From contig CALSOP010000003.1 in the NCBI GenBank assembly GCA_943788005.1, positions 68,690 to 132,689 on the forward strand: a stretch of 64,000 nucleotides of DNA. Direction: 5' to 3'. Numbering within the stretch: position 1 is the stretch's first letter; each line of letters begins with the position of its first letter. Made by a program: the position numbers and the translations under genes. Below are positions 1 to 64,000 of the stretch, one piece after another. The notes below the pieces were generated by a model. That model saw nothing but the letters and a program-made list of their open reading frames with translations, was not told where the DNA came from and made no database searches. Origin of the DNA: an uncultured Gammaproteobacteria bacterium. GTDB lineage: Bacteria; Pseudomonadota; Gammaproteobacteria; Eutrophobiales; Eutrophobiaceae.

Positions 1-987
1 TTTGTCTTCCAATAACCAACCATTATCAATTTTTTTAGCCTTGCCCAGAGGTTTTCTAATAAAGAATTCTTCCCCATGTTTAACATATACCCACGGTTCA
101 TTGGCATACCAAACAACAGCTTTATCCGTAATAAAATAACCCTCGCTAATATTGCCACTCTCCTCTACCCATGCGAACAAACGCATTCTCGATCTCACTT
201 TCTGTGAATCAAGTAAATAAAAATAACTCTCTCCATAAAGTGGATTATTAACCTCTTTTGCTTGTTCAAGATAAAGGGTCTTTTGCGCTGTTTCTCTTTT
301 ATTTAAGCCACTGACAAAGACTGCTTGATTCTGGTAGTCCAGCGATTCACTTTTGGGTAAAGATAACAATATAAGTGCTTTTTGTTGCGCAGTTATTTCA
401 TTGAACGCACCCTGCTGTTCTTTATCAAAAATAAGCTTAGATAATTTGTCACCCCAACTAGATTTGGCCTTGAAAACAAAACCATTCACACGTGTATTGA
501 CTGCATTTAGTTCAGATGATTTTTGATCACGTTCAAAACGGAGCTTCTCCAGTTCACGCGTTGAAAGACTTTTTGCTTTATGCAATGCCTCTGCGCGCTC
601 CAGGATTTTATTATGATTATTTAAATCATTCTGCAATACCTTACGTTCTGCTAATAAATTCTGATGCTCTGCCTTCAAAGAGACCAACGGTTGCACATCT
701 ATAACTTCTGCATATGCAATAAACTCTGGTCTGATTGAAATACTTTTTAACGGCTCAAACTTCAGCCCTGACGCATCAGCAACTTCTTCATCCAGTGCTA
801 TTGCTTTATAACCATCAATGATTAAGATTCTTTCTTCTTCATCCTCTTCATCATCATTTTCATCTGCATTATCATTTACTATTAAGTCACTTATTAGATC
901 ACTGTCTTTATCAATAGTACGGACAGCCAGAAACATCGCTAAACTAATAATCAATAAAATAAGGAAGGATTTAATTAACCAATTCAT
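1..987 (-). CDS. efflux transporter periplasmic adaptor (membrane-fusion protein, HlyD/CzcB-like); 3' end runs off the window
   Basis: Own minus-strand translation from ATG at 987-985: MNWLIKSFLILLIISLAMFLAV (TM anchor), an acidic linker, a long coiled-coil stretch (LKAEHQNLLAERKVLQNDLNNHNKILERAEALHKAK), then a beta-rich part. The start overlaps the stop of the upstream outer-membrane factor gene by 17 nt. Absent from the ORF track because the stop lies outside the window. Confidence 0.55.
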   Translation of the reverse strand, partial: MNWLIKSFLILLIISLAMFLAVRTIDKDSDLISDLIVNDNADENDDEEDEEERILIIDGYKAIALDEEVADASGLKFEPLKSISIRPEFIAYAEVIDVQPLVSLKAEHQNLLAERKVLQNDLNNHNKILERAEALHKAKSLSTRELEKLRFERDQKSSELNAVNTRVNGFVFKAKSSWGDKLSKLIFDKEQQGAFNEITAQQKALILLSLPKSESLDYQNQAVFVSGLNKRETAQKTLYLEQAKEVNNPLYGESYFYLLDSQKVRSRMRLFAWVEESGNISEGYFITDKAVVWYANEPWVYVKHGEEFFIRKPLGKAKKIDNGWLLEDK

Positions 988-2485
988 TATTACTTCTCTC
1001 TTCAATCTGTTTTAACCATGAGGCCACAACATCATTTATATTTAATTCGGAATGCGAATTTTGTAACAGGTGATCCATTTCCAACATAGCATTAATAGCA
1101 TTATTATAAACCGCAATTTGCTCTTGCCTTGCTTTATAAAATTCTTTCCTATTTCTTAATAATGCAACACTATCTAAGCCACCAATGTCTATTTGAGTTT
1201 TTATTTCGTTCGCACGTAGTTCTATAGATTCAATAATTTCATCACTTACTTGAAGAGCTTTTTTGTGGCGTATTATTGAGCGATGTATTTTATACAAGGA
1301 ACTCATCAATTCTTTCTGTAATACAATTATTTTTTGCTGCTTTATTTTACGTTCTTCAAGTGCAGCTAATATATTCATATTTTGTTCTGTGTTTTCAAAA
1401 AGTGGCAAAATCCATGATGAACCCAAAGACCAGATATTATCGGATTGTTCAAATATAAACCCGGGCGATAACACGATATCTGGATATTGCTTTTCGATCT
1501 TTAGTCGGAGGTCTGCTTCTGACAAAGCATATTGATTTAATGTAATTGCCATATCTAAATGGTTTTCTAACATAATCTTCTGCAAATCAGTAAGTTTAGC
1601 TGAAATATATTTCGACTCTTTATATTCCGAATTTGCGAATAACAGCGGAGATATAGTCGCTATATTAATTCCATCTAGTTCTGGATATGCTAAGTGGGTC
1701 ATAGCCAATAACTCATCCACCCGATCTTGCAAAGTATTTTCTTGAACAGTCAACTGAAATACGCCTTGCTGTAATTCTAACTTTGTACTGTTTAATTCAA
1801 ATTGACTCACTGCACCTAATTCAAATTGGTTTTGCAACTGGGCTAATAATTCCTTTAGGACGTTTATTTCATTTCTTAATTCTGAAATAGTCGCCTGTTG
1901 AACAATATATTGATGATATCGCTTTTCAAATAAACCATATCGTTCTAAAGCAAGTTGGTTTATCTTCAGACTCGCATTTAATAAATTCACTTCTGCTTTA
2001 GCTTTTCTTGCTTCTTGCTTACTTTTACGCTCGTAAATAAAGCTCAAAACTGAACCAATAGTCCATAAATTTGATGTATCAGTATTATCGCTATGATGTG
2101 CAAACGGTAATGAAATTTGTGGATTTATTATATAGTCGCTATGGTCAACGACAATTTTCGCTTGTTTCCATTTTTTATAAGCCACTTGCATTTCTGGGTC
2201 ATAAAATAGGCCAGTCAAAAACAAGCGATTAATAGAAAATGCATTACTTTTCAATTCAACAGCCAATACTCCATTCTCTTTTAGAAAACGGCTTAGCTCA
2301 GGGTTATCTATGGTCCAGGAATTGATTTCTGTGAACACCTCTGCAAAATTAACAGGTTCTTCCTGATAGACGTGTTTCGCACAACCCTGTAGGCCCATGC
2401 AAACCAGGAATAAAATAAAAAAACATTTCATAAACTGAGTCGCAGACTTAGGTATAGTGCTAAATCGTATTAATTGAAATGGCAT
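971..2485 (-). CDS. outer membrane efflux lipoprotein (TolC/NodT/CzcC-type outer membrane factor)
   Basis: 504-aa ORF with a lipobox signal peptide (MKCFFILFLVCMGLQGC), which suggests the real start is the internal Met at 2431. Two long helical coiled-coil halves typical of OMF proteins. Translationally coupled to the adaptor gene downstream. Confidence 0.75.
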   Translation of the reverse strand: MPFQLIRFSTIPKSATQFMKCFFILFLVCMGLQGCAKHVYQEEPVNFAEVFTEINSWTIDNPELSRFLKENGVLAVELKSNAFSINRLFLTGLFYDPEMQVAYKKWKQAKIVVDHSDYIINPQISLPFAHHSDNTDTSNLWTIGSVLSFIYERKSKQEARKAKAEVNLLNASLKINQLALERYGLFEKRYHQYIVQQATISELRNEINVLKELLAQLQNQFELGAVSQFELNSTKLELQQGVFQLTVQENTLQDRVDELLAMTHLAYPELDGINIATISPLLFANSEYKESKYISAKLTDLQKIMLENHLDMAITLNQYALSEADLRLKIEKQYPDIVLSPGFIFEQSDNIWSLGSSWILPLFENTEQNMNILAALEERKIKQQKIIVLQKELMSSLYKIHRSIIRHKKALQVSDEIIESIELRANEIKTQIDIGGLDSVALLRNRKEFYKARQEQIAVYNNAINAMLEMDHLLQNSHSELNINDVVASWLKQIEERSNNELVN

Positions 2486-2561
2486 ATTTAAAGAGAATCG
2501 AATTACTTGTGTTTATTATTAATTCTCATCTATTAGCAGCTTAAAATGCTACTTTCGTTAA

Positions 2562-3521
2562 ATGAGTAAATATTTTATGTCTATGAATAATATAGTTATT
2601 GTCCTCCTTTGTCTGTTGATTATTCCCGCATCTTCCTTTGCAGAGACTGGTTTGTCAGACGAATGCGAAGAATTCAGGTCATTCCCAGAGAAAACTGTCG
2701 AGAATGCAGCGCCAAATGAAGCTAGCCCATTCAAGGAAGGCTTACTTTGGAAAGTTGAAACCCCTCAAGGAAAGCTTAATTACCTGTTCGGCACCATGCA
2801 CTCACAGGATTATGCCGTTAGTAGATTCCCCCCCGAGGTACGGCTTGCTCTGGTTAAAAGCAAAACATTGATTCTGGAAACGATTCCAGATGAAGAGGCT
2901 AATCAGGCCTTCATAGATATGATGTATTTTAAAGATGGCCAACAACTGGACAACATCCTTGAAGCAGAATTTTTTCATGAATTAAAAAACCGGATAACAG
3001 GCTATGGCGTTGAACCCGAAAAATTGAAGCACCTAAAACCTTGGGCAGCATTTAGTCTAATGGGAAGACCCAAACCTGTTAGGGCGCCTACTCTTGAGAG
3101 CAATCTATTACGCTTTGCACAACAGCATATGCTAAAAGTAAAATCTCTGGAGTCGATGCGGGAAATACTTTCAGCGCTAGATGACTTGCTAATGGATGAC
3201 CAGTTAACCATCCTAAAAGATACCATCTGCAATCACGATGAAATAATTCGGGAAACTAAAACTCTGGTCGATATCTATGTAAATCGCGATCTTGCCGGAT
3301 TGGTGGCATTCAATAAACAGCCGCATCATGACAAAGCAGTTTTCGACCGCTTTATGCAGAGCGTACTATACGACCGAAATATAATAATGCTTGAAAGAAT
3401 AAAAAAAGCATTCGGCTATGGGAATGCCTTTGTCGCCGTTGGTGCATCTCACCTGACGGATGAGAAAGGACTACTGAGTTTATTGTATAATCAGGGCTAT
3501 ATTCTTTCACCTATCTACTGA
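2562..3521 (+). CDS. TraB/GumN family protein (secreted)
   Basis: Signal peptide and the family-typical N-terminal motif LNYLFGTMHSQD, followed by the C-terminal VAVGASHL motif. Confidence 0.7.
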   Translation: MSKYFMSMNNIVIVLLCLLIIPASSFAETGLSDECEEFRSFPEKTVENAAPNEASPFKEGLLWKVETPQGKLNYLFGTMHSQDYAVSRFPPEVRLALVKSKTLILETIPDEEANQAFIDMMYFKDGQQLDNILEAEFFHELKNRITGYGVEPEKLKHLKPWAAFSLMGRPKPVRAPTLESNLLRFAQQHMLKVKSLESMREILSALDDLLMDDQLTILKDTICNHDEIIRETKTLVDIYVNRDLAGLVAFNKQPHHDKAVFDRFMQSVLYDRNIIMLERIKKAFGYGNAFVAVGASHLTDEKGLLSLLYNQGYILSPIY

Positions 3522-3842
3522 TCACTTGTCTGTTTTATATCTAATTTCTTACTACAGAATAACTGATTAGCGGAAAGTATGATCTAGATCAATTTTTGAT
3601 AATATTTATATATTAATTACTGCTGAATTTAAGCGAAAAATATTTGTTACGTTACTTAAAAGCTAGTGTCATTAAGGCTTTTTCCGCGAGATACCATTAG
3701 ATCACACCCAAAATTGACAGAAAAAAACACCTTGATTTTTTCATTGCTGCAGCGCATCATTTTATTGTTGATTCATTTAAAAAGCTAAAAATATTAAAGC
3801 ATCCAATATCTTTACCTTTTTAAATTTATTTGAGGCACTAGT

Positions 3843-4244
3843 ATGAAAAAAAGTAACACCATCTGCTCATCCATTTTAATGACAGCATCATTAATGTTCA
3901 GTAATTTCGCAATCGCTGATGCTGCGATGGAAAAGCTTGCAATGGATAGTGGCTGCATAACATGCCATAGCATTAATTCTGATAATCCGGGCGATAATTC
4001 ATCAAAAGAGTTACCTATTGGCCCATCTTTTTATGACATTTCTACTCGTTTTCATAGCAATGAGCATTATGTCACTTACGAAGAGCTCGTTCGCACCATT
4101 AAGTACGGCAGTAGTCCATATCGTTCTCACTGGAAAGAGAAAATAACTGGTTTGGCGATGCCACCAAATAGTGAAACGATGTCCGATATTGATATGAATA
4201 AATTATTGATTTGGATATTGTCGTTAAATGATCAACAGAGTTAA
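3843..4244 (+). CDS. small periplasmic c-type cytochrome
   Basis: Signal peptide (…FSNFAIADA) and a single CXXCH haem-binding site (CITCH), with a distal Met (GLAMPP) as the probable sixth ligand. Confidence 0.7.
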   Translation: MKKSNTICSSILMTASLMFSNFAIADAAMEKLAMDSGCITCHSINSDNPGDNSSKELPIGPSFYDISTRFHSNEHYVTYEELVRTIKYGSSPYRSHWKEKITGLAMPPNSETMSDIDMNKLLIWILSLNDQQS

Positions 4245-4265
4245 ACATTGATCTTTATGTAAACC

Positions 4266-4296
4266 AAAAACAGTGGGCCTCTTGGCTCACTGTTTT
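4266..4296. terminator. bidirectional rho-independent terminator between convergent cytochrome c and DUF1244 genes
   Basis: aaaaacagtg-(12 nt loop)-cactgtttt: a 9-10 bp stem flanked by an A-run on the left and a T-run on the right. Confidence 0.5.
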
Positions 4297-4345
4297 GAGA
4301 ATGAATACATCTATATATTTGTATGAATTGAATTTATAAATACTT

Positions 4346-4657
4346 TTACTGTTCCTCGGCTCCATTACGACCCATTACTTCATCAAACTTTTCCTTTTGC
4401 TCTGCGCTCGCTTCACTCTGATAACGTTCTTTCCATTCTGAATACGGCATGCCATAAACAATTTCTCGAGCTTTGTCATAATCCATTTCGATTTCTTTCT
4501 CTTCTGCTGCAGCTAAATACCATTTTGATAAACAATTGCGGCAAAAACTGGCTAAGTTCATAAGATCAATATTTTGTACATCCGTATGCTCTCTTAGATG
4601 TTCTACTAAACGACGAAACGTCGCAGCTTCAAGTTCAATTTTTGTCTGTTCGTCCAC
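4346..4657 (-). CDS. DUF1244 family protein
   Basis: 103 aa. Pattern ELEAATFRRLVEHLREHTDVQNIDLMNLASFCRNCLSKWY matches my memory of the DUF1244 family. Confidence 0.65.
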   Translation of the reverse strand: MDEQTKIELEAATFRRLVEHLREHTDVQNIDLMNLASFCRNCLSKWYLAAAEEKEIEMDYDKAREIVYGMPYSEWKERYQSEASAEQKEKFDEVMGRNGAEEQ

Positions 4658-4748
4658 TTTAGCTAACCCTCATGATTTTTGATTTATGTGCGATGCAACA
4701 TCGGTTATCATAACGTTTAATTCCATTATTATATAGATCAGGTCAAGT

Positions 4749-6091
4749 ATGGCGGAGAATAACAAGGCACTTCATAGAATTGTTATAGTCGGCGGTGGCG
4801 CAGGCGGTCTTGAATTGGCAGCAAGGCTCGGTAAGAAGTTAGGGAAAAAGAAAAAAGCCGAGATCACACTCGTCGATGCCACATTGACTCACTTGTGGAA
4901 ACCGCTTCTTCATGAAGTCGCCGCGGGCACCTTAAATTCCTACGATGACGAGTTGAGTTATCTGGCATTAGGCTCATAAAAACCACTTCAGATTCAGGCT
5001 TGGTCGCATGGACACCCTAGACAGGCAAAAACAAGAGATTAGCCTGCACCCCAACGCTTGATGTTAATGGCGTTGAATATATTCCACGGCGCACCTTCAA
5101 ATATGACACCTCTGGTGTTTGCTGTTGGCAGTATAACCAATGACTTTGGTATCAAAGGTATAAAAGACCACTGCATGTTTTTAGATACTCGAGTAGAAGC
5201 AGACTTATTCCATCAGCATTTTTTCAGAAATGCTTATACGGCTCATGCACAAACCACAGGGCTGCGTGAAGGTCAGTTGAAGATTGCCATTGCCGGAGCT
5301 GGCGCAACGGGTGTTGAGTTGTCCGCTGAATTGCATGAAGCCATTAACCAATTAGTCGAATTCGGTCTTGATGGTATCCCTAAAGAAAATGTAAAAATCA
5401 CGATAATTGAAGCCGCAGAAAGAATACTACCTGCCCTGCCGCCAGATCTATCAGAAAAGACCACAAATGCACTCAGTAAAATAGACGTTGAAGTTTTAAC
5501 AAACCATCGGATTTCTGAAGCGACTGAATTGGGTTATGTTACAGACAAAGGTGGGCTCATCCCCTCTGAAATTAAAGTCTGGGCGGCAGGCATTAAGGCG
5601 CCTGACTTCTTAGCAGAAATAGCTGGCCTCGAAACCAATAGGATTAATCAGCTCGTTGTGAAAGAAACATTGGAAACAACGCGCGATGAAGAATATTTTT
5701 GCATTGGGTGACTGCGCCGCATGCCCCATGAAAGGCACGGACCAGAACGTACCGCCACGGGCGCAGGCTGCTAATCAGCAAGCAACTATGTTGCTTAAAT
5801 CGATTAATCAATCGCATGAATAATAAACCCCTGCCAACATATACTTATGTTGATTACGGTTCATTGATTAATCTGAATCCGCTACTCGACTGTTGGCAAC
5901 ATGATGGGCAATCTGCTTGGGTAAAAAAGCAGGCAGTCGTATCATGATTGAAGGTGTATCTGGCCAGGTTTGTTTATTGGTCACTCTATAAAATGCATCA
6001 AGTTGTCATTCAAGGCGTTATTCGTGTAACACTAACAACCATTGCAAACTTCCTGACACAGAAAACAAAACCAAGAATGAAATTACACTAG
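4749..6091 (+). pseudogene. ndh: type II NADH dehydrogenase (Ndh), reading frame broken many times
   Basis: N-terminal FAD fold [18 protein letters not shown], a second dinucleotide fold IAIAGAGATGVELSAEL, and IFALGDCAACP plus the C-terminal ...TKPRMKLH are recoverable only by switching frame at least 8 times (e.g. C-run 5049-5052, ~5108, ~5695, ~5815, ~5880, ~5925, ~5965). The ORF track shows only the fragments 4749..4979 and 5058..5711. Confidence 0.8.
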
Positions 6092-6229
6092 ATTATTGAT
6101 TAGTGCCGCTACCGATCAAGTTCAGCAGATTCTAATCTGAGTTATTGAGGTCGCATGTAGTAGGCTGTTAAAAATTTTTATATGGTTTCGGCATTTCGTT
6201 ATTTAACGTAATACTTCTCTCGTAAGACT

Positions 6230-6898
6230 TTACTCCTCAACCCTTACAAGTTCATCTTTAATTTTCTTAAGTATTGAAATATAGTTTTCAACACCTTGTG
6301 CACCGGTCACAAGATGCTGCTGATTTATGACCATGGCGGGTACACCGCTAATGCCTCGGTCAATCCAAGATTTTTCTTCATCCCTAATGTCTTTTGCGAA
6401 ACGGCCGTCCTCTAAAATTTCTGATGCTTCTTCTGGATTAAGCCCAATATTTCCAGCAGATACGGCTAAGACACCTGGATTGCCAACATGAAGTCGACGA
6501 GTAAAAAACGCATTAAACAACTCCATTTTAAGCTCGTGCTGCATCCCTTTCGTAGCCGCCCAATGTAACAATTGATGAGCCAGAAATGTATTGTACATGC
6601 GCATGTCATCGGCATAATTAAATTCGAACCCAAGCTCTGCTCCCAGCGCTGTAATACGCGCACGAGCCTCCACGCTCCCTTCACTAGTTGTTCCATATTT
6701 TGCTGCGGTATGTTCACGGAGATTTTCTCCTTGTGAATCCATCTGCGGATTGAGTTCAAATGGATGCCAAATGATATTCGCCGTCAAGTCAGTCGCAAGA
6801 AGCGCCTTTTCTAGTTGTTTGAAACCAATAATACACCATGGACATACAACATCAGATACGATGTCAAAGCGAATTGATTGTTTAGGAATGATCGTCAT
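6230..6898 (-). CDS. DsbA-family thiol oxidoreductase (FrnE / 2-hydroxychromene-2-carboxylate isomerase-like)
   Basis: N-terminal thioredoxin-fold active site FDIVSDVVCPWCIIG and C-terminal GVPAMVINQQHLVTGAQ. Confidence 0.75.
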   Translation of the reverse strand: MTIIPKQSIRFDIVSDVVCPWCIIGFKQLEKALLATDLTANIIWHPFELNPQMDSQGENLREHTAAKYGTTSEGSVEARARITALGAELGFEFNYADDMRMYNTFLAHQLLHWAATKGMQHELKMELFNAFFTRRLHVGNPGVLAVSAGNIGLNPEEASEILEDGRFAKDIRDEEKSWIDRGISGVPAMVINQQHLVTGAQGVENYISILKKIKDELVRVEE

Positions 6899-7000
6899 TC
6901 TCTCTTAACTTCCGATTTTTGTCGGCTGCGGTCGTTGCATTCTGAGGTCAATACCCTTTTTTTCCATTTCGGATATTCATCCATAATACCTTTAAACTAA

Positions 7001-8404
7001 CTACAAATTATATTTTTTGATACGGTAACGTAATGCCATACGAGTAATACCGAGTTCTCGTGAGGCTTTAGAGACATTTCGGTTTGTTCGCTCTAATGCT
7101 TGCTTGATCAAATGTAATTCTGCTTCACCTAAGGTCAGATCTTCGTTCATTTCATTTTCACTTGCTTTTACACTTTCCTTTTTATCAAGACCAAGAATAT
7201 CGGCATCGAGCAAGCCGCTGCCATTTAACAAAACAGCGCGTTCGATTAAATGCTTCATCTCACGCACATTACCTGGCCAAGCATAGTCTTGTAATACATC
7301 ACTGGCCTCATCAGTAAAACCTTCAAACTCTAAACCATAACGTCTCGAAGTTTGTGCAGCAAAATGATTGGCTAATAACAAGATATCATCATCTCGCTCT
7401 CTCAATGCTGGCATGGAAAGAGAGATAACATTTAATCGGTAGTATAGATCCTGTCGGAACTCACCTTTCTCCGCGAGCGTTTCAATGTCACGGTTTGTTG
7501 CTGCAATAATCCAAGCAGCAACGGGACGTTCCTGTGTTGTTCCTACCTTACGTAAGGTTCGCCTTTCGAGAACTGCTAATAATTTTGATTGCAGATCTAG
7601 TGGCAATTCACCAATTTCATCAAGGAATAACACGCCATCTTCTGCAGCTTCGATTAAACCGGTGCGAGCTACATGCGCATTGGTGAACGCACCCTTTTCA
7701 TGCCCAAACAATTCTGACTCAATCAGATCTTTTGGTAATGAAGCGCAATCAACGTGTACAAATGGTTTTTCATATCGAGAACTGGTCGCATGCAATAGGC
7801 GAGCAACAACATCTTTGCCTGCTCCAGTCTCGCCCAATATGAGCACCGTTGGTGGAATAATCGAACCAGATTGAGATAATTTTGATATCCGTTCAACCTG
7901 CCCACGCACATCATTAATTTTTTTACATTCACCTAAAAACTCAACAGTTTCAGTAGCATGTTGTTCGCGTTTTACAGAGTATGTTAATTTTTGCGTTAAT
8001 TCATTCTTATCGAATACTTTTTCTACATTAAGTAGTAGCTCATCTAAATCGATTGGTTTTTTTAAATAATCTGAAGCCCCTAATTTCATTGCTGAGACAG
8101 CATCTTCTAATTCACCGTAGGCAGACATAACGAGCACGGCAATATTAGCATTTGATGATTTAACTTCTGTAAGTAGATCTAGACCGGAACCATCTGGTAA
8201 ACGCATATCGAGTAGAATCAGATCAGGTGCATGCTCATTAAATTCTCTTCTCGCAATTTCCAGATCGCCCGCTAAAAATACTTTATAGCCAGCACGCTCT
8301 AAATGTTTTTTCACAGCCTTTGCAAAAACCGCTTCGTCTTCTACCAATAAGATCTTTTTTTCCAAGACAGGGACTTCAGCAGATGTAATCAATGGTTCAC
8401 TCAC
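7001..8404 (-). CDS. sigma-54-dependent response regulator (NtrC family: REC + AAA+ + Fis-type HTH)
   Basis: REC domain (ILLVEDE…DLILLDMRLPDGSG), Walker A GETGAGKD, the sigma-54 contact motif ESELFGHEKGAFTNA, and a C-terminal HTH NVSKASRELGITRMALRYRIKKY. Overlaps the kinase gene by 8 nt. Confidence 0.9.
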   Translation of the reverse strand: MSEPLITSAEVPVLEKKILLVEDEAVFAKAVKKHLERAGYKVFLAGDLEIARREFNEHAPDLILLDMRLPDGSGLDLLTEVKSSNANIAVLVMSAYGELEDAVSAMKLGASDYLKKPIDLDELLLNVEKVFDKNELTQKLTYSVKREQHATETVEFLGECKKINDVRGQVERISKLSQSGSIIPPTVLILGETGAGKDVVARLLHATSSRYEKPFVHVDCASLPKDLIESELFGHEKGAFTNAHVARTGLIEAAEDGVLFLDEIGELPLDLQSKLLAVLERRTLRKVGTTQERPVAAWIIAATNRDIETLAEKGEFRQDLYYRLNVISLSMPALRERDDDILLLANHFAAQTSRRYGLEFEGFTDEASDVLQDYAWPGNVREMKHLIERAVLLNGSGLLDADILGLDKKESVKASENEMNEDLTLGEAELHLIKQALERTNRNVSKASRELGITRMALRYRIKKYNL

Positions 8405-9941
8405 TAGTGCCTACCTCGCTTAAACTATGTATGGGTGCAGCAATTATCACTTCGGTTCCTCGTTCTTCTATGACATTAAACCTTAAATTCCAGCCGTGCT
8501 TTTGACAGATCTTAAATGCAATGGGTATCCCTAAACCAGTACCAAACCGTTTTGTTGATGGTCCAGGTTCAAAATTGCTCGGCTTAGGTTCAAACGGTAA
8601 ACCAGGCCCGCTGTCCAAAATATGAATTTCGATATAATCTTCGGCATGTGAAAGACTTATCTTAATTTCACCTGACACTGGAGAGGCATCTACTGCATTC
8701 GCTAATAATGTGTATAAGGCTTGTTCCATCAAATCCGGATCAACTTTTAATTCTTGTGAAATTTCCCAACCCGTTTTTATAACCTCGATTTTCTTTTCCA
8801 TTATTTTATTAACTAGCAAGCCTAATGCTGCATCTACGAGGTCAGATGCCTTTGCTTCAATTAAGTTTGGTTTCAATGGATGCAGATAAGAGACTAATGA
8901 ACTGACCCAACGACCTAATCGATCAATCGTTTCAATAATTGCCTCTTTAGATTCATCTATCTCTTCCTGATTTTCAGCATGTTCTAGCAATTGCGCTGTG
9001 GCTCTAATGCTAGCGAGTGGATTTCGAATATTGTGTGCAACAACAGGGACCAACGCGCCTAATGCCGCTTGCCTTTCATTTTCAATTAATGCATTTCTAT
9101 TCTCAGCCAGTTCTACCGCCATCTTGTTTATAGCTTTGGCCAGATCAGATACTTCTTCTACGCCCTCTTCTTTTATATGGTATTCGAGATTGCCATGACT
9201 AATCTCTCCTGCGCCACGCATGACATTAGCTATCGGCTTAATAAACCCCTTACGCATCACCTGCCTGGTATATATAACAATAATAAATGCGATGATTAAT
9301 GGTATCGGAATGATAAACGGTGCGAATTTAGTCCACACCGCTAATGTCTCACCTAGTTTTTTATGTTTGTCCGTCAATAATTCTTTAAAGGCGCTATATC
9401 TATTTTCAAACTTACCTACCATCTGTTGGGCGAAGGCTGGGTTTAGGATTTGAATTCTTGCAAACTGATCTGCGACGTATGGATTATCAAAAATATTATT
9501 CATATCACGTTGGATTTCACGATATGACAGATTCATCGCTTGAATGGCATTGTCAGTTTCTCTGGATCTAGAGTTTTGCCTCAATTCATTAAAACGCTCG
9601 GAGATACTACGAGAATATTCGGGATAGGCTTCAAATGCGCGAGAATCTTCTAAAACGCGAGCACGTATCATCTCCTGAATTTGGGCATATAGTTCACCTC
9701 TAATCTGTTCTGTAAGATAAAACATGGAGTTAATACGTACCGATTCTGCAGAGTTTTGATGCCAGAAAGAGGCTGACAGTCCACCTAACAAACCGGTCAC
9801 CGCAACCAGAAATAGAATTGCTACTTCGTGTATAAATAATAGTTTTTTTAAAGACTTAGGTCTGCTGAATGCCATCGTTGGAGTATAACTTATAATGGTT
9901 CTTTTCAACCAGAAAATTGGATAATAATAGCCAAAAACCAC
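8397..9941 (-). CDS. membrane sensor histidine kinase (periplasmic sensor, HAMP, HisKA, HATPase)
   Basis: Two TM segments, an H-box VAHNIRNPLASI, and G-boxes DSGPGLP / GTGLGIPI. The real start is possibly the internal Met (MAFSRPKSL) at 9875. Confidence 0.85.
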   Translation of the reverse strand: MVFGYYYPIFWLKRTIISYTPTMAFSRPKSLKKLLFIHEVAILFLVAVTGLLGGLSASFWHQNSAESVRINSMFYLTEQIRGELYAQIQEMIRARVLEDSRAFEAYPEYSRSISERFNELRQNSRSRETDNAIQAMNLSYREIQRDMNNIFDNPYVADQFARIQILNPAFAQQMVGKFENRYSAFKELLTDKHKKLGETLAVWTKFAPFIIPIPLIIAFIIVIYTRQVMRKGFIKPIANVMRGAGEISHGNLEYHIKEEGVEEVSDLAKAINKMAVELAENRNALIENERQAALGALVPVVAHNIRNPLASIRATAQLLEHAENQEEIDESKEAIIETIDRLGRWVSSLVSYLHPLKPNLIEAKASDLVDAALGLLVNKIMEKKIEVIKTGWEISQELKVDPDLMEQALYTLLANAVDASPVSGEIKISLSHAEDYIEIHILDSGPGLPFEPKPSNFEPGPSTKRFGTGLGIPIAFKICQKHGWNLRFNVIEERGTEVIIAAPIHSLSEVGTSE

Positions 9942-10109
9942 TAATATTTTTCAACCAAACAATAACAGTTATTTTTTATATCATTGTTTTTATTGCTTAT
10001 TTTTAATTATTCCTAAATTGGCACGATTGATGGATAGTAAAAGGTGCACACACATTTTGTGTCCCAGCTAGCTGGGTTCTTTTAACAATAACATTTGAGG
10101 AGAGTTACT

Positions 10110-10184
10110 ATGAAATGGGATACTCCAGAATACAGCGACATTCGTTTTGGCTTTGAAGTAACGATGTACATCAACAACAAGTAA
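10110..10184 (+). CDS. pqqA: coenzyme PQQ precursor peptide PqqA
   Basis: 24-codon ORF MKWDTPEYSDIRFGFEVTMYINNK with the invariant E-x3-Y (EVTMY) pair. Closely resembles the known PqqA pattern M-x-W-x-K-P-x-x-x-D-L-R-x-G-F-E-V-T-M-Y. SD GAGGAG lies at 10097-10102 and a strong terminator follows. Too short for the ORF track. Confidence 0.85.
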   Translation: MKWDTPEYSDIRFGFEVTMYINNK

Positions 10185-10203
10185 TTGCTGACTAAGCTGA
10201 AAT

Positions 10204-10231
10204 AAAAAAAGGGTCGTAAGACCCTTTTTTT
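10204..10231. terminator. bidirectional rho-independent terminator after pqqA / cytochrome b561
   Basis: aaaaaaa-gggtc-gtaa-gaccc-ttttttt: a GC stem with a tetraloop, flanked by A7 and T7. Confidence 0.75.
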
Positions 10232-10300
10232 ACGCCTACAGGGAAGTAGGCGGTAGAGCTGCGCTCGGAGCAAGCAGCCGAGATCAGATATAACTTTTCT

Positions 10301-10831
10301 TTATGAAAACCACATCCTCTTAAACAATTCGGTTTCCTTCCTTTTCATGTGATACACCACACCTGCTATATGCATGACTAACAATACGACTAGACATATA
10401 GCGCTAATTTCATGTATCAGGGTAAACAATTCATTCATTTCCGGATTTTTATCAGCCCACCTTGGAAGCGGGATACCCCAGAATTTCGTATTGTACTTGG
10501 TAAATGAAGATGAGATATAACCTGAAACAGGTTGTATAAACATCATTAAATATAATAAATGATGAGTTGCTTTTGCCATTTTTTGATGTGTTGCTGACAC
10601 AATATCTGGCAAAGGTGGTGATGTTGAGATGAGTTTCCAAATCAGTCTGACAATAGCTAATAATGCCAACGTCAAACCAAGTGATTTATGCAGGGTAAAA
10701 AACCAGGTGCGTTCTTCTGAGCCTTTAGGCAAATCAGACATATAAACACCCATACAAATCATGGCAATGATCATAATAGCCATAAGCCAATGGATTATTA
10801 TGGCCGTAGTACTGTAACGCTGAATTTCCAT
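10301..10831 (-). CDS. cytochrome b561 family protein (CybB/YceJ-like)
   Basis: 176 aa with four TM helices and conserved His ligands (IIHWLMA…, TLHKSLG, ATHHLLY, LIHEISA). Confidence 0.8.
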   Translation of the reverse strand: MEIQRYSTTAIIIHWLMAIMIIAMICMGVYMSDLPKGSEERTWFFTLHKSLGLTLALLAIVRLIWKLISTSPPLPDIVSATHQKMAKATHHLLYLMMFIQPVSGYISSSFTKYNTKFWGIPLPRWADKNPEMNELFTLIHEISAICLVVLLVMHIAGVVYHMKRKETELFKRMWFS

Positions 10832-11015
10832 GATATTTGATATACCCCAAGTGTTAATGTCTTAAATAGTGATTCCGTGAACTATCTGGCATTTGGCCAT
10901 TAATATCAGGATAATACTATCTCAATATGACATTTGGTTAAATAACAGCCATATATGGATTTTAAACAAATTAATAACATCCAAAAGGGTTTAAAAATCA
11001 GGTAACAAAATAATA

Positions 11016-11576
11016 ATGCGCCATTATCTTATCCTCACTTTATTATTCATACTCAGTTTCTCTGTAATGACTTCGGCGTCTGCTAATGAGTATCAATTAT
11101 TAGTATCAAAGAAAAATAATGAGCTTATTGTTGAAAAATCTGGACAGATAGTAAAAAAATATCATATTGCTAGTGGCAAAGGCGGTAAGGGAACCAAGCG
11201 TTTGCGTGGTGACAGTAAAACCCCTTTAGGTAGATATAGAGTAGCTAGTGTAAAAGAAAGCAGCCGCTTTCATTTCTTCATCCAGTTAGATTACCCAAAC
11301 TTGATAGATGCCTGGTACGGTTACAAAAATGAAATTATTGATGCAAATAATTTTAAACGTATAGCTACTGCATACAAAAAGCGTGAAGCGCCCCCACAAG
11401 ATACTGAATTAGGCGGCTTCATTGGGATACATGGCTTGGGTATTACTAATGAAGAAAAATTAAACATTCATGAGTCTTTCAATTGGACTGAAGGCTGTAT
11501 TGCTTTAACCAATGAAGAAATAAATGAACTGAAAAACTTTATCGCCATTGGCACACAAGTCATCATTAGAGAATAA
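11016..11576 (+). CDS. L,D-transpeptidase (YkuD-fold) family protein, secreted
   Basis: Signal peptide and the catalytic motif IGIHG…FNWTEGCIALTNEEINEL (His…Cys of YkuD domains). Confidence 0.8.
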   Translation: MRHYLILTLLFILSFSVMTSASANEYQLLVSKKNNELIVEKSGQIVKKYHIASGKGGKGTKRLRGDSKTPLGRYRVASVKESSRFHFFIQLDYPNLIDAWYGYKNEIIDANNFKRIATAYKKREAPPQDTELGGFIGIHGLGITNEEKLNIHESFNWTEGCIALTNEEINELKNFIAIGTQVIIRE

Positions 11577-11670
11577 GCAACCGGTGCTCAATAAATATCA
11601 ATCATGTCTATTCGCTAACCTTTTTGCCATACAAAAGTTATTGTTTCGCATAGCATTTGGCAAACTGTCA

Positions 11671-12132
11671 ATGCAAGTTATTAGCCTGTGCTTACTTGTA
11701 TTTCTACTGGGCTGTACAAATGAGACGGATCAGCTTTATGAAGAAACAACACAAAAATCTTTTGCGAATGTTGTTCAGGACGCTGAATTCGCCATCACCG
11801 AAAACAATTTTCGCATCACAAATCGACTGCATATAGGTAGTGCTATTAAAAAACGTGGCAGCATCGATTTTCCGCAAAATGAGATCATATTATTTTGTAA
11901 TCTTACTATCGCTGAAGAAATGCTAAAGATTGAACCTCGCTATATTAATTATTGTCCATACAAGGTAACAATCACTGATTCTGATGGGTATATCACTATA
12001 GGGACACGTTTGTTACCGCTTAAGACAAGCAACCCAAAAATGGATAAAGTAGCTAAAAACCTTAATAAAATATTACGCTCAATGGTAGAATATGCCGCAT
12101 CTGAAGACCCATTTATTCTTGAACAAAATTAG
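11671..12132 (+). CDS. DUF302-like lipoprotein
   Basis: Start chosen at the internal ATG, giving the lipoprotein signal MQVISLCLLVFLLGC. The body (FAITENNFRI…EIILFCNLTIAEEMLKIEPRYINYCPYKVTI…) fits the DUF302 pattern from memory. The ORF track's longer 11548 start overlaps the upstream gene. Confidence 0.55.
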   Translation: MQVISLCLLVFLLGCTNETDQLYEETTQKSFANVVQDAEFAITENNFRITNRLHIGSAIKKRGSIDFPQNEIILFCNLTIAEEMLKIEPRYINYCPYKVTITDSDGYITIGTRLLPLKTSNPKMDKVAKNLNKILRSMVEYAASEDPFILEQN

Positions 12133-12150
12133 AAAGGGTATTATTTAATA

Positions 12151-12897
12151 ATGAAAGAACATCCAGAACATAGTCTCTTACTTCGCTGGCTAATTTTAAC
12201 TGGCCTTATCGTATTTGCTTTAATTGTTGCCTGGAATGAAGGCATCATCTCCTCATTATTTAGCGTCGACCAAAGTAATATTTGTTGGGTAATTGCATTG
12301 GCATACCTGTTAGTCTCCCTGCATTGCGCGCGAAGAATTTATACGCTTTCATTACAAACAAATTTATCTATCGAAGTTGATGGCATTATTAAAAATGAAG
12401 ATAAGCTCGATTTAACGATAAATGACGAAGAAGTCATGATTAATTCAAAAATTAAGCTGCCCGATTGCTTCATGACAGAATATATTAGAGATCTACATTA
12501 CCGTTATAACAATAAAAACAATACCGAAGACTCCGGCGGCTCATCTACTGATTTAATTGATGTTTATGAATCTCGTTTAAAAGGCCCTCAAGAAATCGGC
12601 TGGTTTGTTTCCGATATGATGTTAAAACTAGGTCTACTCGGCACTATTATCGGTTTTATTTTTATGCTGGGTTCAGTTGCCAACATTGCTGATTTTGATG
12701 TCAGTGGTATGCAAAAGATATTGAAGCACATGAGTAATGGTATGGGCACTGCTCTATATACGACACTTGCGGGATTAACCTGTAGTATTTTGTCTGCCAC
12801 TCAATACCACATGCTAGATCGTCACGCAGATGAGCTTATTGAGTTAACTCGCCATCTAACTCAAGTCCATGTCATTCCAAAGATCACAGGGAACTAG
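12151..12897 (+). CDS. MotA/TolQ/ExbB-family proton-channel protein
   Basis: C-terminal channel signature KLGLLGTIIGFIFMLG … GMGTALYTTLAGLTCSILSA. Hydrophobic helices are arranged 2+2 around a ~90-aa loop, as in MotA. Confidence 0.8.
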   Translation: MKEHPEHSLLLRWLILTGLIVFALIVAWNEGIISSLFSVDQSNICWVIALAYLLVSLHCARRIYTLSLQTNLSIEVDGIIKNEDKLDLTINDEEVMINSKIKLPDCFMTEYIRDLHYRYNNKNNTEDSGGSSTDLIDVYESRLKGPQEIGWFVSDMMLKLGLLGTIIGFIFMLGSVANIADFDVSGMQKILKHMSNGMGTALYTTLAGLTCSILSATQYHMLDRHADELIELTRHLTQVHVIPKITGN

Positions 12898-12904
12898 TTA
12901 GAAG

Positions 12905-13498
12905 ATGAGCATTAAAGATCGTCTCCGCTCCGACCCGTTCACGGATCTGCTGTTTAATGCACTTCTAGGGTTTACGTTTTTGTTTCTGGTTGCCATCATG
13001 TTTATGAACCCGGAGGCAAAATCAGGCATTATTGACCCTAAGGCAGAATACATATTAACCATCACTTGGGAAGACAATAGCCCTGATGATGTCGACGTCT
13101 GGGTGGAAGACCCTGAAGGTCAGATACTCTGGTTTAGAACACCTGAAGCAGGATTATTACACCTAGATCGCGATGATCGAGGTCTGGTTAATGACACAAT
13201 CACCATCGCAGGAGAGGAAGTTCAAAACCCACTGAATCAGGAAGTGGTAACACTCCGAGGTGTTGTAAAAGGCGAATATATTGTCAACCTCCATTATTAT
13301 GCATCAGAAACTGGTACGCCTGTAGATGTAAATGTGAGGTTGGTCAAAGTAAATCCAAAATTGGAAGTTGTATATTATGGAACAGTGAACCTTGAAAAAA
13401 GAGGTGATGAAAAAACAGCTGTACGATTTAAGATTGGCGGTGATGGCGACGTATACGGCATAAACTTTCTGCCAAAATCTCTTGTTCAACTTGGTTAA
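12905..13498 (+). CDS. membrane-anchored protein with ExbD/TolR/MotB-like Asp-containing TM helix and an unassigned beta-rich periplasmic domain
   Basis: N-terminus SDPFTDLLFNALLGFTFLFLVAIMF mirrors the ExbD/TolR motif (P-[FL]-x-D-V-x-x-x-L-L). The rest (DVDVWVEDPEGQILWF…GEYIVNLHYY…PVDVNVRLV) looks like a beta-sandwich reminiscent of YfaP/DUF2135-type domains, judged from memory and unverified. Confidence 0.5.
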   Translation: MSIKDRLRSDPFTDLLFNALLGFTFLFLVAIMFMNPEAKSGIIDPKAEYILTITWEDNSPDDVDVWVEDPEGQILWFRTPEAGLLHLDRDDRGLVNDTITIAGEEVQNPLNQEVVTLRGVVKGEYIVNLHYYASETGTPVDVNVRLVKVNPKLEVVYYGTVNLEKRGDEKTAVRFKIGGDGDVYGINFLPKSLVQLG

Positions 13499-13524
13499 AA
13501 AATAATAACGTTGGAGAAATTATT

Positions 13525-14037
13525 GTGATATTGGGTATAACTGGCATTATTTCAGCCTATATTTTAATTGGCTTACTTCTACTGAGCATAAATCTTTATT
13601 CAAAATGGTCATGGAAAGTTAAGGCAGCGAGCATCATTATCACCTCTGCATTTTATGTAGTGACTTATTATTCATTTCCTCCATTACTTGGTTGGCCCAC
13701 AACTGAGAATTTACCCTCACAATTTCGATTGATCTCAGCACACGTAGAACAACCTAATAAGGAAACAGGGAAAGAAGGTTCTATCTATCTTTGGTTAGCC
13801 GAGATAGAAAATATGTCAAGCACATCCGCACCACGCGCCTATGAATTACAGTATTCAAATGAACTACATGAAAAAATCGTCAATGTTAAAGCCAAACTGG
13901 ATAAGGATATCGCGCAATTAGGTGAGTTTAAGGAGCCTGATGACACAATGAATCAAGTTGAAGAACAACGACGTGGTGTTAAATCAGTATATATTGAATT
14001 TTATGATTTACCTGACCCACTCTTTCCAGACAAGTAG
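13525..14037 (+). CDS. hypothetical 2-TM membrane protein
   Basis: GTG start with SD GGAG upstream. Two N-terminal hydrophobic helices, then a ~110-aa soluble domain. No family recognised. Tight spacing within the operon. Confidence 0.4.
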   Translation: MILGITGIISAYILIGLLLLSINLYSKWSWKVKAASIIITSAFYVVTYYSFPPLLGWPTTENLPSQFRLISAHVEQPNKETGKEGSIYLWLAEIENMSSTSAPRAYELQYSNELHEKIVNVKAKLDKDIAQLGEFKEPDDTMNQVEEQRRGVKSVYIEFYDLPDPLFPDK

Positions 14038-14051
14038 GAGGCATTGAATAA

Positions 14052-15554
14052 TTGAATAGAAACATTACGTCTCTATTATTCTTTTTAACATTATCGGCAT
14101 ATTCCGGATACGCATCTGCCTGGAATATATTAACCGATAACCTTGATGTCAGTTGCCAACAGTCTGATGTTGTTCTTAACTGCGCATATCGAACGCTATT
14201 ATCTGAGACAACCCCTGACATATCTGCAAATTCAAACGGAAACAATCTTCAAGTAACTAAAACGAGCCAACCCTCCGAAGCTAACAGCACAACCGCAATT
14301 TTATTTCTCGTTGATACAAGCGATCCTAACAGACAGAATGTTATCGAAAAAAATAAATCTCACATTAAAGAACTTTTAACTATAACCAATCCAGCTCATA
14401 AAATCGGACTGGCATCATTTGATAAGTCTGTACAGCTCTTATCTCCGATAGGGACTTCAAGGTTCTTATTCTCGAAGTCAATTAACACTTTACAAGCACA
14501 AGGTAAAACAACTGAACTATATCGCAACCTTATAAAAGCAATTGACCACCTCAGGTCCTTTGATGAGAATAGAAAATTAATTGTATTAATGTCTGATGGT
14601 CAAGCCGAAGATAAGGCTTACTTTCATACAGATGTCATCAAGGCTGCAAGAAAATACGGCGTGGTAATTAATTCTATAGGATATCCCAGATCAATTTCAT
14701 TATCCGTATCTTTACAGACAATCAGAAGACTGAGTGAAGAGACGGGTGGCAACTACTTTGAAACTGACATGAGCTATGAATTGCCATCTAATAAATTGAA
14801 ACCATTGGTTAACAATCTGGACAATGGTGGTAAATTTTCTGTTGCTTTAGATTCTCTATCCCAAGACAACCCGCTACCTAACAAAATAACGCTTTCATTC
14901 AAAAGTGCGTCCGGGGTGGAGAATATAAACGTACCAGTGAAAGTAAAAGCCACAACTAGATCTGTGCAGATGCAACCCAGCATCCCTGTCGCAGAAGTTC
15001 TGTCGTCTAACAAAGTAACTCTAGAGAATAATCCACCAATCCAAATAGTAACTAAACAAAATGACAATCAAGCAATCAACTTGTGGCTTTGGTATGGTCT
15101 TCCTTCTGCGTTCATCATTATAATTATATTTATTCTAATCACATTGTTTTTATTATGGAATCGACGTTCTGAAGCACCCACGGTTTCGGATAGTAATTAT
15201 AAGCCCTATGCTTATTTAATTGCTAATGATGGCACCAATACACGGTATCCTATAACACGTACAATTTGGCGAATTGGCAGAAGTAAAGACAATGAATTAA
15301 GCTTGAATGACACCTCATTCTCGAGGCGTCATGCCGAAATTCACAGAAACAATAATGGGTCGTTTGATATTATAGATATGAACTCGATGAACGGGGTATA
15401 CATCAATAATGAAAAAGTCGGTAAAACAGAACTCCATGAGGGCGATGTTATAGAGATCGGAGATGTCTTTCTAAATTTCACACAATTGCCTTCTGATCAC
15501 TCGCTTGAAGAATCAACCGTCATGCAAAAAACAAAAGTCCCAATCACACACTAA
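14052..15554 (+). CDS. bitopic signalling-type protein: signal peptide + periplasmic vWA domain + TM + cytoplasmic FHA domain
   Basis: Signal peptide …GYASA. vWA motifs ILFLVDTSDPN, GKTTELY and VLMSDGQAED. TM segment LWLWYGLPSAFIIIIIFILITLFLLW. FHA signature WRIGRSKDNELSLNDTSFSRRHAEI…NSMNGVYINNEKV. TTG start 10 nt after AGGAGG. Confidence 0.8.
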   Translation: MNRNITSLLFFLTLSAYSGYASAWNILTDNLDVSCQQSDVVLNCAYRTLLSETTPDISANSNGNNLQVTKTSQPSEANSTTAILFLVDTSDPNRQNVIEKNKSHIKELLTITNPAHKIGLASFDKSVQLLSPIGTSRFLFSKSINTLQAQGKTTELYRNLIKAIDHLRSFDENRKLIVLMSDGQAEDKAYFHTDVIKAARKYGVVINSIGYPRSISLSVSLQTIRRLSEETGGNYFETDMSYELPSNKLKPLVNNLDNGGKFSVALDSLSQDNPLPNKITLSFKSASGVENINVPVKVKATTRSVQMQPSIPVAEVLSSNKVTLENNPPIQIVTKQNDNQAINLWLWYGLPSAFIIIIIFILITLFLLWNRRSEAPTVSDSNYKPYAYLIANDGTNTRYPITRTIWRIGRSKDNELSLNDTSFSRRHAEIHRNNNGSFDIIDMNSMNGVYINNEKVGKTELHEGDVIEIGDVFLNFTQLPSDHSLEESTVMQKTKVPITH

Positions 15555-15562
15555 TTATTTAA

Positions 15563-16276
15563 TCAGACAATGGGACTTGTTAACTTAATATAATCATCAA
15601 TCAGCTCTGTCATGACTGATTCAACCAGCAATGGTTCATCCTGACCAAACCATTCTTGTTTGTTCTCAATAATTAACTTCGATATATTTTCTGCGGAAAC
15701 CTTCCCATTATCATTTTGACACTGCGCGGAAGCATTAACTAACAATGAAGTTGCTGCTCCCATTACTATTTCTTTATGTTTTTGTAATACGGCATCTTGT
15801 TCCACAACAATCTGATTTTGACTGTTCTGTTCAGGCTTAACTGTTTGAATAACAAAGGCTATTAATGTACTAAATTCATCAGGAACCGATATTCGACTAA
15901 CCACAGCCCAACGGTATAGATTAATAGGCAAAACTTCCCATTTATCATCTGAGTTGTCGGCATTTAAAACTAATAATAGTTTATTGTGAACACACTCCTG
16001 TGCATGCATCCATAATTCATCTATCTTCATTGAAACGTTATCATCAGGTTCTTTAGTATCTGGATTTATACCAAATAATAAGGGGATCCCTTCTTTCTGC
16101 AGCAACCATTTATCTTTACATATCCATTTTTCATATAACTTTTGTAATCTTAAGTGCTCTTCATCATAGATTTTTTTTTCACGTTCACCCATCGTCATTT
16201 CTATAGGAGCATTCGGTACTGATATTTCCTTATCAAGGCCAAATAATGATGTTTTAATTTTATTAATAATATTCAT
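15563..16276 (-). CDS. hypothetical protein
   Basis: 237-aa ORF with no recognisable motif. Lies 16 nt downstream of the DUF455 gene on the same strand. Confidence 0.4.
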   Translation of the reverse strand: MNIINKIKTSLFGLDKEISVPNAPIEMTMGEREKKIYDEEHLRLQKLYEKWICKDKWLLQKEGIPLLFGINPDTKEPDDNVSMKIDELWMHAQECVHNKLLLVLNADNSDDKWEVLPINLYRWAVVSRISVPDEFSTLIAFVIQTVKPEQNSQNQIVVEQDAVLQKHKEIVMGAATSLLVNASAQCQNDNGKVSAENISKLIIENKQEWFGQDEPLLVESVMTELIDDYIKLTSPIV

Positions 16277-16292
16277 GACTATTTAATTTCTA

Positions 16293-17087
16293 TTAGTTCA
16301 CTGCAAGATAATCCAATTCTGACTGACTAAATCCGGCCATCAACCTCGCTTCATAATTTATCTTCTTTGTATTATTTGAAGGCAAAAATTGTTCAGCTAT
16401 CTGCTTAAATTTTTCTTCTGGATCCAATTTTAATTTTTCACATTGGTAGCGATACCACTTTGTTCCTGTCTTAACGTGGCCAATTTCTTCTTCAAGAATT
16501 AATTCAAGCATAGAAGTCGTTGACTCATCATTAATTTGACGAAATCGAGAAATCAAGTCTGGCGTTACATCCAGTCCTCGTGCTTCCAATATACGCGGCA
16601 CTACTGCCAATCGTAGTAATACATCATGCGAGGTCTGGTCTGCTATATCCCAAAGACCATTATGTGCGGTAAAATCACCATACTCATAACCTAAGGTATG
16701 TAATTGACTCTGTAACATCTGAAAATGTTTAGTTTCTTCCGCAGCGACTCTCGTCCAATCAAAATAGAAATCATCAGGCATATCCTGAAAGCGATATATT
16801 AAGTCCCATGCAAGATTGATTGCATTAAACTCTATATGCGCAATGGAATGTATCATTGCTGCCCTACCCTCATCATTTTGCATATTACGTCTTGGCAAAT
16901 CTCTTGGATCAATAAGCGTTGGCTTGTCTGGTCGACCGGCTTTTACTATTTTAATATCATTATCAATTGGACTAACCTCAGTACTGCCAGATAAAATATT
17001 GCTTGCAGCCAGTTCTGATAAGACTAATTTTTCATCTAGCCTCGATTCTGACAAACACTGATAAGCAAGGGAAAATAGATTATCCAC
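16293..17087 (-). CDS. DUF455 ferritin-like (di-iron) family protein
   Basis: HIEFNAINLAWD…AAEETKHF…EARGLD…LEEEIGHV: the E/H metal-ligand pattern of DUF455. The start overlaps the tilS stop. Confidence 0.75.
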   Translation of the reverse strand: MDNLFSLAYQCLSESRLDEKLVLSELAASNILSGSTEVSPIDNDIKIVKAGRPDKPTLIDPRDLPRRNMQNDEGRAAMIHSIAHIEFNAINLAWDLIYRFQDMPDDFYFDWTRVAAEETKHFQMLQSQLHTLGYEYGDFTAHNGLWDIADQTSHDVLLRLAVVPRILEARGLDVTPDLISRFRQINDESTTSMLELILEEEIGHVKTGTKWYRYQCEKLKLDPEEKFKQIAEQFLPSNNTKKINYEARLMAGFSQSELDYLAVN

Positions 17088-18442
17088 TATGATTGAATAG
17101 CTTTATCATACCCAGACCACACTATCTGCCATGATGGCTCATCAAGTTCTGCAGAGTAGTTTATATCGACACAGACACCAGGTATTGCAGCTAACGTGTC
17201 ATTAACATAAACCAAAGGAAACCTGTCTCGTACCCATGGCAAAACACCTCGCTCTTGAAATAATTGCTTCACCGTTTTTGTATGAACATTATTATTCGGC
17301 TGTATCTTCTCACCACCATGTCTGTATTGAACGCTGATACTTGCATTGTCTATTTTTTCCTTGGATAGCCCGCTTCCAATTTCCGATCTTGCTATTAATG
17401 TCTCGTCCATGATTTCTAAAGGGCGGGCAAGATCCCATGCATAATCAACCCTATCAAAACCTTTATCTACCTTTTTGGATGCATATAAAAATGCTCTATA
17501 TTTCCTTACTTCAACATTCTTCCAATTGACGCAAGACGCATTGTCACTCGTAGAATTAATCAAACCTGAAAAGATTTGATTAATATGCTTCGAAGCGGGC
17601 GTTTCCAATTGTAATTCTTGCAGCCAGGTAAAGACTATATTCTTCTGCCTAGTAACACTTAAGCTTCTTAAATTCTCTAGACTTAGTTTATTTTCATGCA
17701 TCACTAATTTCAGGTCTTCAAGTCCAACTTCATTCATTAATGATGCACAATCTTGCTGATGATTTACTAAACGACTAATCGTTTCGCGATAAGCAGGCCA
17801 TCGTTTCTCAAACGTTGGAATAATATTATTTCTTAAGTAATTCCTATCATACTTCGTATCCGCATTACTTAAGTCCTCTTTCCATGTCAGACTATTCGCC
17901 TTCGCGTATGCGAGTAATTCTTTTCGACAATAGTTTAATAGTGGACGAACATGTATGGCATTAGCAAACTCTTTAAATAACGGCATTGAGGCTAAACCAC
18001 GCGGGCCAGCTCCACGTAGCGCTTGCAGGAGGAATGTTTCCACCTGATCATCTTGATGATGCGCAGTGAACAGTAAATCACCCTTGTTCATGACTTGAGC
18101 AATCAGTTCGTAACGTTTTTCTCTTGCCCAAGCTTCAACACTCTCACCCTTTGGCACTGTCTCATTGATATTTAACTGGGTGAAAGACAGATCATAGCTG
18201 TCACATTGACTTCTACAAAAATCACCCCATTCAGCGCTCTCATCTTGTAGACCATGATTCACATAAACGACTTCAAGTGCTTGCTCTATCTTCACTTTAT
18301 TCAAAAATATCAGATGTAGTAAAACACTGGAATCCATTCCACCACTGCAGGCTATCCAAATTTTTTTCGCCTGATGAGACGTATTGAGTATTAAATCAAA
18401 ACTATATTGTGAGAGTAGACTTGTCGTCACAGAATTGTTCAT
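17087..18442 (-). CDS. tilS: tRNA(Ile)-lysidine synthase
   Basis: PP-loop ACSGGMDSSVLLHL, HHQDDQVETFLL, and a conserved C-terminal domain. Conserved position downstream of accA. Confidence 0.9.
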   Translation of the reverse strand: MNNSVTTSLLSQYSFDLILNTSHQAKKIWIACSGGMDSSVLLHLIFLNKVKIEQALEVVYVNHGLQDESAEWGDFCRSQCDSYDLSFTQLNINETVPKGESVEAWAREKRYELIAQVMNKGDLLFTAHHQDDQVETFLLQALRGAGPRGLASMPLFKEFANAIHVRPLLNYCRKELLAYAKANSLTWKEDLSNADTKYDRNYLRNNIIPTFEKRWPAYRETISRLVNHQQDCASLMNEVGLEDLKLVMHENKLSLENLRSLSVTRQKNIVFTWLQELQLETPASKHINQIFSGLINSTSDNASCVNWKNVEVRKYRAFLYASKKVDKGFDRVDYAWDLARPLEIMDETLIARSEIGSGLSKEKIDNASISVQYRHGGEKIQPNNNVHTKTVKQLFQERGVLPWVRDRFPLVYVNDTLAAIPGVCVDINYSAELDEPSWQIVWSGYDKAIQS

Positions 18443-18564
18443 CTGCCAAAAATATATATTGTCGCTCCTGCGCTACCTGCGCCCGCGACATTGCCTGCAT
18501 GGATGCAGGTACTAAGGGTTTGTCTGGAACAAAATCCTGACATTACGTCCATGTAAATAAAAAA

Positions 18565-19518
18565 CTAATTTTGCTTAAATTCACCAATCTGTCTGATTTT
18601 ATTTTGTCTTTGTATTACAACTTCCTCAGTTGGCAAGGATCGTAGTTGTTCTAATTCTTCAATTAAAGCGAGTTTCAGGCTATTAGCGATACTTTTAAAG
18701 TCACGATGCGCACCACCTAATGGTTCACCAATCACACGATCAACTAAATTAAGCTCACTCAACCTTTGTGCCGTGATGCCCATTGCTTCTGCAGCTTCTT
18801 TAGCATTATCGGCACTTTTCCAAAGGATTGAGGCACAACCTTCGGGTGAAATCACAGAATATGTACTAAATTGCAGCATCAATAAACGATCGCCGACGCC
18901 AATAGCGAGCGCACCGCCTGAACCACCCTCGCCAATCACTGTTGCGACAACAGGAGTTTTTAATTCTGACATTACCATCAAATTTCTGGCGATGGCTTCG
19001 CTCTGACCTCGTTCCTCGGCATCAATACCCGGGTAGGCTCCTGGCGTATCGATAAAGGTCAGGACCGGCAGGTGGAATCGTTCTGCCATCTGCATAATGC
19101 GCAGTGCTTTACGATACCCTTCCGGCTTAGGCATGCCATAATTTCGCATAATCCTGTCTTTAGTATCACGGCCTTTTTGATGGCCTATGACAGCAACCGG
19201 TTTTCCGTCTAACCTCGCTATACCAGCAATAATTGCCGGATCATCTGCAAAATACCGTTCACCATGTAATTCTTCGAAATCGGTAAAGATAAGATCAATG
19301 TAATCCTGAGTGTATGGTCGCTGAGGATGTCTCGCAACTTGAGAAACCTGCCACGGCGTCAATGAAGAAAATATGGACTCTGTTAATTTGTCACTACGCT
19401 TCTTGAGTCTTGAAATCTCTTCATTGATATTTATTTCTTTATCATTACCAACATAGCGCAATTCTTCAATTTTAGCTTCGAGTTCAGCAATTGGTTGTTC
19501 AAAATCTAGAAAATTCAT
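18565..19518 (-). CDS. accA: acetyl-CoA carboxylase carboxyltransferase alpha subunit
   Basis: [21 protein letters not shown]…, [20 protein letters not shown]. Confidence 0.95.
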
Positions 19519-19520
19519 AA

Positions 19521-22500
19521 TTAAATCAAACTGTTATTGTTTTTAACTTTGGGATTATACTCGATTTCTACCTGATTAATATCAAGTATATTAGTTAATT
19601 CATCTATCAAGTCATCACTAATCCGGACATTCCACTCTTTCCCGAACGACACTAGGCCCACCGCATCATCTTTCACATATTTTACAATTACATTTGACAC
19701 ATCATGATTATATTTAAGCAGAGTAGTCTTGATATTATTAATTATTCCGTTACTAATTTGCGATTCGTATAAAGTTAATTTCAAGGAGCTGGAAAGATTA
19801 AAAGGGTTGTCCGATTTACGTATATCTTCAATGGTGAATATATTATCTGCAAGAATTTTAATACCGCCTTCATAGTACTCATCATTTTTAGCGTGCCCTT
19901 TAACTATTATAAGATGATCTTTGATTAAATAGTTCCGATATTTTTCATAATCATCTGTTTTAACTACAACAACTTTTCGAGAAGTGTTATCGTCAATTTT
20001 CACATCATACTCTTCTCTCATTCCTGATTTTCGGATACTCATTATGTAACCAGCTACTTTTACTTCTCCTGTTTTTATACCATAAAGTTTTCGTGTTATT
20101 TTTGAAAGTTCTTGTTTGTATCTATTAATAGGATGTCCTGACAAATAAAATCCCAAGGTTTCTTTTTCATACATCACGCGTTGTTTATCATCCCAGTCCT
20201 TTACAAAATCATAGACGGAAGATGAATCAACTTCTTCGCTTGGGCTTGTCGGAGCTTCAAGTCCAAACATATCATTCTGCCCACTATCCAAATCTTTATT
20301 GTGCTGCTCAGCTAAAGATGTTGCTTTATCAAGGTTCTCAATTAATGTGCTTCTGCCTGCTCCCAATGAATCCATGGCACCGGATTTAATCAACGCATCA
20401 AGCACCCTCTTATTCGCTTTCCTTAGATCAATCCGCTTACAAAGATCAAATAAATTTTCAAACGGACCGTTTTCTTCTCTTTCACTAATAAGGTTATCAA
20501 TTGCTGCCGCACCAACACCTTTTATTGCGCCTAGACCGTATTGAATCGTTTTATCATTGATTATAGTAAAACTATAAAAACTGGCATTCACAGAAGGCGA
20601 CACAACTTCTATCTGCATTCTGCGCGTTTCTTCAAAAAGCATTACAACCTTATCCGTATTATCCATATCGGAAGAAAGTACTGCTGCCATAAATGCAGCA
20701 GGATAATGCGCTTTTAACCACGCTGTCTGGTAAGCAACTAATGCGTAGGCTGCAGAGTGTGATTTATTGAAACCATAACCGGCAAATTTTTCCATTAAAT
20801 CGAAAATCATCGTTGCCTGTCTTTCATCAACTCCTTGGTTGACCGCACCTTCGGTAAATATCTTTCTTTGCTTGGCCATTTCTTCTGGTTTTTTCTTACC
20901 CATAGCACGACGTAATAGATCAGCCGCGCCTAAGGAATAGCCAGATAATACCTGAGCAATTTGCATCACTTGTTCTTGATAAAGAATAACCCCATAAGTT
21001 GGTTTAAGAGCAAACTCCAAATCATCATGCATATACTGCACACGTGCTCTACCATGTTTTCTATCGACAAAATCATCAACCATACCTGATTGCAATGGAC
21101 CGGGTCTGAATAAGGCAACGAGTGCAATAAGATCATCAAACACATCTGGTTTAAGTCGACTAACCAGTTTTTTCATGCCATCAGATTCAAGTTGAAATAC
21201 GGCTGTCGTATCCATACGCTGAATCAATGCATAGGTGGCAGGATCATCAAGCGGAATCTTGCGGATATTAATCTCATCTTCATTATTTTGTCTTTTTATG
21301 CGATTAACATCTCGTAACGCCCAATTAATTATGGTTAATGTTCTCAACCCAAGAAAGTCAAACTTAACAAGACCAATAGACTCAACATCACCCATATCAA
21401 ATTGAGTCACTGTTGCCTGAGAGCCCTCTTCACAATACAGTGGCATATAGTCAGATAATGGCTTGGGGGCAATAACAAGCCCACCTGCATGTCGTCCTGC
21501 ATTTCGAGAGAGTCCTTCGAGTTTTCTTGCTAAATCAAATAGGGACTTAACATCTTCCTCAGCGTTATAACGCCGTCTTAGTTCCTTTTCTTCTGCCATC
21601 GCTCTTTCTAGCGTCATGTTCAAATCAAAAGGGATTAATTTTGCGATTTGATCTACAAACCCATATGGAAACCCGAGTACTCTTCCAACATCCCTGATCA
21701 CCGCTTTAGCAGCCATGGTGCCGTAAGTAATAATCTGTGAAACATGATCACGACCATATTTCATTGCAACGTATTCAATGACTTCATCACGACGGTCCAT
21801 GCAAAAATCAATATCAAAGTCGGGTAATGAAACACGTTCAGGATTTAGAAATCTCTCAAATAATAAATCGTACTCAATAGGGTCTAACTCCGTGATATCC
21901 ATTGCGTAGGCTACTAGAGAACCAGCACCTGAACCACGACCAGGGCCGACAGGAATTCCATTTTCTTTAGCCCAACGAATAAAATCAGCAACAATAAGAA
22001 AATAACCAGAGAACCCCATGCCCGTTACAACATCTATTTCACGTTGCAATCTTAAATAATATTTTTCATGATTTGATTTTGGGATATTCGTATTTTCATC
22101 AAGGATTTTCTGTAATCCAGATTTTGCATCACTTGTCAGTCTTTGATCCTGCGTCTCACTTGAATTAACAGGGAAGTGTGGCAAGAAATTTTCGCCTAGA
22201 GTAAATTCGACATTGCATCGTTGTGCAATTCTAACGGTGTTTTCAAGCGCTTCGGGTATATCAGAAAATAACTCCTGCATTTCTTCATTTGTTCGCAGGT
22301 ATTGTTGAGCAGTGTATTGTTTGATGCGCCGGGGATCATTTAGGGTATATCCTTGTTGAATGCACACTCGCGCTTCATGCCCCTCAAAATCATCTTCTTC
22401 TATAAAGCGAACGTTATTTGTAGCGACAAGAGGAACACTATATTTTTCAGCATAATTGATAGCCTCGTGTATATAGTTGTCCTGACCTTTTCTGCCTACT

Positions 22501-23003
22501 CTTTGAACTTCAAAATAATATCTATCTGGAAAGACCGACAACCATTTCTCTATATTGCTTTCAATTTTTACATTATCTTGAAGTAAGGTAGAACTTGAGA
22601 AATCACCAGCATCTGCACAATCAATAACGATAAGTCCATCATTATAATTTTTAAGCCAATCAAACTGTACTAATGGATTGCCACGAAACTGACCTTCGGT
22701 AAAACTTTGTGTTATCAATCTAGACAGGTTTTGAAAACCTTCAATATGCTGACAAAGAAGAACAATATTTGATGGTCCATCTGGGCTGATGCCCAAAACT
22801 TTTATTTCTGCACCAATCAGTGGTTTAACACCTCTTTTATGCATCGCACGATAAAACTTTACTGCAGAAAAGGTGTTTCCCTGTTCCGTTACAGCAATTG
22901 CTGGCATGCCACTATCTGCTGCCTTGGTAGCCAAAGCATCAATCTTGATCAATCCATCAATTAGTGAAAATTCAGTATGTAGATGTAAATGGACAAAGCT
23001 CAT
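19521..23003 (-). CDS. dnaE: DNA polymerase III alpha subunit
   Basis: 1160 aa with the PHP domain [15 protein letters not shown] and the polymerase core. Intact frame. Confidence 0.97.
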
Positions 23004-23015
23004 ACAAATAAATAA

Positions 23016-23606
23016 TTACACTATATATTTAGCAACTGGAGCAAAACTACGTCGATGTATTTTTGTTATTCCTAGTCTTGCTAAAGCTTCAATATGTTGT
23101 TTCGTGGGATAACCTTTATGCGATGAAAAACCATAGTCAGGATATTTTTCATCAAAGTTAACCATTTCATTATCCCGCGCCACTTTAGCGACAATTGATG
23201 CTGCACTAATTGCGGGAATCAAACTATCACCTTTGACAATGGCGATAGTTTTATAATTGACTACAGGCGTAAAATTACCATCTACAACCACCATTGCTGG
23301 TCTTTTTCCTAACGCTTCTACGGCACGTTTCATAGCCAGTAAACTAGCTTGCAATATATTTATTTCATCAATCTCTTCAACTTCTGCCCGTCCCAACGAC
23401 CAAGCCAATGATTTAGATTTTATTTCATCAGACAAGGCCATTCGTTTTTTATGGCTCAGTTTTTTAGAGTCTTTCAAGCCATTGATTATATTATCCGGAT
23501 CTAATATGACCGCAGCCGCGACAACTGGTCCTGCAAGCGGTCCTCTGCCAACTTCATCAACGCCAGCCACCAAGTCAAGGTTGTTAATATAAGAATAATC
23601 AGTCAT
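23016..23606 (-). CDS. rnhB: ribonuclease HII
   Basis: [25 protein letters not shown]. Start placed at MTDYSY (ATG 23606-23604), which overlaps the lpxB stop in ATGACTGA. The track's longer start at 23690 lies inside lpxB. Confidence 0.9.
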
Positions 23607-24747
23607 CTTTATTACCTTCAAGTAATTCAAATATGGCATTAGCTGCTTGTAGATCAGCATTCTTTTTAAGTTTGTCAGATAAACCAACAAATTCCATTTT
23701 CATTTGATCAGTCTGTTCATCAGATCCCAATAATTTATTTAATTCGGTAGATAATATTTCCGGGGTGCACCTTGATTGTAAACATTCCGGCACCAGCATT
23801 TTACCTGCGAGAATATTTGGTAGAGAGGCATAGGGTATCTTTGCTAATAACTTGACTATTAGATGCGTTAAAAATGAGAGTTTATATGCAACTACCATTG
23901 GTTTTTTCAACAGCATTGCCTCAAGCGTTGCAGTCCCGGATGCGAGCATAATGTAATCCGCGGCTTCCATTATTTGATGAGTATTACCTACGCTAATATT
24001 GATCTCCAAATCTGGCGCAACTTTATTTTTTATTTCTATAAAATAATTAAGTGACTTTTCATCAATCAAACCACTTATAAAATATAGATTAGGGTTTGTT
24101 GTTTGAGATAAAACAGCTGCTTTTAATAGTGGGCTTGCAATTCTTTTTATTTCAGATAAGCGACTGCCAGGTAAAAGTGCAACAACTATTTTTTCTCGCG
24201 GAATGTTTAAGCCTAATCTGGCTGTCGGTATATCTGGTGTGGTTGTTATACTGTCTGCTAACGGATGACCAACATAACGATTTGGCACACCGTATTTATT
24301 ATATATAGCAGCTTCAAATGGAAACAGACACAATACCAGATCAGCAGCCATACGAATTTTCTTTACTCTATATTCACGCCAGGCCCATACTGATGGGCTG
24401 ACATAATGAACCGTCTTTATACCTGCCTTATGCAACTCTTTTTCTAGCCAAAGATTAAAATCAGGTGCATCTATACCGATAAAAACATCTGGTGGATTAT
24501 TAATAAAATATTGTAGCAGGTTGTCTCTAATATTTTTTAATTCAAAATATCGTCCAGCTACTTCCGTAATGCCCATTACGGACAATCGTTCCATGGGAAA
24601 TAAAACTTTCATACCTGTGGCAACAAGTTTTTGTCCGCCAATACCCTCTACTAGTAAGGCTTCAGTTTTTTTTTCTAGTTCATTAATCAGACCTGCACCA
24701 AGCATGTCGCCTGATGCTTCACCCGCGACAATTCCTATACGAACCAT
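23599..24747 (-). CDS. lpxB: lipid-A-disaccharide synthase
   Basis: [18 protein letters not shown]… and conserved order lpxA-lpxB-rnhB. Confidence 0.92.
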
Positions 24748-24783
24748 TGAACTATCTTAATACGGCTGCTATGTAAAACTGAT

Positions 24784-25557
24784 TCATCTAACAATTCCAC
24801 GCTGAGAAGACGCAATAAATGCGCGCATAACTTCTACTTTATCAGACTCAGTAGCTAAGTCTGATAGAACGTTAAGAGCATCTTTAAGTATCAACCCATC
24901 TCGATAAATTGCCTTATAGGCCTTGCGTAGAATATTAATAGTTTCGGAATCAAACCCATGCCTTTTCAAGCCTTCTCGGTTTAATCCGGAGGGTTTCGCT
25001 GAGTTGCCGGACACTAGAACATAGGGAGGAACATCTTTGACAATCACCGATGAAATCGCAGAAAAGCTATATCTACCAACACGACAAAACTGATGTACCC
25101 CAGTAAAGCCACCAAGAATAACAAAGTCGTCAATAATCACATGACCCGCTAAAGTCACATTATTAGCAAAAACAGCATCGTTACCAACAACACAATCATG
25201 TGCAACATGCACGTATGCCATGATCCAATTATTATCACCAATAATTGTTTTACCACCACCATCATTTGTGCCTCGGTTTATTGAAACATATTCTCGAATG
25301 GTATTCCCGGCACCTATTTCCAGTGTCGAGTTTTTTTCTTTTATATATTTTTTATCCTGAGGATCTTCACCGATAGAACAAAAGTGAAAGATCTTGTTGT
25401 TTGGTCCAATCTTTGTAGGACCATTGATAACAACATGAGAGCCAATAACAGAATCAGCCCCTATAGATACATTCTCACCTATTATCGAATACGGGCCAAT
25501 AGTTACATTAGATTCAAGTATGGCATCGGGATGAACAATTGCAGTGGCATCTATCAT
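24784..25557 (-). CDS. lpxA: acyl-ACP--UDP-GlcNAc O-acyltransferase
   Basis: Hexapeptide repeats, and the C-terminal GLNREGLKRHGF motif. Confidence 0.95.
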   Translation of the reverse strand: MIDATAIVHPDAILESNVTIGPYSIIGENVSIGADSVIGSHVVINGPTKIGPNNKIFHFCSIGEDPQDKKYIKEKNSTLEIGAGNTIREYVSINRGTNDGGGKTIIGDNNWIMAYVHVAHDCVVGNDAVFANNVTLAGHVIIDDFVILGGFTGVHQFCRVGRYSFSAISSVIVKDVPPYVLVSGNSAKPSGLNREGLKRHGFDSETINILRKAYKAIYRDGLILKDALNVLSDLATESDKVEVMRAFIASSQRGIVR

Positions 25558-25561
25558 GGAA

Positions 25562-26017
25562 TTATTCCATGACTGTTGTTAATAGCTCTGCTGATGTTAT
25601 TAATTGTGAATCTACATACGCAGAAGCATGAAATTTCCAGATATTTCTTTTTAATGCAAGAAACTTGACGTCTAAAATTAATTGATCGCCTGGTCCAGCT
25701 GGTTTTCTAAAGCGCACTTTATCAATGCCGACCAAGTAAAATAAACTATCCTCGGTTATATCACCTTCTTCAAAACCTAATGCACCCAGCAGTCCCGCAG
25801 CTTGCGCCAATGCTTCAATAATCAACACACCTGGCATGACCGATTTACTAGGAAAATGTCCTTGAAAAAATGGTTCGTTGATCGTTATATTTTTTAATGC
25901 CTTTATATATTGACCCTTTTCTACTTCAAGCACACGGTCAATCAACAAGAATGGATACCGGTGTGGTAATAAAGTCTTTATTTTTTCTATATCTACCATG
26001 GCTGAAGCGTCTTGCAT
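25562..26017 (-). CDS. fabZ: 3-hydroxyacyl-ACP dehydratase
   Basis: [13 protein letters not shown]…FFQGHFP…PGVL. Confidence 0.95.
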
Positions 26018-26030
26018 ATATATTCCATCT

Positions 26031-27035
26031 TTATTCTAATTTAAACATTATTTTTTTTATTATTTGATCCAAATTCTTAAAGCGTATTATATTTCTTTTC
26101 CAGATTTTATTATCAGTAACTGGAATAGCAGAAGAATAAACTCCTGGAGTTTTAATTGAGTTAGCCACCCCTGACATACCAGTAATAATAACATCGTCTG
26201 TAATCTCTATATGACCATTAATGCTACTTGCACCACCAATTTGGCATCTTTTCCCTATATAAGCGCTTCCTGCCAACGCCACACATCCCGCAATTGCGGT
26301 ATTTTCACCTACAAATGCGTTATGACCAATCTGTACTTGATTATCTATCTTAACGCCATTACTAATGATGGTATTGCCTATTGCACCTCTGTCAATTGTT
26401 GAATTTGCTCCGACTTCAACATTATTGCCAAGGTTAACAGAACCAATCTGGGGAATCTTTAACCATTCTCCATTCTCTTGAGCTAGGCCGAAGCCATCAG
26501 CGCCAATAACAACACCAGGATGGAGAATAACATTATTTCCTATACAGACATCATGGCATAGGGTAATGTTTGCAATCAATATCGTGTTTTCTCCAATACA
26601 GACATTATCTGCAATGACACAGCCTGGTCCTATATATGTCTCAGCATTAATTGTGACGTTGTCACCAATAACAACATTCGCGGAGATTGTAGAGGTATGA
26701 TCAATATTACATTTTTGACCTATAACCGCTTTCTCATTAATAGCGCCATGATGTTGCTTGATCGGGTACAGATAATTTGCAATTTTTGCATAGACTAGAT
26801 AGGGAGCATTACTAACCAGAGCATTTGTAGGGCAGTTTTTTAAATCGTTCTCAGATAATATAACTGCTGAAGCCTTTGTTTTTAGTAGTCGGTTTGCGTA
26901 ATGTCGATTTGATAGAAATGTAATTTCACCAGTACTTGCCAAATCCAATGTATTGACAGCATTAATTACACACTCAGGATCTCCAACTAACCTAGCTCCG
27001 CTTACTTTTGACAATTCTGCAAGTATGGCAGACAT
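26031..27035 (-). CDS. lpxD: UDP-3-O-acylglucosamine N-acyltransferase
   Basis: Left-handed beta-helix hexapeptide repeats and conserved position between skp and fabZ. Confidence 0.93.
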
Positions 27036-27058
27036 ACAACATTGCTCGCTAATTAGTC

Positions 27059-27589
27059 TTAATCAGAGACAGCATTACCTTCCTTTTTAAGGAAATCAAT
27101 TACTAATCCACTTATATCAACTTTTGAGCTAGCGAATATGACTCCTTCGCCGAGAATAACATCATAATTATTTTCTTTTGCGATCTTTTGTATCGCTACT
27201 ACAACCCGTTTTTGGATTTTACCAAACTCTTCATTGCGTCGAAAATTCAGGTCTTCTCTAAACTCATCCTGGTCTCTTTTAAGATCCCGCTTTTGTGCAA
27301 CGAGATCTCTTTCTAGTTTTGCAAGCTCTTGCTCACTCATAATGGCTCGATCTTTATTAAACTTATCTTCAAGCGCCTTAATCTTTTTTTGAGCTGCAAC
27401 TAAGCCTTTGTCTCGAGGAGAAAATTCTTTTTCAAGCATTTTTATCGCTGCTTCAGCTTGGGGCGACTCTTGTAAAATTCGGTTTGCATTGACAGCCCCT
27501 ATTTTATAAGTCTCTTCCGCAAACGCGACAGATGTTGTAAAAGCCATGACAGCTAGGATCGAAACAATTGCTTTAAACAAGGTATTCAT
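27059..27589 (-). CDS. skp: periplasmic chaperone Skp (OmpH)
   Basis: Signal peptide plus a charged coiled-coil body. Conserved position after bamA. Confidence 0.85.
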   Translation of the reverse strand: MNTLFKAIVSILAVMAFTTSVAFAEETYKIGAVNANRILQESPQAEAAIKMLEKEFSPRDKGLVAAQKKIKALEDKFNKDRAIMSEQELAKLERDLVAQKRDLKRDQDEFREDLNFRRNEEFGKIQKRVVVAIQKIAKENNYDVILGEGVIFASSKVDISGLVIDFLKKEGNAVSD

Positions 27590-27610
27590 TAACTTTAAAC
27601 TCCAAAATAA

Positions 27611-29916
27611 CTAAAATGATGTCCCAAAACTGAATTGGAAATTTTGTATTTGATCTGTACTTTTGTCTCCAAAAGGCATTGCAATGCTAGCACTAACAGC
27701 ACCAAATGGAGAAATCCAAATGCCACTTAGCCCGGCTGAATGACGCATTTCACCAAATGATACATCTTCATTAGTGCCAAAGACATTACCGCCATCGACA
27801 AATGTAGTCAGCCTAATAGATTTTTTATAGCTGGTGAGAAAAGGCACGGGCAAAATAATCTCGGCATTATAAAGGATTCTGGTGTCTCCACCGAGGGCTC
27901 TATTGGTAGAATCTCTCGGTCCTAATGTATTTTCTTCATAACCCCTGAGCGAATCGTGGGCCACCAGCATAAAAATTTTCAAAGAAGGGCAAACCTGACG
28001 TATCGCCATAGCTATCGCCGTATCCAAATTTACCGCCTAGCACCAGAACAAAGTCTTCATTGTATAAATCCTTGAACCACTTTGCTTCATAGTTAATTTT
28101 ATAATATTCAAGGGAGTTACCGAAACTCGGTATGGCGATTACGGCATTTATGCGCTGAAATGCGCCTTTATCTGGCAAAATGGCCTTGTTTCTTGTGTCA
28201 TATGCAAAATTCACATTGAATTTTAAAATATCATATTGACTGCCATTGTTATTTATAAAATTATTAATCTGGGATGACGTGCCGGCTGAAGTACTAATCT
28301 CTGTATTGGTATAACCAAATGATGTGCCTATCGTATTATACTCACTAATAGGAAGAGAAAGCGCAAAAGTTGCACCAAATTCTTTTGTTTCAAAAACGGC
28401 CAAGTTGGCATCTTCGGCATTGGTCTCTCGGTAAAAAATATCATACGCCGCACCGATACCATCATCTGTAAAATAGGGGTTTGAGTAGCCTAAACCGTAG
28501 CGCGTATTAACATCACTATTATTGAACTGAAAACTAAGCATGTTTCCGGTACCAAGGATGTTATTTTGAGATATAGATGTATTAAAGATTAATCCTTGTG
28601 CCTGTGAAAAGCCTATACCTGCGCCTAATTGCCCTCCAGAACGCTCCTCCACGGTATAATTAATATCTACCTGATCAGTAGAACCCGGTACCGCAGGTGT
28701 TTCTACATTAACATCTTCAAAAAACCCCGTTCTTTGTAATCGTTGTTTGCCTCTTTCGACCTGTGTAGTCGATATCCACGCGCCTTCCTGCTGCCTCATT
28801 TCACGTCTTAAAACAACGTCTTTTGTTTTTGCATTTCCAGTAAAATTAATTCGTCTAACATAGACGCGTTTTCCCGGGTCCACAAAAAAAGTTACCGAGA
28901 CCGTCTTGTCTTCTTTATTAATTTCCGGTATCGAATTAACATTGGCAAAAGAATAACCTTCTTGACCCAATCGCTCTGTCAAGGCCTTACTGCTATTGGT
29001 TATTTTCTTACGAGAAAAAAGTTCATCCGATTGTATTGATATTAATTCAAAACAAACTTTCTTCCGGCAAAATGTAATCACCGGCAAGTCTCACTTCCGT
29101 GACAGTATACTGTTCACCTTCAGTGATATTGATCGTGATATAGATGTCTTTTTTATCTGGTGTAATCGAAACCTGTGTCGAATCAACATTAAAATTAAGA
29201 TAACCGCCGTCTAAATAGTATGACCGTAATGCTTCAAGGTCACCTGATAACTTTTGTTTCGAATATTGATCATTGTTTGTATAAAACGACAACAAATTTG
29301 GGGCACTTAATTTGAATTCTTTTAACAATCTCTTTTCAGTATAAACCGTGTTTCCAACAATATTTATTTTCTTAATCTTGGCAGCAAGCCCCTCTGAGAC
29401 CTCTATCAAAACCCCGACACGGTTATTTTCTAGCTTGTTTACTGTAGATTTAATTTTGACTGCGTATTTGCCATTTGAGTAATACTGCCGCTGTAATTCC
29501 TGTTCAACCGAATCTAACGTCGACTGAACAAACACCCTGCCTTCTGAAAACCCAAATTGCTTAAGATTTTCCATTAGCTCATCTGTCTCAATATCTTCAT
29601 TACCCGTCATTGTAATAGAACCGATAGACGGGCGTTCTTTAAAAATGAGAATCAGATTATTCCCATCTCTTTCGAGCTTCACGTCCTCGAAAAATCCGGT
29701 TTTAAACAGGGCCTTTACTGCTTCAGACGAACGCGAATCATCAAAAGTATCACCAACCTTCATTGGCAAATAATTAAAAACTGTTCCTGGGGTAATTCGC
29801 TCCAGCCCTTCAACACGAATGTCTTGAATCACAAACTCTTGCGCTGCCTGCGGTTGCGAAAGAAGTACTAATGATAGTACTAAAATATAAAGTATATTAT
29901 TAACTATGAATCGCAT
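27611..29916 (-). pseudogene. bamA: outer membrane protein assembly factor BamA, frame broken twice as sequenced (probably functional in vivo)
   Basis: Three overlapping ORFs (29047..29916, 27936..29087, 27611..28027) together give the POTRA1-5 domains plus the beta-barrel. Break 1 is at A-run 29049-29052 (…LPEESLF* / ELISIQSDELFSRKK). Break 2 is at the G3C3 run 27957-27962 (…FENFYAGG / HDSLRGYEENTLGPRD). Confidence 0.9.
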
Positions 29917-29944
29917 ATGACTGATATTTATTATTTTTAGTGTT

Positions 29945-31312
29945 TTATCCTAATAACCGGATAATATCGTTATAAAAAGCAATACTCATTAACCCTAGCA
30001 ACAAGACTATTCCTATCTGCTGCCCAAGCATTTGAATCGCCTCAGAAACCGGTTTCCCTATCACCGCCTCTATAAGGTAATACATTAAGTGCCCGCCATC
30101 CAGTAATGGAACAGGCAACAAATTTAGCACTCCCAAACTGATGCTCACTATGGCCATAAAACTGAAAAAAGCAAGCAACCCTATTCCAGCGGATTGTCCC
30201 GCATATTGCGCAATACTAATCGGACCACTCAAGTTTTTCACCGACGCATCACCAATCAGCATTCTACCAAGTACTCGAAGAGTTAGCACTGACATTTCCC
30301 AAGTCTTTTTTATTGACTTTAGTAATGCATGCGGCATCGGGTAAGACTCTATTACAAAATAGGAATCAAACAAACCATCTGCAACATAGGCTGCAGCACC
30401 AATACGCCCAATAGTCTCTCCTTCTGATTGAATACTATCTGGAATAACTTCAATATTAATGGTGCTACCGCTTCGCAACACCTCGATATTAAGATTTTTC
30501 TCCGGGTTATCACGAATAAATTCAACCCACTGACTCCACGATTGAGTACTAACTCCATTAACGCTAACTATTTCATCACGCTGGAGTAAGCCGCTTTTTT
30601 CAGCGGCACCACCAGGCAGAACATCTCCGATGACTGCAGGAAGTTTTAATTCAATAACACTCAAGCCCAAAGCTTCAAGTAATTTACCTTCCGCCATCTC
30701 ATCTATTGTAATTTGTGACAGATCAATTTCTGCATATTGTTTAACACCAGTATTGTCTATCACAACTAAACTTATAGTCTCACGATTAACAGTATGATTG
30801 ACTAATTTGTCTATAACTGTAGACCAAGTTAATGTTTGTACACTATTAACTGAAATTATTTCCTGCCCAGCCTTCAGACCCGCATTGTCACTAATAGACG
30901 CTGGTTCAACTTCTCCAATGATCGGCTTTAAACCATTTACACCGATAACGAATATTACCCAGTAAGCAAAAATAGCAAAGATGAAATTAAAAACAGGGCC
31001 CGCTGAAACAATAGCGAATCGTTGCCATAAGGGCTTATAATTAAATGAACGTGGTATTTCCTCTTCCTTTACTTCACCCTCCCGCTCGTCCAACATTTTC
31101 ACATATCCGCCCAAGGGTAATGCTGCAATAACAAACTCAGTATTATCTTGACCGAAATGTTTTTTATAAATGGTACGACCAAAACCTATTGAAAACCGAA
31201 GGATTTTTACATCAAAACATTTGGCCACCCAATAATGTCCAAACTCATGAAATGTAATTAGCACGCCCAGAGCAACAATGAATGCTGCTATAGATTGCAA
31301 AATATCAATCAT
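29945..31312 (-). CDS. rseP: RIP zinc metalloprotease RseP
   Basis: [10 protein letters not shown] (HExxH), two PDZ regions, and the C-terminal [13 protein letters not shown]. Confidence 0.92.
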
Positions 31313-32490
31313 GCAGCCAGATCACTAATCGTCATCAAAGCGCAATCTCTTGCTGCTCTATCATCTTTAAGGATGACGTCAAGAGAATTTGCTTCGTTGT
31401 GCGTTACACTTTCCAAAACTGTTTCAATAACACGGGCAATATTCGTGAACTGAAGTCGTTTATTCAAGAACTCATTGACAGCGACTTCATTAGCCGCATT
31501 GAGAATTGCGCTACTGGTTCCACCTTGTTCCATAGCTTCACGCGCTAGTCTTAAACAAGGGAAACGTTGTTCATCCGGCTTTACAAAATCAAGCTGTGCG
31601 ATATCAAATAAATCAAGCCTTTCAACACCAGCATCAATTCTTTCTGGCCAAGCTAAACCGTATGCGATTGGCGTACGCATATCCGGATTACCTAACTGTG
31701 CCAATACTGAACCGTCACTATACTCGACTAAAGAATGTATAACGCTCTGAGGATGGATAACAACTTGTATAAATTCAGTCTGTGTATGGAACAACCAACA
31801 TGCCTCGATAACTTCCAATCCTTTATTCATCATCGTCGCTGAATCGACCGATATTTTTCTTCCCATTATCCAATTTGGATGTGCACAAGCTTGCTCTGGT
31901 GTCATAGAAGAAAGATGTTCTATGGGAGTAGTTCTAAATGGCCCACCTGAAGCAGTAAGCAATATCTTCTTGACACCCAGCTTTTCAAATTCATTACTAA
32001 AATCAGTCGGCATACATTGAAAAATAGCATTGTGTTCACTATCAATGGGTAATAGCTCAGCGTTATTTTCCTGAACAGTGTCCATAAATAATTTACCTGA
32101 CATAACCAAAGCCTCTTTATTAGCAAGCAACACCCGTTTCCCCGCTTCTGCTGCCTTAAGTGTAGGCAATAACCCTGCCGCGCCTACAATAGCAGCCATA
32201 ACATAATCAACATCAGCAAGAGTCACCACTTTCTGCAATCCATCCGCACCGCTCAATACCGTGATATCTGGTGCCTGTGTTTTTAACTCTTGTTCCAGCC
32301 GCAACGCTGAATCTTCATCTACCATGACAGCAAATTCCGGTTGATGTTTTATGCACTGCTCGCGAATTACATCGACATTAGTGTTTGCCGTTAATGCCTT
32401 AATCATATATTTATCAGCGTGGCGTGAAATAACATCTAGCGTATTAACACCGATGCTACCTGTTGAACCAAGAACCGTAATTCCCTTCAT
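31309..32490 (-). CDS. dxr: 1-deoxy-D-xylulose 5-phosphate reductoisomerase
   Basis: [35 protein letters not shown]. Confidence 0.95.
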
Positions 32491-33309
32491 ATTCCAATAC
32501 CTAAATGTACAATTCCAAAAACAAAAACAGGGCCCGCAGCCGTCAAACTATCTATTCTATCCATCACCCCACCATGCCCAGGCAAAATAGATCCACTATC
32601 TTTAATATCTGCTTCACGTTTCACCATGCTTTCCATTAAGTCGCCAATTATTGATATTGAAACTGTCAAAAAAGACAGTCCAATTAATGCTATGCCATCA
32701 TTTAGCATTTCAACTGAAACAATAACATATGCTAGTGCTATGGCAATGCCAGCAACAATTCCGCCAATACTACCTTCCCATGTTTTTCCGGGGCTGACAC
32801 GATTTGCAAGTCGACGTTTACCCCATTTTTTACCGACAAAATAGGCCGCTGTGTCTGCTCCCCAGATAAGCGCCATGAGAAGCATTATTAATGTAGCGCC
32901 ATTCCCAGGGAAAGATTTTAGAACGGTCAAACTTACCCACATTGGAATTAGTAACAGTTGTCCGATGACTAGTAGAGCTAGCGGCGATTTTGGTAAAAAA
33001 TTGTGCTGTTTTTGATATAAAAACACCAAAACGACAGCAATGAACCAATAGACCACACCACTCAATATAAGACTATTATTAAAGACTGTTATTACTAGCC
33101 GAATACAAACCCACTAAAATCAGCAGCGTAATTAAACTATATAAATATTGATATTTTTTACTTGTTTTGCAAAGACCAGCCCACTCCCATGCACCTATTG
33201 TCACAAACACAGCAAACAAAGCAGAAAACCATACCGTATCGAGTAAAAAAATAACCGCTATTACAATCGGTATCAGTATTGCGGCCGTAATGATTCTTTG
33301 TTTAAGCAT
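32487..33309 (-). pseudogene. cdsA: phosphatidate cytidylyltransferase CdsA, single frame break as sequenced
   Basis: The N-terminal 76-aa ORF ([16 protein letters not shown]…) and the 192-aa ORF carrying the CTP-transferase motif ([28 protein letters not shown]) are split near 33066-33090. That region holds a short direct repeat aataacagtctt/aataatagtctt. Confidence 0.85.
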
Positions 33310-33317
33310 TCTTACAA

Positions 33318-34064
33318 TTATGAATTTTGTGTCTGTTCAATTTGTTCAGATGTTTTGCCAAATCGCCTTTGGCGCTTAGAGAACCAATCTATTGCAATAT
33401 CGAATTTCTTTGTATCAAAATCCGGCCATAGCGTTTCCGTAAAATAAAGTTCCGAGTACGCTATTTGCCACAAAAGATAATTACTGATGCGTTGCTCTCC
33501 ACCAGTGCGAATGAAAAGTTCGGGATCTTTGTGATCTGCTAATGATAATTTATTACTGAACAGCGCTTCATTTACATCCTCAATCTTGATTTTGTTAGAT
33601 TCAATTTCCTTTGCTATTCCCTGAACAGCCTGAACAATATCCCAACGACCACTATAATTAGCCGCAATACATAGAGACAAGCCAGTATTGGAGGCCGTTA
33701 ATGTTTCAGAGTCATTTATTGAGTTTTGCAACTTGCGGCTAAATCCTGAGCGGTCACCGATAAACTTCAACTTAACGTTATTCTTGTGTAAGTCTTTCAC
33801 TTCCGAGTTTAACGCCGAAATAAATAAATCCATTAATAAATCGACTTCACTTTCAGGCCTTTGCCAATTTTCTCGACTAAATGCATAAACTGTAATCGCA
33901 TCTAATTTGATTTTGACCGAATGCTCAATCAGATTTCTAAGTGTTTTAACACCGGCGCGATGACCCGCAACTCTTGGTAGGCCTCTCGACTTTGCCCATC
34001 TGCCGTTACCATCCATAATAATTGCAACATGCTCAGGCTTAGTAACTGTGGACTTAGCATTCAT
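33318..34064 (-). CDS. uppS: undecaprenyl diphosphate synthase
   Basis: [22 protein letters not shown], and [23 protein letters not shown]. Confidence 0.95.
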
Positions 34065-34143
34065 CTAATAATGCGCTATCTGACTAATGAGAAACAATCG
34101 TTGATTGTTAAATAGGTTGGATGCCACTTAACTATTAAAAGGT

Positions 34144-34701
34144 CTAGATCTCAAGCATTTCTGCTTCTTTTTGTTCCAGATTTTTATCAATCGTCGCAAT
34201 ATGTTCATCCGTTAATTTTTGAATACGACCTTCCGCTTTTCGATCATCATCTTCTGTGATCATTTTTTCTTTGACCAATTCTTTACATGAAGAATTGGCA
34301 TCACGTCTAATATTACGAATCGCTACGCGAGCCTGCTCTGCCTCGCCTCGAACGACCTTTATCAAGTCCTTGCGTCGTTCTTCTGTTAATGGTGGCAAAG
34401 GAATACGAATTACTTCACCGGCCGTCACTGGATTCAACCCCAGATTGGCATTCATAATCGCTTTTTCAATATCCGGGATACTAGACTTTTCATAGGCGTT
34501 TACTCCTAGCGTCCTAGCGTCAACAACATTGACACTAGCCACTTGGTTTAAGGGCGTGTCTGAGCCGTAATATTTGACTTTTACTTGTTCCAATAGACTC
34601 GGATGCGCGCGGCCAGTTCTTATCTTAGACATGTCCACTTTTAGTGACTCGATGCTTTTAAGCATTCTGGTTTTTGCATCACTGATAATATCTTCAACCA
34701 T
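34144..34701 (-). CDS. frr: ribosome recycling factor
   Basis: 185 aa, with …[29 protein letters not shown]…. Confidence 0.95.
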
Positions 34702-34718
34702 ACTACTCGCTCCTAAAA

Positions 34719-35450
34719 CTAGTTATTACTAACCAGAGTTCCTTCGTCTTCACCTCTGGCAGCATTCAATAGTGAACCGGGTTTAGTCATATCTAAAACC
34801 CTTAACGGCATTTGATTATCCCTGCAAAGAACAACTGCAGTGGTATCCATAACACCGAGTTTTCGTTCAATCACTTCATCATAATTCAGCGAATCATAAC
34901 GAACAGCATCTTTATCTTTCACTGGATCAGCAGAATACACACCATCCACTTTTGTTGCCTTGATCAATAATTCAGCACCAATCTCAATCGCACGTAAGCT
35001 GGCAGCAGAGTCTGTTGTAAAAAAAGGATTGCCGGTTCCTGCAGCAAGTATCACAACACGCCCTTTTTCTAGATGACGCACTGCACGACGACGAATGTAG
35101 TCTTCACAGACCTGATTGATCTTTAGAGCCGACATAACTCTTGCATGTAGCTGAACACGTTCAAGAGCATCTTGCATGGCAAGCGAATTCATGATTGTTG
35201 CTAACATACCCATATGATCACCGGTTACACGATCTATACCTGCAGCAGCCAAGCCAGTCCCTCTAAAGATATTTCCTCCGCCTATAACAATGGCAATCTC
35301 TGCACCTTGCTGGCATAAAACCGCGATCTCTCCGGCAATACGTTCAATGACATTGGGGTCAATGCCATAGGACTCATCCCCCATCAATGCCTCGCCACTA
35401 AGCTTTAGCAATACCCGCCTATATTTTAATGTATTGGACGGGGAGGACAA
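34719..35450 (-). CDS. pyrH: UMP kinase
   Basis: [13 protein letters not shown]…[11 protein letters not shown]. Confidence 0.95.
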
Positions 35451-35454
35451 TTAT

Positions 35455-36324
35455 CTAAGCTCCCTTCGCCTGGGACATGACTTCTTCAGCAAAATTATCG
35501 ACTTTCTTTTCAATGCCTTCGCCGACTTCATAACGACGGAATGATAAGACTGAAGCATTTGCAGATTTTAGAAGTTTTTCTACAGTTTGATCTGGATCTT
35601 TGACATAAGGCTGTCCGAGCAAGGTAATTTCTTTGAGAAATTTCTTGATTCGGCCAGTAACCATTTTCTCTATGATTTCAGGAGGTTTGCCGCTTTCCTC
35701 AGCCTGTGCCGAAAATATTTCTTTTTCCTTATCCAGAATATCTTGCGACACTTCATCTTCACTAACGCAAACTGGCTTACTAGCTGCTATATGCATTGCC
35801 AGATCCTTTGCCAAGGCTTCGTCACCACCCTCAATCTCAACAATCACACCGATGCGATTGCCGTGCAAATAATTTCCAATTTGGCCTTCTGAAGATAGTT
35901 TTTCAAAACGTCTAACTGTTATTTTTTCACCTATCTTGGCTATCAATTGCTGATTTGCTTCCTCAATTGTCCGCTCGCCAGCACTCAATCCCATTAACGT
36001 TTCAACATCAGCGGGGTTATGAGTGTCGATAGCTTCAATAACACTATCCGCAAAGTTAAGAAAATTTTCATCTTTTGCTACGAAATCAGTTTCACAATTA
36101 ATTTCTAAAATGATGGCACTTTTATCGCTCTGCGTAACAGAAATTATGCCTTCAGCAGCAATTCGACCTGCTTTCTTAGCAGCATTTGCTGCACCAGACT
36201 TACGCATTTCTTCAATCGCGACTTCGATATCACCATCGGCTTCGTTCAAAGCCTTTTTACAATCCATCATCCCCGCACCAGTACGTTCACGGAGCTCTTT
36301 AACCATCGAGGCAGTAATTTGCAT
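35455..36324 (-). CDS. tsf: elongation factor Ts
   Basis: [24 protein letters not shown]. Confidence 0.95.
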
Positions 36325-36374
36325 CAGATATTCCTCTAAATTTCTTTTAAATCAATGAATAATAGAATTAATCG

Positions 36375-37352
36375 CTACTCTTCATCTTCTGTCTTTGCAG
36401 CAGTTTTTTTGGCAACTTTTTTCTTTTTAGCTACCTTCTTTTTAGCTACTTTCTTTTTAGTCGTGTCTGCATCAGTAGAACCTGAATCAGCTTCTTCTAC
36501 TCCATCGGCACTCACCTCATCACTTTCAGCCTTCTTTGCTACTTTTTTCTTAGCTGCTTTTTTAGCGACTTTTGGCTTAACACTGGTTTCTTCAACAGCT
36601 TCTACAGGTGCGCCAGATTCATCAATTTCTATTAACTCATCACTATTTTCAGAGCCACCCAAATGCGCAACAGACTGGCGGCTATCAAGAATGGCATCAG
36701 CTATACCCTTGGCATACAGCGATATAGAACGAATAGCGTCATCATTCCCTGGGATTACATAATCAACACCTTTTAGGCTATTGTTACTATCGACAACACC
36801 CACTACAGGTATGCCAAGCTTTACAGCTTCACTGACAGCAATGTTTTCGTAGCCCACATCAATAATAAATATTGCGTCTGGGATGCCCTTCATATCTTTA
36901 ATACCCGATAAATTGGCTTCCAACTTTTCTAGCTCGCGCCTCAGCATGAGCTGTTCTTTTTTATTTATGCGTTCTAGACGGCCATCCGTTTGCATCGCTT
37001 CAATTTCTTTCAGTCGATTAATCGAGCCACGCACAGTCTTGAAGTTAGTTAATAAACCGCCCAACCAGCGACGATTGATATACGGCATACCGCAGCGTTT
37101 TGCTTCTTCAGCAACAATTGATTGTGCAGAACGTTTAGTACCGACAAATAATATCGTACCCTTTTTTGAAGCCATTTTACTGACGTAATTGACAGCTTCT
37201 TCGTATAAAGGGAGCGTTTTTTCCAGATTGATAATATGGATTTTATTGCGCTGACCAAATAAGTATGGTGCCATACTGGGGTTCCAGTATCGGGTTTGGT
37301 GGCCAAAATGAACACCAGCCTCCAGCATTTCACGCATGGTGACGTTAGACAT
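36375..37352 (-). CDS. rpsB: 30S ribosomal protein S2 with ~85-aa Lys/Ala/acidic C-terminal extension
   Basis: [20 protein letters not shown] and a canonical S2 core to about residue 240. This is followed by a low-complexity tail …[16 protein letters not shown]…[29 protein letters not shown]. Confidence 0.95.
36420..36464. repeat. 3 x 15-nt tandem repeat inside the rpsB tail (encodes KKVAK units)
   Basis: tttctttttagctac / cttctttttagctac / tttctttttagtcgt read directly from the plus strand. Confidence 0.7.
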
Positions 37353-37486
37353 GTTAAGTTCTCCTGTTTAGGGTTAAGCCTCCGCATTCCCCATATACCA
37401 ACCTGTCAAAATCTAATCCTGACAGGCACCCTATATATGGTTGAAGCATGCGTGTGACGGTTAATTAATGTATTTGCGAAAATCGC
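37353..37486 (-). promoter_or_regulatory. structured rpsB-tsf 5' leader (candidate S2 autoregulatory element)
   Basis: On the minus strand there are nested helices CCATATA…CCTGTCA-(12 nt)-TGACAGG…TATATGG (plus-strand 37391-37440), followed by SD AGGAG 7 nt before the ATG. Gammaproteobacterial rpsB leaders are known to be structured and S2-regulated. Confidence 0.4.
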
Positions 37487-37492
37487 GGACGC

Positions 37493-37501
37493 TTTATACC
37501 A
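37493..37501 (-). promoter_or_regulatory. extended -10 promoter element for rpsB (TGGTATAAA)
   Basis: The minus strand reads ctaTGGTATAAAgcg, which fits TGnTATAAT. It resembles the conserved extended -10 (TGTGGTATAAA) described for E. coli rpsB. Confidence 0.4.
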
Positions 37502-37552
37502 TAGAACATATACAACAACAATTACCAAAGCCCATAAATGGACTACTGAATC

Positions 37553-38321
37553 ATGACTGCAACTATCAAAACTGCCGATGAAATTGAAAAAATGCGCGTA
37601 GCTGGACGGCTCGCTGCTGAAGTATTGGAGATGATTGGCCCAAAAGTACAAAGTGGTGTAACCACTGAAGAACTTGACCGAATTTGCCACGATTATATCG
37701 TAAATGAACAACAAGCTATCCCAGCGCCACTGAATTATCATGGATTCCCGAAATCAATTTGCACCTCCGTTAACCATGTCGTTTGTCATGGGATACCAGG
37801 CGAAAAAAGACTCAAAAATGGCGATATCATCAATATAGACATTACTGTTATCAAAGATGGTTATCATGGCGACACCAGTAAGATGTTTTACATCGGCGAA
37901 CCATCTATCCGGGCAAAACGACTAGTTGATATCACCTATGAATGTATGAAAAAAGGTATCCAACTAGTCCGTGCGGGTGTTTGTCTAGGGGATATAGGTC
38001 ATGCAATACAAACTCACGCGGAACAAAATAACTGCTCGGTGGTACGAGAATATTGCGGCCATGGTATTGGCAAGGAATTTCATGAAGATCCCGCAAATCG
38101 TGCATTACGGCAAACCGAACACTGGTTTCAAACTGGAATCAGGTATGACCATTACCATCGAACCAATGATTAATTTAGGCAAGCGTGAAGTCAAATTACT
38201 ATCCGATGATTGGACAGTGGTAACTCGAGATCGAAGTTTATCTGCGCAATGGGAACATACCGTACTTGTTACAGACGATGGTTATGAAGTCCTAACTGCT
38301 CGTCCAGATGAAGAATATTAA
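37553..38321 (+). pseudogene. map: methionine aminopeptidase type I, single frame break as sequenced (probably functional in vivo)
   Basis: ORFs 37553..38173 and 38001..38321 join as …[16 protein letters not shown]|[27 protein letters not shown]… if one C is removed from the C-run at 38090-38092. Confidence 0.9.
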
Positions 38322-38324
38322 GTA

Positions 38325-40973
38325 ATGAAGAAAAATATTATCGCAGACAAATTTTTATTTGATAAGTCTCTGTTCCTGCAAGAACTGAAACAGCAAGACC
38401 AACCTTTAAAAATCTTCAAAAAGACCTTAAAAGACGGATACGAATATCTCGCCGAGCAGTTCAATTCTGGCGAAAATATTGAACTGATCATCAAAAGACA
38501 AAGTTGGTTCATAGATCAATTGCTCATTATTGCCTGGCAACAGTTTGTTGACTCTGAGGACTACTGCTTAGTTGCAGTAGGCGGCTATGGCCGTTCTGAG
38601 CTATTACTCGCATCAGACATTGATCTTATGATCCTCGAAAAGCGATGGGCAAACAAGAACAACAAACAACAAGTGTCTTCATTTCTTACCTTTTTATGGG
38701 ACTTTGGGCTTGAAGTTGGCCACAGCGTCAGGACAGTGAAGGAATGTCAGTATGAAGCAAAAAATGACATTACGGTTATGACAAATATCATGGAGTCCAG
38801 ATTGCTTTTTGGTAATGAAAAGCTGTATGAAAAAATGCGTCATGCAACAAGTCCTAAAAAAATCTGGCCGACACGAAAATATTTCGAGTCCAAGTTAGTT
38901 GAACAAAAAATGCGTCATGAAAAATACAATGACTCTTCAAGTAAACTCGAACCGAACGTAAAAGAATCACCAGGTGGATTAAGGGATATCCAGATGATTA
39001 GTTGGGTCGCCAAACGTCATTTTGACAATATTGATCTAAGCAGTCTCGTAAAGCACAAATTTCTCACCTCTGATGAATATAAGCTCCTTGAAGCAGGACG
39101 AAATTTACTCTGGCGCGTTCGATTTGCCTTGCATATGACAACAGGCCGACGTGAAGACCGTTTGCTTTTTGAATTTCAAAGGCCTGTAGCAGAATTGATG
39201 GGATTCTCCAGTAAAGACAATAAAGGTATCGAAGAATTCATGAAAATGTATTTCAAAGCGATACGAGAAATCATCCGTTTGAATGAAATGCTACTACAAC
39301 ATTTTCAAGAAGAAATAATCTACAAAAAACGCAAAGAGAAAATTGTTCCTATTAATGTTCGTTTTCAGAAAAGAAACGACTACATAGAAGTCGTCAATAA
39401 AAATATTTTTAAACGCTATCCATTTGCTTTGTTCGAAATTTTTTTACTCTGTCAGCAAGATACAAAAACTAAAGGTGTGCGCGCTAGCACAATACGACTT
39501 ATCAGAAGTAATCTGCATTTAATAGATGATAATTTTCGAAATGATATACGAAACAAAAGCTTGTTTATGGAGATCATAAGACAACCAAATAAGGTAGGAC
39601 ACAAACTTAGAATGATGCACCGCTATGGCGTCTTAGCGGCATATATGCCTGCATTTGCAGCGATCGAAGGACAGATGCAATTTGATTTATTTCATATTTT
39701 TACTGTTGATGAACACACCTTGGCTGTCATACAGAATATGCGATTATTCAGCACTGATGATTGCAAAGAGAAATTTCCACTTTGTCATGCGTTATCAAGA
39801 AACTTACCGAAACTTGAATTACTTTACCTTGCGGGTCTATTTCATGACATTGCTAAAGGTCGTGGAGGGAATCACGCTAAACTTGGAGCAAAAGATGCAC
39901 TTGAGTTTTGTAAATTGCATCAACTGAGTGATTACGATTCTAAACTAGTAGCATGGCTAGTCGAAAAACACCTGATAATGAGTAGTACCGCGCAACGTGA
40001 AGATATTGATGACCCTGATGTAATAATGAATTTTGCCAATGAAGTTCGTGACCAAAATCATCTAGACTATCTTCATCTTTTGACAGTAGCAGATATTTGC
40101 GGCACTAATCCAGAACTCTGGAATAATTGGCGAGGCACATTACTGACCACACTCTATCACCACACCCTATATGAGTTAAGACGCAGCAATGAAAAACCTA
40201 TACTGAAAAGAGAACGAATAAAAAATACCCGTCAAGAGTCACTTGGATTGATCAATAACGAAGCTTTAAGCGAAAAACGCATCATCGAACATTGGAAAAC
40301 CGTCGGTGAAGAGTACTTCCTTAGGCATAGGTCAGAAGAGATTGCATGGCATACAGAAGGTATACTTAATCACGTAAATAAAGACGCCCCTCTTGTTTTA
40401 ATCAAAAAAGAATCAAATCGTGGAGGTAGCCTTATCTTTGTCTACATGCAAGATAGAAAGCATATTTTTGCAACCACGACTAAGTCTATTGAAAAACTCG
40501 GCCTAAATGTGGTCGATGCAAAAATCATAACTAACCGTAAAAATTTTACGCTAGATACTTTTATAGTATTAGAAAACAATGGAAGTCTGATTAAAACAAA
40601 CGAACGATGTAACGAGATCAAGAAACGTATTTTAAACGATTTAAATTCTTCATCAGGCATACCTGAAAAAGGGAAATGGGTCGAGAAAAGACAATTAAAA
40701 AGTTTTTCTATACCAACTCGGGTAACCTTTCACTCTGATGAAAAAAACAATCGCAATATCATGGAAGTGAGCACTATAGATCGTCCGGGCGTCTTATCTC
40801 GTATAGGCATTGCTATGGACTTGTGTGATGTAAAGTTATTGAATGCAAAAATAGCGACTTATGGCGAACGTGTAGAGGACATTTTTTATTTACAAGATAA
40901 TGAAAACAATATGATTGATGATCCACTGAAATTTGAATTTTTAAAGAATTTAATTATTGATGCGCTTTGCTGA
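38325..40973 (+). CDS. glnD: [protein-PII] uridylyltransferase/uridylyl-removing enzyme
   Basis: 882 aa with a nucleotidyltransferase motif (VAVGGYGRSELLLASDIDLMIL), an HD domain (LFHDIAKGRGGNH) and two C-terminal ACT domains. Conserved map-glnD order. Confidence 0.95.
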   Translation: MKKNIIADKFLFDKSLFLQELKQQDQPLKIFKKTLKDGYEYLAEQFNSGENIELIIKRQSWFIDQLLIIAWQQFVDSEDYCLVAVGGYGRSELLLASDIDLMILEKRWANKNNKQQVSSFLTFLWDFGLEVGHSVRTVKECQYEAKNDITVMTNIMESRLLFGNEKLYEKMRHATSPKKIWPTRKYFESKLVEQKMRHEKYNDSSSKLEPNVKESPGGLRDIQMISWVAKRHFDNIDLSSLVKHKFLTSDEYKLLEAGRNLLWRVRFALHMTTGRREDRLLFEFQRPVAELMGFSSKDNKGIEEFMKMYFKAIREIIRLNEMLLQHFQEEIIYKKRKEKIVPINVRFQKRNDYIEVVNKNIFKRYPFALFEIFLLCQQDTKTKGVRASTIRLIRSNLHLIDDNFRNDIRNKSLFMEIIRQPNKVGHKLRMMHRYGVLAAYMPAFAAIEGQMQFDLFHIFTVDEHTLAVIQNMRLFSTDDCKEKFPLCHALSRNLPKLELLYLAGLFHDIAKGRGGNHAKLGAKDALEFCKLHQLSDYDSKLVAWLVEKHLIMSSTAQREDIDDPDVIMNFANEVRDQNHLDYLHLLTVADICGTNPELWNNWRGTLLTTLYHHTLYELRRSNEKPILKRERIKNTRQESLGLINNEALSEKRIIEHWKTVGEEYFLRHRSEEIAWHTEGILNHVNKDAPLVLIKKESNRGGSLIFVYMQDRKHIFATTTKSIEKLGLNVVDAKIITNRKNFTLDTFIVLENNGSLIKTNERCNEIKKRILNDLNSSSGIPEKGKWVEKRQLKSFSIPTRVTFHSDEKNNRNIMEVSTIDRPGVLSRIGIAMDLCDVKLLNAKIATYGERVEDIFYLQDNENNMIDDPLKFEFLKNLIIDALC

Positions 40974-40998
40974 GCGTCTGTTTTATTAACTCCATTGA

Positions 40999-41667
40999 AT
41001 GAGTGTCTCACCGCCAGTCAGCAGGCTAGAATTGCTAGATAGAGCAAAAAGCATAGCGGGACTTACAATTCAACAACTTGCAAATAAAATGGATGTGTCT
41101 ATTCCAGAGTCAACTACTCATGCAAAAGGTTGGTTTGGAAACTTGTTAGAACTCTCGCTTGGCGCAAATGCCGCTAGTGCTCCAGAACCTGACTTTGTAA
41201 ATTTGGGGATTGAATTAAAATCAATTCCTATTGATGATAATGGCAAACCTAAAGAATCAACATACATCTGTGTTACTCAACTCGACCCAGTTGCCTTATC
41301 TTCCTGGGAGTTATCACTGGTAAAATGTAAATTAACTGAAGTATTGTGGATACCCTTTGAAGCAAACAAGAACACGCCTGTGCCGTTGAGGCGGATAGGG
41401 TCAGCTGTATTGTGGCGCCCAAGTACAGAGGAAGAAAAACAATTGCATGATGATTGGCAAGAACTTTGTGACATGATCGTGTTGGGTGAAATTGATAAGA
41501 TTAGTTCCTCCATGGGAAAGTATTTACAAATCAGACCCAAAGCTGCCCATTCCAAAAGCTTGACTAAAGATAAGAACCAAGCGGGTGCAAATAAATTAAC
41601 GCTGCCCCGTGGTTTTTATTTACGTCCTTCTTTTACCCAGACAATTATCTCTAAAAATAGTCACTAG
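40999..41667 (+). CDS. mutH: DNA mismatch repair endonuclease MutH
   Basis: Collinear with E. coli MutH from memory: KGWFGNLLELSLGANAASAPEPDF…GIELKSIP…LWIPFE…YLQIRPKAA…LTLPRGFYLR. Confidence 0.9.
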   Translation: MSVSPPVSRLELLDRAKSIAGLTIQQLANKMDVSIPESTTHAKGWFGNLLELSLGANAASAPEPDFVNLGIELKSIPIDDNGKPKESTYICVTQLDPVALSSWELSLVKCKLTEVLWIPFEANKNTPVPLRRIGSAVLWRPSTEEEKQLHDDWQELCDMIVLGEIDKISSSMGKYLQIRPKAAHSKSLTKDKNQAGANKLTLPRGFYLRPSFTQTIISKNSH

Positions 41668-41677
41668 CTAAGTTGAT

Positions 41678-42664
41678 ATGCACACAAACGAAATAGATAG
41701 GCGCCTTTCAATTGCACCGATGATGGATCATACCGACAAACATTTTCGGTATTTTATGCGTCTGTTGTCAAAACATGCTGTGCTCTATACGGAGATGATA
41801 ACTACCGGGGCATTAATACACGGAGACCGTAAACGATTTCTGGATTTCAACCAAGTTGAACATCCCTTAGCTATACAATTGGGAGGGAATAACCCGACTG
41901 ATCTTGCTGAATGTGCACATATTGCCGAAAGCGAAGGCTATGATGAAGTTAACCTAAATATTGGTTGCCCCAGTGACCGAGTACAGAATGGTCAATTTGG
42001 TGCTTGCTTGATGTCAAACACAGAACTCGTCAGTGATTGCGTCAACAAGATTCAATCTACTGTGGAAATTCCCGTCACAGTAAAAACAAGGATTGGTATT
42101 GATGATCAAGACTCATATGAATTTCTGGAAGACTTCGTCAAAACTATCAGTCAAGCAGGTTGCAATACATTCATAATTCATGCGAGAAAAGCGATCTTAA
42201 GTGGCTTAAGTCCTAAACAAAATAGAGAAATCCCGCCACTAAACTATGATCGCGTTCATAAAATAAAACAGCAATTTCCATCTTTAAATATAACGATCAA
42301 TGGTGGCTTTACCGAGCTAGCGAAAATCAAATCGCAACTAGAACATGTTGATGGCGTTATGGTTGGAAGAGCTGCTTATCAAAACCCCTTTATGTTGGTT
42401 GAAGCAGACAAGCTTCTCTATAAGGACGACTCACCATTGCAAACTCGAGAAGAAATATTGGCCAAATTCAAAGATTACGCAGTTGACCAAATTGGTCGTG
42501 GTTCTAATATTAAAAGCCTAACCCGTCACATCACCGGCCTTTATCAAGGCCAGTCAGGCGCTCGCCAGTATCGTCGGATGCTTTCAGACGCCATCCCTAA
42601 AGAGTTAAATGCTTCTCAATTTCTCGACAAAGTCATCCACTCTGTTTCCAAAAGACCTTCTTGA
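41678..42664 (+). CDS. dusA: tRNA-dihydrouridine(20/20a) synthase
   Basis: LSIAPMMDHTDKHFRYFMRL, NLNIGCPSDRVQNGQFGACLM, and the TIM-barrel FMN pattern. Confidence 0.9.
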   Translation: MHTNEIDRRLSIAPMMDHTDKHFRYFMRLLSKHAVLYTEMITTGALIHGDRKRFLDFNQVEHPLAIQLGGNNPTDLAECAHIAESEGYDEVNLNIGCPSDRVQNGQFGACLMSNTELVSDCVNKIQSTVEIPVTVKTRIGIDDQDSYEFLEDFVKTISQAGCNTFIIHARKAILSGLSPKQNREIPPLNYDRVHKIKQQFPSLNITINGGFTELAKIKSQLEHVDGVMVGRAAYQNPFMLVEADKLLYKDDSPLQTREEILAKFKDYAVDQIGRGSNIKSLTRHITGLYQGQSGARQYRRMLSDAIPKELNASQFLDKVIHSVSKRPS

Positions 42665-42768
42665 ACAAGTAAAATAGAACTAATACCGGGTTGGCTGACT
42701 CATAATTTTGTGGGAACATGTTGTCGCTTCCCATCACTACAAAACATTAAATCTACATTGAGGTTCTT

Positions 42769-43440
42769 ATGAAAATATTTAAATCTGCTTTTGTTTTAAT
42801 TTTAAGTTTTACTTTTCTAAATGTACATGCAGCAAAAGTAGAAACCGACTTGGAAAAAATCAGCTATACATTGGGCGTGGTCTTTGGGGAAAACGTCAAC
42901 CGTCAAGGCATGGAACTGGACACGCCTGCTTTTTTACAAGCAATCGAAGATGTTCTCTCAAGCTCAGAACTCAAACTGAGTAAAGATGACATGCAAGTTA
43001 TCATGCAAGAATTTCAGAAAGCGGAACAAGATAGACAAAATAACCAGGCATCTACAAACAAGGCCAATGGTGAAAAGTACTTAGCTGAAAACAAAACAAA
43101 AGAAGGCGTTACAGAAACAGCTAGTGGTCTGCAATACAAAGTTATAACCGCAGGCACTGGAAAAAAACCTACTAGTGCTAGCAAGGTCCTTGTTCATTAT
43201 CGAGGCACTCTCATTGATGGGACTGAATTTGACAGCTCCTACGCACGTGGTGAACCTGTCGAACTTGGTGTTGGTCAGGTAATAAAAGGCTGGCAAGAAT
43301 CATTGCCGTTGATGGCCGCAGGTTCTAAATGGCAAATCGTCGTGCCTTCAGACTTGGCCTACGGTCAACGTGGCGCTGGTGGCGCTATCGGTCCTAACTC
43401 AACCTTATTATTTGATATCGAGCTTATTGAGATTAAATAA
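42769..43440 (+). CDS. fkpA: periplasmic FKBP-type peptidyl-prolyl cis-trans isomerase (FkpA/Mip-like)
   Basis: Signal peptide, an N-terminal dimerisation helix, and the FKBP core SGLQYKVI…VHYRGTLIDGTEFDSS…GWQE…LAYG…IGPNSTLLFDIELI. Confidence 0.85.
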   Translation: MKIFKSAFVLILSFTFLNVHAAKVETDLEKISYTLGVVFGENVNRQGMELDTPAFLQAIEDVLSSSELKLSKDDMQVIMQEFQKAEQDRQNNQASTNKANGEKYLAENKTKEGVTETASGLQYKVITAGTGKKPTSASKVLVHYRGTLIDGTEFDSSYARGEPVELGVGQVIKGWQESLPLMAAGSKWQIVVPSDLAYGQRGAGGAIGPNSTLLFDIELIEIK

Positions 43441-43445
43441 GCTAA

Positions 43446-45362
43446 TTAGTTAAGTTTTCTCAGGGCTAATACGGTGACGTCGTCGCTTAATTTATTGGCC
43501 TGATAGGCTTTTACTGTTGCCAATGCAGAATCACAGAGTTCAAAAAGACTCATTTCTGCATTGGCAGATAATAATGTTTCAAAGTGCTGCTCTCCAAAAA
43601 ACTCACCTTCCGGAAGACGTGCTTCTAAAATTCCATCCGTATATAAAACAATCGTTTCATCTTTCTTGAGCTTTATCGTTTCTTCTCCAAACTCTGCATC
43701 TTCTAACATGCCAACTATTGTCCCGGTTGGTTCACCAAATTGCTCTACTGAGCCATCTTTGGTAATCAGATACGGTACAACATGACCGCCATTGGCATAA
43801 CACAGATCACCACTACTTATGCTGTACTCTGCAACAAATACCGTAACGAACATCGGTTGTTCTCGATCTTGTATCAATAGTTGATTTAATTCTGTCAGAA
43901 TTTGAGCAGGGCTATGACCTTTAGCTGCAAGGTTTCTTATATGCGTCCTGCTAACAGCCATCAATAACGCAGGTCCTACACCTTTCCCTAACACATCCGC
44001 TATAACGATAAATAAGCGACAAGAATCCAACAGAAAAAAATCAAAAAAATCACCAGCCACATGACTTGCAGCATGATTGATCCCATGCAAATCAAATTCA
44101 CTATAGTCAGGGAATGCTGGAAATTTATTTGGAATTAATGTTGATTGAATACTACGAGCAATGGTTAATTCATTTTCAACAGCATCTCGTGCGGCATACT
44201 GCTTTTTTAATTCATCAACATGTTGTCTGAGCTGCAGAGTCATATTATTAAATGCTCGACTCAACTGCCCTATTTCGTCTTTTGTTGTTATTCCTGTAAT
44301 ACTTGTTGTCAGATCGCCATCGGCTAGCTGTTTGACCGCATCAGTTAATATTTTAAGAGGTCGAGTTAGACTATTTGAAACTACCAGCACACAAATTATC
44401 GCGAGAACTAAAATAATACTGATACCAAGCACTGCGCGTTGAATTTGCATCTTTGCGAAAGCTAATACTTCTCGTTCTGGCAACCCAGTTTCAAAACCCC
44501 ACCCAGTAGATCTAATTGGCGCATAAAAAAGCCAGTAAGGCTCATCAATATCGGCAGATAATTTTTCAACTCTTACCTGACCACTTTTACCTTCACGTAC
44601 TTCTTTATTCAATAAAACTAAACCCGGGTCATTAATCTCTCGCGAAACATCTTGCAAAGTTTTAGACATTATTAAATCTGGATTTGGATGCGTAATAAAC
44701 CGTCCTTTCTTACTTGTAATAACGAAGGCATTATCCGTTAACGTTTCCAGACCTGAATGCTTTTGTAGTTTGGTTAAATCAATGTCGATAAAACTGACGC
44801 CTGCAAATTTATCTTCAAGGTGAAAAGGTACTGCAACGGTCGCTTTTATATTTTTCCCTAATGCTTCATCAATGTAAGGTTCAGACCAATTAATTGCATC
44901 AGTGGTTTTTGTTTCGAAATACCAATCCTCTTTTTTTAAATTCCTCGATTCATTTATTGCAAGGGGGCTGACTTCTCCCTCGCTATTCTTGTAAAAATAA
45001 ATTGATGATTTTTTATAGACATCCTTTTCAAAGATGACACCAACACCATAAATTTGGGTTTTACTCAAAAGCGCATTTTTCAAAACTGATAAGAGTAGAT
45101 CTTCACTCAAACTAGCATTATTTTCTAACATGCCCGCATTAACACTTGCCAGACTGGCTATTGCATTAAATTCAGATTCCAGAATCGCCGCATAATTCTT
45201 CGCTTGAATAATGACATTCTTAGACAATTGCTCTTCTGTAGACGTCGATATTTTTGAAATAGTAAAAAACACACCCAAAATAAAAAATAATATGATGGGA
45301 ATAACAATAAAAAGGATGAGCTTGACCTGTATTGAAGTAAACGGATTTGATGTTAGAGACAT
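43446..45362 (-). CDS. membrane sensor phosphatase: Cache-like periplasmic domain, HAMP, PP2C/SpoIIE phosphatase
   Basis: TM - ~270-aa extracytoplasmic domain - TM - HAMP (LTRPLKILTDAVKQLADGDLT…FNNMTLQL) - PP2C motifs (GDFFDF, IADVLGKG, YTDGILEA). Confidence 0.8.
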   Translation of the reverse strand: MSLTSNPFTSIQVKLILFIVIPIILFFILGVFFTISKISTSTEEQLSKNVIIQAKNYAAILESEFNAIASLASVNAGMLENNASLSEDLLLSVLKNALLSKTQIYGVGVIFEKDVYKKSSIYFYKNSEGEVSPLAINESRNLKKEDWYFETKTTDAINWSEPYIDEALGKNIKATVAVPFHLEDKFAGVSFIDIDLTKLQKHSGLETLTDNAFVITSKKGRFITHPNPDLIMSKTLQDVSREINDPGLVLLNKEVREGKSGQVRVEKLSADIDEPYWLFYAPIRSTGWGFETGLPEREVLAFAKMQIQRAVLGISIILVLAIICVLVVSNSLTRPLKILTDAVKQLADGDLTTSITGITTKDEIGQLSRAFNNMTLQLRQHVDELKKQYAARDAVENELTIARSIQSTLIPNKFPAFPDYSEFDLHGINHAASHVAGDFFDFFLLDSCRLFIVIADVLGKGVGPALLMAVSRTHIRNLAAKGHSPAQILTELNQLLIQDREQPMFVTVFVAEYSISSGDLCYANGGHVVPYLITKDGSVEQFGEPTGTIVGMLEDAEFGEETIKLKKDETIVLYTDGILEARLPEGEFFGEQHFETLLSANAEMSLFELCDSALATVKAYQANKLSDDVTVLALRKLN

Positions 45363-45458
45363 TATAAAAAATGATGGTTATTCTATGTTTATGAACGATT
45401 TTATATGTTATTTTTAACTTTATTAGAATGAAATAATAGCGTTATACTCTACATCCCT

Positions 45459-45923
45459 ATGAAAACGTCCATAAAATCCAACTTACACAAGCTTATCACC
45501 GCCCTATTATGCGCTTTCGCTTTCAGCGGAAACGCTATTGCGAACGCAGAGTCTGAAAAATTATTTAATAGCGGCTTGGCTCATTTTGAAGACGAAAAGT
45601 ACATTGAAGCGATAAAAAAACTTGAGGTTGCTGTCGAAATAGAGCCGCAAGTCGCTGAATACCATCATGTTTTAGCAAAAAGCTATGGCCGTGAAGCAGA
45701 AAGAACTAACTGGTTCAAAGCTGTCAGTTATGCAAAGCAAACGCTGGTTCACCTTGAAATTGCAGCAGAGCTAGATGGTCAAAACATTGATATCCTTGAG
45801 GATCTGATGGATTACTACCGGGAAGCACCTGGGTTTTTAGGTGGTGACACAGCGAAAGCCAATAAAATTGAAGATATAATCAATAAAATCAGCAATAGCG
45901 AAAATTTGGCCAAATTTGAATAA
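45459..45923 (+). CDS. secreted TPR-like helical repeat protein
   Basis: Signal peptide (…GNAIANA) and TPR-like pairs (FNSGLAHFEDEKYIEAIKKLEVAVEIEPQVAEYHHVLAKSY). Confidence 0.4.
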   Translation: MKTSIKSNLHKLITALLCAFAFSGNAIANAESEKLFNSGLAHFEDEKYIEAIKKLEVAVEIEPQVAEYHHVLAKSYGREAERTNWFKAVSYAKQTLVHLEIAAELDGQNIDILEDLMDYYREAPGFLGGDTAKANKIEDIINKISNSENLAKFE

Positions 45924-46079
45924 ATATTGCGTGCCCATATGGACATGAGGTATCAATTAGTGAACGTTCATACTGTTTATAAGTTAATAGTTCTGTTGGA
46001 TTGCACTTATACTTGTATTGATAGTCATTAGTAGATAAATAACTATCTTCATTAATAGACAAACCGAGTATTACTTATC

Positions 46080-48212
46080 TTGAAAAATATTAGACAACTC
46101 TTCTTATTTGCCGGCACACTGCTCTTAGTCTTTTCTAATGTCAGTGCGGACATTAAAACAGTACCTGCCTCAGCACTAGAACCAGCGAGTAAACATATAC
46201 GGGCAAGTGAATTAATAACGCATATCTTAACAACCTACCATTACAAAAAAACCGAGCTCGACGACGATCTTTCTGCATTAATTTACAAGCACTATCTGGA
46301 AAACCTTGATCAGAACAAGGCCTATTTTCTAAAAACAGATATTGATGAGTTTGATCAGTATAAATACGAAATTGATGATGCCATTCTCAGATCAGACTTG
46401 GATCCTGCCTTTGAAATATTCAAACGCTATCGCAAGCGTGTTGATGAACGCATAAAGTTTGCGCTAAATACAATTAACACCGATTTTGATTTTGCTATTG
46501 ATGAAACCTATCGCTTTGATCGTCGTGAAGATGATTGGTTCGCAAACAAAGATGATCTGGACAAGCTTTGGCATAAACGTGTCAAAAACGATGTGTTGAA
46601 TTTAAAACTCACCAAAAAAGAACCTGATGAAATTAAAGAAACCTTAACAGACCGCTACAACCGCATACTTAGCAGCACGCTACAACTGAACTCAAATGAT
46701 GTATTTCAGTCGTTTATTAATGCCTATACCACAGCGATAGAACCACATACTGCCTATTTTTCACCCCGCACATCAGAAAACTTCGATATAAGCATGCGCT
46801 TATCGTTAGAAGGCATCGGCGCTGTATTACGTGGTGACAATGATTACACGCAAGTTGTAAAAATCATTAAAGGTGGGCCCGCAGACTTGAGTAATGAGTT
46901 AAAAGCAGACGACAGGATTGTCGGCGTTGGACAGGATAAGGATGGCAAGATAGTCGACGTGATTGGCTGGCGTCTGGATGATGTGGTTGACCTTATTCGA
47001 GGTCCTAAAGATAGCATAATAAGAATTGAGGTTTTACCTAAAGATATCGGTGTTGAAGGCACATCTAAAATAGTAACGATGACACGCGATAAGATAAAGC
47101 TTGAGGAACAAGACGCCAGTTCAAGTATTATCGATGTGCCCGACACAGATACGCGTATTGGCGTGATTAACCTTCCTACCTTCTATATAGACTTTGCTGC
47201 ACAAGCAGAAGGCAAGAAAGATTACAAAAGCACTTCTCGGGATGTCCGCAAATTGATTAAATCCATGGTTAAGGAAAATATTTCTGGATTAATTATCGAC
47301 TTACGTAGTAATGGCGGGGGGTCATTGTCAGAAGCTTTGGAATTAACCGGCCTTTTTATCGACAGAGGACCTGTTGTTCAAACCAAGGATGCATCCGGCA
47401 GAGTTGATATTAATTACGATCCAGAACCCGGTATTAGCTACCCCGGACCATTAGCGGTATTGGTAGATCGTAATAGCGCATCGGCCTCTGAAATTTTTGC
47501 CGGTGCTATCCAGGATTATCACAGAGGCATCATTATTGGCGAGCCCACATTTGGCAAAGGCACTGTGCAAAATGTCATAGACCTGAATCGTTTTATTAAA
47601 GATAGCGATGAAGACCACGGCCGTTTAAAAACAACAATTGCACAATTTTTCCGTGTAAGTGGTGGCAGTAATCAACATAAAGGTGTCGTACCCGATATAA
47701 TTTTTCCAACAGCAGAAGATTCTTCCGATCAAGGAGAACGTGCTTATGAAAATGCTTTACCATGGGACCAAGTGAAGCCAGCACGATACTATCCAACTAG
47801 TGCCCCTATAGATAGATTTGAAATTGCTAAAGTAGAACACGAGAAAAGAATCAAAGAAAATAAATTATTTCAGTTGTTAATGGACGACTTGAATGTAAAG
47901 CGTGAAGCTAGCGATAAAAAGGAAATCTCACTACTGGAAAGCAAACGCAAGACGGAACGTGAAGAGTTATTAACTGCAAAAAAAGATATACAAAATGCCA
48001 TGCGTGTTGAAAAAGGATTGCCGCCGCTGGATGATACAGAAGAAGAACTGGATGCATCTGATGAAGAAAGCGAAGAAGATGATCCAATAGATATCTTACT
48101 AAATGAAACTGCAGAGATATTAAATGACTTAATATCACCGCCAAAAGAGAACACAGTTGATACAAGAACGGTACATGTTAAAAAAACCGCAGCAACAAAT
48201 AACAATCTGTAA
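46080..48212 (+). CDS. prc: tail-specific (C-terminal processing) protease Prc
   Basis: TTG start and signal peptide, a PDZ domain (GIGAVL…VVKIIKGGPA), the S41 catalytic region (LVDRNSASASEIFAGAIQDY, …GKGTVQ), and an acidic C-terminal tail. Confidence 0.9.
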   Translation: MKNIRQLFLFAGTLLLVFSNVSADIKTVPASALEPASKHIRASELITHILTTYHYKKTELDDDLSALIYKHYLENLDQNKAYFLKTDIDEFDQYKYEIDDAILRSDLDPAFEIFKRYRKRVDERIKFALNTINTDFDFAIDETYRFDRREDDWFANKDDLDKLWHKRVKNDVLNLKLTKKEPDEIKETLTDRYNRILSSTLQLNSNDVFQSFINAYTTAIEPHTAYFSPRTSENFDISMRLSLEGIGAVLRGDNDYTQVVKIIKGGPADLSNELKADDRIVGVGQDKDGKIVDVIGWRLDDVVDLIRGPKDSIIRIEVLPKDIGVEGTSKIVTMTRDKIKLEEQDASSSIIDVPDTDTRIGVINLPTFYIDFAAQAEGKKDYKSTSRDVRKLIKSMVKENISGLIIDLRSNGGGSLSEALELTGLFIDRGPVVQTKDASGRVDINYDPEPGISYPGPLAVLVDRNSASASEIFAGAIQDYHRGIIIGEPTFGKGTVQNVIDLNRFIKDSDEDHGRLKTTIAQFFRVSGGSNQHKGVVPDIIFPTAEDSSDQGERAYENALPWDQVKPARYYPTSAPIDRFEIAKVEHEKRIKENKLFQLLMDDLNVKREASDKKEISLLESKRKTEREELLTAKKDIQNAMRVEKGLPPLDDTEEELDASDEESEEDDPIDILLNETAEILNDLISPPKENTVDTRTVHVKKTAATNNNL

Positions 48213-48279
48213 AAATCATTCAATATAACCTTGGCTGAAACATATTTGTTTCACTACTCAATAGTATTTAGGGAGAGTT

Positions 48280-49308
48280 GTCATTAAAACTACACCAGCA
48301 ACATTAATTGAGGGCGACGGCATTGGGCCAGAGATCCTTGACGCTACAATAGAAATTCTAGATGCACTTGGTGCAAAGTTTGAATGGCACCGATTTAAAG
48401 CAGGACTATCCGCCTTTGAAGAATTTGGCGATCCCCTGCCTCAAGCAATGATGGATAATATCCGTGAAACAAGGCTTGCACTGAAAGCACCTCTGGGCAC
48501 GCCTATCGGAGATGGCTTTCGCTCTGCGAATGTTCGTTTACGAGAAGAATTTAAATTATATGCGAATGTTCGACCAGCAGTATCCTATCTCCATGATCGC
48601 CGCCGTTATGACAATATTGATATCGTTCTAATTCGTGAGAATACACAAGGCTTTTATGTCGGTGTTGAGCATTACATTCCTATTGACGATGACCCGAAGG
48701 CTGTTGCTGAAGCATCAGGTATTATTACTCGCTCAGGTTGTCGCAAGATTGCAAAATATACGTTTGATTACGCTATTAAAAACAATCGTAAAAAAATCAC
48801 GATTGTACATAAGGCAAACATCCTAAAAAAACTGACAGGGCTATTCCTTGAAACGGCAAGACAAGTGAGTGAGGAAAAGAAATATTCAGGTTTAGTGATT
48901 GAAGATCGCATTGTTGATAACACTGCTATGCAACTGGTTACTAATCCAGCGCAATTCGACATGATCTTAACCACTAATATGTTTGGTGACATACTCTCTG
49001 ATGAAATTGCCGGTTTGATTGGTGGACTTGGCCTCGCGCCAGGTGGAAATATTGGTGAAGACGCGGCTATCTTTGAAGCCGTTCACGGCACAGCTCCCGA
49101 TATTGCTGGACAGGGTATTGCTAACCCAACTGCCCTACTTCTTGCCGCTGCAATGATGCTAGATCACATAGAAGAAAAACCACTAGGTGACCGCTTACGT
49201 GACGCGATTAAAGCAGCCCTAAGTGATCCAAAAACACGTACGGGTGATCTTCAAGGATCGGCAAATACAAAAGAATATACGAAAGCGGTAATTGACTATT
49301 TAAATTAA
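48280..49308 (+). CDS. NAD-dependent isocitrate dehydrogenase-type beta-decarboxylating dehydrogenase; 5' end lacks a canonical start codon
   Basis: The frame is open from 48265. The conserved N-terminus (V)IKTTPATLIEGDGIGPEILDATIEILDA lies upstream of the first ATG (48448) used by the ORF track. Further motifs are LRKEF-like LREEFKLYANVRP, IVLIRENTQGFY and NMFGDILSDE. SD GGGAGAG lies at 48271-48277, and the only plausible initiator is ATT at 48283. Confidence 0.75.
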   Translation, partial: VIKTTPATLIEGDGIGPEILDATIEILDALGAKFEWHRFKAGLSAFEEFGDPLPQAMMDNIRETRLALKAPLGTPIGDGFRSANVRLREEFKLYANVRPAVSYLHDRRRYDNIDIVLIRENTQGFYVGVEHYIPIDDDPKAVAEASGIITRSGCRKIAKYTFDYAIKNNRKKITIVHKANILKKLTGLFLETARQVSEEKKYSGLVIEDRIVDNTAMQLVTNPAQFDMILTTNMFGDILSDEIAGLIGGLGLAPGGNIGEDAAIFEAVHGTAPDIAGQGIANPTALLLAAAMMLDHIEEKPLGDRLRDAIKAALSDPKTRTGDLQGSANTKEYTKAVIDYLN

Positions 49309-49375
49309 GTATTCATTCAACAGGCTTTTCAATAAGGAAAGTGCTAAACATCACACGTTGTCTTGACGGTTCTTA

Positions 49376-51376
49376 TCAAAGAAAGGTTACTGGCTCAATC
49401 TTGTCCGCACATTGAAAATTGAATATTGTCGAATAGAAATATAATTCTGACTCTAATGTTCGTTTAATATTCTTGGCTTGTCGAAAGCCATGTTGTTCAC
49501 CCTCGTAGGCGAGGTACGCAACAGGGATTCCTTTTTCTTTTAGTGCATCGACCATCATCTCTGCCTGGTTGGGTAATACTATCTTGTCTTCCAAACCCTG
49601 AAAAAAAATGACAGGACAGGATAATTTTTCTACCGCATTAACGGGTGAACGTTCTTTGTATATCTGTTGTTGTTCGGGATATGCACCAATGAGTGTGTCC
49701 AGATATCGGGATTCAAACTTATGTGTTTCTTTTGCCAAGGCTTCAAGATCACTAACGCCATAGTGACTAGCGCCAGCCTTAAAGACATCAGTAAATGCTA
49801 ACGCGGCTAGTGTTGTAAACCCTCCTGCACTACCACCACGAATCGCTAGTCGATCTTTATCAACCCAACCTTGTTCGGCAACGTACATAGCAGCCTTACT
49901 ACAATCATTAACATCTACGATACCCCAGTTACCGTTTAGTCGTTGTCGATACTCCCGACCATAACCACTGCTGCCACCGTAGTTCACATCAAGTACGGCA
50001 AAACCACGGCTGCTAAAGAATTGTGCCACCATTTTAAGTCCGTTGTGTGATTCTCCAGTTGGTCCACCATGGCTCATCACTATCAATGGTGGTTTTTCGT
50101 CATCAAGCCCGGTGAAGTATCTATTCTGTGGTCGATAGAAAATAGCATGAGCATTTTTATCTTCACCAACAGGGAAGCTGATACTTTCACCAACGGAGAT
50201 ATATTTTTGATCCAGGCGAATGGTATTTGATTTTTGAATGACATTACAACTTTGCTGTTCAATGTCATATTGAATGATCGATGCAAATTCACTCGGAGAT
50301 GCTGCCAAAAAACAGGCGGTATCTTGGTTACAGACTAGCGATTCAATATCGGTATAGGGAAGAGACAAGGTCTCAAGATTTTTTTTATCCGCATTGATCA
50401 CCGCAAGATATGCCAAGCCTTGTTCCCTATAGACCGCCATGATTGAATTATTATCTCTAAAGTCATAATTACATTCACGAAATGACCATTGAGGCACGGC
50501 GAACTCTGCGTCACGTTCTATAACACATTCAATACCCTTTTCATTCAAGCGATATAAATTCCACCAATTGTTTCTATCGGATATAAAGTAAAGTGTGTCA
50601 TCAGGACTCCACAAGGGTTGGCAAACCGCCTCATTATCATCACCTCCGGCAATGAAGTTTGCTTCTCCTAATTCACCTGCACTATTAATCTCCACAACAA
50701 ATAAACTGGTATTATCCCATGGCATATTGGGGTGCAACCAACTAATCCAGCACAATTGCTGTCCATCGTGACTCAGTCTTGGATTTGAATAGAAATCAGC
50801 TCCGCTTTGGAGAATGATTTCGCCTCCAGTCTCTAGTAATGGCACAGCAACTATTGTATTGATTGGTTCTCTAGTTTTGTCAGAGTGGTCTTCTCGTACA
50901 CAAATCAATCGTTCTCGATGGCTATCGTAGATCATATCTGCATAGCGACAGTCTTCTTGAGCAGTGAGTTTTTTACATTTGTTTTTAGCGTCTACTAAAT
51001 ACAAACATTGATCAGTGAAGTTAGAAAAGATTACTCCTCGTTCTGTCACAAGGTATGAACCACCACCGTATTCATGCACACGTGTACGCGCGTTATATTC
51101 AGCAGGAATGACATCTGATTCCTGTCCATCGGTTGTTCGTTTCACAACAACATAACGACCACCTTCATTGGCACGCATCTCGACCCAGTAAATATCATCG
51201 TCAAAAATACTAATTTCACCTAAGCCAACACTGCTATTCAGCATCAAGTCGGTTGTGATCGTTGATTCCCAGGAACCAAAAGCTTTATTTTGCTTTGTAA
51301 ACACGGGTTTTTTCGGTTTATACATAGGATGATTGCGTCTTGTTATTGTGTTAAAACAAGTATAATAGCGAATCAC
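49376..51376 (-). CDS. S9 family serine peptidase (beta-propeller + prolyl oligopeptidase/acylaminoacyl-peptidase catalytic domain)
   Basis: Nucleophile elbow IRGGSAGGF, with later D and H (FFQGLEDKIV, EGEQHGF). The likely true start is MYKPKK at 51328. Confidence 0.85.
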   Translation of the reverse strand: MIRYYTCFNTITRRNHPMYKPKKPVFTKQNKAFGSWESTITTDLMLNSSVGLGEISIFDDDIYWVEMRANEGGRYVVVKRTTDGQESDVIPAEYNARTRVHEYGGGSYLVTERGVIFSNFTDQCLYLVDAKNKCKKLTAQEDCRYADMIYDSHRERLICVREDHSDKTREPINTIVAVPLLETGGEIILQSGADFYSNPRLSHDGQQLCWISWLHPNMPWDNTSLFVVEINSAGELGEANFIAGGDDNEAVCQPLWSPDDTLYFISDRNNWWNLYRLNEKGIECVIERDAEFAVPQWSFRECNYDFRDNNSIMAVYREQGLAYLAVINADKKNLETLSLPYTDIESLVCNQDTACFLAASPSEFASIIQYDIEQQSCNVIQKSNTIRLDQKYISVGESISFPVGEDKNAHAIFYRPQNRYFTGLDDEKPPLIVMSHGGPTGESHNGLKMVAQFFSSRGFAVLDVNYGGSSGYGREYRQRLNGNWGIVDVNDCSKAAMYVAEQGWVDKDRLAIRGGSAGGFTTLAALAFTDVFKAGASHYGVSDLEALAKETHKFESRYLDTLIGAYPEQQQIYKERSPVNAVEKLSCPVIFFQGLEDKIVLPNQAEMMVDALKEKGIPVAYLAYEGEQHGFRQAKNIKRTLESELYFYSTIFNFQCADKIEPVTFL

Positions 51377-51405
51377 TTAGTAACGGGCATTAAAACTTTA
51401 TTTAA

Positions 51406-52350
51406 ATGAAGACAGGCTTTGTACAAGACGCACTATTTCTGCAACACGACACCGGAGATGGACACCCGGAATGTAGTGCGCGTTTATCTGTAGTATTAAA
51501 ATACCTTGAAACTCAGACTTGGTTCGAATCCTTGACTCAAATTGAGGCAAACTCAGCAGAACTAGAACAGATAATAAGAGTCCATGATACTGATTATGTA
51601 AGACGTGCTGAAGAAGTCTGTCGTTCTGGCAACAGTCACCTGGATTCAATGGATGTCAGTGTGTGCATCGAGTCGTTCGACATAGCTTTGCTTGCAGCAG
51701 GCAGCTCGATTCGACTTGCAGATAAGGTAATTAATAAAACTGTCGATAATGCCTTTGCTCTGATTCGTCCACCTGGACACCATGCAGAAATGTCCATGGC
51801 AATGGGTTTTTGTATATTTAATAATATTGCTGTTCTAGCACGTTATCTCCAAAATACACATGGCGTTGATAAAATTGCTATCATCGATTGGGACGTGCAC
51901 CACGGAAACGGCACACAACATTTATTTGAAGAAGACCCATCGGTTTTATACATTAGCACACACCAATACCCTTTCTATCCGGGCACTGGAAGCTATTCTG
52001 AAACAGGGATTGGTAGAGGTAGCGGGACAACATTAAACTGTCCAATGCCGATAGGTGCTACCGACAGGGATTATGATAAAGTTTTTATGCAAGCTATCTT
52101 GCCCAAACTAGACAATTTCAAGCCAGAGTTCATTCTGATCTCTGCTGGTTTTGATGCGCACCAAGCTGATCCTTTGGCAAATATAAATCTATCTACAGAC
52201 TCATTTGTCTGGATGACAGAACGTATCATGGAAAAAGCCGATCATCATTGTGAAAATCGAATTATTTCTTTACTCGAAGGCGGTTATAATTTGCAGGCTT
52301 TACCATTATGTATTGGGAAGCACCTTGAAACACTTTTACAACATTCATAG
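51406..52350 (+). CDS. histone deacetylase-family (acetoin utilisation/acetylpolyamine amidohydrolase-like) protein
   Basis: RPPGHHA, DWDVHHGNGTQ, SAGFDAH and EGGY motifs. Confidence 0.85.
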   Translation: MKTGFVQDALFLQHDTGDGHPECSARLSVVLKYLETQTWFESLTQIEANSAELEQIIRVHDTDYVRRAEEVCRSGNSHLDSMDVSVCIESFDIALLAAGSSIRLADKVINKTVDNAFALIRPPGHHAEMSMAMGFCIFNNIAVLARYLQNTHGVDKIAIIDWDVHHGNGTQHLFEEDPSVLYISTHQYPFYPGTGSYSETGIGRGSGTTLNCPMPIGATDRDYDKVFMQAILPKLDNFKPEFILISAGFDAHQADPLANINLSTDSFVWMTERIMEKADHHCENRIISLLEGGYNLQALPLCIGKHLETLLQHS

Positions 52351-52374
52351 AAAATAATTTTTATTCACATTATT

Positions 52375-53058
52375 ATGATCAAACAATTATTTTTAAAAAT
52401 AAGTCTGTTTTTACTCTACACAAGTTCTTCACTAGCAAGCACTGATAGTAGTTTACTACCCATGTATGGTGGTGAAGACAGAAAAAATAACCCCGAGTTT
52501 TTGAAAAAAGATAATGAATTTATCTTAAAATCCACACAGTCATTTAGTAGTCGCGAACACGCTGCTGAAGGCTATGTTGAACGTGGTTTCGAAATGTATA
52601 GTCAGGGAAAATTTGATGACGCGATGCAACGTTTCAATCAAGCATGGTTATTAAATCCAGATAACGCATATATCTATCTTGGTTATGGCTTACTGTATAA
52701 TAATGAAAAAAAAACCTGCATGGCCGTAGCAATGTTTATGCAAGCGCATAAGAAAGGCTTAAATGAAAGTGGTTTCCTGTCAGATTATGCCTATACAACT
52801 ACAAATTGTGCTTTAACTAAAGAAAACCAACTACAAAAAGAATTATTTAGTGACGCAAATGATTTACATACGCAGTCGAGCCAATCACCAAACAAAGCAT
52901 TGCAAGCCTATGCTTATCACTCATGGGCAAAGTCTTATTTTTTACAAAATGATTTTTCAAATTCACAAAAAATGTTAGAACAATCAAAAAGCCTTGGCGG
53001 AAATACTGATATTCAATTTGAGCATTCTTTAAAAGAAAGATTAAGGGAGTCCAAATAA
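52375..53058 (+). CDS. secreted TPR repeat protein
   Basis: Signal peptide and TPR-like segments (GFEMYSQGKFDDAMQRFNQAWLLNPDNAYIYLGYGLLY). Confidence 0.45.
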   Translation: MIKQLFLKISLFLLYTSSSLASTDSSLLPMYGGEDRKNNPEFLKKDNEFILKSTQSFSSREHAAEGYVERGFEMYSQGKFDDAMQRFNQAWLLNPDNAYIYLGYGLLYNNEKKTCMAVAMFMQAHKKGLNESGFLSDYAYTTTNCALTKENQLQKELFSDANDLHTQSSQSPNKALQAYAYHSWAKSYFLQNDFSNSQKMLEQSKSLGGNTDIQFEHSLKERLRESK

Positions 53059-53059
53059 A

Positions 53060-53426
53060 ATGAATGCTCTCATTATTTTGGCTCATGGAAGCCGCCGACA
53101 TGAATCCAATGAAGAGATCGTAGCACTTACCAAAGAAGTGAAAGCTTATTCTAGTGATGATTACGATATTATTGAATACGCTTATTTGGAGTTGGCAAAA
53201 CCTAATCTTCTTCAGTGTATTGACAATGTCATTATCGATGGCGCATCTAACATTACCGTTTTCCCCGTATTTTTTGAATTCGGGGAACCATGTTACACGT
53301 GACATTCCAGGCATCATTGAAACTGCTACTACTCAATATCCAGATTGTCGTTTTAGTGTATCGACATTTATCGGTACGCACAGAGATATGCCAAAGCTTA
53401 TTTTGGAACTTGCGAAGCATAAGTAG
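53060..53426 (+). pseudogene. CbiX/SirB-type (sirohydrochlorin) chelatase, single frame break at T6 run
   Basis: MNALIILAHGSRR… joins …VFPVFL|NSGNHVTRDIP… if one T is removed from the T6 run at 53270-53275. Otherwise it is split into ORFs 53060..53302 and 53154..53426. Confidence 0.65.
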
Positions 53427-53482
53427 GCACTTGACCATAAGCCTGTTTATACAAAAATGTCGTATCTGATATAGTACGCGCC

Positions 53483-54760
53483 ATGCAAATTCACCTAAAA
53501 ACACTAGGCTGCCGTCTAAATGAAGCAGAGATTGAATCCTGGGCCGAAGGCTTTCAGGAGAATGGCCATAGTGTGACTCAAAATGCTGACGAAGCAGACG
53601 TCTTGGTCGTTAATACCTGTGCCGTGACTCAAGAGGCGGTGAAAAAATCACGACAAATTATAAGACGAACACACCGTAATAATCCGCGAGCAAAACTTGT
53701 CGTCAGCGGTTGTTACGCAAGCCTTGAGGAAAAGATTCAGGATGATATCCCGGGAATTGATCTTCTCATTAAGAATCAGCAAAAAGATCAATTGGTCGAA
53801 ATAGCATTAAGTGAATTGAATAGTATAGCTATGCCCGCTTTGTCCACTGAACCCGGTGCAGCAAGTATTTTTAAACGAGGAAGAAACAGAGCCTTTATCA
53901 AAATTCAGGATGGTTGCCGTTATCGCTGCACATTTTGTATCGTTACAGTCGCTAGAGGTGATGAACGCAGTCGTTCAGTAAAAGATATTATTCATGACAT
54001 TAATCAATACCATCAACAAGGCATACAAGAAATTATCCTTACCGGTGTGCATGTAGGTGGATATGGCAGTGATATCAATTCAAATCTTTACGAGTTAATT
54101 AAATCGGTTCTTTCTGAGACGGAAATTCCCCGTATTCGGCTTGGGTCAGTCGAGCCTTGGGACTTACCTGAAAATTTCTTTTCGCTATTCTCAAATAGGC
54201 GTTTGATGCCACATTTACATCTTCCCTTGCAAAGCGGGAGCAATAGTGTTTTAAAACGGATGGCTAGACGCTGTAAAACGGATGATTTTAAAGATTTGAT
54301 ACTACGAGCAAGAAACGAGATACCAAACTTTAATTTGACGACTGACATTATTGTAGGCTTTCCAGGAGAAACCGATGAAGAGTGGCAAGACTCTATTAAA
54401 TTTATAGAAGAATCTCTGTTTTCACACATTCACATCTTCACTTATTCCAAACGTGGAGGTACAAAGGCCGCATCATTTGCCAATCAAGTCAGTTCTGAAA
54501 TAAAGAAAGAACGTAGCCGGCAACTTCATATATTGGCAAAATCTATGCGTCAATTCTGTTTGCATGAACAGATCAATAAGTCGCATTCTGTTCTTTGGGA
54601 GACACGTAATGACAATAATGCCTGGTCAGGCTATACAGATAACTTTATTCGTGTTGAATCAAAATATGCTTATGATTTAAATTTAGAAAATAATATTTCA
54701 GAGGTAATGGTTACTGACATAGCTCCAGATGCAAGTCATTGCATTGCTGAGCTAATATAA
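53483..54760 (+). CDS. mtaB: radical-SAM methylthiotransferase, MtaB-like
   Basis: N-terminal UPF0004 cysteines (TLGCRLNEAE…NTCAVT…SGCY), a radical-SAM CRYRCTFC motif, and a C-terminal TRAM-like region. Confidence 0.8.
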   Translation: MQIHLKTLGCRLNEAEIESWAEGFQENGHSVTQNADEADVLVVNTCAVTQEAVKKSRQIIRRTHRNNPRAKLVVSGCYASLEEKIQDDIPGIDLLIKNQQKDQLVEIALSELNSIAMPALSTEPGAASIFKRGRNRAFIKIQDGCRYRCTFCIVTVARGDERSRSVKDIIHDINQYHQQGIQEIILTGVHVGGYGSDINSNLYELIKSVLSETEIPRIRLGSVEPWDLPENFFSLFSNRRLMPHLHLPLQSGSNSVLKRMARRCKTDDFKDLILRARNEIPNFNLTTDIIVGFPGETDEEWQDSIKFIEESLFSHIHIFTYSKRGGTKAASFANQVSSEIKKERSRQLHILAKSMRQFCLHEQINKSHSVLWETRNDNNAWSGYTDNFIRVESKYAYDLNLENNISEVMVTDIAPDASHCIAELI

Positions 54761-54767
54761 ATCCTGG

Positions 54768-55313
54768 TCACTTAACCGTTTCACTACCCTTTTTGTTTTC
54801 TTCTATAAATTCGCTTACTTGTTCGATTGAACTCTCGGCAAATTTAATCTTTACTATCTCATCTTGAATCTCTTTAACACTTGCGAAAGCGCCCAACATA
54901 TCCGGGTTTTTTATCAACTTATGTGAACTCAGCATTATCTCACTCATTTTCTTAGCGGTTTCTGGTGCAAACTTTTGACCCCACATATCATGTTTTAAGC
55001 GAGAGAGTCGACGTTTTAGATTTTTTCGTTCTTTTTCAAGAATTTCATATTCAGCTGTCATCAACTTTATTTTTTCATCATCGCTCGGCGCATTAAGATC
55101 TGCCGATAAAATAGCGTCTCTATTAGTAGCGTCTTCTGTACTTTCACCCTGTTCTGTATTGTCTTGTTTTGATGACAACTTGCGTTCACTCGCTTGGTTT
55201 GATGGCCAGAACAAATTCGCTATAAAAATTATCAGTATGGCAATCACCAAACCTACCATCGCTTTCATGTACTTTTCCTCATTAATTTCATGCGCTATTT
55301 TGACACAGTTCAC
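54768..55313 (-). CDS. hypothetical membrane-anchored coiled-coil protein
   Basis: The probable start is the internal MKAMVGLVIAILIIFIANLF (TM). Charged helical segment EKIKLMTAEYEILEKERKNLKRRLSRLKHD. No family recognised. Confidence 0.4.
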   Translation of the reverse strand: MNCVKIAHEINEEKYMKAMVGLVIAILIIFIANLFWPSNQASERKLSSKQDNTEQGESTEDATNRDAILSADLNAPSDDEKIKLMTAEYEILEKERKNLKRRLSRLKHDMWGQKFAPETAKKMSEIMLSSHKLIKNPDMLGAFASVKEIQDEIVKIKFAESSIEQVSEFIEENKKGSETVK

Positions 55314-55417
55314 AATCTCTTGTGAAAGATCGTGAACAGTTCATGTTTTTGTCAACGACTTCATCTATAGCGCGTTAGTTGTTGTAAGTTCTAACTTAAT
55401 AACAACGAGGATCTTGC

Positions 55418-55591
55418 TATGGAGCTATCTATCTACATTAAAAGACGTCTATTTGGCGATATTATTTTGCTGCTTGTTATATCAGGCACAATTTATTTGA
55501 TTGTCGATACATGGAATAAAATCACATTACCAGATGAACCAACTGTAGAAATGTTCTTAATCGACGAAAATTCAGACATTGAATTAGGTTA
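55418..55591 (+). CDS. possible 57-aa small membrane protein (not in ORF track)
   Basis: ATG preceded by GAGGA (55406-55410). MELSIYIKRRLFGDIILLLVISGTIYLIV… has one TM helix. No homology evidence available. Confidence 0.25.
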
Positions 55592-55805
55592 AAAAGCTAG
55601 ATTGAGTGAATTTAATAAACTCTCATATAAATAACATAATATCATATATTTCAATAGGTTAAGAGATATTAATAAATTTAGTTTTTAATGTTATTACGAG
55701 ATAACATCTATAAACACTTGATATTTTTAAATTTTTTACTTGATTTATAGTTAATTATGTCATAAAACTACACTCTATAAGTACTTGATTCATTGGGAGA
55801 TCATC

Positions 55806-56321
55806 ATGTTAGCTGATGTAAGTCTAAGCCGTACTTCTTATCAGCCCGGAGTTGGGTCTGTTCCACCGCCCATGTCATCCGGCCAGTCGATAAATTTTGA
55901 GAATGAATTACTAGTAGGATTTATCAAACACCCTGATCGTTTTCCTCTTCAATTTAGACGTTTACGTTTTTGGGAACGATCAAAAGTAGAAGACTCGCAA
56001 TCATCAAATATTGGTCTGACCTTCTCATCAAATGAGTACCAAAAACCAGGCAGCATTATTGAAGTAACGATACCTACGCGTAAAGAAACACATCGCTTTT
56101 TAGGCAAGACAGTCATGGTCAAGGAAACTGATAATAATTTTGAGATAGGGATATGGCTGTTGGATGCTGAAGACAGTCCAAAATTAAGAATCGTTGAACA
56201 AATATGTCATATCGAACTCTATTTAAATGACAAACGTTATAAAGAAGGTCCCTTCTTAAGCAGAGAAAAGTTAACCGAAGAATGGATTAGCCGCTATGCC
56301 AGCAGCTTTCCAATAAATTAA
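55806..56321 (+). CDS. hypothetical protein, possibly a PilZ-like beta-barrel
   Basis: Start moved to the ATG 5 nt after GGGAGA (the track begins at TTG 55785). The segment FRRLRFWER…GSIIEVTIP…FLGKTVMVKETDNNFEIGIWL is reminiscent of PilZ-type barrels, but the canonical RxxxR / DxSxxG motifs are not clear. Confidence 0.4.
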   Translation: MLADVSLSRTSYQPGVGSVPPPMSSGQSINFENELLVGFIKHPDRFPLQFRRLRFWERSKVEDSQSSNIGLTFSSNEYQKPGSIIEVTIPTRKETHRFLGKTVMVKETDNNFEIGIWLLDAEDSPKLRIVEQICHIELYLNDKRYKEGPFLSREKLTEEWISRYASSFPIN

Positions 56322-56345
56322 TAATAAAAGAACCGGAGATATAAT

Positions 56346-56486
56346 ATGAACTATATAAGGACGTCGTCAGGATCAATGATGGCAATTAATACTAAATCCA
56401 CTGCGAGCATTGCTGTTAATAAGCAAAAGATAATCGCTAAACAAAGTAAAAAATTAAAAAAAGATTCGCCATCCTATCAAAAATAA
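56346..56486 (+). CDS. possible 46-aa basic small protein (not in ORF track)
   Basis: ATG 5 nt after GGAGAT. MNYIRTSSGSMMAINTKSTASIAVNKQKIIAKQSKKLKKDSPSYQK. Immediately downstream of the preceding gene. Confidence 0.25.
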   Translation: MNYIRTSSGSMMAINTKSTASIAVNKQKIIAKQSKKLKKDSPSYQK

Positions 56487-56520
56487 ATCATTATTTTTCA
56501 CCCAACAATTGGCGAAATAA

Positions 56521-57162
56521 TTATTGGCCAGAACAACTAACGCCAGTGCCACCTAGACCACAATAACCTGCTGGATTTTTTGCTAGATACTGTTGATGGT
56601 ATGTCTCTGCATAATAAAATTCTGGCGCATCAATTATTTCAGTCGTAATTGAAGAAAAACCTGCTGTTTCAAGTTTAACTTGATAATCATCTCGCAAAGA
56701 TTGTGCTATTTCTTTTTGTTGTTCATTAAAAACATAAATTCCTGAACGGTACTGTGTGCCAGCATCATTCCCCTGTCGCATACCTTGTGTTGGATTGTGG
56801 GATTCCCAAAAGACACTTAATAGCTCTTTGAAATTAATTTCCTGCGGAATATAGTTCACAAGCACAACTTCATTATGCCCTGTCATGCCACTACAGACTT
56901 CTTCATAGCTCGGATTTGGTGTAAGTCCGCCGGCATAACCAACAGCGGTTGAATAAACACCCTCTAATTCCCAGAATTTTCTTTCAGCCCCCCAAAAACA
57001 CCCAAGCCCGAATAAGGCTTGTTCTATACTTGCAGGAAATGGTGGTTTAATCGTATTGCCGTTAACAAAATGTCGACTATCAACGACCATCGATGTCTGA
57101 CGTCCAGGTAATGCAGCATCATCACTGGGGAATTGTGATTTATTATTTAATCCAAATATCAT
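56521..57162 (-). CDS. msrA: peptide-methionine (S)-S-oxide reductase
   Basis: Active site [14 protein letters not shown], and HDPT-like HNPTQ. Confidence 0.92.
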
Positions 57163-57202
57163 GCTTTGCTCTGATTAAAGTTTAAGTCCGGAGTTCAATA
57201 GA

Positions 57203-57957
57203 CTAACGCGATAATAATTGAGTCGGCTCATCGCTTATATCACTCTTAAAACAATCCAGATAAGAAACAAACACACTAGCGCTAAGAACTGGAAGCAACA
57301 CCAAATAGCCGAGCATGAGTGGAATAGAAGCTATAATTACCAAGATAAAAACAATATACCGTACAAGGCAAACGGTAAAATATTCTTTAGACAAGCATTA
57401 AAACTTAATAGCATCGCCGAAAGTGCCATTTCTTCACTGGATATGATAATAGTCGGAGCAAACCAAATCGCCATAATACAAGGTGTGAATAGTGTTGCCC
57501 CTATTAATGTAAGCAGCATAATGTCAGTCGCATAAGCAGAGACATCTTCAATTTGTGCTTGCTCAATTTCTTGAAAAAATTCGAATCCGCCTAACATCAC
57601 AAAAGCGAGGACACCTAACAGAATGATAGCCGCAAAAGTAAGGAGAGTATAAAACAGACCAAGCATGGCCAGACGTTTGAAATAAGGCTCTTTGAAACCG
57701 GCAAACATATGCTGAAACTCGAAAGAACCGCCCTCTTTATGAGCAATACACCCGAGCATAAAACCACCAACAACAACAGGGTAGAAAATATTTAGTACTA
57801 TACCCCCCAGAGGAATAATGCCGACGACCATAGAGAGTATAAAGAACACAACCATCGCACCAATCCAACCTAGTGGGTTACGTGCAAAATAGGGCCATGC
57901 TTCTGCGATCCACGCATACCCCCTGCCAAAACTCGTAGACTGTACATACAAGCTCAT
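57203..57957 (-). pseudogene. multi-pass membrane protein (BPSS1780/YciC-like by memory), single frame break at homopolymer
   Basis: ORFs 57337..57957 and 57203..57394 join as …ACLKNILPFALYGILFL|ILVIIASIPLMLGYLVLLPVLSASVFVSYLDCF… across the A5/T5 run at 57338-57342. Confidence 0.5.
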
Positions 57958-58062
57958 AACACTCCTCCTCAGTTAGATAATTATCTTGAACTGTCTATTT
58001 ACACTAAATATGCTTAGTTCAGGATATCGCATTTGTTCAATAGATTCTGTTAAGTTTATCCT

Positions 58063-58785
58063 ATGATTTTCCTGCTCCTATTCATTTTTGGGCTTATTGC
58101 ATGGTTTTTTAGTACCATCGCAGCTGGTGGCGCGGCCACTTTGCTAATTCCGATCATCTCGTTCTTAATTGGCGCGCAAATGGTCGCACCGATCATCTCA
58201 ATTGCTGCATTAATCGCAAATCCGTCTCGTGCGCTAATATTTCGAAAAAATATTGATTGGCAAGTAATACGCTTTTTACTGCCAGGCAGCATTATTGGCG
58301 CAGTAGTTGGCTCTTGGTCTTTGTCGCAAAGCAATATCCAGGTTATCCAGATTTTGCTAGGTCTGTTCTTAATTTCCTACGTCTTGCAGGATAGGTTCAG
58401 CAAAGTGAAGTTAACCATGAAAATGAAATTACTCTGGTTTTTCCCCTTAGGACTAATTGTGTCCTTTCTATCAGGCTTGGTTGGCGCTACTGGACCAGTA
58501 CATAACCCCTTTATGCTCAGTTATGGTCTGGAAAAAGAAGATCTTGTAGGTACAAAGGCAATAAATTCACTGGTAATGCAGCTCACTAAGCTGGTCAGCT
58601 ATGGTGCGTTTGGTGCGCTCAGTGTAGAAATTGCAGGTTTTGGTGTTGCTCTTGGACTTGGCGCCCTAGTAGGTGTGATTTTGGCTAGAAAACAGTTAAA
58701 CAGGGTTGATAGCCAACGATTCAAACAATATACCCTGATTTTAATGTTTATTAGCGGCATAGCCATGCTCTATAAAGCAATCTAA
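58063..58785 (+). CDS. TauE/SafE family sulfite/anion exporter
   Basis: 240 aa, ~7-8 TM, with duplicated G-rich helices (STIAAGGAATLLIPI…; LVGATGPV…). Confidence 0.75.
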   Translation: MIFLLLFIFGLIAWFFSTIAAGGAATLLIPIISFLIGAQMVAPIISIAALIANPSRALIFRKNIDWQVIRFLLPGSIIGAVVGSWSLSQSNIQVIQILLGLFLISYVLQDRFSKVKLTMKMKLLWFFPLGLIVSFLSGLVGATGPVHNPFMLSYGLEKEDLVGTKAINSLVMQLTKLVSYGAFGALSVEIAGFGVALGLGALVGVILARKQLNRVDSQRFKQYTLILMFISGIAMLYKAI

Positions 58786-58932
58786 ATGTCCTCTTTTGTA
58801 AATTCATATTATATGCAAACCATTGAAAATTAAATGTATATCAATATATTGCCAATATTATTATTGCAGCGCACCAAATATTAGTCTACAATACGCTCTA
58901 AATTCATTGTCCATTGCATTTAAGAGGTAAAC

Positions 58933-59751
58933 ATGGAAATCAAAGATAGAGTTGCATTAGTTACTGGTGGCGCGAGTGGCATTGGCCGTGCTGTCTCATT
59001 TGAATTGGCAAAACGTGGCGTTAAAGCAATCGCCATGGTTGATATAACGCCTGATATTGAAATTGCCGCAGAACAAGTCAATAGCGAAGTCGATGCCAAG
59101 ATTGCTATCCCTTTCCAGGGTGATGTCACGGATGAGAAATTTCGTGAAGAAGTCTATCGCCACGATGACAAAAGACTATGGCATGGTCAGTATCTGTGTC
59201 CCCGCGGCAGGTATTACACGTGATTCACTTGCTGTTAAAGTCGACAAAGAGACAAAGAAAGCAAGCATATACCCTATTGAAAATTTCAAAAAAGTGGTCG
59301 ATGTTAATCTTATCGCGCCAGTTTATTGGGGCAATGGAGATGATCGCCAATATTGCAGAAGATCGCGCTCAAGCGTGGTCTAAAGAAATGGAATCCGGAT
59401 GAAGGTGTGCAAGGTACAGTCGTATTCATCGGTTCAATCTCTTCACAGGGCAACAAAGGACAAGTCTCTTATGCCTCAACCAAAGCAGGTATTGAAGGCG
59501 CATCAGCAACATTGACTAAGGAAGCCATCTTCCATGGTGTTCGGTGTGGTGTTATTCATCCTGGCTTCACCGATACACCTATGGTGAGAGCAATGGGCGA
59601 AGAATATATCGAAAATACTGTGCTACCGGACAACTCAGTTAGGCCGTTTAATCAGACCTACTGAAATCGCTGACGCTATTTGTTTTATGATCCACAACTC
59701 TGCAGTAAGTGGTCGTTGTGGGCTGACGCAGGTTGGCATCCATCTCCTTAA
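58933..59751 (+). pseudogene. short-chain dehydrogenase/reductase (SDR), at least 5 frame breaks
   Basis: The cofactor motif VALVTGGASGIGRA, the catalytic S…YASTKAG, HPGFTDTPM and the C-terminal …LWADAGWHPSP are spread over four overlapping track ORFs plus an unlisted terminal frame. Breaks lie near 59155, the G-run 59328-59331, ~59378, ~59628 and ~59715. Confidence 0.8.
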
Positions 59752-59763
59752 ATAGCATTTTAA

Positions 59764-59794
59764 AATAGCCCTACTTAGTTTGAGTAGGGCTATT
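59764..59794. terminator. 12-bp perfect hairpin between the convergent SDR and TraR-like genes
   Basis: aatagccctact-tagtttg-agtagggctatt. Overlaps the TraR-like stop codon. Flanking A/T runs are weak. Confidence 0.5.
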
Positions 59795-60137
59795 CTCTAT
59801 TCGTAGCACAACTAATACAAAGCAAGGTAGACGGATCAAACTTCAATCGTGCTGTCGAGATTGGCTCATCACATTCCAGACAATTTCCAAAGTGACCATT
59901 ATTAATTCGTTCCAAAGCGGCATTAATTCTCTACGCCTCACCCTCTCTCCTGCGCTTCGTCTCTATCGACATAGCCTGTGCTTGCATTGCATCCATTCTC
60001 GAAAGTCGGCCAACTCTAGTTTGATCCAACTCAACTGGTTTAGCTGCAGCATCCCCTGTCTCAGCAAGATCATTTAATTCTCAAAGTCTTTCAGCAAGTC
60101 GTTCCCTGAAGAAATGAATATCTAAATTTTGTTCCAT
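59790..60137 (-). pseudogene. TraR/DksA-family C4 zinc-finger protein interrupted by two in-frame stop codons
   Basis: Own translation of a single minus-strand frame: MEQNLDIHFFRERLAERL*ELNDLAETGDAAAKPVELDQTRVGRLSRMDAMQAQAMSIETKRRREGEA*RINAALERINNGHFGNCLECDEPISTARLKFDPSTLLCISCATNRE. The family signature is LDQ..VGRLSRMDAMQ plus CxxC…CxxC. The stops are TGA at 60083-60081 and TAG at 59933-59931. Not in the ORF track. Confidence 0.8.
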
Positions 60138-60162
60138 TATTAGGCTAATTCAATTAATAGCG

Positions 60163-60528
60163 TTATGGACAGGCTTCATCGCTATAATCAGTTAATTTAA
60201 TTTGTTTTAAATCTGGATATGCTTCATCACGAAAATAGGCCCAATTTTCCTGATGCAAAGAATCAAAAGTTCCACCATTTTTTACATCGACAAAAACCCA
60301 TCGTTTTAGATCGCTATCAATAGACTTATGTTTGATACAAGCAAGAATCCATTTTGCACTGAACCCCATTTTTAAAATTGAGGCTTCAATCATGGTAATA
60401 TTCTCACGATTAATCACATAATATTCGCCAGATTCGTTCTGCTTTAAGACATGATGTCCAGGTAAATCCTGGGCAAACAATTGACAAGAAATACACATTG
60501 TAAAAAATATCACCAAAATTCTATTCAT
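60163..60528 (-). CDS. hypothetical secreted protein
   Basis: Signal peptide MNRILVIFFTMCISCQLFA. No family recognised. Confidence 0.4.
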   Translation of the reverse strand: MNRILVIFFTMCISCQLFAQDLPGHHVLKQNESGEYYVINRENITMIEASILKMGFSAKWILACIKHKSIDSDLKRWVFVDVKNGGTFDSLHQENWAYFRDEAYPDLKQIKLTDYSDEACP

Positions 60529-60824
60529 ACCTGCTTAAACCTTTATTTTAGAAAAATTAAAATAGTCCGTTATATTGTAAAATCATTATTTAGTGTCAAT
60601 GCAATCCTACATAAATTCATCTTAATGAACTACTATAAAAATAACCCTCAGAATGACAACACTTGAGTGTACTGAATCAGATTGTCGAAATAAAATAAAG
60701 TCTATTTTGCTTTAAGAAATAATGAAATCTATTTTATGAGTCTACTTTTGTGATAATCCATGCATATAATCAAAACCAACTTGAAAATAAACGGTTATTA
60801 TCGATATTTATGTAAAATGAGACT

Positions 60825-60841
60825 TGGCACTTAAATTTGCA
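60825..60841 (+). promoter_or_regulatory. sigma-54-like -24/-12 element with one extra spacer base
   Basis: TGGCACttaaatTTGCA lies ~90 nt upstream of the 60928 gene. GG-to-GC spacing is 11 nt rather than the canonical 10, and the spacer contains A3 and T3 runs. Confidence 0.3.
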
Positions 60842-60927
60842 ATGAATAATCTTTGCCATTAGTTGCTGTATCTCCTAAGATTTCTACTTATTATCTAGGA
60901 ACTTAAAGAAGGTTATGACTGTAGAAA

Positions 60928-61555
60928 GTGATATCAAGAAAACCTCGTCCACGCTTATTGGGTGAATATTTGTCATGTTCTCGCGGTTCAATCAGAATTG
61001 CCATGCAAAAAAAACGTGATGCCAAAGTCGAGGGGATGAATCAGAAACGGATTGGAGAACTATTAATTGATCTGGACATGATTTCACGAAGAAGACTTGC
61101 GAAATGCATTACGTCAACAACGTGCAGATAGACTTGGCTTGTGCCCGGTATTCGAGTCACTTAATCGAACAGAATTAATCTGGAATTGGTAATCATTTTT
61201 CTGAAGTCAGTTTAGTCTTCCGATCAACAATTTATCTTCGAAGGTGAAAACGATCCATCGTTATACATTCTTGTCGAAGGGAAACTGGAAGTCTTCACAA
61301 AAGACAATGATGGTAATGAAATTCATATCGCCTTTGTCAGCCCAGTAGAACCCATTGGTGAAATGGGCTATTTCCAGGGATGGCATTAGAACAGCCTCTG
61401 TCAGGGCAGTCGTTCCAACTGAGTTGTTATCAGCTGCATATAAGAATCTCACTCATTATTTCGAGCATGTTCCACATGTCGCACATGCATTCATGGATGT
61501 AATCAGTCGTCGTCAAGCCGAAACAAATAAACGATTGAAAGATGCTGAAAACTAA
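60928..61555 (+). pseudogene. MshEN/T2SSE_N-like repeat + cyclic-nucleotide-binding domain protein, at least 4 frame breaks
   Basis: Reconstructed by frame switching: LLGEYL…AMQKK and RIGELLIDLDMIS|EEDLRNALRQQRADRLGLCPVFESLNRTELI…|DQQFIFEGENDPSLYILVEGKLEVFTKDNDGNEIHIAFVSPVEPIGEMGYFQ|DGIRTASVRAVVPTELL… This includes the cNMP-binding beta-roll motif GE…R(T/S)A. Confidence 0.6.
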
Positions 61556-61649
61556 TATCACGAATCATTAATAATCTCATATTTAACAACGGCTGCAATA
61601 AAAACAACTTCACTTTAAATAATATTTTCAAATACATATTGAAAAAATA

Positions 61650-63953
61650 ATGTCTGACACCAGTTTAGAAAAAATATTAATACTTGATGATAATTCTGAC
61701 TATCGTAAGTTAATAAAAACTTTTATAAGTAAGTTATTACCTTCTGTCGAAACCATCGAATACGATCCAGTATTCGAAGGCGCACCTGGCGATGATTTTA
61801 ATTGGTCAGAATTTGATGTTTTATTGCTCGATTACCATTTATCAATCGTTGGTACGACTGGACTGGACATTCTTCATAAACATCATAAGAAAGCCTTCTT
61901 TTCCAGCCACTATTATGCTCACCGGTGCTGGCACGGAAGAAGTGGCCGTACGAGCACTTAAAAACTGGCATCTATGAATATCAACCAAAACAATCGCTAA
62001 CCAAAGATAAACTAAAACAATCAATCATACATGCGTGGGAAGACAAAAAACGTCAGCGCAAAAAACAACAAGAAATTACTCAACATAACAAATCGTTCAG
62101 TAAAGAAGTATTTTATGAAAACCTAGAAACCGCAATAACACGCAATGAAACAGAGCGTGCGCTTGTTCTAATTAAACCAGACAATATCGAAGAATTGGAA
62201 CAGCTAATCGGTATTATTGGTAGAGATAGTCTGGTCAATCATATCGGAAAGAATAGTTTTGAAGTTTTTAAATTAGGTGCTTGTAATCCAAACATCACAA
62301 GAACAAGTGATACAGCTATTGCTGTACAGATTGACTATCCCGTTAATCAAGAAACACTTGAGTTCAATATGCAGGGGCTGTGCAAACATCTTGCAAAGTG
62401 CACATTCAAATTTTCTGATGAAAAATATAAATTCACGGTTAGCATAGGGTTACTAAAACTTGGCCATTAATACAATCAGCAGAACAATTAATTCAAATAG
62501 CTACTGCCGCATCCATAAAGGCAAGTGAGACAGAAGGAAATTCTTATTACATTTGGACAGAAACTGATGCACTACCCGATTTCAGTAATACTGATTCTCA
62601 TATAAATTCTACTCAAGTATCGATAACTGAATCGGAACAACAGATCAATTCAGAAAGAGAAAATCTGCAACTAGAATTAAAAGCTGCAGAAGAAGCAAAG
62701 AATAAACTTGAAGCACAATTAAGATCTGCAGAAGAAGCAAACTCAAGAGCCGAAGCAGCATTAAATGCTGCTACTGAAGCAAAGGAAAAAGCCGAGGCGG
62801 AGGCGAGAGAACAGGCTGAATTAGAAGCAAAAGAAAAAGCCGAGGCTGAAGCTAAAGCAGTGCCAAACGTGAAGCAAAGCTCGCTATAGAAGCAAAAGAA
62901 AAAATGGAGGCTGAGCTAAAAGCCATTACTGAAGCTAAAGAAAAAGCAGAAGCTGAGATGAAAGCAGCTAAAGAAGCAAAAGAAAAACTGGAGGCCGAGC
63001 TAAAAGCAATTACTGAAAACAAGAATACAAATTCAGCGCCCTTACCTGACAATCAACAAACAACAGAAAATATTCAAGATGATGATGAAAAAGAGAGTGA
63101 AGTAGCATCTACTACACCTGACAGTCCATCAATTCAGGAAATTGAAGAACGCATTAAAAAATTAATTGATGAAAAACGAATAATTCAAACATATCAACCT
63201 GTCATGGCTTTGTTTGATGATGGTGGTGAGTCAAACATAGATCTATACAAAACTGGCCTTCAAGCAATTATTGAAGAAGATCTTGAACTAAATGAAATGC
63301 TCGTTGATATATCAGTATTTTCGATCTCCTTACAACAAATAATAAATGAATGGATTTTAAGACAAATATTTTTACGTATCACTGAAACGGGTAAAACCGA
63401 ATGTAAAAATCATTTTCTCGTCAGTGTCACTGAAGCCTGGTTTTCAGATATATCGCTATTTAATTGGCTGCAAAAAATATTATCGCAAACAAAGAAGTAT
63501 GCCCCTGGAAAATCAATAATTCTTAATCTACCTATCGATATTTTTAACAAACATCAAAAACGTGCAAAACCCTTAATAGATACATTACACAAGTCGTATA
63601 ATTTTCGCGTAGCTATATCAAACATAGAATCACTTGATACTATTTCTTCTGATTGTCAATTAACCTCATCTAATATACTGATGCTTAGTGCTGATAAGTT
63701 ACAACAGTTAACAGCAATGCTTGGCCCTGAAAAGGTGACCACGGAAAATGACGACGAAAATAATGAAAAACAAAATTTGCTTCAGTATTTAAAAACTAAA
63801 GGAATACGCATCATTACAACAGGTATTGAAGATGCTACGTTACTGACTGATGCGATCACTAATGGAACTGACTATGCTATAGGAAGCTTTGTGGGGGAAG
63901 TTCAAAATAGCCTGGTAGAATCTGGCACGGTTGAGTCATTCGATCTCACTTAA
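61650..63953 (+). pseudogene. REC - degenerate GGDEF-like - coiled-coil repeat - degenerate EAL-like signalling protein (FimX-like layout), at least 4 frame breaks
   Basis: REC: ILILDDNSDYRKL…DVLLLDYHL…|SFPATIMLTGAGTEEVAVRALK|TGIYEYQPK, with a break at the A5 run 61960-61964. GGDEF-like region without GGDEF: ALVLIKPDN…FTVSIGLLKLG|…AEQLIQIATAASIKASETEGNSYYIW. Then EAKEKAEAE repeats. EAL-like region lacking the EAL/DDFG residues: YQPVMAL…VSVTEAW…ISNIES…ITTGIEDA…GTDYAIGSFVGE. Confidence 0.6.
62776..63017. repeat. in-gene tandem repeats encoding E/A/K coiled coil
   Basis: gaagcaaa(g/a)gaaaaagccgaggc(g/t)ga occurs at 62776 and 62824 (48-nt period). gaagcaaaagaaaaa(at/ct)ggaggc(t/c)gagctaaaagc(c/a)attactgaa occurs at 62889 and 62973 (84-nt period). 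Confidence 0.6.
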
Positions 63954-63954
63954 C

Positions 63955-64000
63955 ATGAAGACCTCCAGTTTATTAATTCTCCTGTTATTTTTATTCACAT
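63955..64000 (+). CDS. 5' end of a secreted/membrane protein gene (runs off window)
   Basis: ATG 1 nt after the previous stop. MKTSSLLILLLFLFT looks like a signal peptide. Confidence 0.3.
   Translation, partial: MKTSSLLILLLFLFT

Follow-up and report, generated by a model that had tools for sequence, protein, structure and literature searches.

The known classes of MotA/ExbB-type 5:2 motors are few and comprise the flagellar, Ton, Tol, gliding/T9SS and Zorya systems. Beside non-canonical MotA/TolQ-like motors, genes have been described for vWA proteins that are proposed to act as 'force transducers' (PMC12204202, Mol Biol Evol 2025). Each of these starts with an anchor, either an SHLS helix or an Asp transpore helix, and continues through a linker to a vWA domain at the C-terminus; they replace or accompany TolR-like genes (PMC12204202). 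In the Agl-Glt machine of Myxococcus gliding, the inner-membrane protein GltG, in which an FHA domain adjoins a TM helix, is linked to the TolQR-like AglRQS motor, and the vWA protein of the same machine, CglB, is an outer-membrane adhesin (PMC11761067). Here, we describe a locus from a 64-kb window (the whole stretch of DNA that was analysed), whose genes 1-3 may represent a major and so far unrecognised branch of ion-driven motors of the MotA/ExbB type, equipped with B and C subunits of its own and shared by diderm bacteria and many large phages; this is a proposal to which we give about even credence.

The locus contains four same-strand ORFs separated by gaps of 7, 26 and 14 nt (Table 1), as a prior sequence-only reading of this DNA had stated. 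Gene 1 also contains the two motifs quoted there, LGLLGTIIGF and GMGTALYTTLAGL, and gene 2 contains the quoted DPFTDLLFNALLGF. The gene arrangement is far beyond chance, as more than 150 independent loci show the same order of genes. Since promoter and terminator scans of the locus scored no higher than on shuffled sequence, we infer the operon boundaries from gene spacing. The usual output partners are missing, again in agreement with that reading: no TonB, Tol or flagellar gene occurs within about 10 kb of the locus in near-identical contigs, and PADLOC returned no ZorC or ZorD match for genes 2-4. Nor had the combination been recognised as a described system, and we found no description of the triad formed by genes 1-3 in the family libraries or literature searched. 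Genes 2 and 3 have no covering family in Pfam, NCBIfam, PHROG or PADLOC, and PHROGs holds no family for any protein of the module, phage copies included.

Table 1. Genes of the locus and its upstream neighbours, in positions of the window.
Feature	Coordinates	Strand	Description
Upstream YkuD-type L,D-transpeptidase-fold gene	11016..11576	+	Pfam YkuD, E 9e-19; lineage-specific neighbour
Upstream DUF302 gene	11548..12132	+	Pfam DUF302, E 9e-10; lineage-specific neighbour
Gene 1 (subunit A)	12151..12897	+	248 aa, MotA/ExbB/TolQ-superfamily channel
Gene 2 (subunit B)	12905..13498	+	197 aa, Asp TM helix and periplasmic β-sandwich
Gene 3 (subunit C)	13525..14037	+	170 aa, two N-terminal TM helices
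Gene 4 (lineage-specific accessory)	14052..15554	+	500 aa, vWA-TM-FHA

Judged by its sequence, gene 1 is a true member of the MotA/ExbB/TolQ superfamily and not an orthologue of TolQ, ExbB or ZorA. It matches Pfam MotA_ExbB (PF01618) with a score of 39 bits (cut-off 22.9, E 7.8e-10), which bears out the TolQ/ExbB/MotA channel signature seen earlier, and its phage and metagenome homologues likewise match the superfamily (PF01618). The protein displays four TM helices with the N-terminus inside, and about 90 aa are inserted on the cytoplasmic side between TM2 and TM3. Alignment by hhalign with residues 133-206 of E. coli TolQ (probability 82%, E 1e-5) places T165 opposite TolQ T145 and T205 opposite TolQ T178, TolQ positions that are ion-pathway residues facing TolR D23. 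Both threonines, which lie in the last two TM helices, are at least 95% conserved in the family, as are W13, D40, G161, G164, G168, M198, A201, L202, G208, L209 and Q218. A single apparent A-B fusion protein was also found (P0182).

Gene 2 combines a short cytoplasmic N-terminus and a single TM helix containing Asp14 with a periplasmic β-sandwich of about 150 aa, which bears the acidic loop HLDRDDxG; its AF2 model (pLDDT 82) shows a helix at residues 11-33 followed by 11 strands. D14 lies at the N-terminal (cytoplasmic) end of the lone TM helix and, together with 35 other residues, is at least 95% conserved across 150 bacterial and viral sequences, in line with the single P-F-x-D helix described in the sequence-only reading; the motif around it, PF.DLLFN..L, resembles ExbD PFIDVML and TolR PLLDVLL. 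With this conserved Asp helix encoded next to a MotA_ExbB match, genes 1 and 2 do look like the stator-like pair that had been claimed. The further claim that the periplasmic part is neither ExbD/TolR-like nor OmpA-like agrees with the predicted 11-strand sandwich and with the profile searches: there is no Pfam match to ExbD/TolR (PF02472) at E≤1, hhalign gives a probability of just 1.3% against E. coli TolR, and Pfam, NCBIfam and PADLOC yield no match to an OmpA-like peptidoglycan-binding domain. On the evidence of hhalign against the DUF2135 region of E. coli YfaP (probability 87%, E 3.9e-6; no match to Pfam DUF2135 at E≤1), the domain may be distantly DUF2135/YfaP-like. We know of no function for DUF2135; some JGI records carry that name. 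Foldseek of the model returned nothing at E≤1e-3 from PDB, and only generic β-sandwich or noise matches from PDB and BFVD, while PDB chains, searched by sequence and by profile for relatives of genes 2 and 3, yielded either nothing or sub-threshold jelly-roll matches. The acidic clusters of gene 2 are highly conserved, and the sandwich is probably Ca2+-binding. The gene 2 family comprises 1,809 clusters at 50% identity.

Gene 3, always directly downstream of gene 2 in the loci examined, has a pair of TM helices at its N-terminus and a GWPT motif, followed by a small α/β domain in the periplasm and a variable low-complexity linker that leads to a conserved C-terminal YDLPDPLFPDK (general form YDLPxPxxPxK). 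Its AF2 model (pLDDT 74) retrieved only noise and no fold match from PDB by Foldseek, and the sequence has no match among those of PDB. The alignment of bacterial and phage homologues contains no conserved His or SHLS motif, and neither hhalign nor the fold and PDB sequence searches detected a TonB-C or TolA-III domain. With an hhalign probability of 0.4% against TolA, and no match in fold or PDB sequence, we reject homology of gene 3 to TolA/TonB.

Homologues with these conserved residues occur in strict three-gene synteny in bacteria and phages alike. Of the 154 bacterial and viral loci with room for it, 153 have the genes in the order A-B-C, among them all 78 IMG/VR viral loci, and the genes mostly overlap or nearly abut (median intergenic distances of -1 and 8 nt). 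The conserved neighbours are therefore genes 1-3, and not genes 1-4. These loci include gamma-, alpha- and deltaproteobacterial and Nitrospirae MAGs. We found the triad in at least 575 species-level genomes and on at least 193 viral contigs, and on no plasmid. The three-gene family is large and apparently undescribed. Its size and its sharing with phages lay beyond the reach of the sequence-only reading. The phages include lytic and temperate forms, among them T4-like Rhizobium phages, and the triad is common in large phages. Cultured Rhizobium phages with the triad are RHph_N34, RHph_N3_19, P10VF and 16-3, the genes being p038/p040/p042 in Sinorhizobium phage 16-3, and in Rhizobium phages the triad is located in early or replication-type regions. 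Carriage by lytic phages could indicate a function in conflict or lysis instead of force transduction. The phage A subunits are just 113-190 aa long and have no cytoplasmic domain.

In the window, the triad is flanked on both sides by candidate envelope proteins. Gene 4 matches Pfam VWA at residues 83-239 (E 5.6e-10) and FHA (PF00498) at 406-470 (E 1.2e-20), with a single TM helix at about 350-368 and a β-rich region between the vWA domain and this helix. Given its N-terminal signal-like sequence, the lone TM helix, the two conserved cysteines (C35 and C44) that precede the vWA domain and the basic residues after the TM helix, the vWA domain would lie in the periplasm and the FHA domain in the cytoplasm, as had been supposed. 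Among the orthologues compared (30-78% identity), the residues D88-T89-S90, T153 and D182 of a candidate MIDAS (DxSxS…T…D) are conserved, the second Ser position being Pro92, and the pThr-binding residues of the FHA domain (GR…S.RH…NG) are conserved in 38 orthologues, from which phosphothreonine binding is predicted. Counting as throughout over the best 80 loci of each scan, a DUF302 gene is the immediate upstream neighbour of gene 1 in 40 of the 80 bacterial loci, and 52 have a YkuD gene upstream in the same orientation. The translation of the DUF302 gene contains a lipobox, and with a presumed start at an internal ATG near 11671 (MQVISLCLLVFLLGC) the product is probably a lipoprotein. The YkuD association may reflect shared ancestry only.

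Several other readings of the locus have to be weighed. The sequence-only reading took all four genes to be the system, with the vWA-FHA protein as an integral adaptor through which envelope motor activity or ligand binding is read out via Ser/Thr phosphorylation. Gene 4 does start 14 nt past gene 3 on the same strand behind a strong AGGAGG ribosome-binding site, it always lies immediately after gene 3 where present, its FHA pThr-binding and most of its MIDAS residues are conserved, and GltG provides an FHA precedent (PMC11761067). However, only about 33-38 of the best 80 bacterial loci and none of the best 80 viral loci have it after the triad, and it is missing even from close relatives (e.g. 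L016, at 87% gene-2 identity); the loci without it have nothing after the triad or a DUF3108-like lipoprotein. Moreover, a search of the window for Hanks-kinase motifs found none, and the annotations of near-identical contigs show neither a kinase nor a phosphatase gene close to the triad. A candidate FHA ligand in the gene 1 loop, T133 (STDLID, pT-x-x-I/L-like), was rejected, being Thr in 8 and Ser in 18 of the 38 gene-4 loci. As gene 4 is absent from most loci, a phosphorylation read-out cannot be the general output of the triad and is at most the role of a lineage-specific accessory; we regard the four-gene unit as unlikely. That genes 1 and 2 are ordinary TolQ/TolR or ExbB/ExbD, with a TolA/TonB partner encoded elsewhere, is hardly credible: what they share with these is the MotA_ExbB domain and the TM Asp only, whereas gene 1 scores 12.6 bits against the cut-off of 221 of the tolQ equivalog TIGR02796 and crosses the membrane four times from a cytoplasmic N-terminus, Pfam finds no ExbD domain in gene 2, and the triad has a dedicated third gene of its own. 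The tolQ score and the TolR comparison given above rule out such orthology.

The triad might instead be a conflict system, that is, a Zorya-like anti-phage defence in bacteria or a means of superinfection exclusion or envelope sabotage in phages, with the channel as an envelope sensor or a membrane-depolarising effector. The frequency of the triad in large phages and its position in the early or replication-type regions of Rhizobium phages are in keeping with this, as are weak matches of gene 1 to ZorA (PADLOC E 1e-5). Nevertheless, the best NCBIfam ZorA score reaches 15.4 bits where the cut-off is 500, gene 1 lacks the long ZorA tail, genes 2-4 match no ZorB, ZorC, ZorD or other PADLOC model, and the bacterial loci lie in stable housekeeping synteny (TilS, AccA, DnaE, YkuD) rather than in defence islands. 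The sub-cut-off ZorA scores and the lack of ZorB/C/D matches rule out membership of Zorya proper (ZorABCD or ZorABE), and a conflict role in the wider sense seems improbable to us. A gated ion channel without mechanical output, for instance a proton leak responsive to Ca2+ or envelope stress or a timer of phage lysis, would suit the metal binding suggested by the acidic clusters of gene 2 and the minimal phage A subunits. Yet it hardly explains why a third subunit, equipped with a linker and ending in a docking motif, is strictly retained, and to our knowledge every characterised complex of the MotA/ExbB family is an energy transducer; we consider such a channel very improbable.

On balance, we favour the reading that genes 1-3 encode a Ton/Tol-like periplasmic motor driven by the proton-motive force, a widespread and unnamed three-component machine whose stoichiometry and function we infer. 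In this motor, A would be the ion-conducting channel protein, a pentamer by analogy with its solved relatives. B would insert its Asp TM helix into the pore of A in the manner of ExbD, TolR and MotB, possibly as a rotating 5:2 complex, and expose to the periplasm a novel β-sandwich that may be DUF2135-like and probably binds Ca2+. C, with its two TM helices, periplasmic domain, flexible linker and terminal peptide, would correspond to TolA/TonB in gene position and general layout. Ion flow via A and B would thereby generate movement that acts on the periplasmic side; because the phage A subunits have essentially no cytoplasmic domain, the output cannot in general be a cytoplasmic one. As B has no detectable homology to TolR and C none to TolA, the analogy with Ton/Tol is purely one of architecture and gene order. 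The vWA and FHA precedents with TolQ-like motors (PMC12204202, PMC11761067) are counted in favour of the motor. In the lineage of the window, gene 4, the DUF302 lipoprotein and the YkuD enzyme would have been gained as envelope accessories, and gene 4 may attach to the motor in the way predicted for the docking of the FHA-bearing GltG on AglRQS. No outer-membrane partner or target of the triad was identified. If true, the triad would constitute a further motor class whose two partner proteins have no assigned fold family, and phages would encode a proton-motive-force-driven envelope machine of their own for a step of infection such as envelope remodelling, superinfection exclusion or lysis control. 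Such a virus-encoded machine, driven by the membrane potential, may act during infection, and the libraries and papers searched hold no phage precedent for it. Sinorhizobium phage 16-3 and the T4-like Rhizobium phages offer tractable test systems, and the vWA-FHA, DUF302 and YkuD partners offer handles on the bacterial envelope target of the motor.

Set beside the known systems, the locus resembles the motors with vWA force transducers in that a vWA gene adjoins a MotA/TolQ-like motor gene, but gene 4 does not show the force-transducer layout: its vWA domain is N-terminal, after the signal peptide, and is followed by the TM helix and a C-terminal FHA domain, with the Asp helix encoded separately by gene 2 (PMC12204202). 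GltG differs from gene 4 in that its FHA domains are N-terminal and its periplasmic end resembles TonB-C; in the Agl-Glt machine, the vWA domain belongs to a separate adhesin, and the other ~15 Glt proteins are absent here. ZorA-ZorB likewise pairs a MotA-like subunit with an Asp-helix partner, and gene 1 weakly matches ZorA profiles, but the triad lacks the long ZorA tail, the peptidoglycan-binding ZorB domain and ZorC/D/E. YfaP, of the E. coli α2-macroglobulin operon, shares with gene 2 a W…D.DL…P.G motif that is also present in the C-terminal jelly-roll domains of proteases, but is not linked to a MotA-like gene and has no Asp TM helix. From Tol and Ton, the triad is set apart by an A subunit that fails the TolQ model, a B subunit whose β-sandwich, perhaps DUF2135-like, is not of the ExbD/TolR fold, a C subunit with two TM helices and with neither SHLS/His nor a TonB or TolA C-terminal domain, and the lack of a linked Pal, TolB or TonB-dependent receptor. 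At the same time, TolQ-TolR-TolA and ExbB-ExbD-TonB have the very same order of channel, single-pass Asp-helix protein and membrane-anchored periplasmic protein, the conserved channel threonines are shared (TolQ T145 and T178), and the output of the triad, too, is expected in the periplasm.

The conserved unit at this locus is a triad of genes 1-3, which encode a MotA/ExbB-type channel (subunit A), an Asp-helix protein (subunit B) and a 2-TM protein (subunit C), and not the quartet that includes the vWA-FHA gene 4. The four ORFs lie on the + strand exactly where the sequence-only reading had placed them, with intergenic gaps of 7, 26 and 14 nt, and a purine-rich ribosome-binding site stands 5' of each of them; gene 4 starts with a TTG codon with AGGAGG ahead of it. 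That reading had proposed all four as an uncharacterised ion-driven envelope module. Such a module does emerge, with a probable ion-driven mechanism, but its boundaries are narrower: a complete A-B-C triad was recovered in 153 of the 154 bacterial and viral loci with room for it, the sole exception being locus L057, where the gene-1 match comes from tblastn. The median gap is -1 nt between A and B and 8 nt between B and C. Among the best 80 loci per scan, on which these co-occurrence counts rest, genes 1 and 3 flank gene 2 in every bacterial locus (60-98% identity to gene 2), and HMMs of the three families find A, B and C in the same order in 78/78 viral loci with room. The neighbour conservation holds for genes 1-3 but not for gene 4, which stands directly after gene 3 in about 33-38 of the best 80 bacterial loci and in none of the best 80 viral ones.

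Features of the window and of related loci and contigs (L numbers)
Locus	Feature	Position	Strand	Product or remark
Window	Response regulator (sigma-54-type) and HAMP histidine kinase pair, cytochrome b561-like gene	7001-9941 and 10301-10831	-	Divergent, just upstream of YkuD/DUF302/triad array
Window	Gene 1	12151-12897	+	248 aa
Window	Gene 2	12905-13498	+	197 aa
Window	Gene 3	13525-14037	+	170 aa
Window	Gene 4	14052-15554	+	500 aa
Window	Unassigned ORF	15563-16276	-	237 aa
Window	t44 RNA	37373-37474	-	
L001	IS element	2603-3960		
L003	IS element	2602-3959		
L001	Split vWA-FHA gene	11148-12653		373 aa and 82 aa
L001, L002	Split DUF455 gene	about 13389-14186		
L069	DUF3108-like lipoprotein	7136-7837		~235 aa
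L077	DUF3108-like lipoprotein	7082-7780		~235 aa
L072	DUF3108-like lipoprotein	4379-5113		~235 aa
L088	Rhizobium phage RHph_N34 triad	3459-4948		148, 200, 144 aa, also in relatives P10VF, AF3, RL38J1
L089	RHph_N3_19 triad	3598-4974		113, 194, 154 aa
L171	Phage 16-3 (temperate) triad	2223-4084		p038, p040, p042
L112	GDP-mannose 4,6-dehydratase	2701-3777		3' of triad

The gene 2 family is large, with 4,590 clusters at 90% identity from a single query and 7,164 from a profile, and 1,809 representatives at 50% identity. At least 575 genomes hold a relative when one genome per species is scanned, and at least 193 viral contigs do so in IMG/VR, many of 100-527 kb, although some of these may be misassigned. 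The flanks of the viral loci carry genes for a T4-type large terminase, ClpP, Toprim primase, hsp20 and GDP-mannose dehydratase, and by their gene content these loci are real phages; phage-like genes also adjoin the triads of distant members on metagenomic contigs. In RHph_N34, RHph_N3_19 and 16-3, which are cultured phages of Rhizobium/Sinorhizobium, T4-like or temperate, all the triad proteins are annotated as hypothetical; in 16-3 the small ORFs p039 and p041, both unrelated, lie between the three genes. Directly 3' of the triad, 22 of the 80 viral loci have a GDP-mannose 4,6-dehydratase gene, as in L112; this could reflect synteny within one phage group or hint at a link to surface-polysaccharide modification. 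A single homologous protein, P0182 (411 aa), combines a MotA domain like that of gene 1 (19-230) with a domain resembling gene 2 (272-408), possibly as a natural A-B fusion or else as a frameshift, assembly or gene-calling artefact of a high-GC contig.

Gene 1 scores above the Pfam MotA_ExbB threshold (39 bits vs 22.9) and below the cut-off of every specific model, including tolQ (12.6 bits vs 221) and ZorA (no more than 15.4 bits vs 100-500), and the PADLOC matches to ZorA are likewise weak; Zorya is excluded on these scores. Hydropathy suggests four TM helices and a cytoplasmic insert of ~90 aa. A profile of 14 diverse gene 1 homologues aligns with residues 133-206 of E. coli TolQ (hhalign probability 82%, E 1e-5), pairing TolQ T145 and T178 with T165 and T205, both of which reach at least 95% conservation over 148 sequences from bacteria and viruses. 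Gene 2 has no family in Pfam, NCBIfam, PADLOC or PHROG. Its AF2 model (pLDDT 82) has a single TM helix (11-33) followed by an 11-strand β-sandwich, and 36 residues are at least 95% conserved across the family, including F12, D14, L16, F17 and N18 in the helix and the periplasmic clusters W55, D62, D64, P70, H86-L-D-R-D-D91, G93 and D97. A relationship to TolR finds no support (hhalign probability 1.3%), and with the tolQ score this bears out the view that genes 1 and 2 are not TolQ/TolR orthologues. No significant relative was found among solved structures; E. coli YfaP is distantly related through its DUF2135 region (probability 87%, E 4e-6), and subtilisin-like proteases give sub-threshold matches in their Ca2+-binding jelly-roll domain. 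With its likeness to a DxDxDG-type site, the acidic HLDRDDxG loop would be a candidate for binding Ca2+. The top PDB sequence match of the gene-2 profile, also sub-threshold (E 0.04), is chain C of 11pb, a 'virion structural protein' of a phage, in which a comparable stretch reads DVDxxVxxPxG…DxG; the jelly-roll motif may occur in virion proteins too. Gene 3 opens with a pair of TM helices, has a GWPT motif and a small α/β domain, and continues through a linker that is poorly predicted to a C-terminal YDLPDPLFPDK motif; it has no Pfam/NCBIfam family or fold match, and no similarity to TolA was detected. The linkers of phage C subunits are low-complexity and rich in Gly/Glu/Lys.

The ExbB-ExbD, TolQ-TolR, MotA-MotB, GldL-GldM and ZorA-ZorB pairs form 5:2 complexes, in which protonation of an Asp leads to relative rotation. 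The triad brings together a channel with two pore Thr residues, an adjoining single-pass protein whose TM Asp is near-invariant and a third membrane protein of tether-like layout, in strict linkage and with overlapping genes. On balance we favor a mechanism in which A and B would form a 5:2-type motor comparable to ExbB-ExbD. Its output would be periplasmic, because a cytoplasmic part is almost lacking from the phage A subunits, and C would take a TolA/TonB-like role, given its gene position, membrane anchor, low-complexity linker and conserved terminal motif.

Gene 4 had been regarded as integral to the system; judged from the compared loci, it is instead a lineage-specific accessory of the triad. 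It is missing even from the close relatives L016 (87% gene-2 identity), L038, L049 and L050, where the operon ends at gene 3. The protein begins with a signal peptide and carries a vWA domain at residues 83-239 and an FHA domain at 406-470, with a TM helix between them at about 350-368. Across 38 orthologues the MIDAS residues D88, S90, T153 and D182 are kept, with Pro92 in place of the second Ser, as are two N-terminal Cys and the phosphothreonine-binding residues of the FHA domain. It may dock on the motor via its TM helix and juxtamembrane FHA domain, as predicted for GltG on AglR5QS (PMC11761067), and would also expose a vWA domain to the periplasm. T133, a residue of the gene-1 loop, was tested as the FHA ligand and rejected. 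A more distant bacterial clade has, instead of the vWA-FHA gene, a DUF3108-like lipoprotein in the fourth position or ahead of gene 1; its N-terminal motif reads YFPLxEGxxWxY, and its DUF3108-like Pfam match is weak. In contigs near-identical to the window the vWA-FHA gene (L001) is split into separate vWA and FHA ORFs and a DUF455 gene (L001 and L002) is likewise split, through either assembly indels or real pseudogenisation.

The window has a G+C of 35-42% and comes from an uncultured gammaproteobacterium of marine origin; near-identical contigs and MAGs are labeled Gammaproteobacteria, Thiotrichaceae UBA7359 or 'marine bacterium B5-7'. In this lineage same-strand genes for YkuD-fold (52 loci) and DUF302 (40 loci) proteins lie 5' of the triad among the best 80 bacterial loci. 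Judged by the translation, an internal ATG is the probable start of the DUF302 protein and would give it a lipoprotein signal. The divergent regulator/kinase/cytochrome b561-like arrangement beside this array is kept in many related loci. The 237-aa ORF convergent with gene 4, which has no Pfam or NCBIfam family, keeps its position in 24 related loci. Between the DsbA and response-regulator genes, the near-identical contigs L001 and L003 carry an IS element (HTH_Tnp_1 and rve transposase), and the corresponding site is empty in L002 and in the window (about 6898-7001), which makes it a strain-level insertion polymorphism. Elsewhere, an Rfam t44 RNA (45.3 bits vs a gathering score of 44) immediately 5' of ORF 36375-37352 looks by position like the usual rpsB leader; no tRNA genes were found across the whole window.

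The closest working analogues of the triad are Tol and Ton. Membership among TolQ, TolR/ExbD and TolA/TonB fails on the tolQ score and on the TolR and TolA comparisons. vWA 'force transducers' beside tolQ-like genes were described in 2025 (PMC12204202); they share a theme with gene 4 but differ in architecture. Recent surveys of MotAB relatives mention 'proteins with unknown function' and not this triad (PMC12505986), and the literature searched, with incomplete coverage, yielded no description of it. The triad represents a variation on an already known type of machine and is unusually widespread, occurring in both bacteria and phages.
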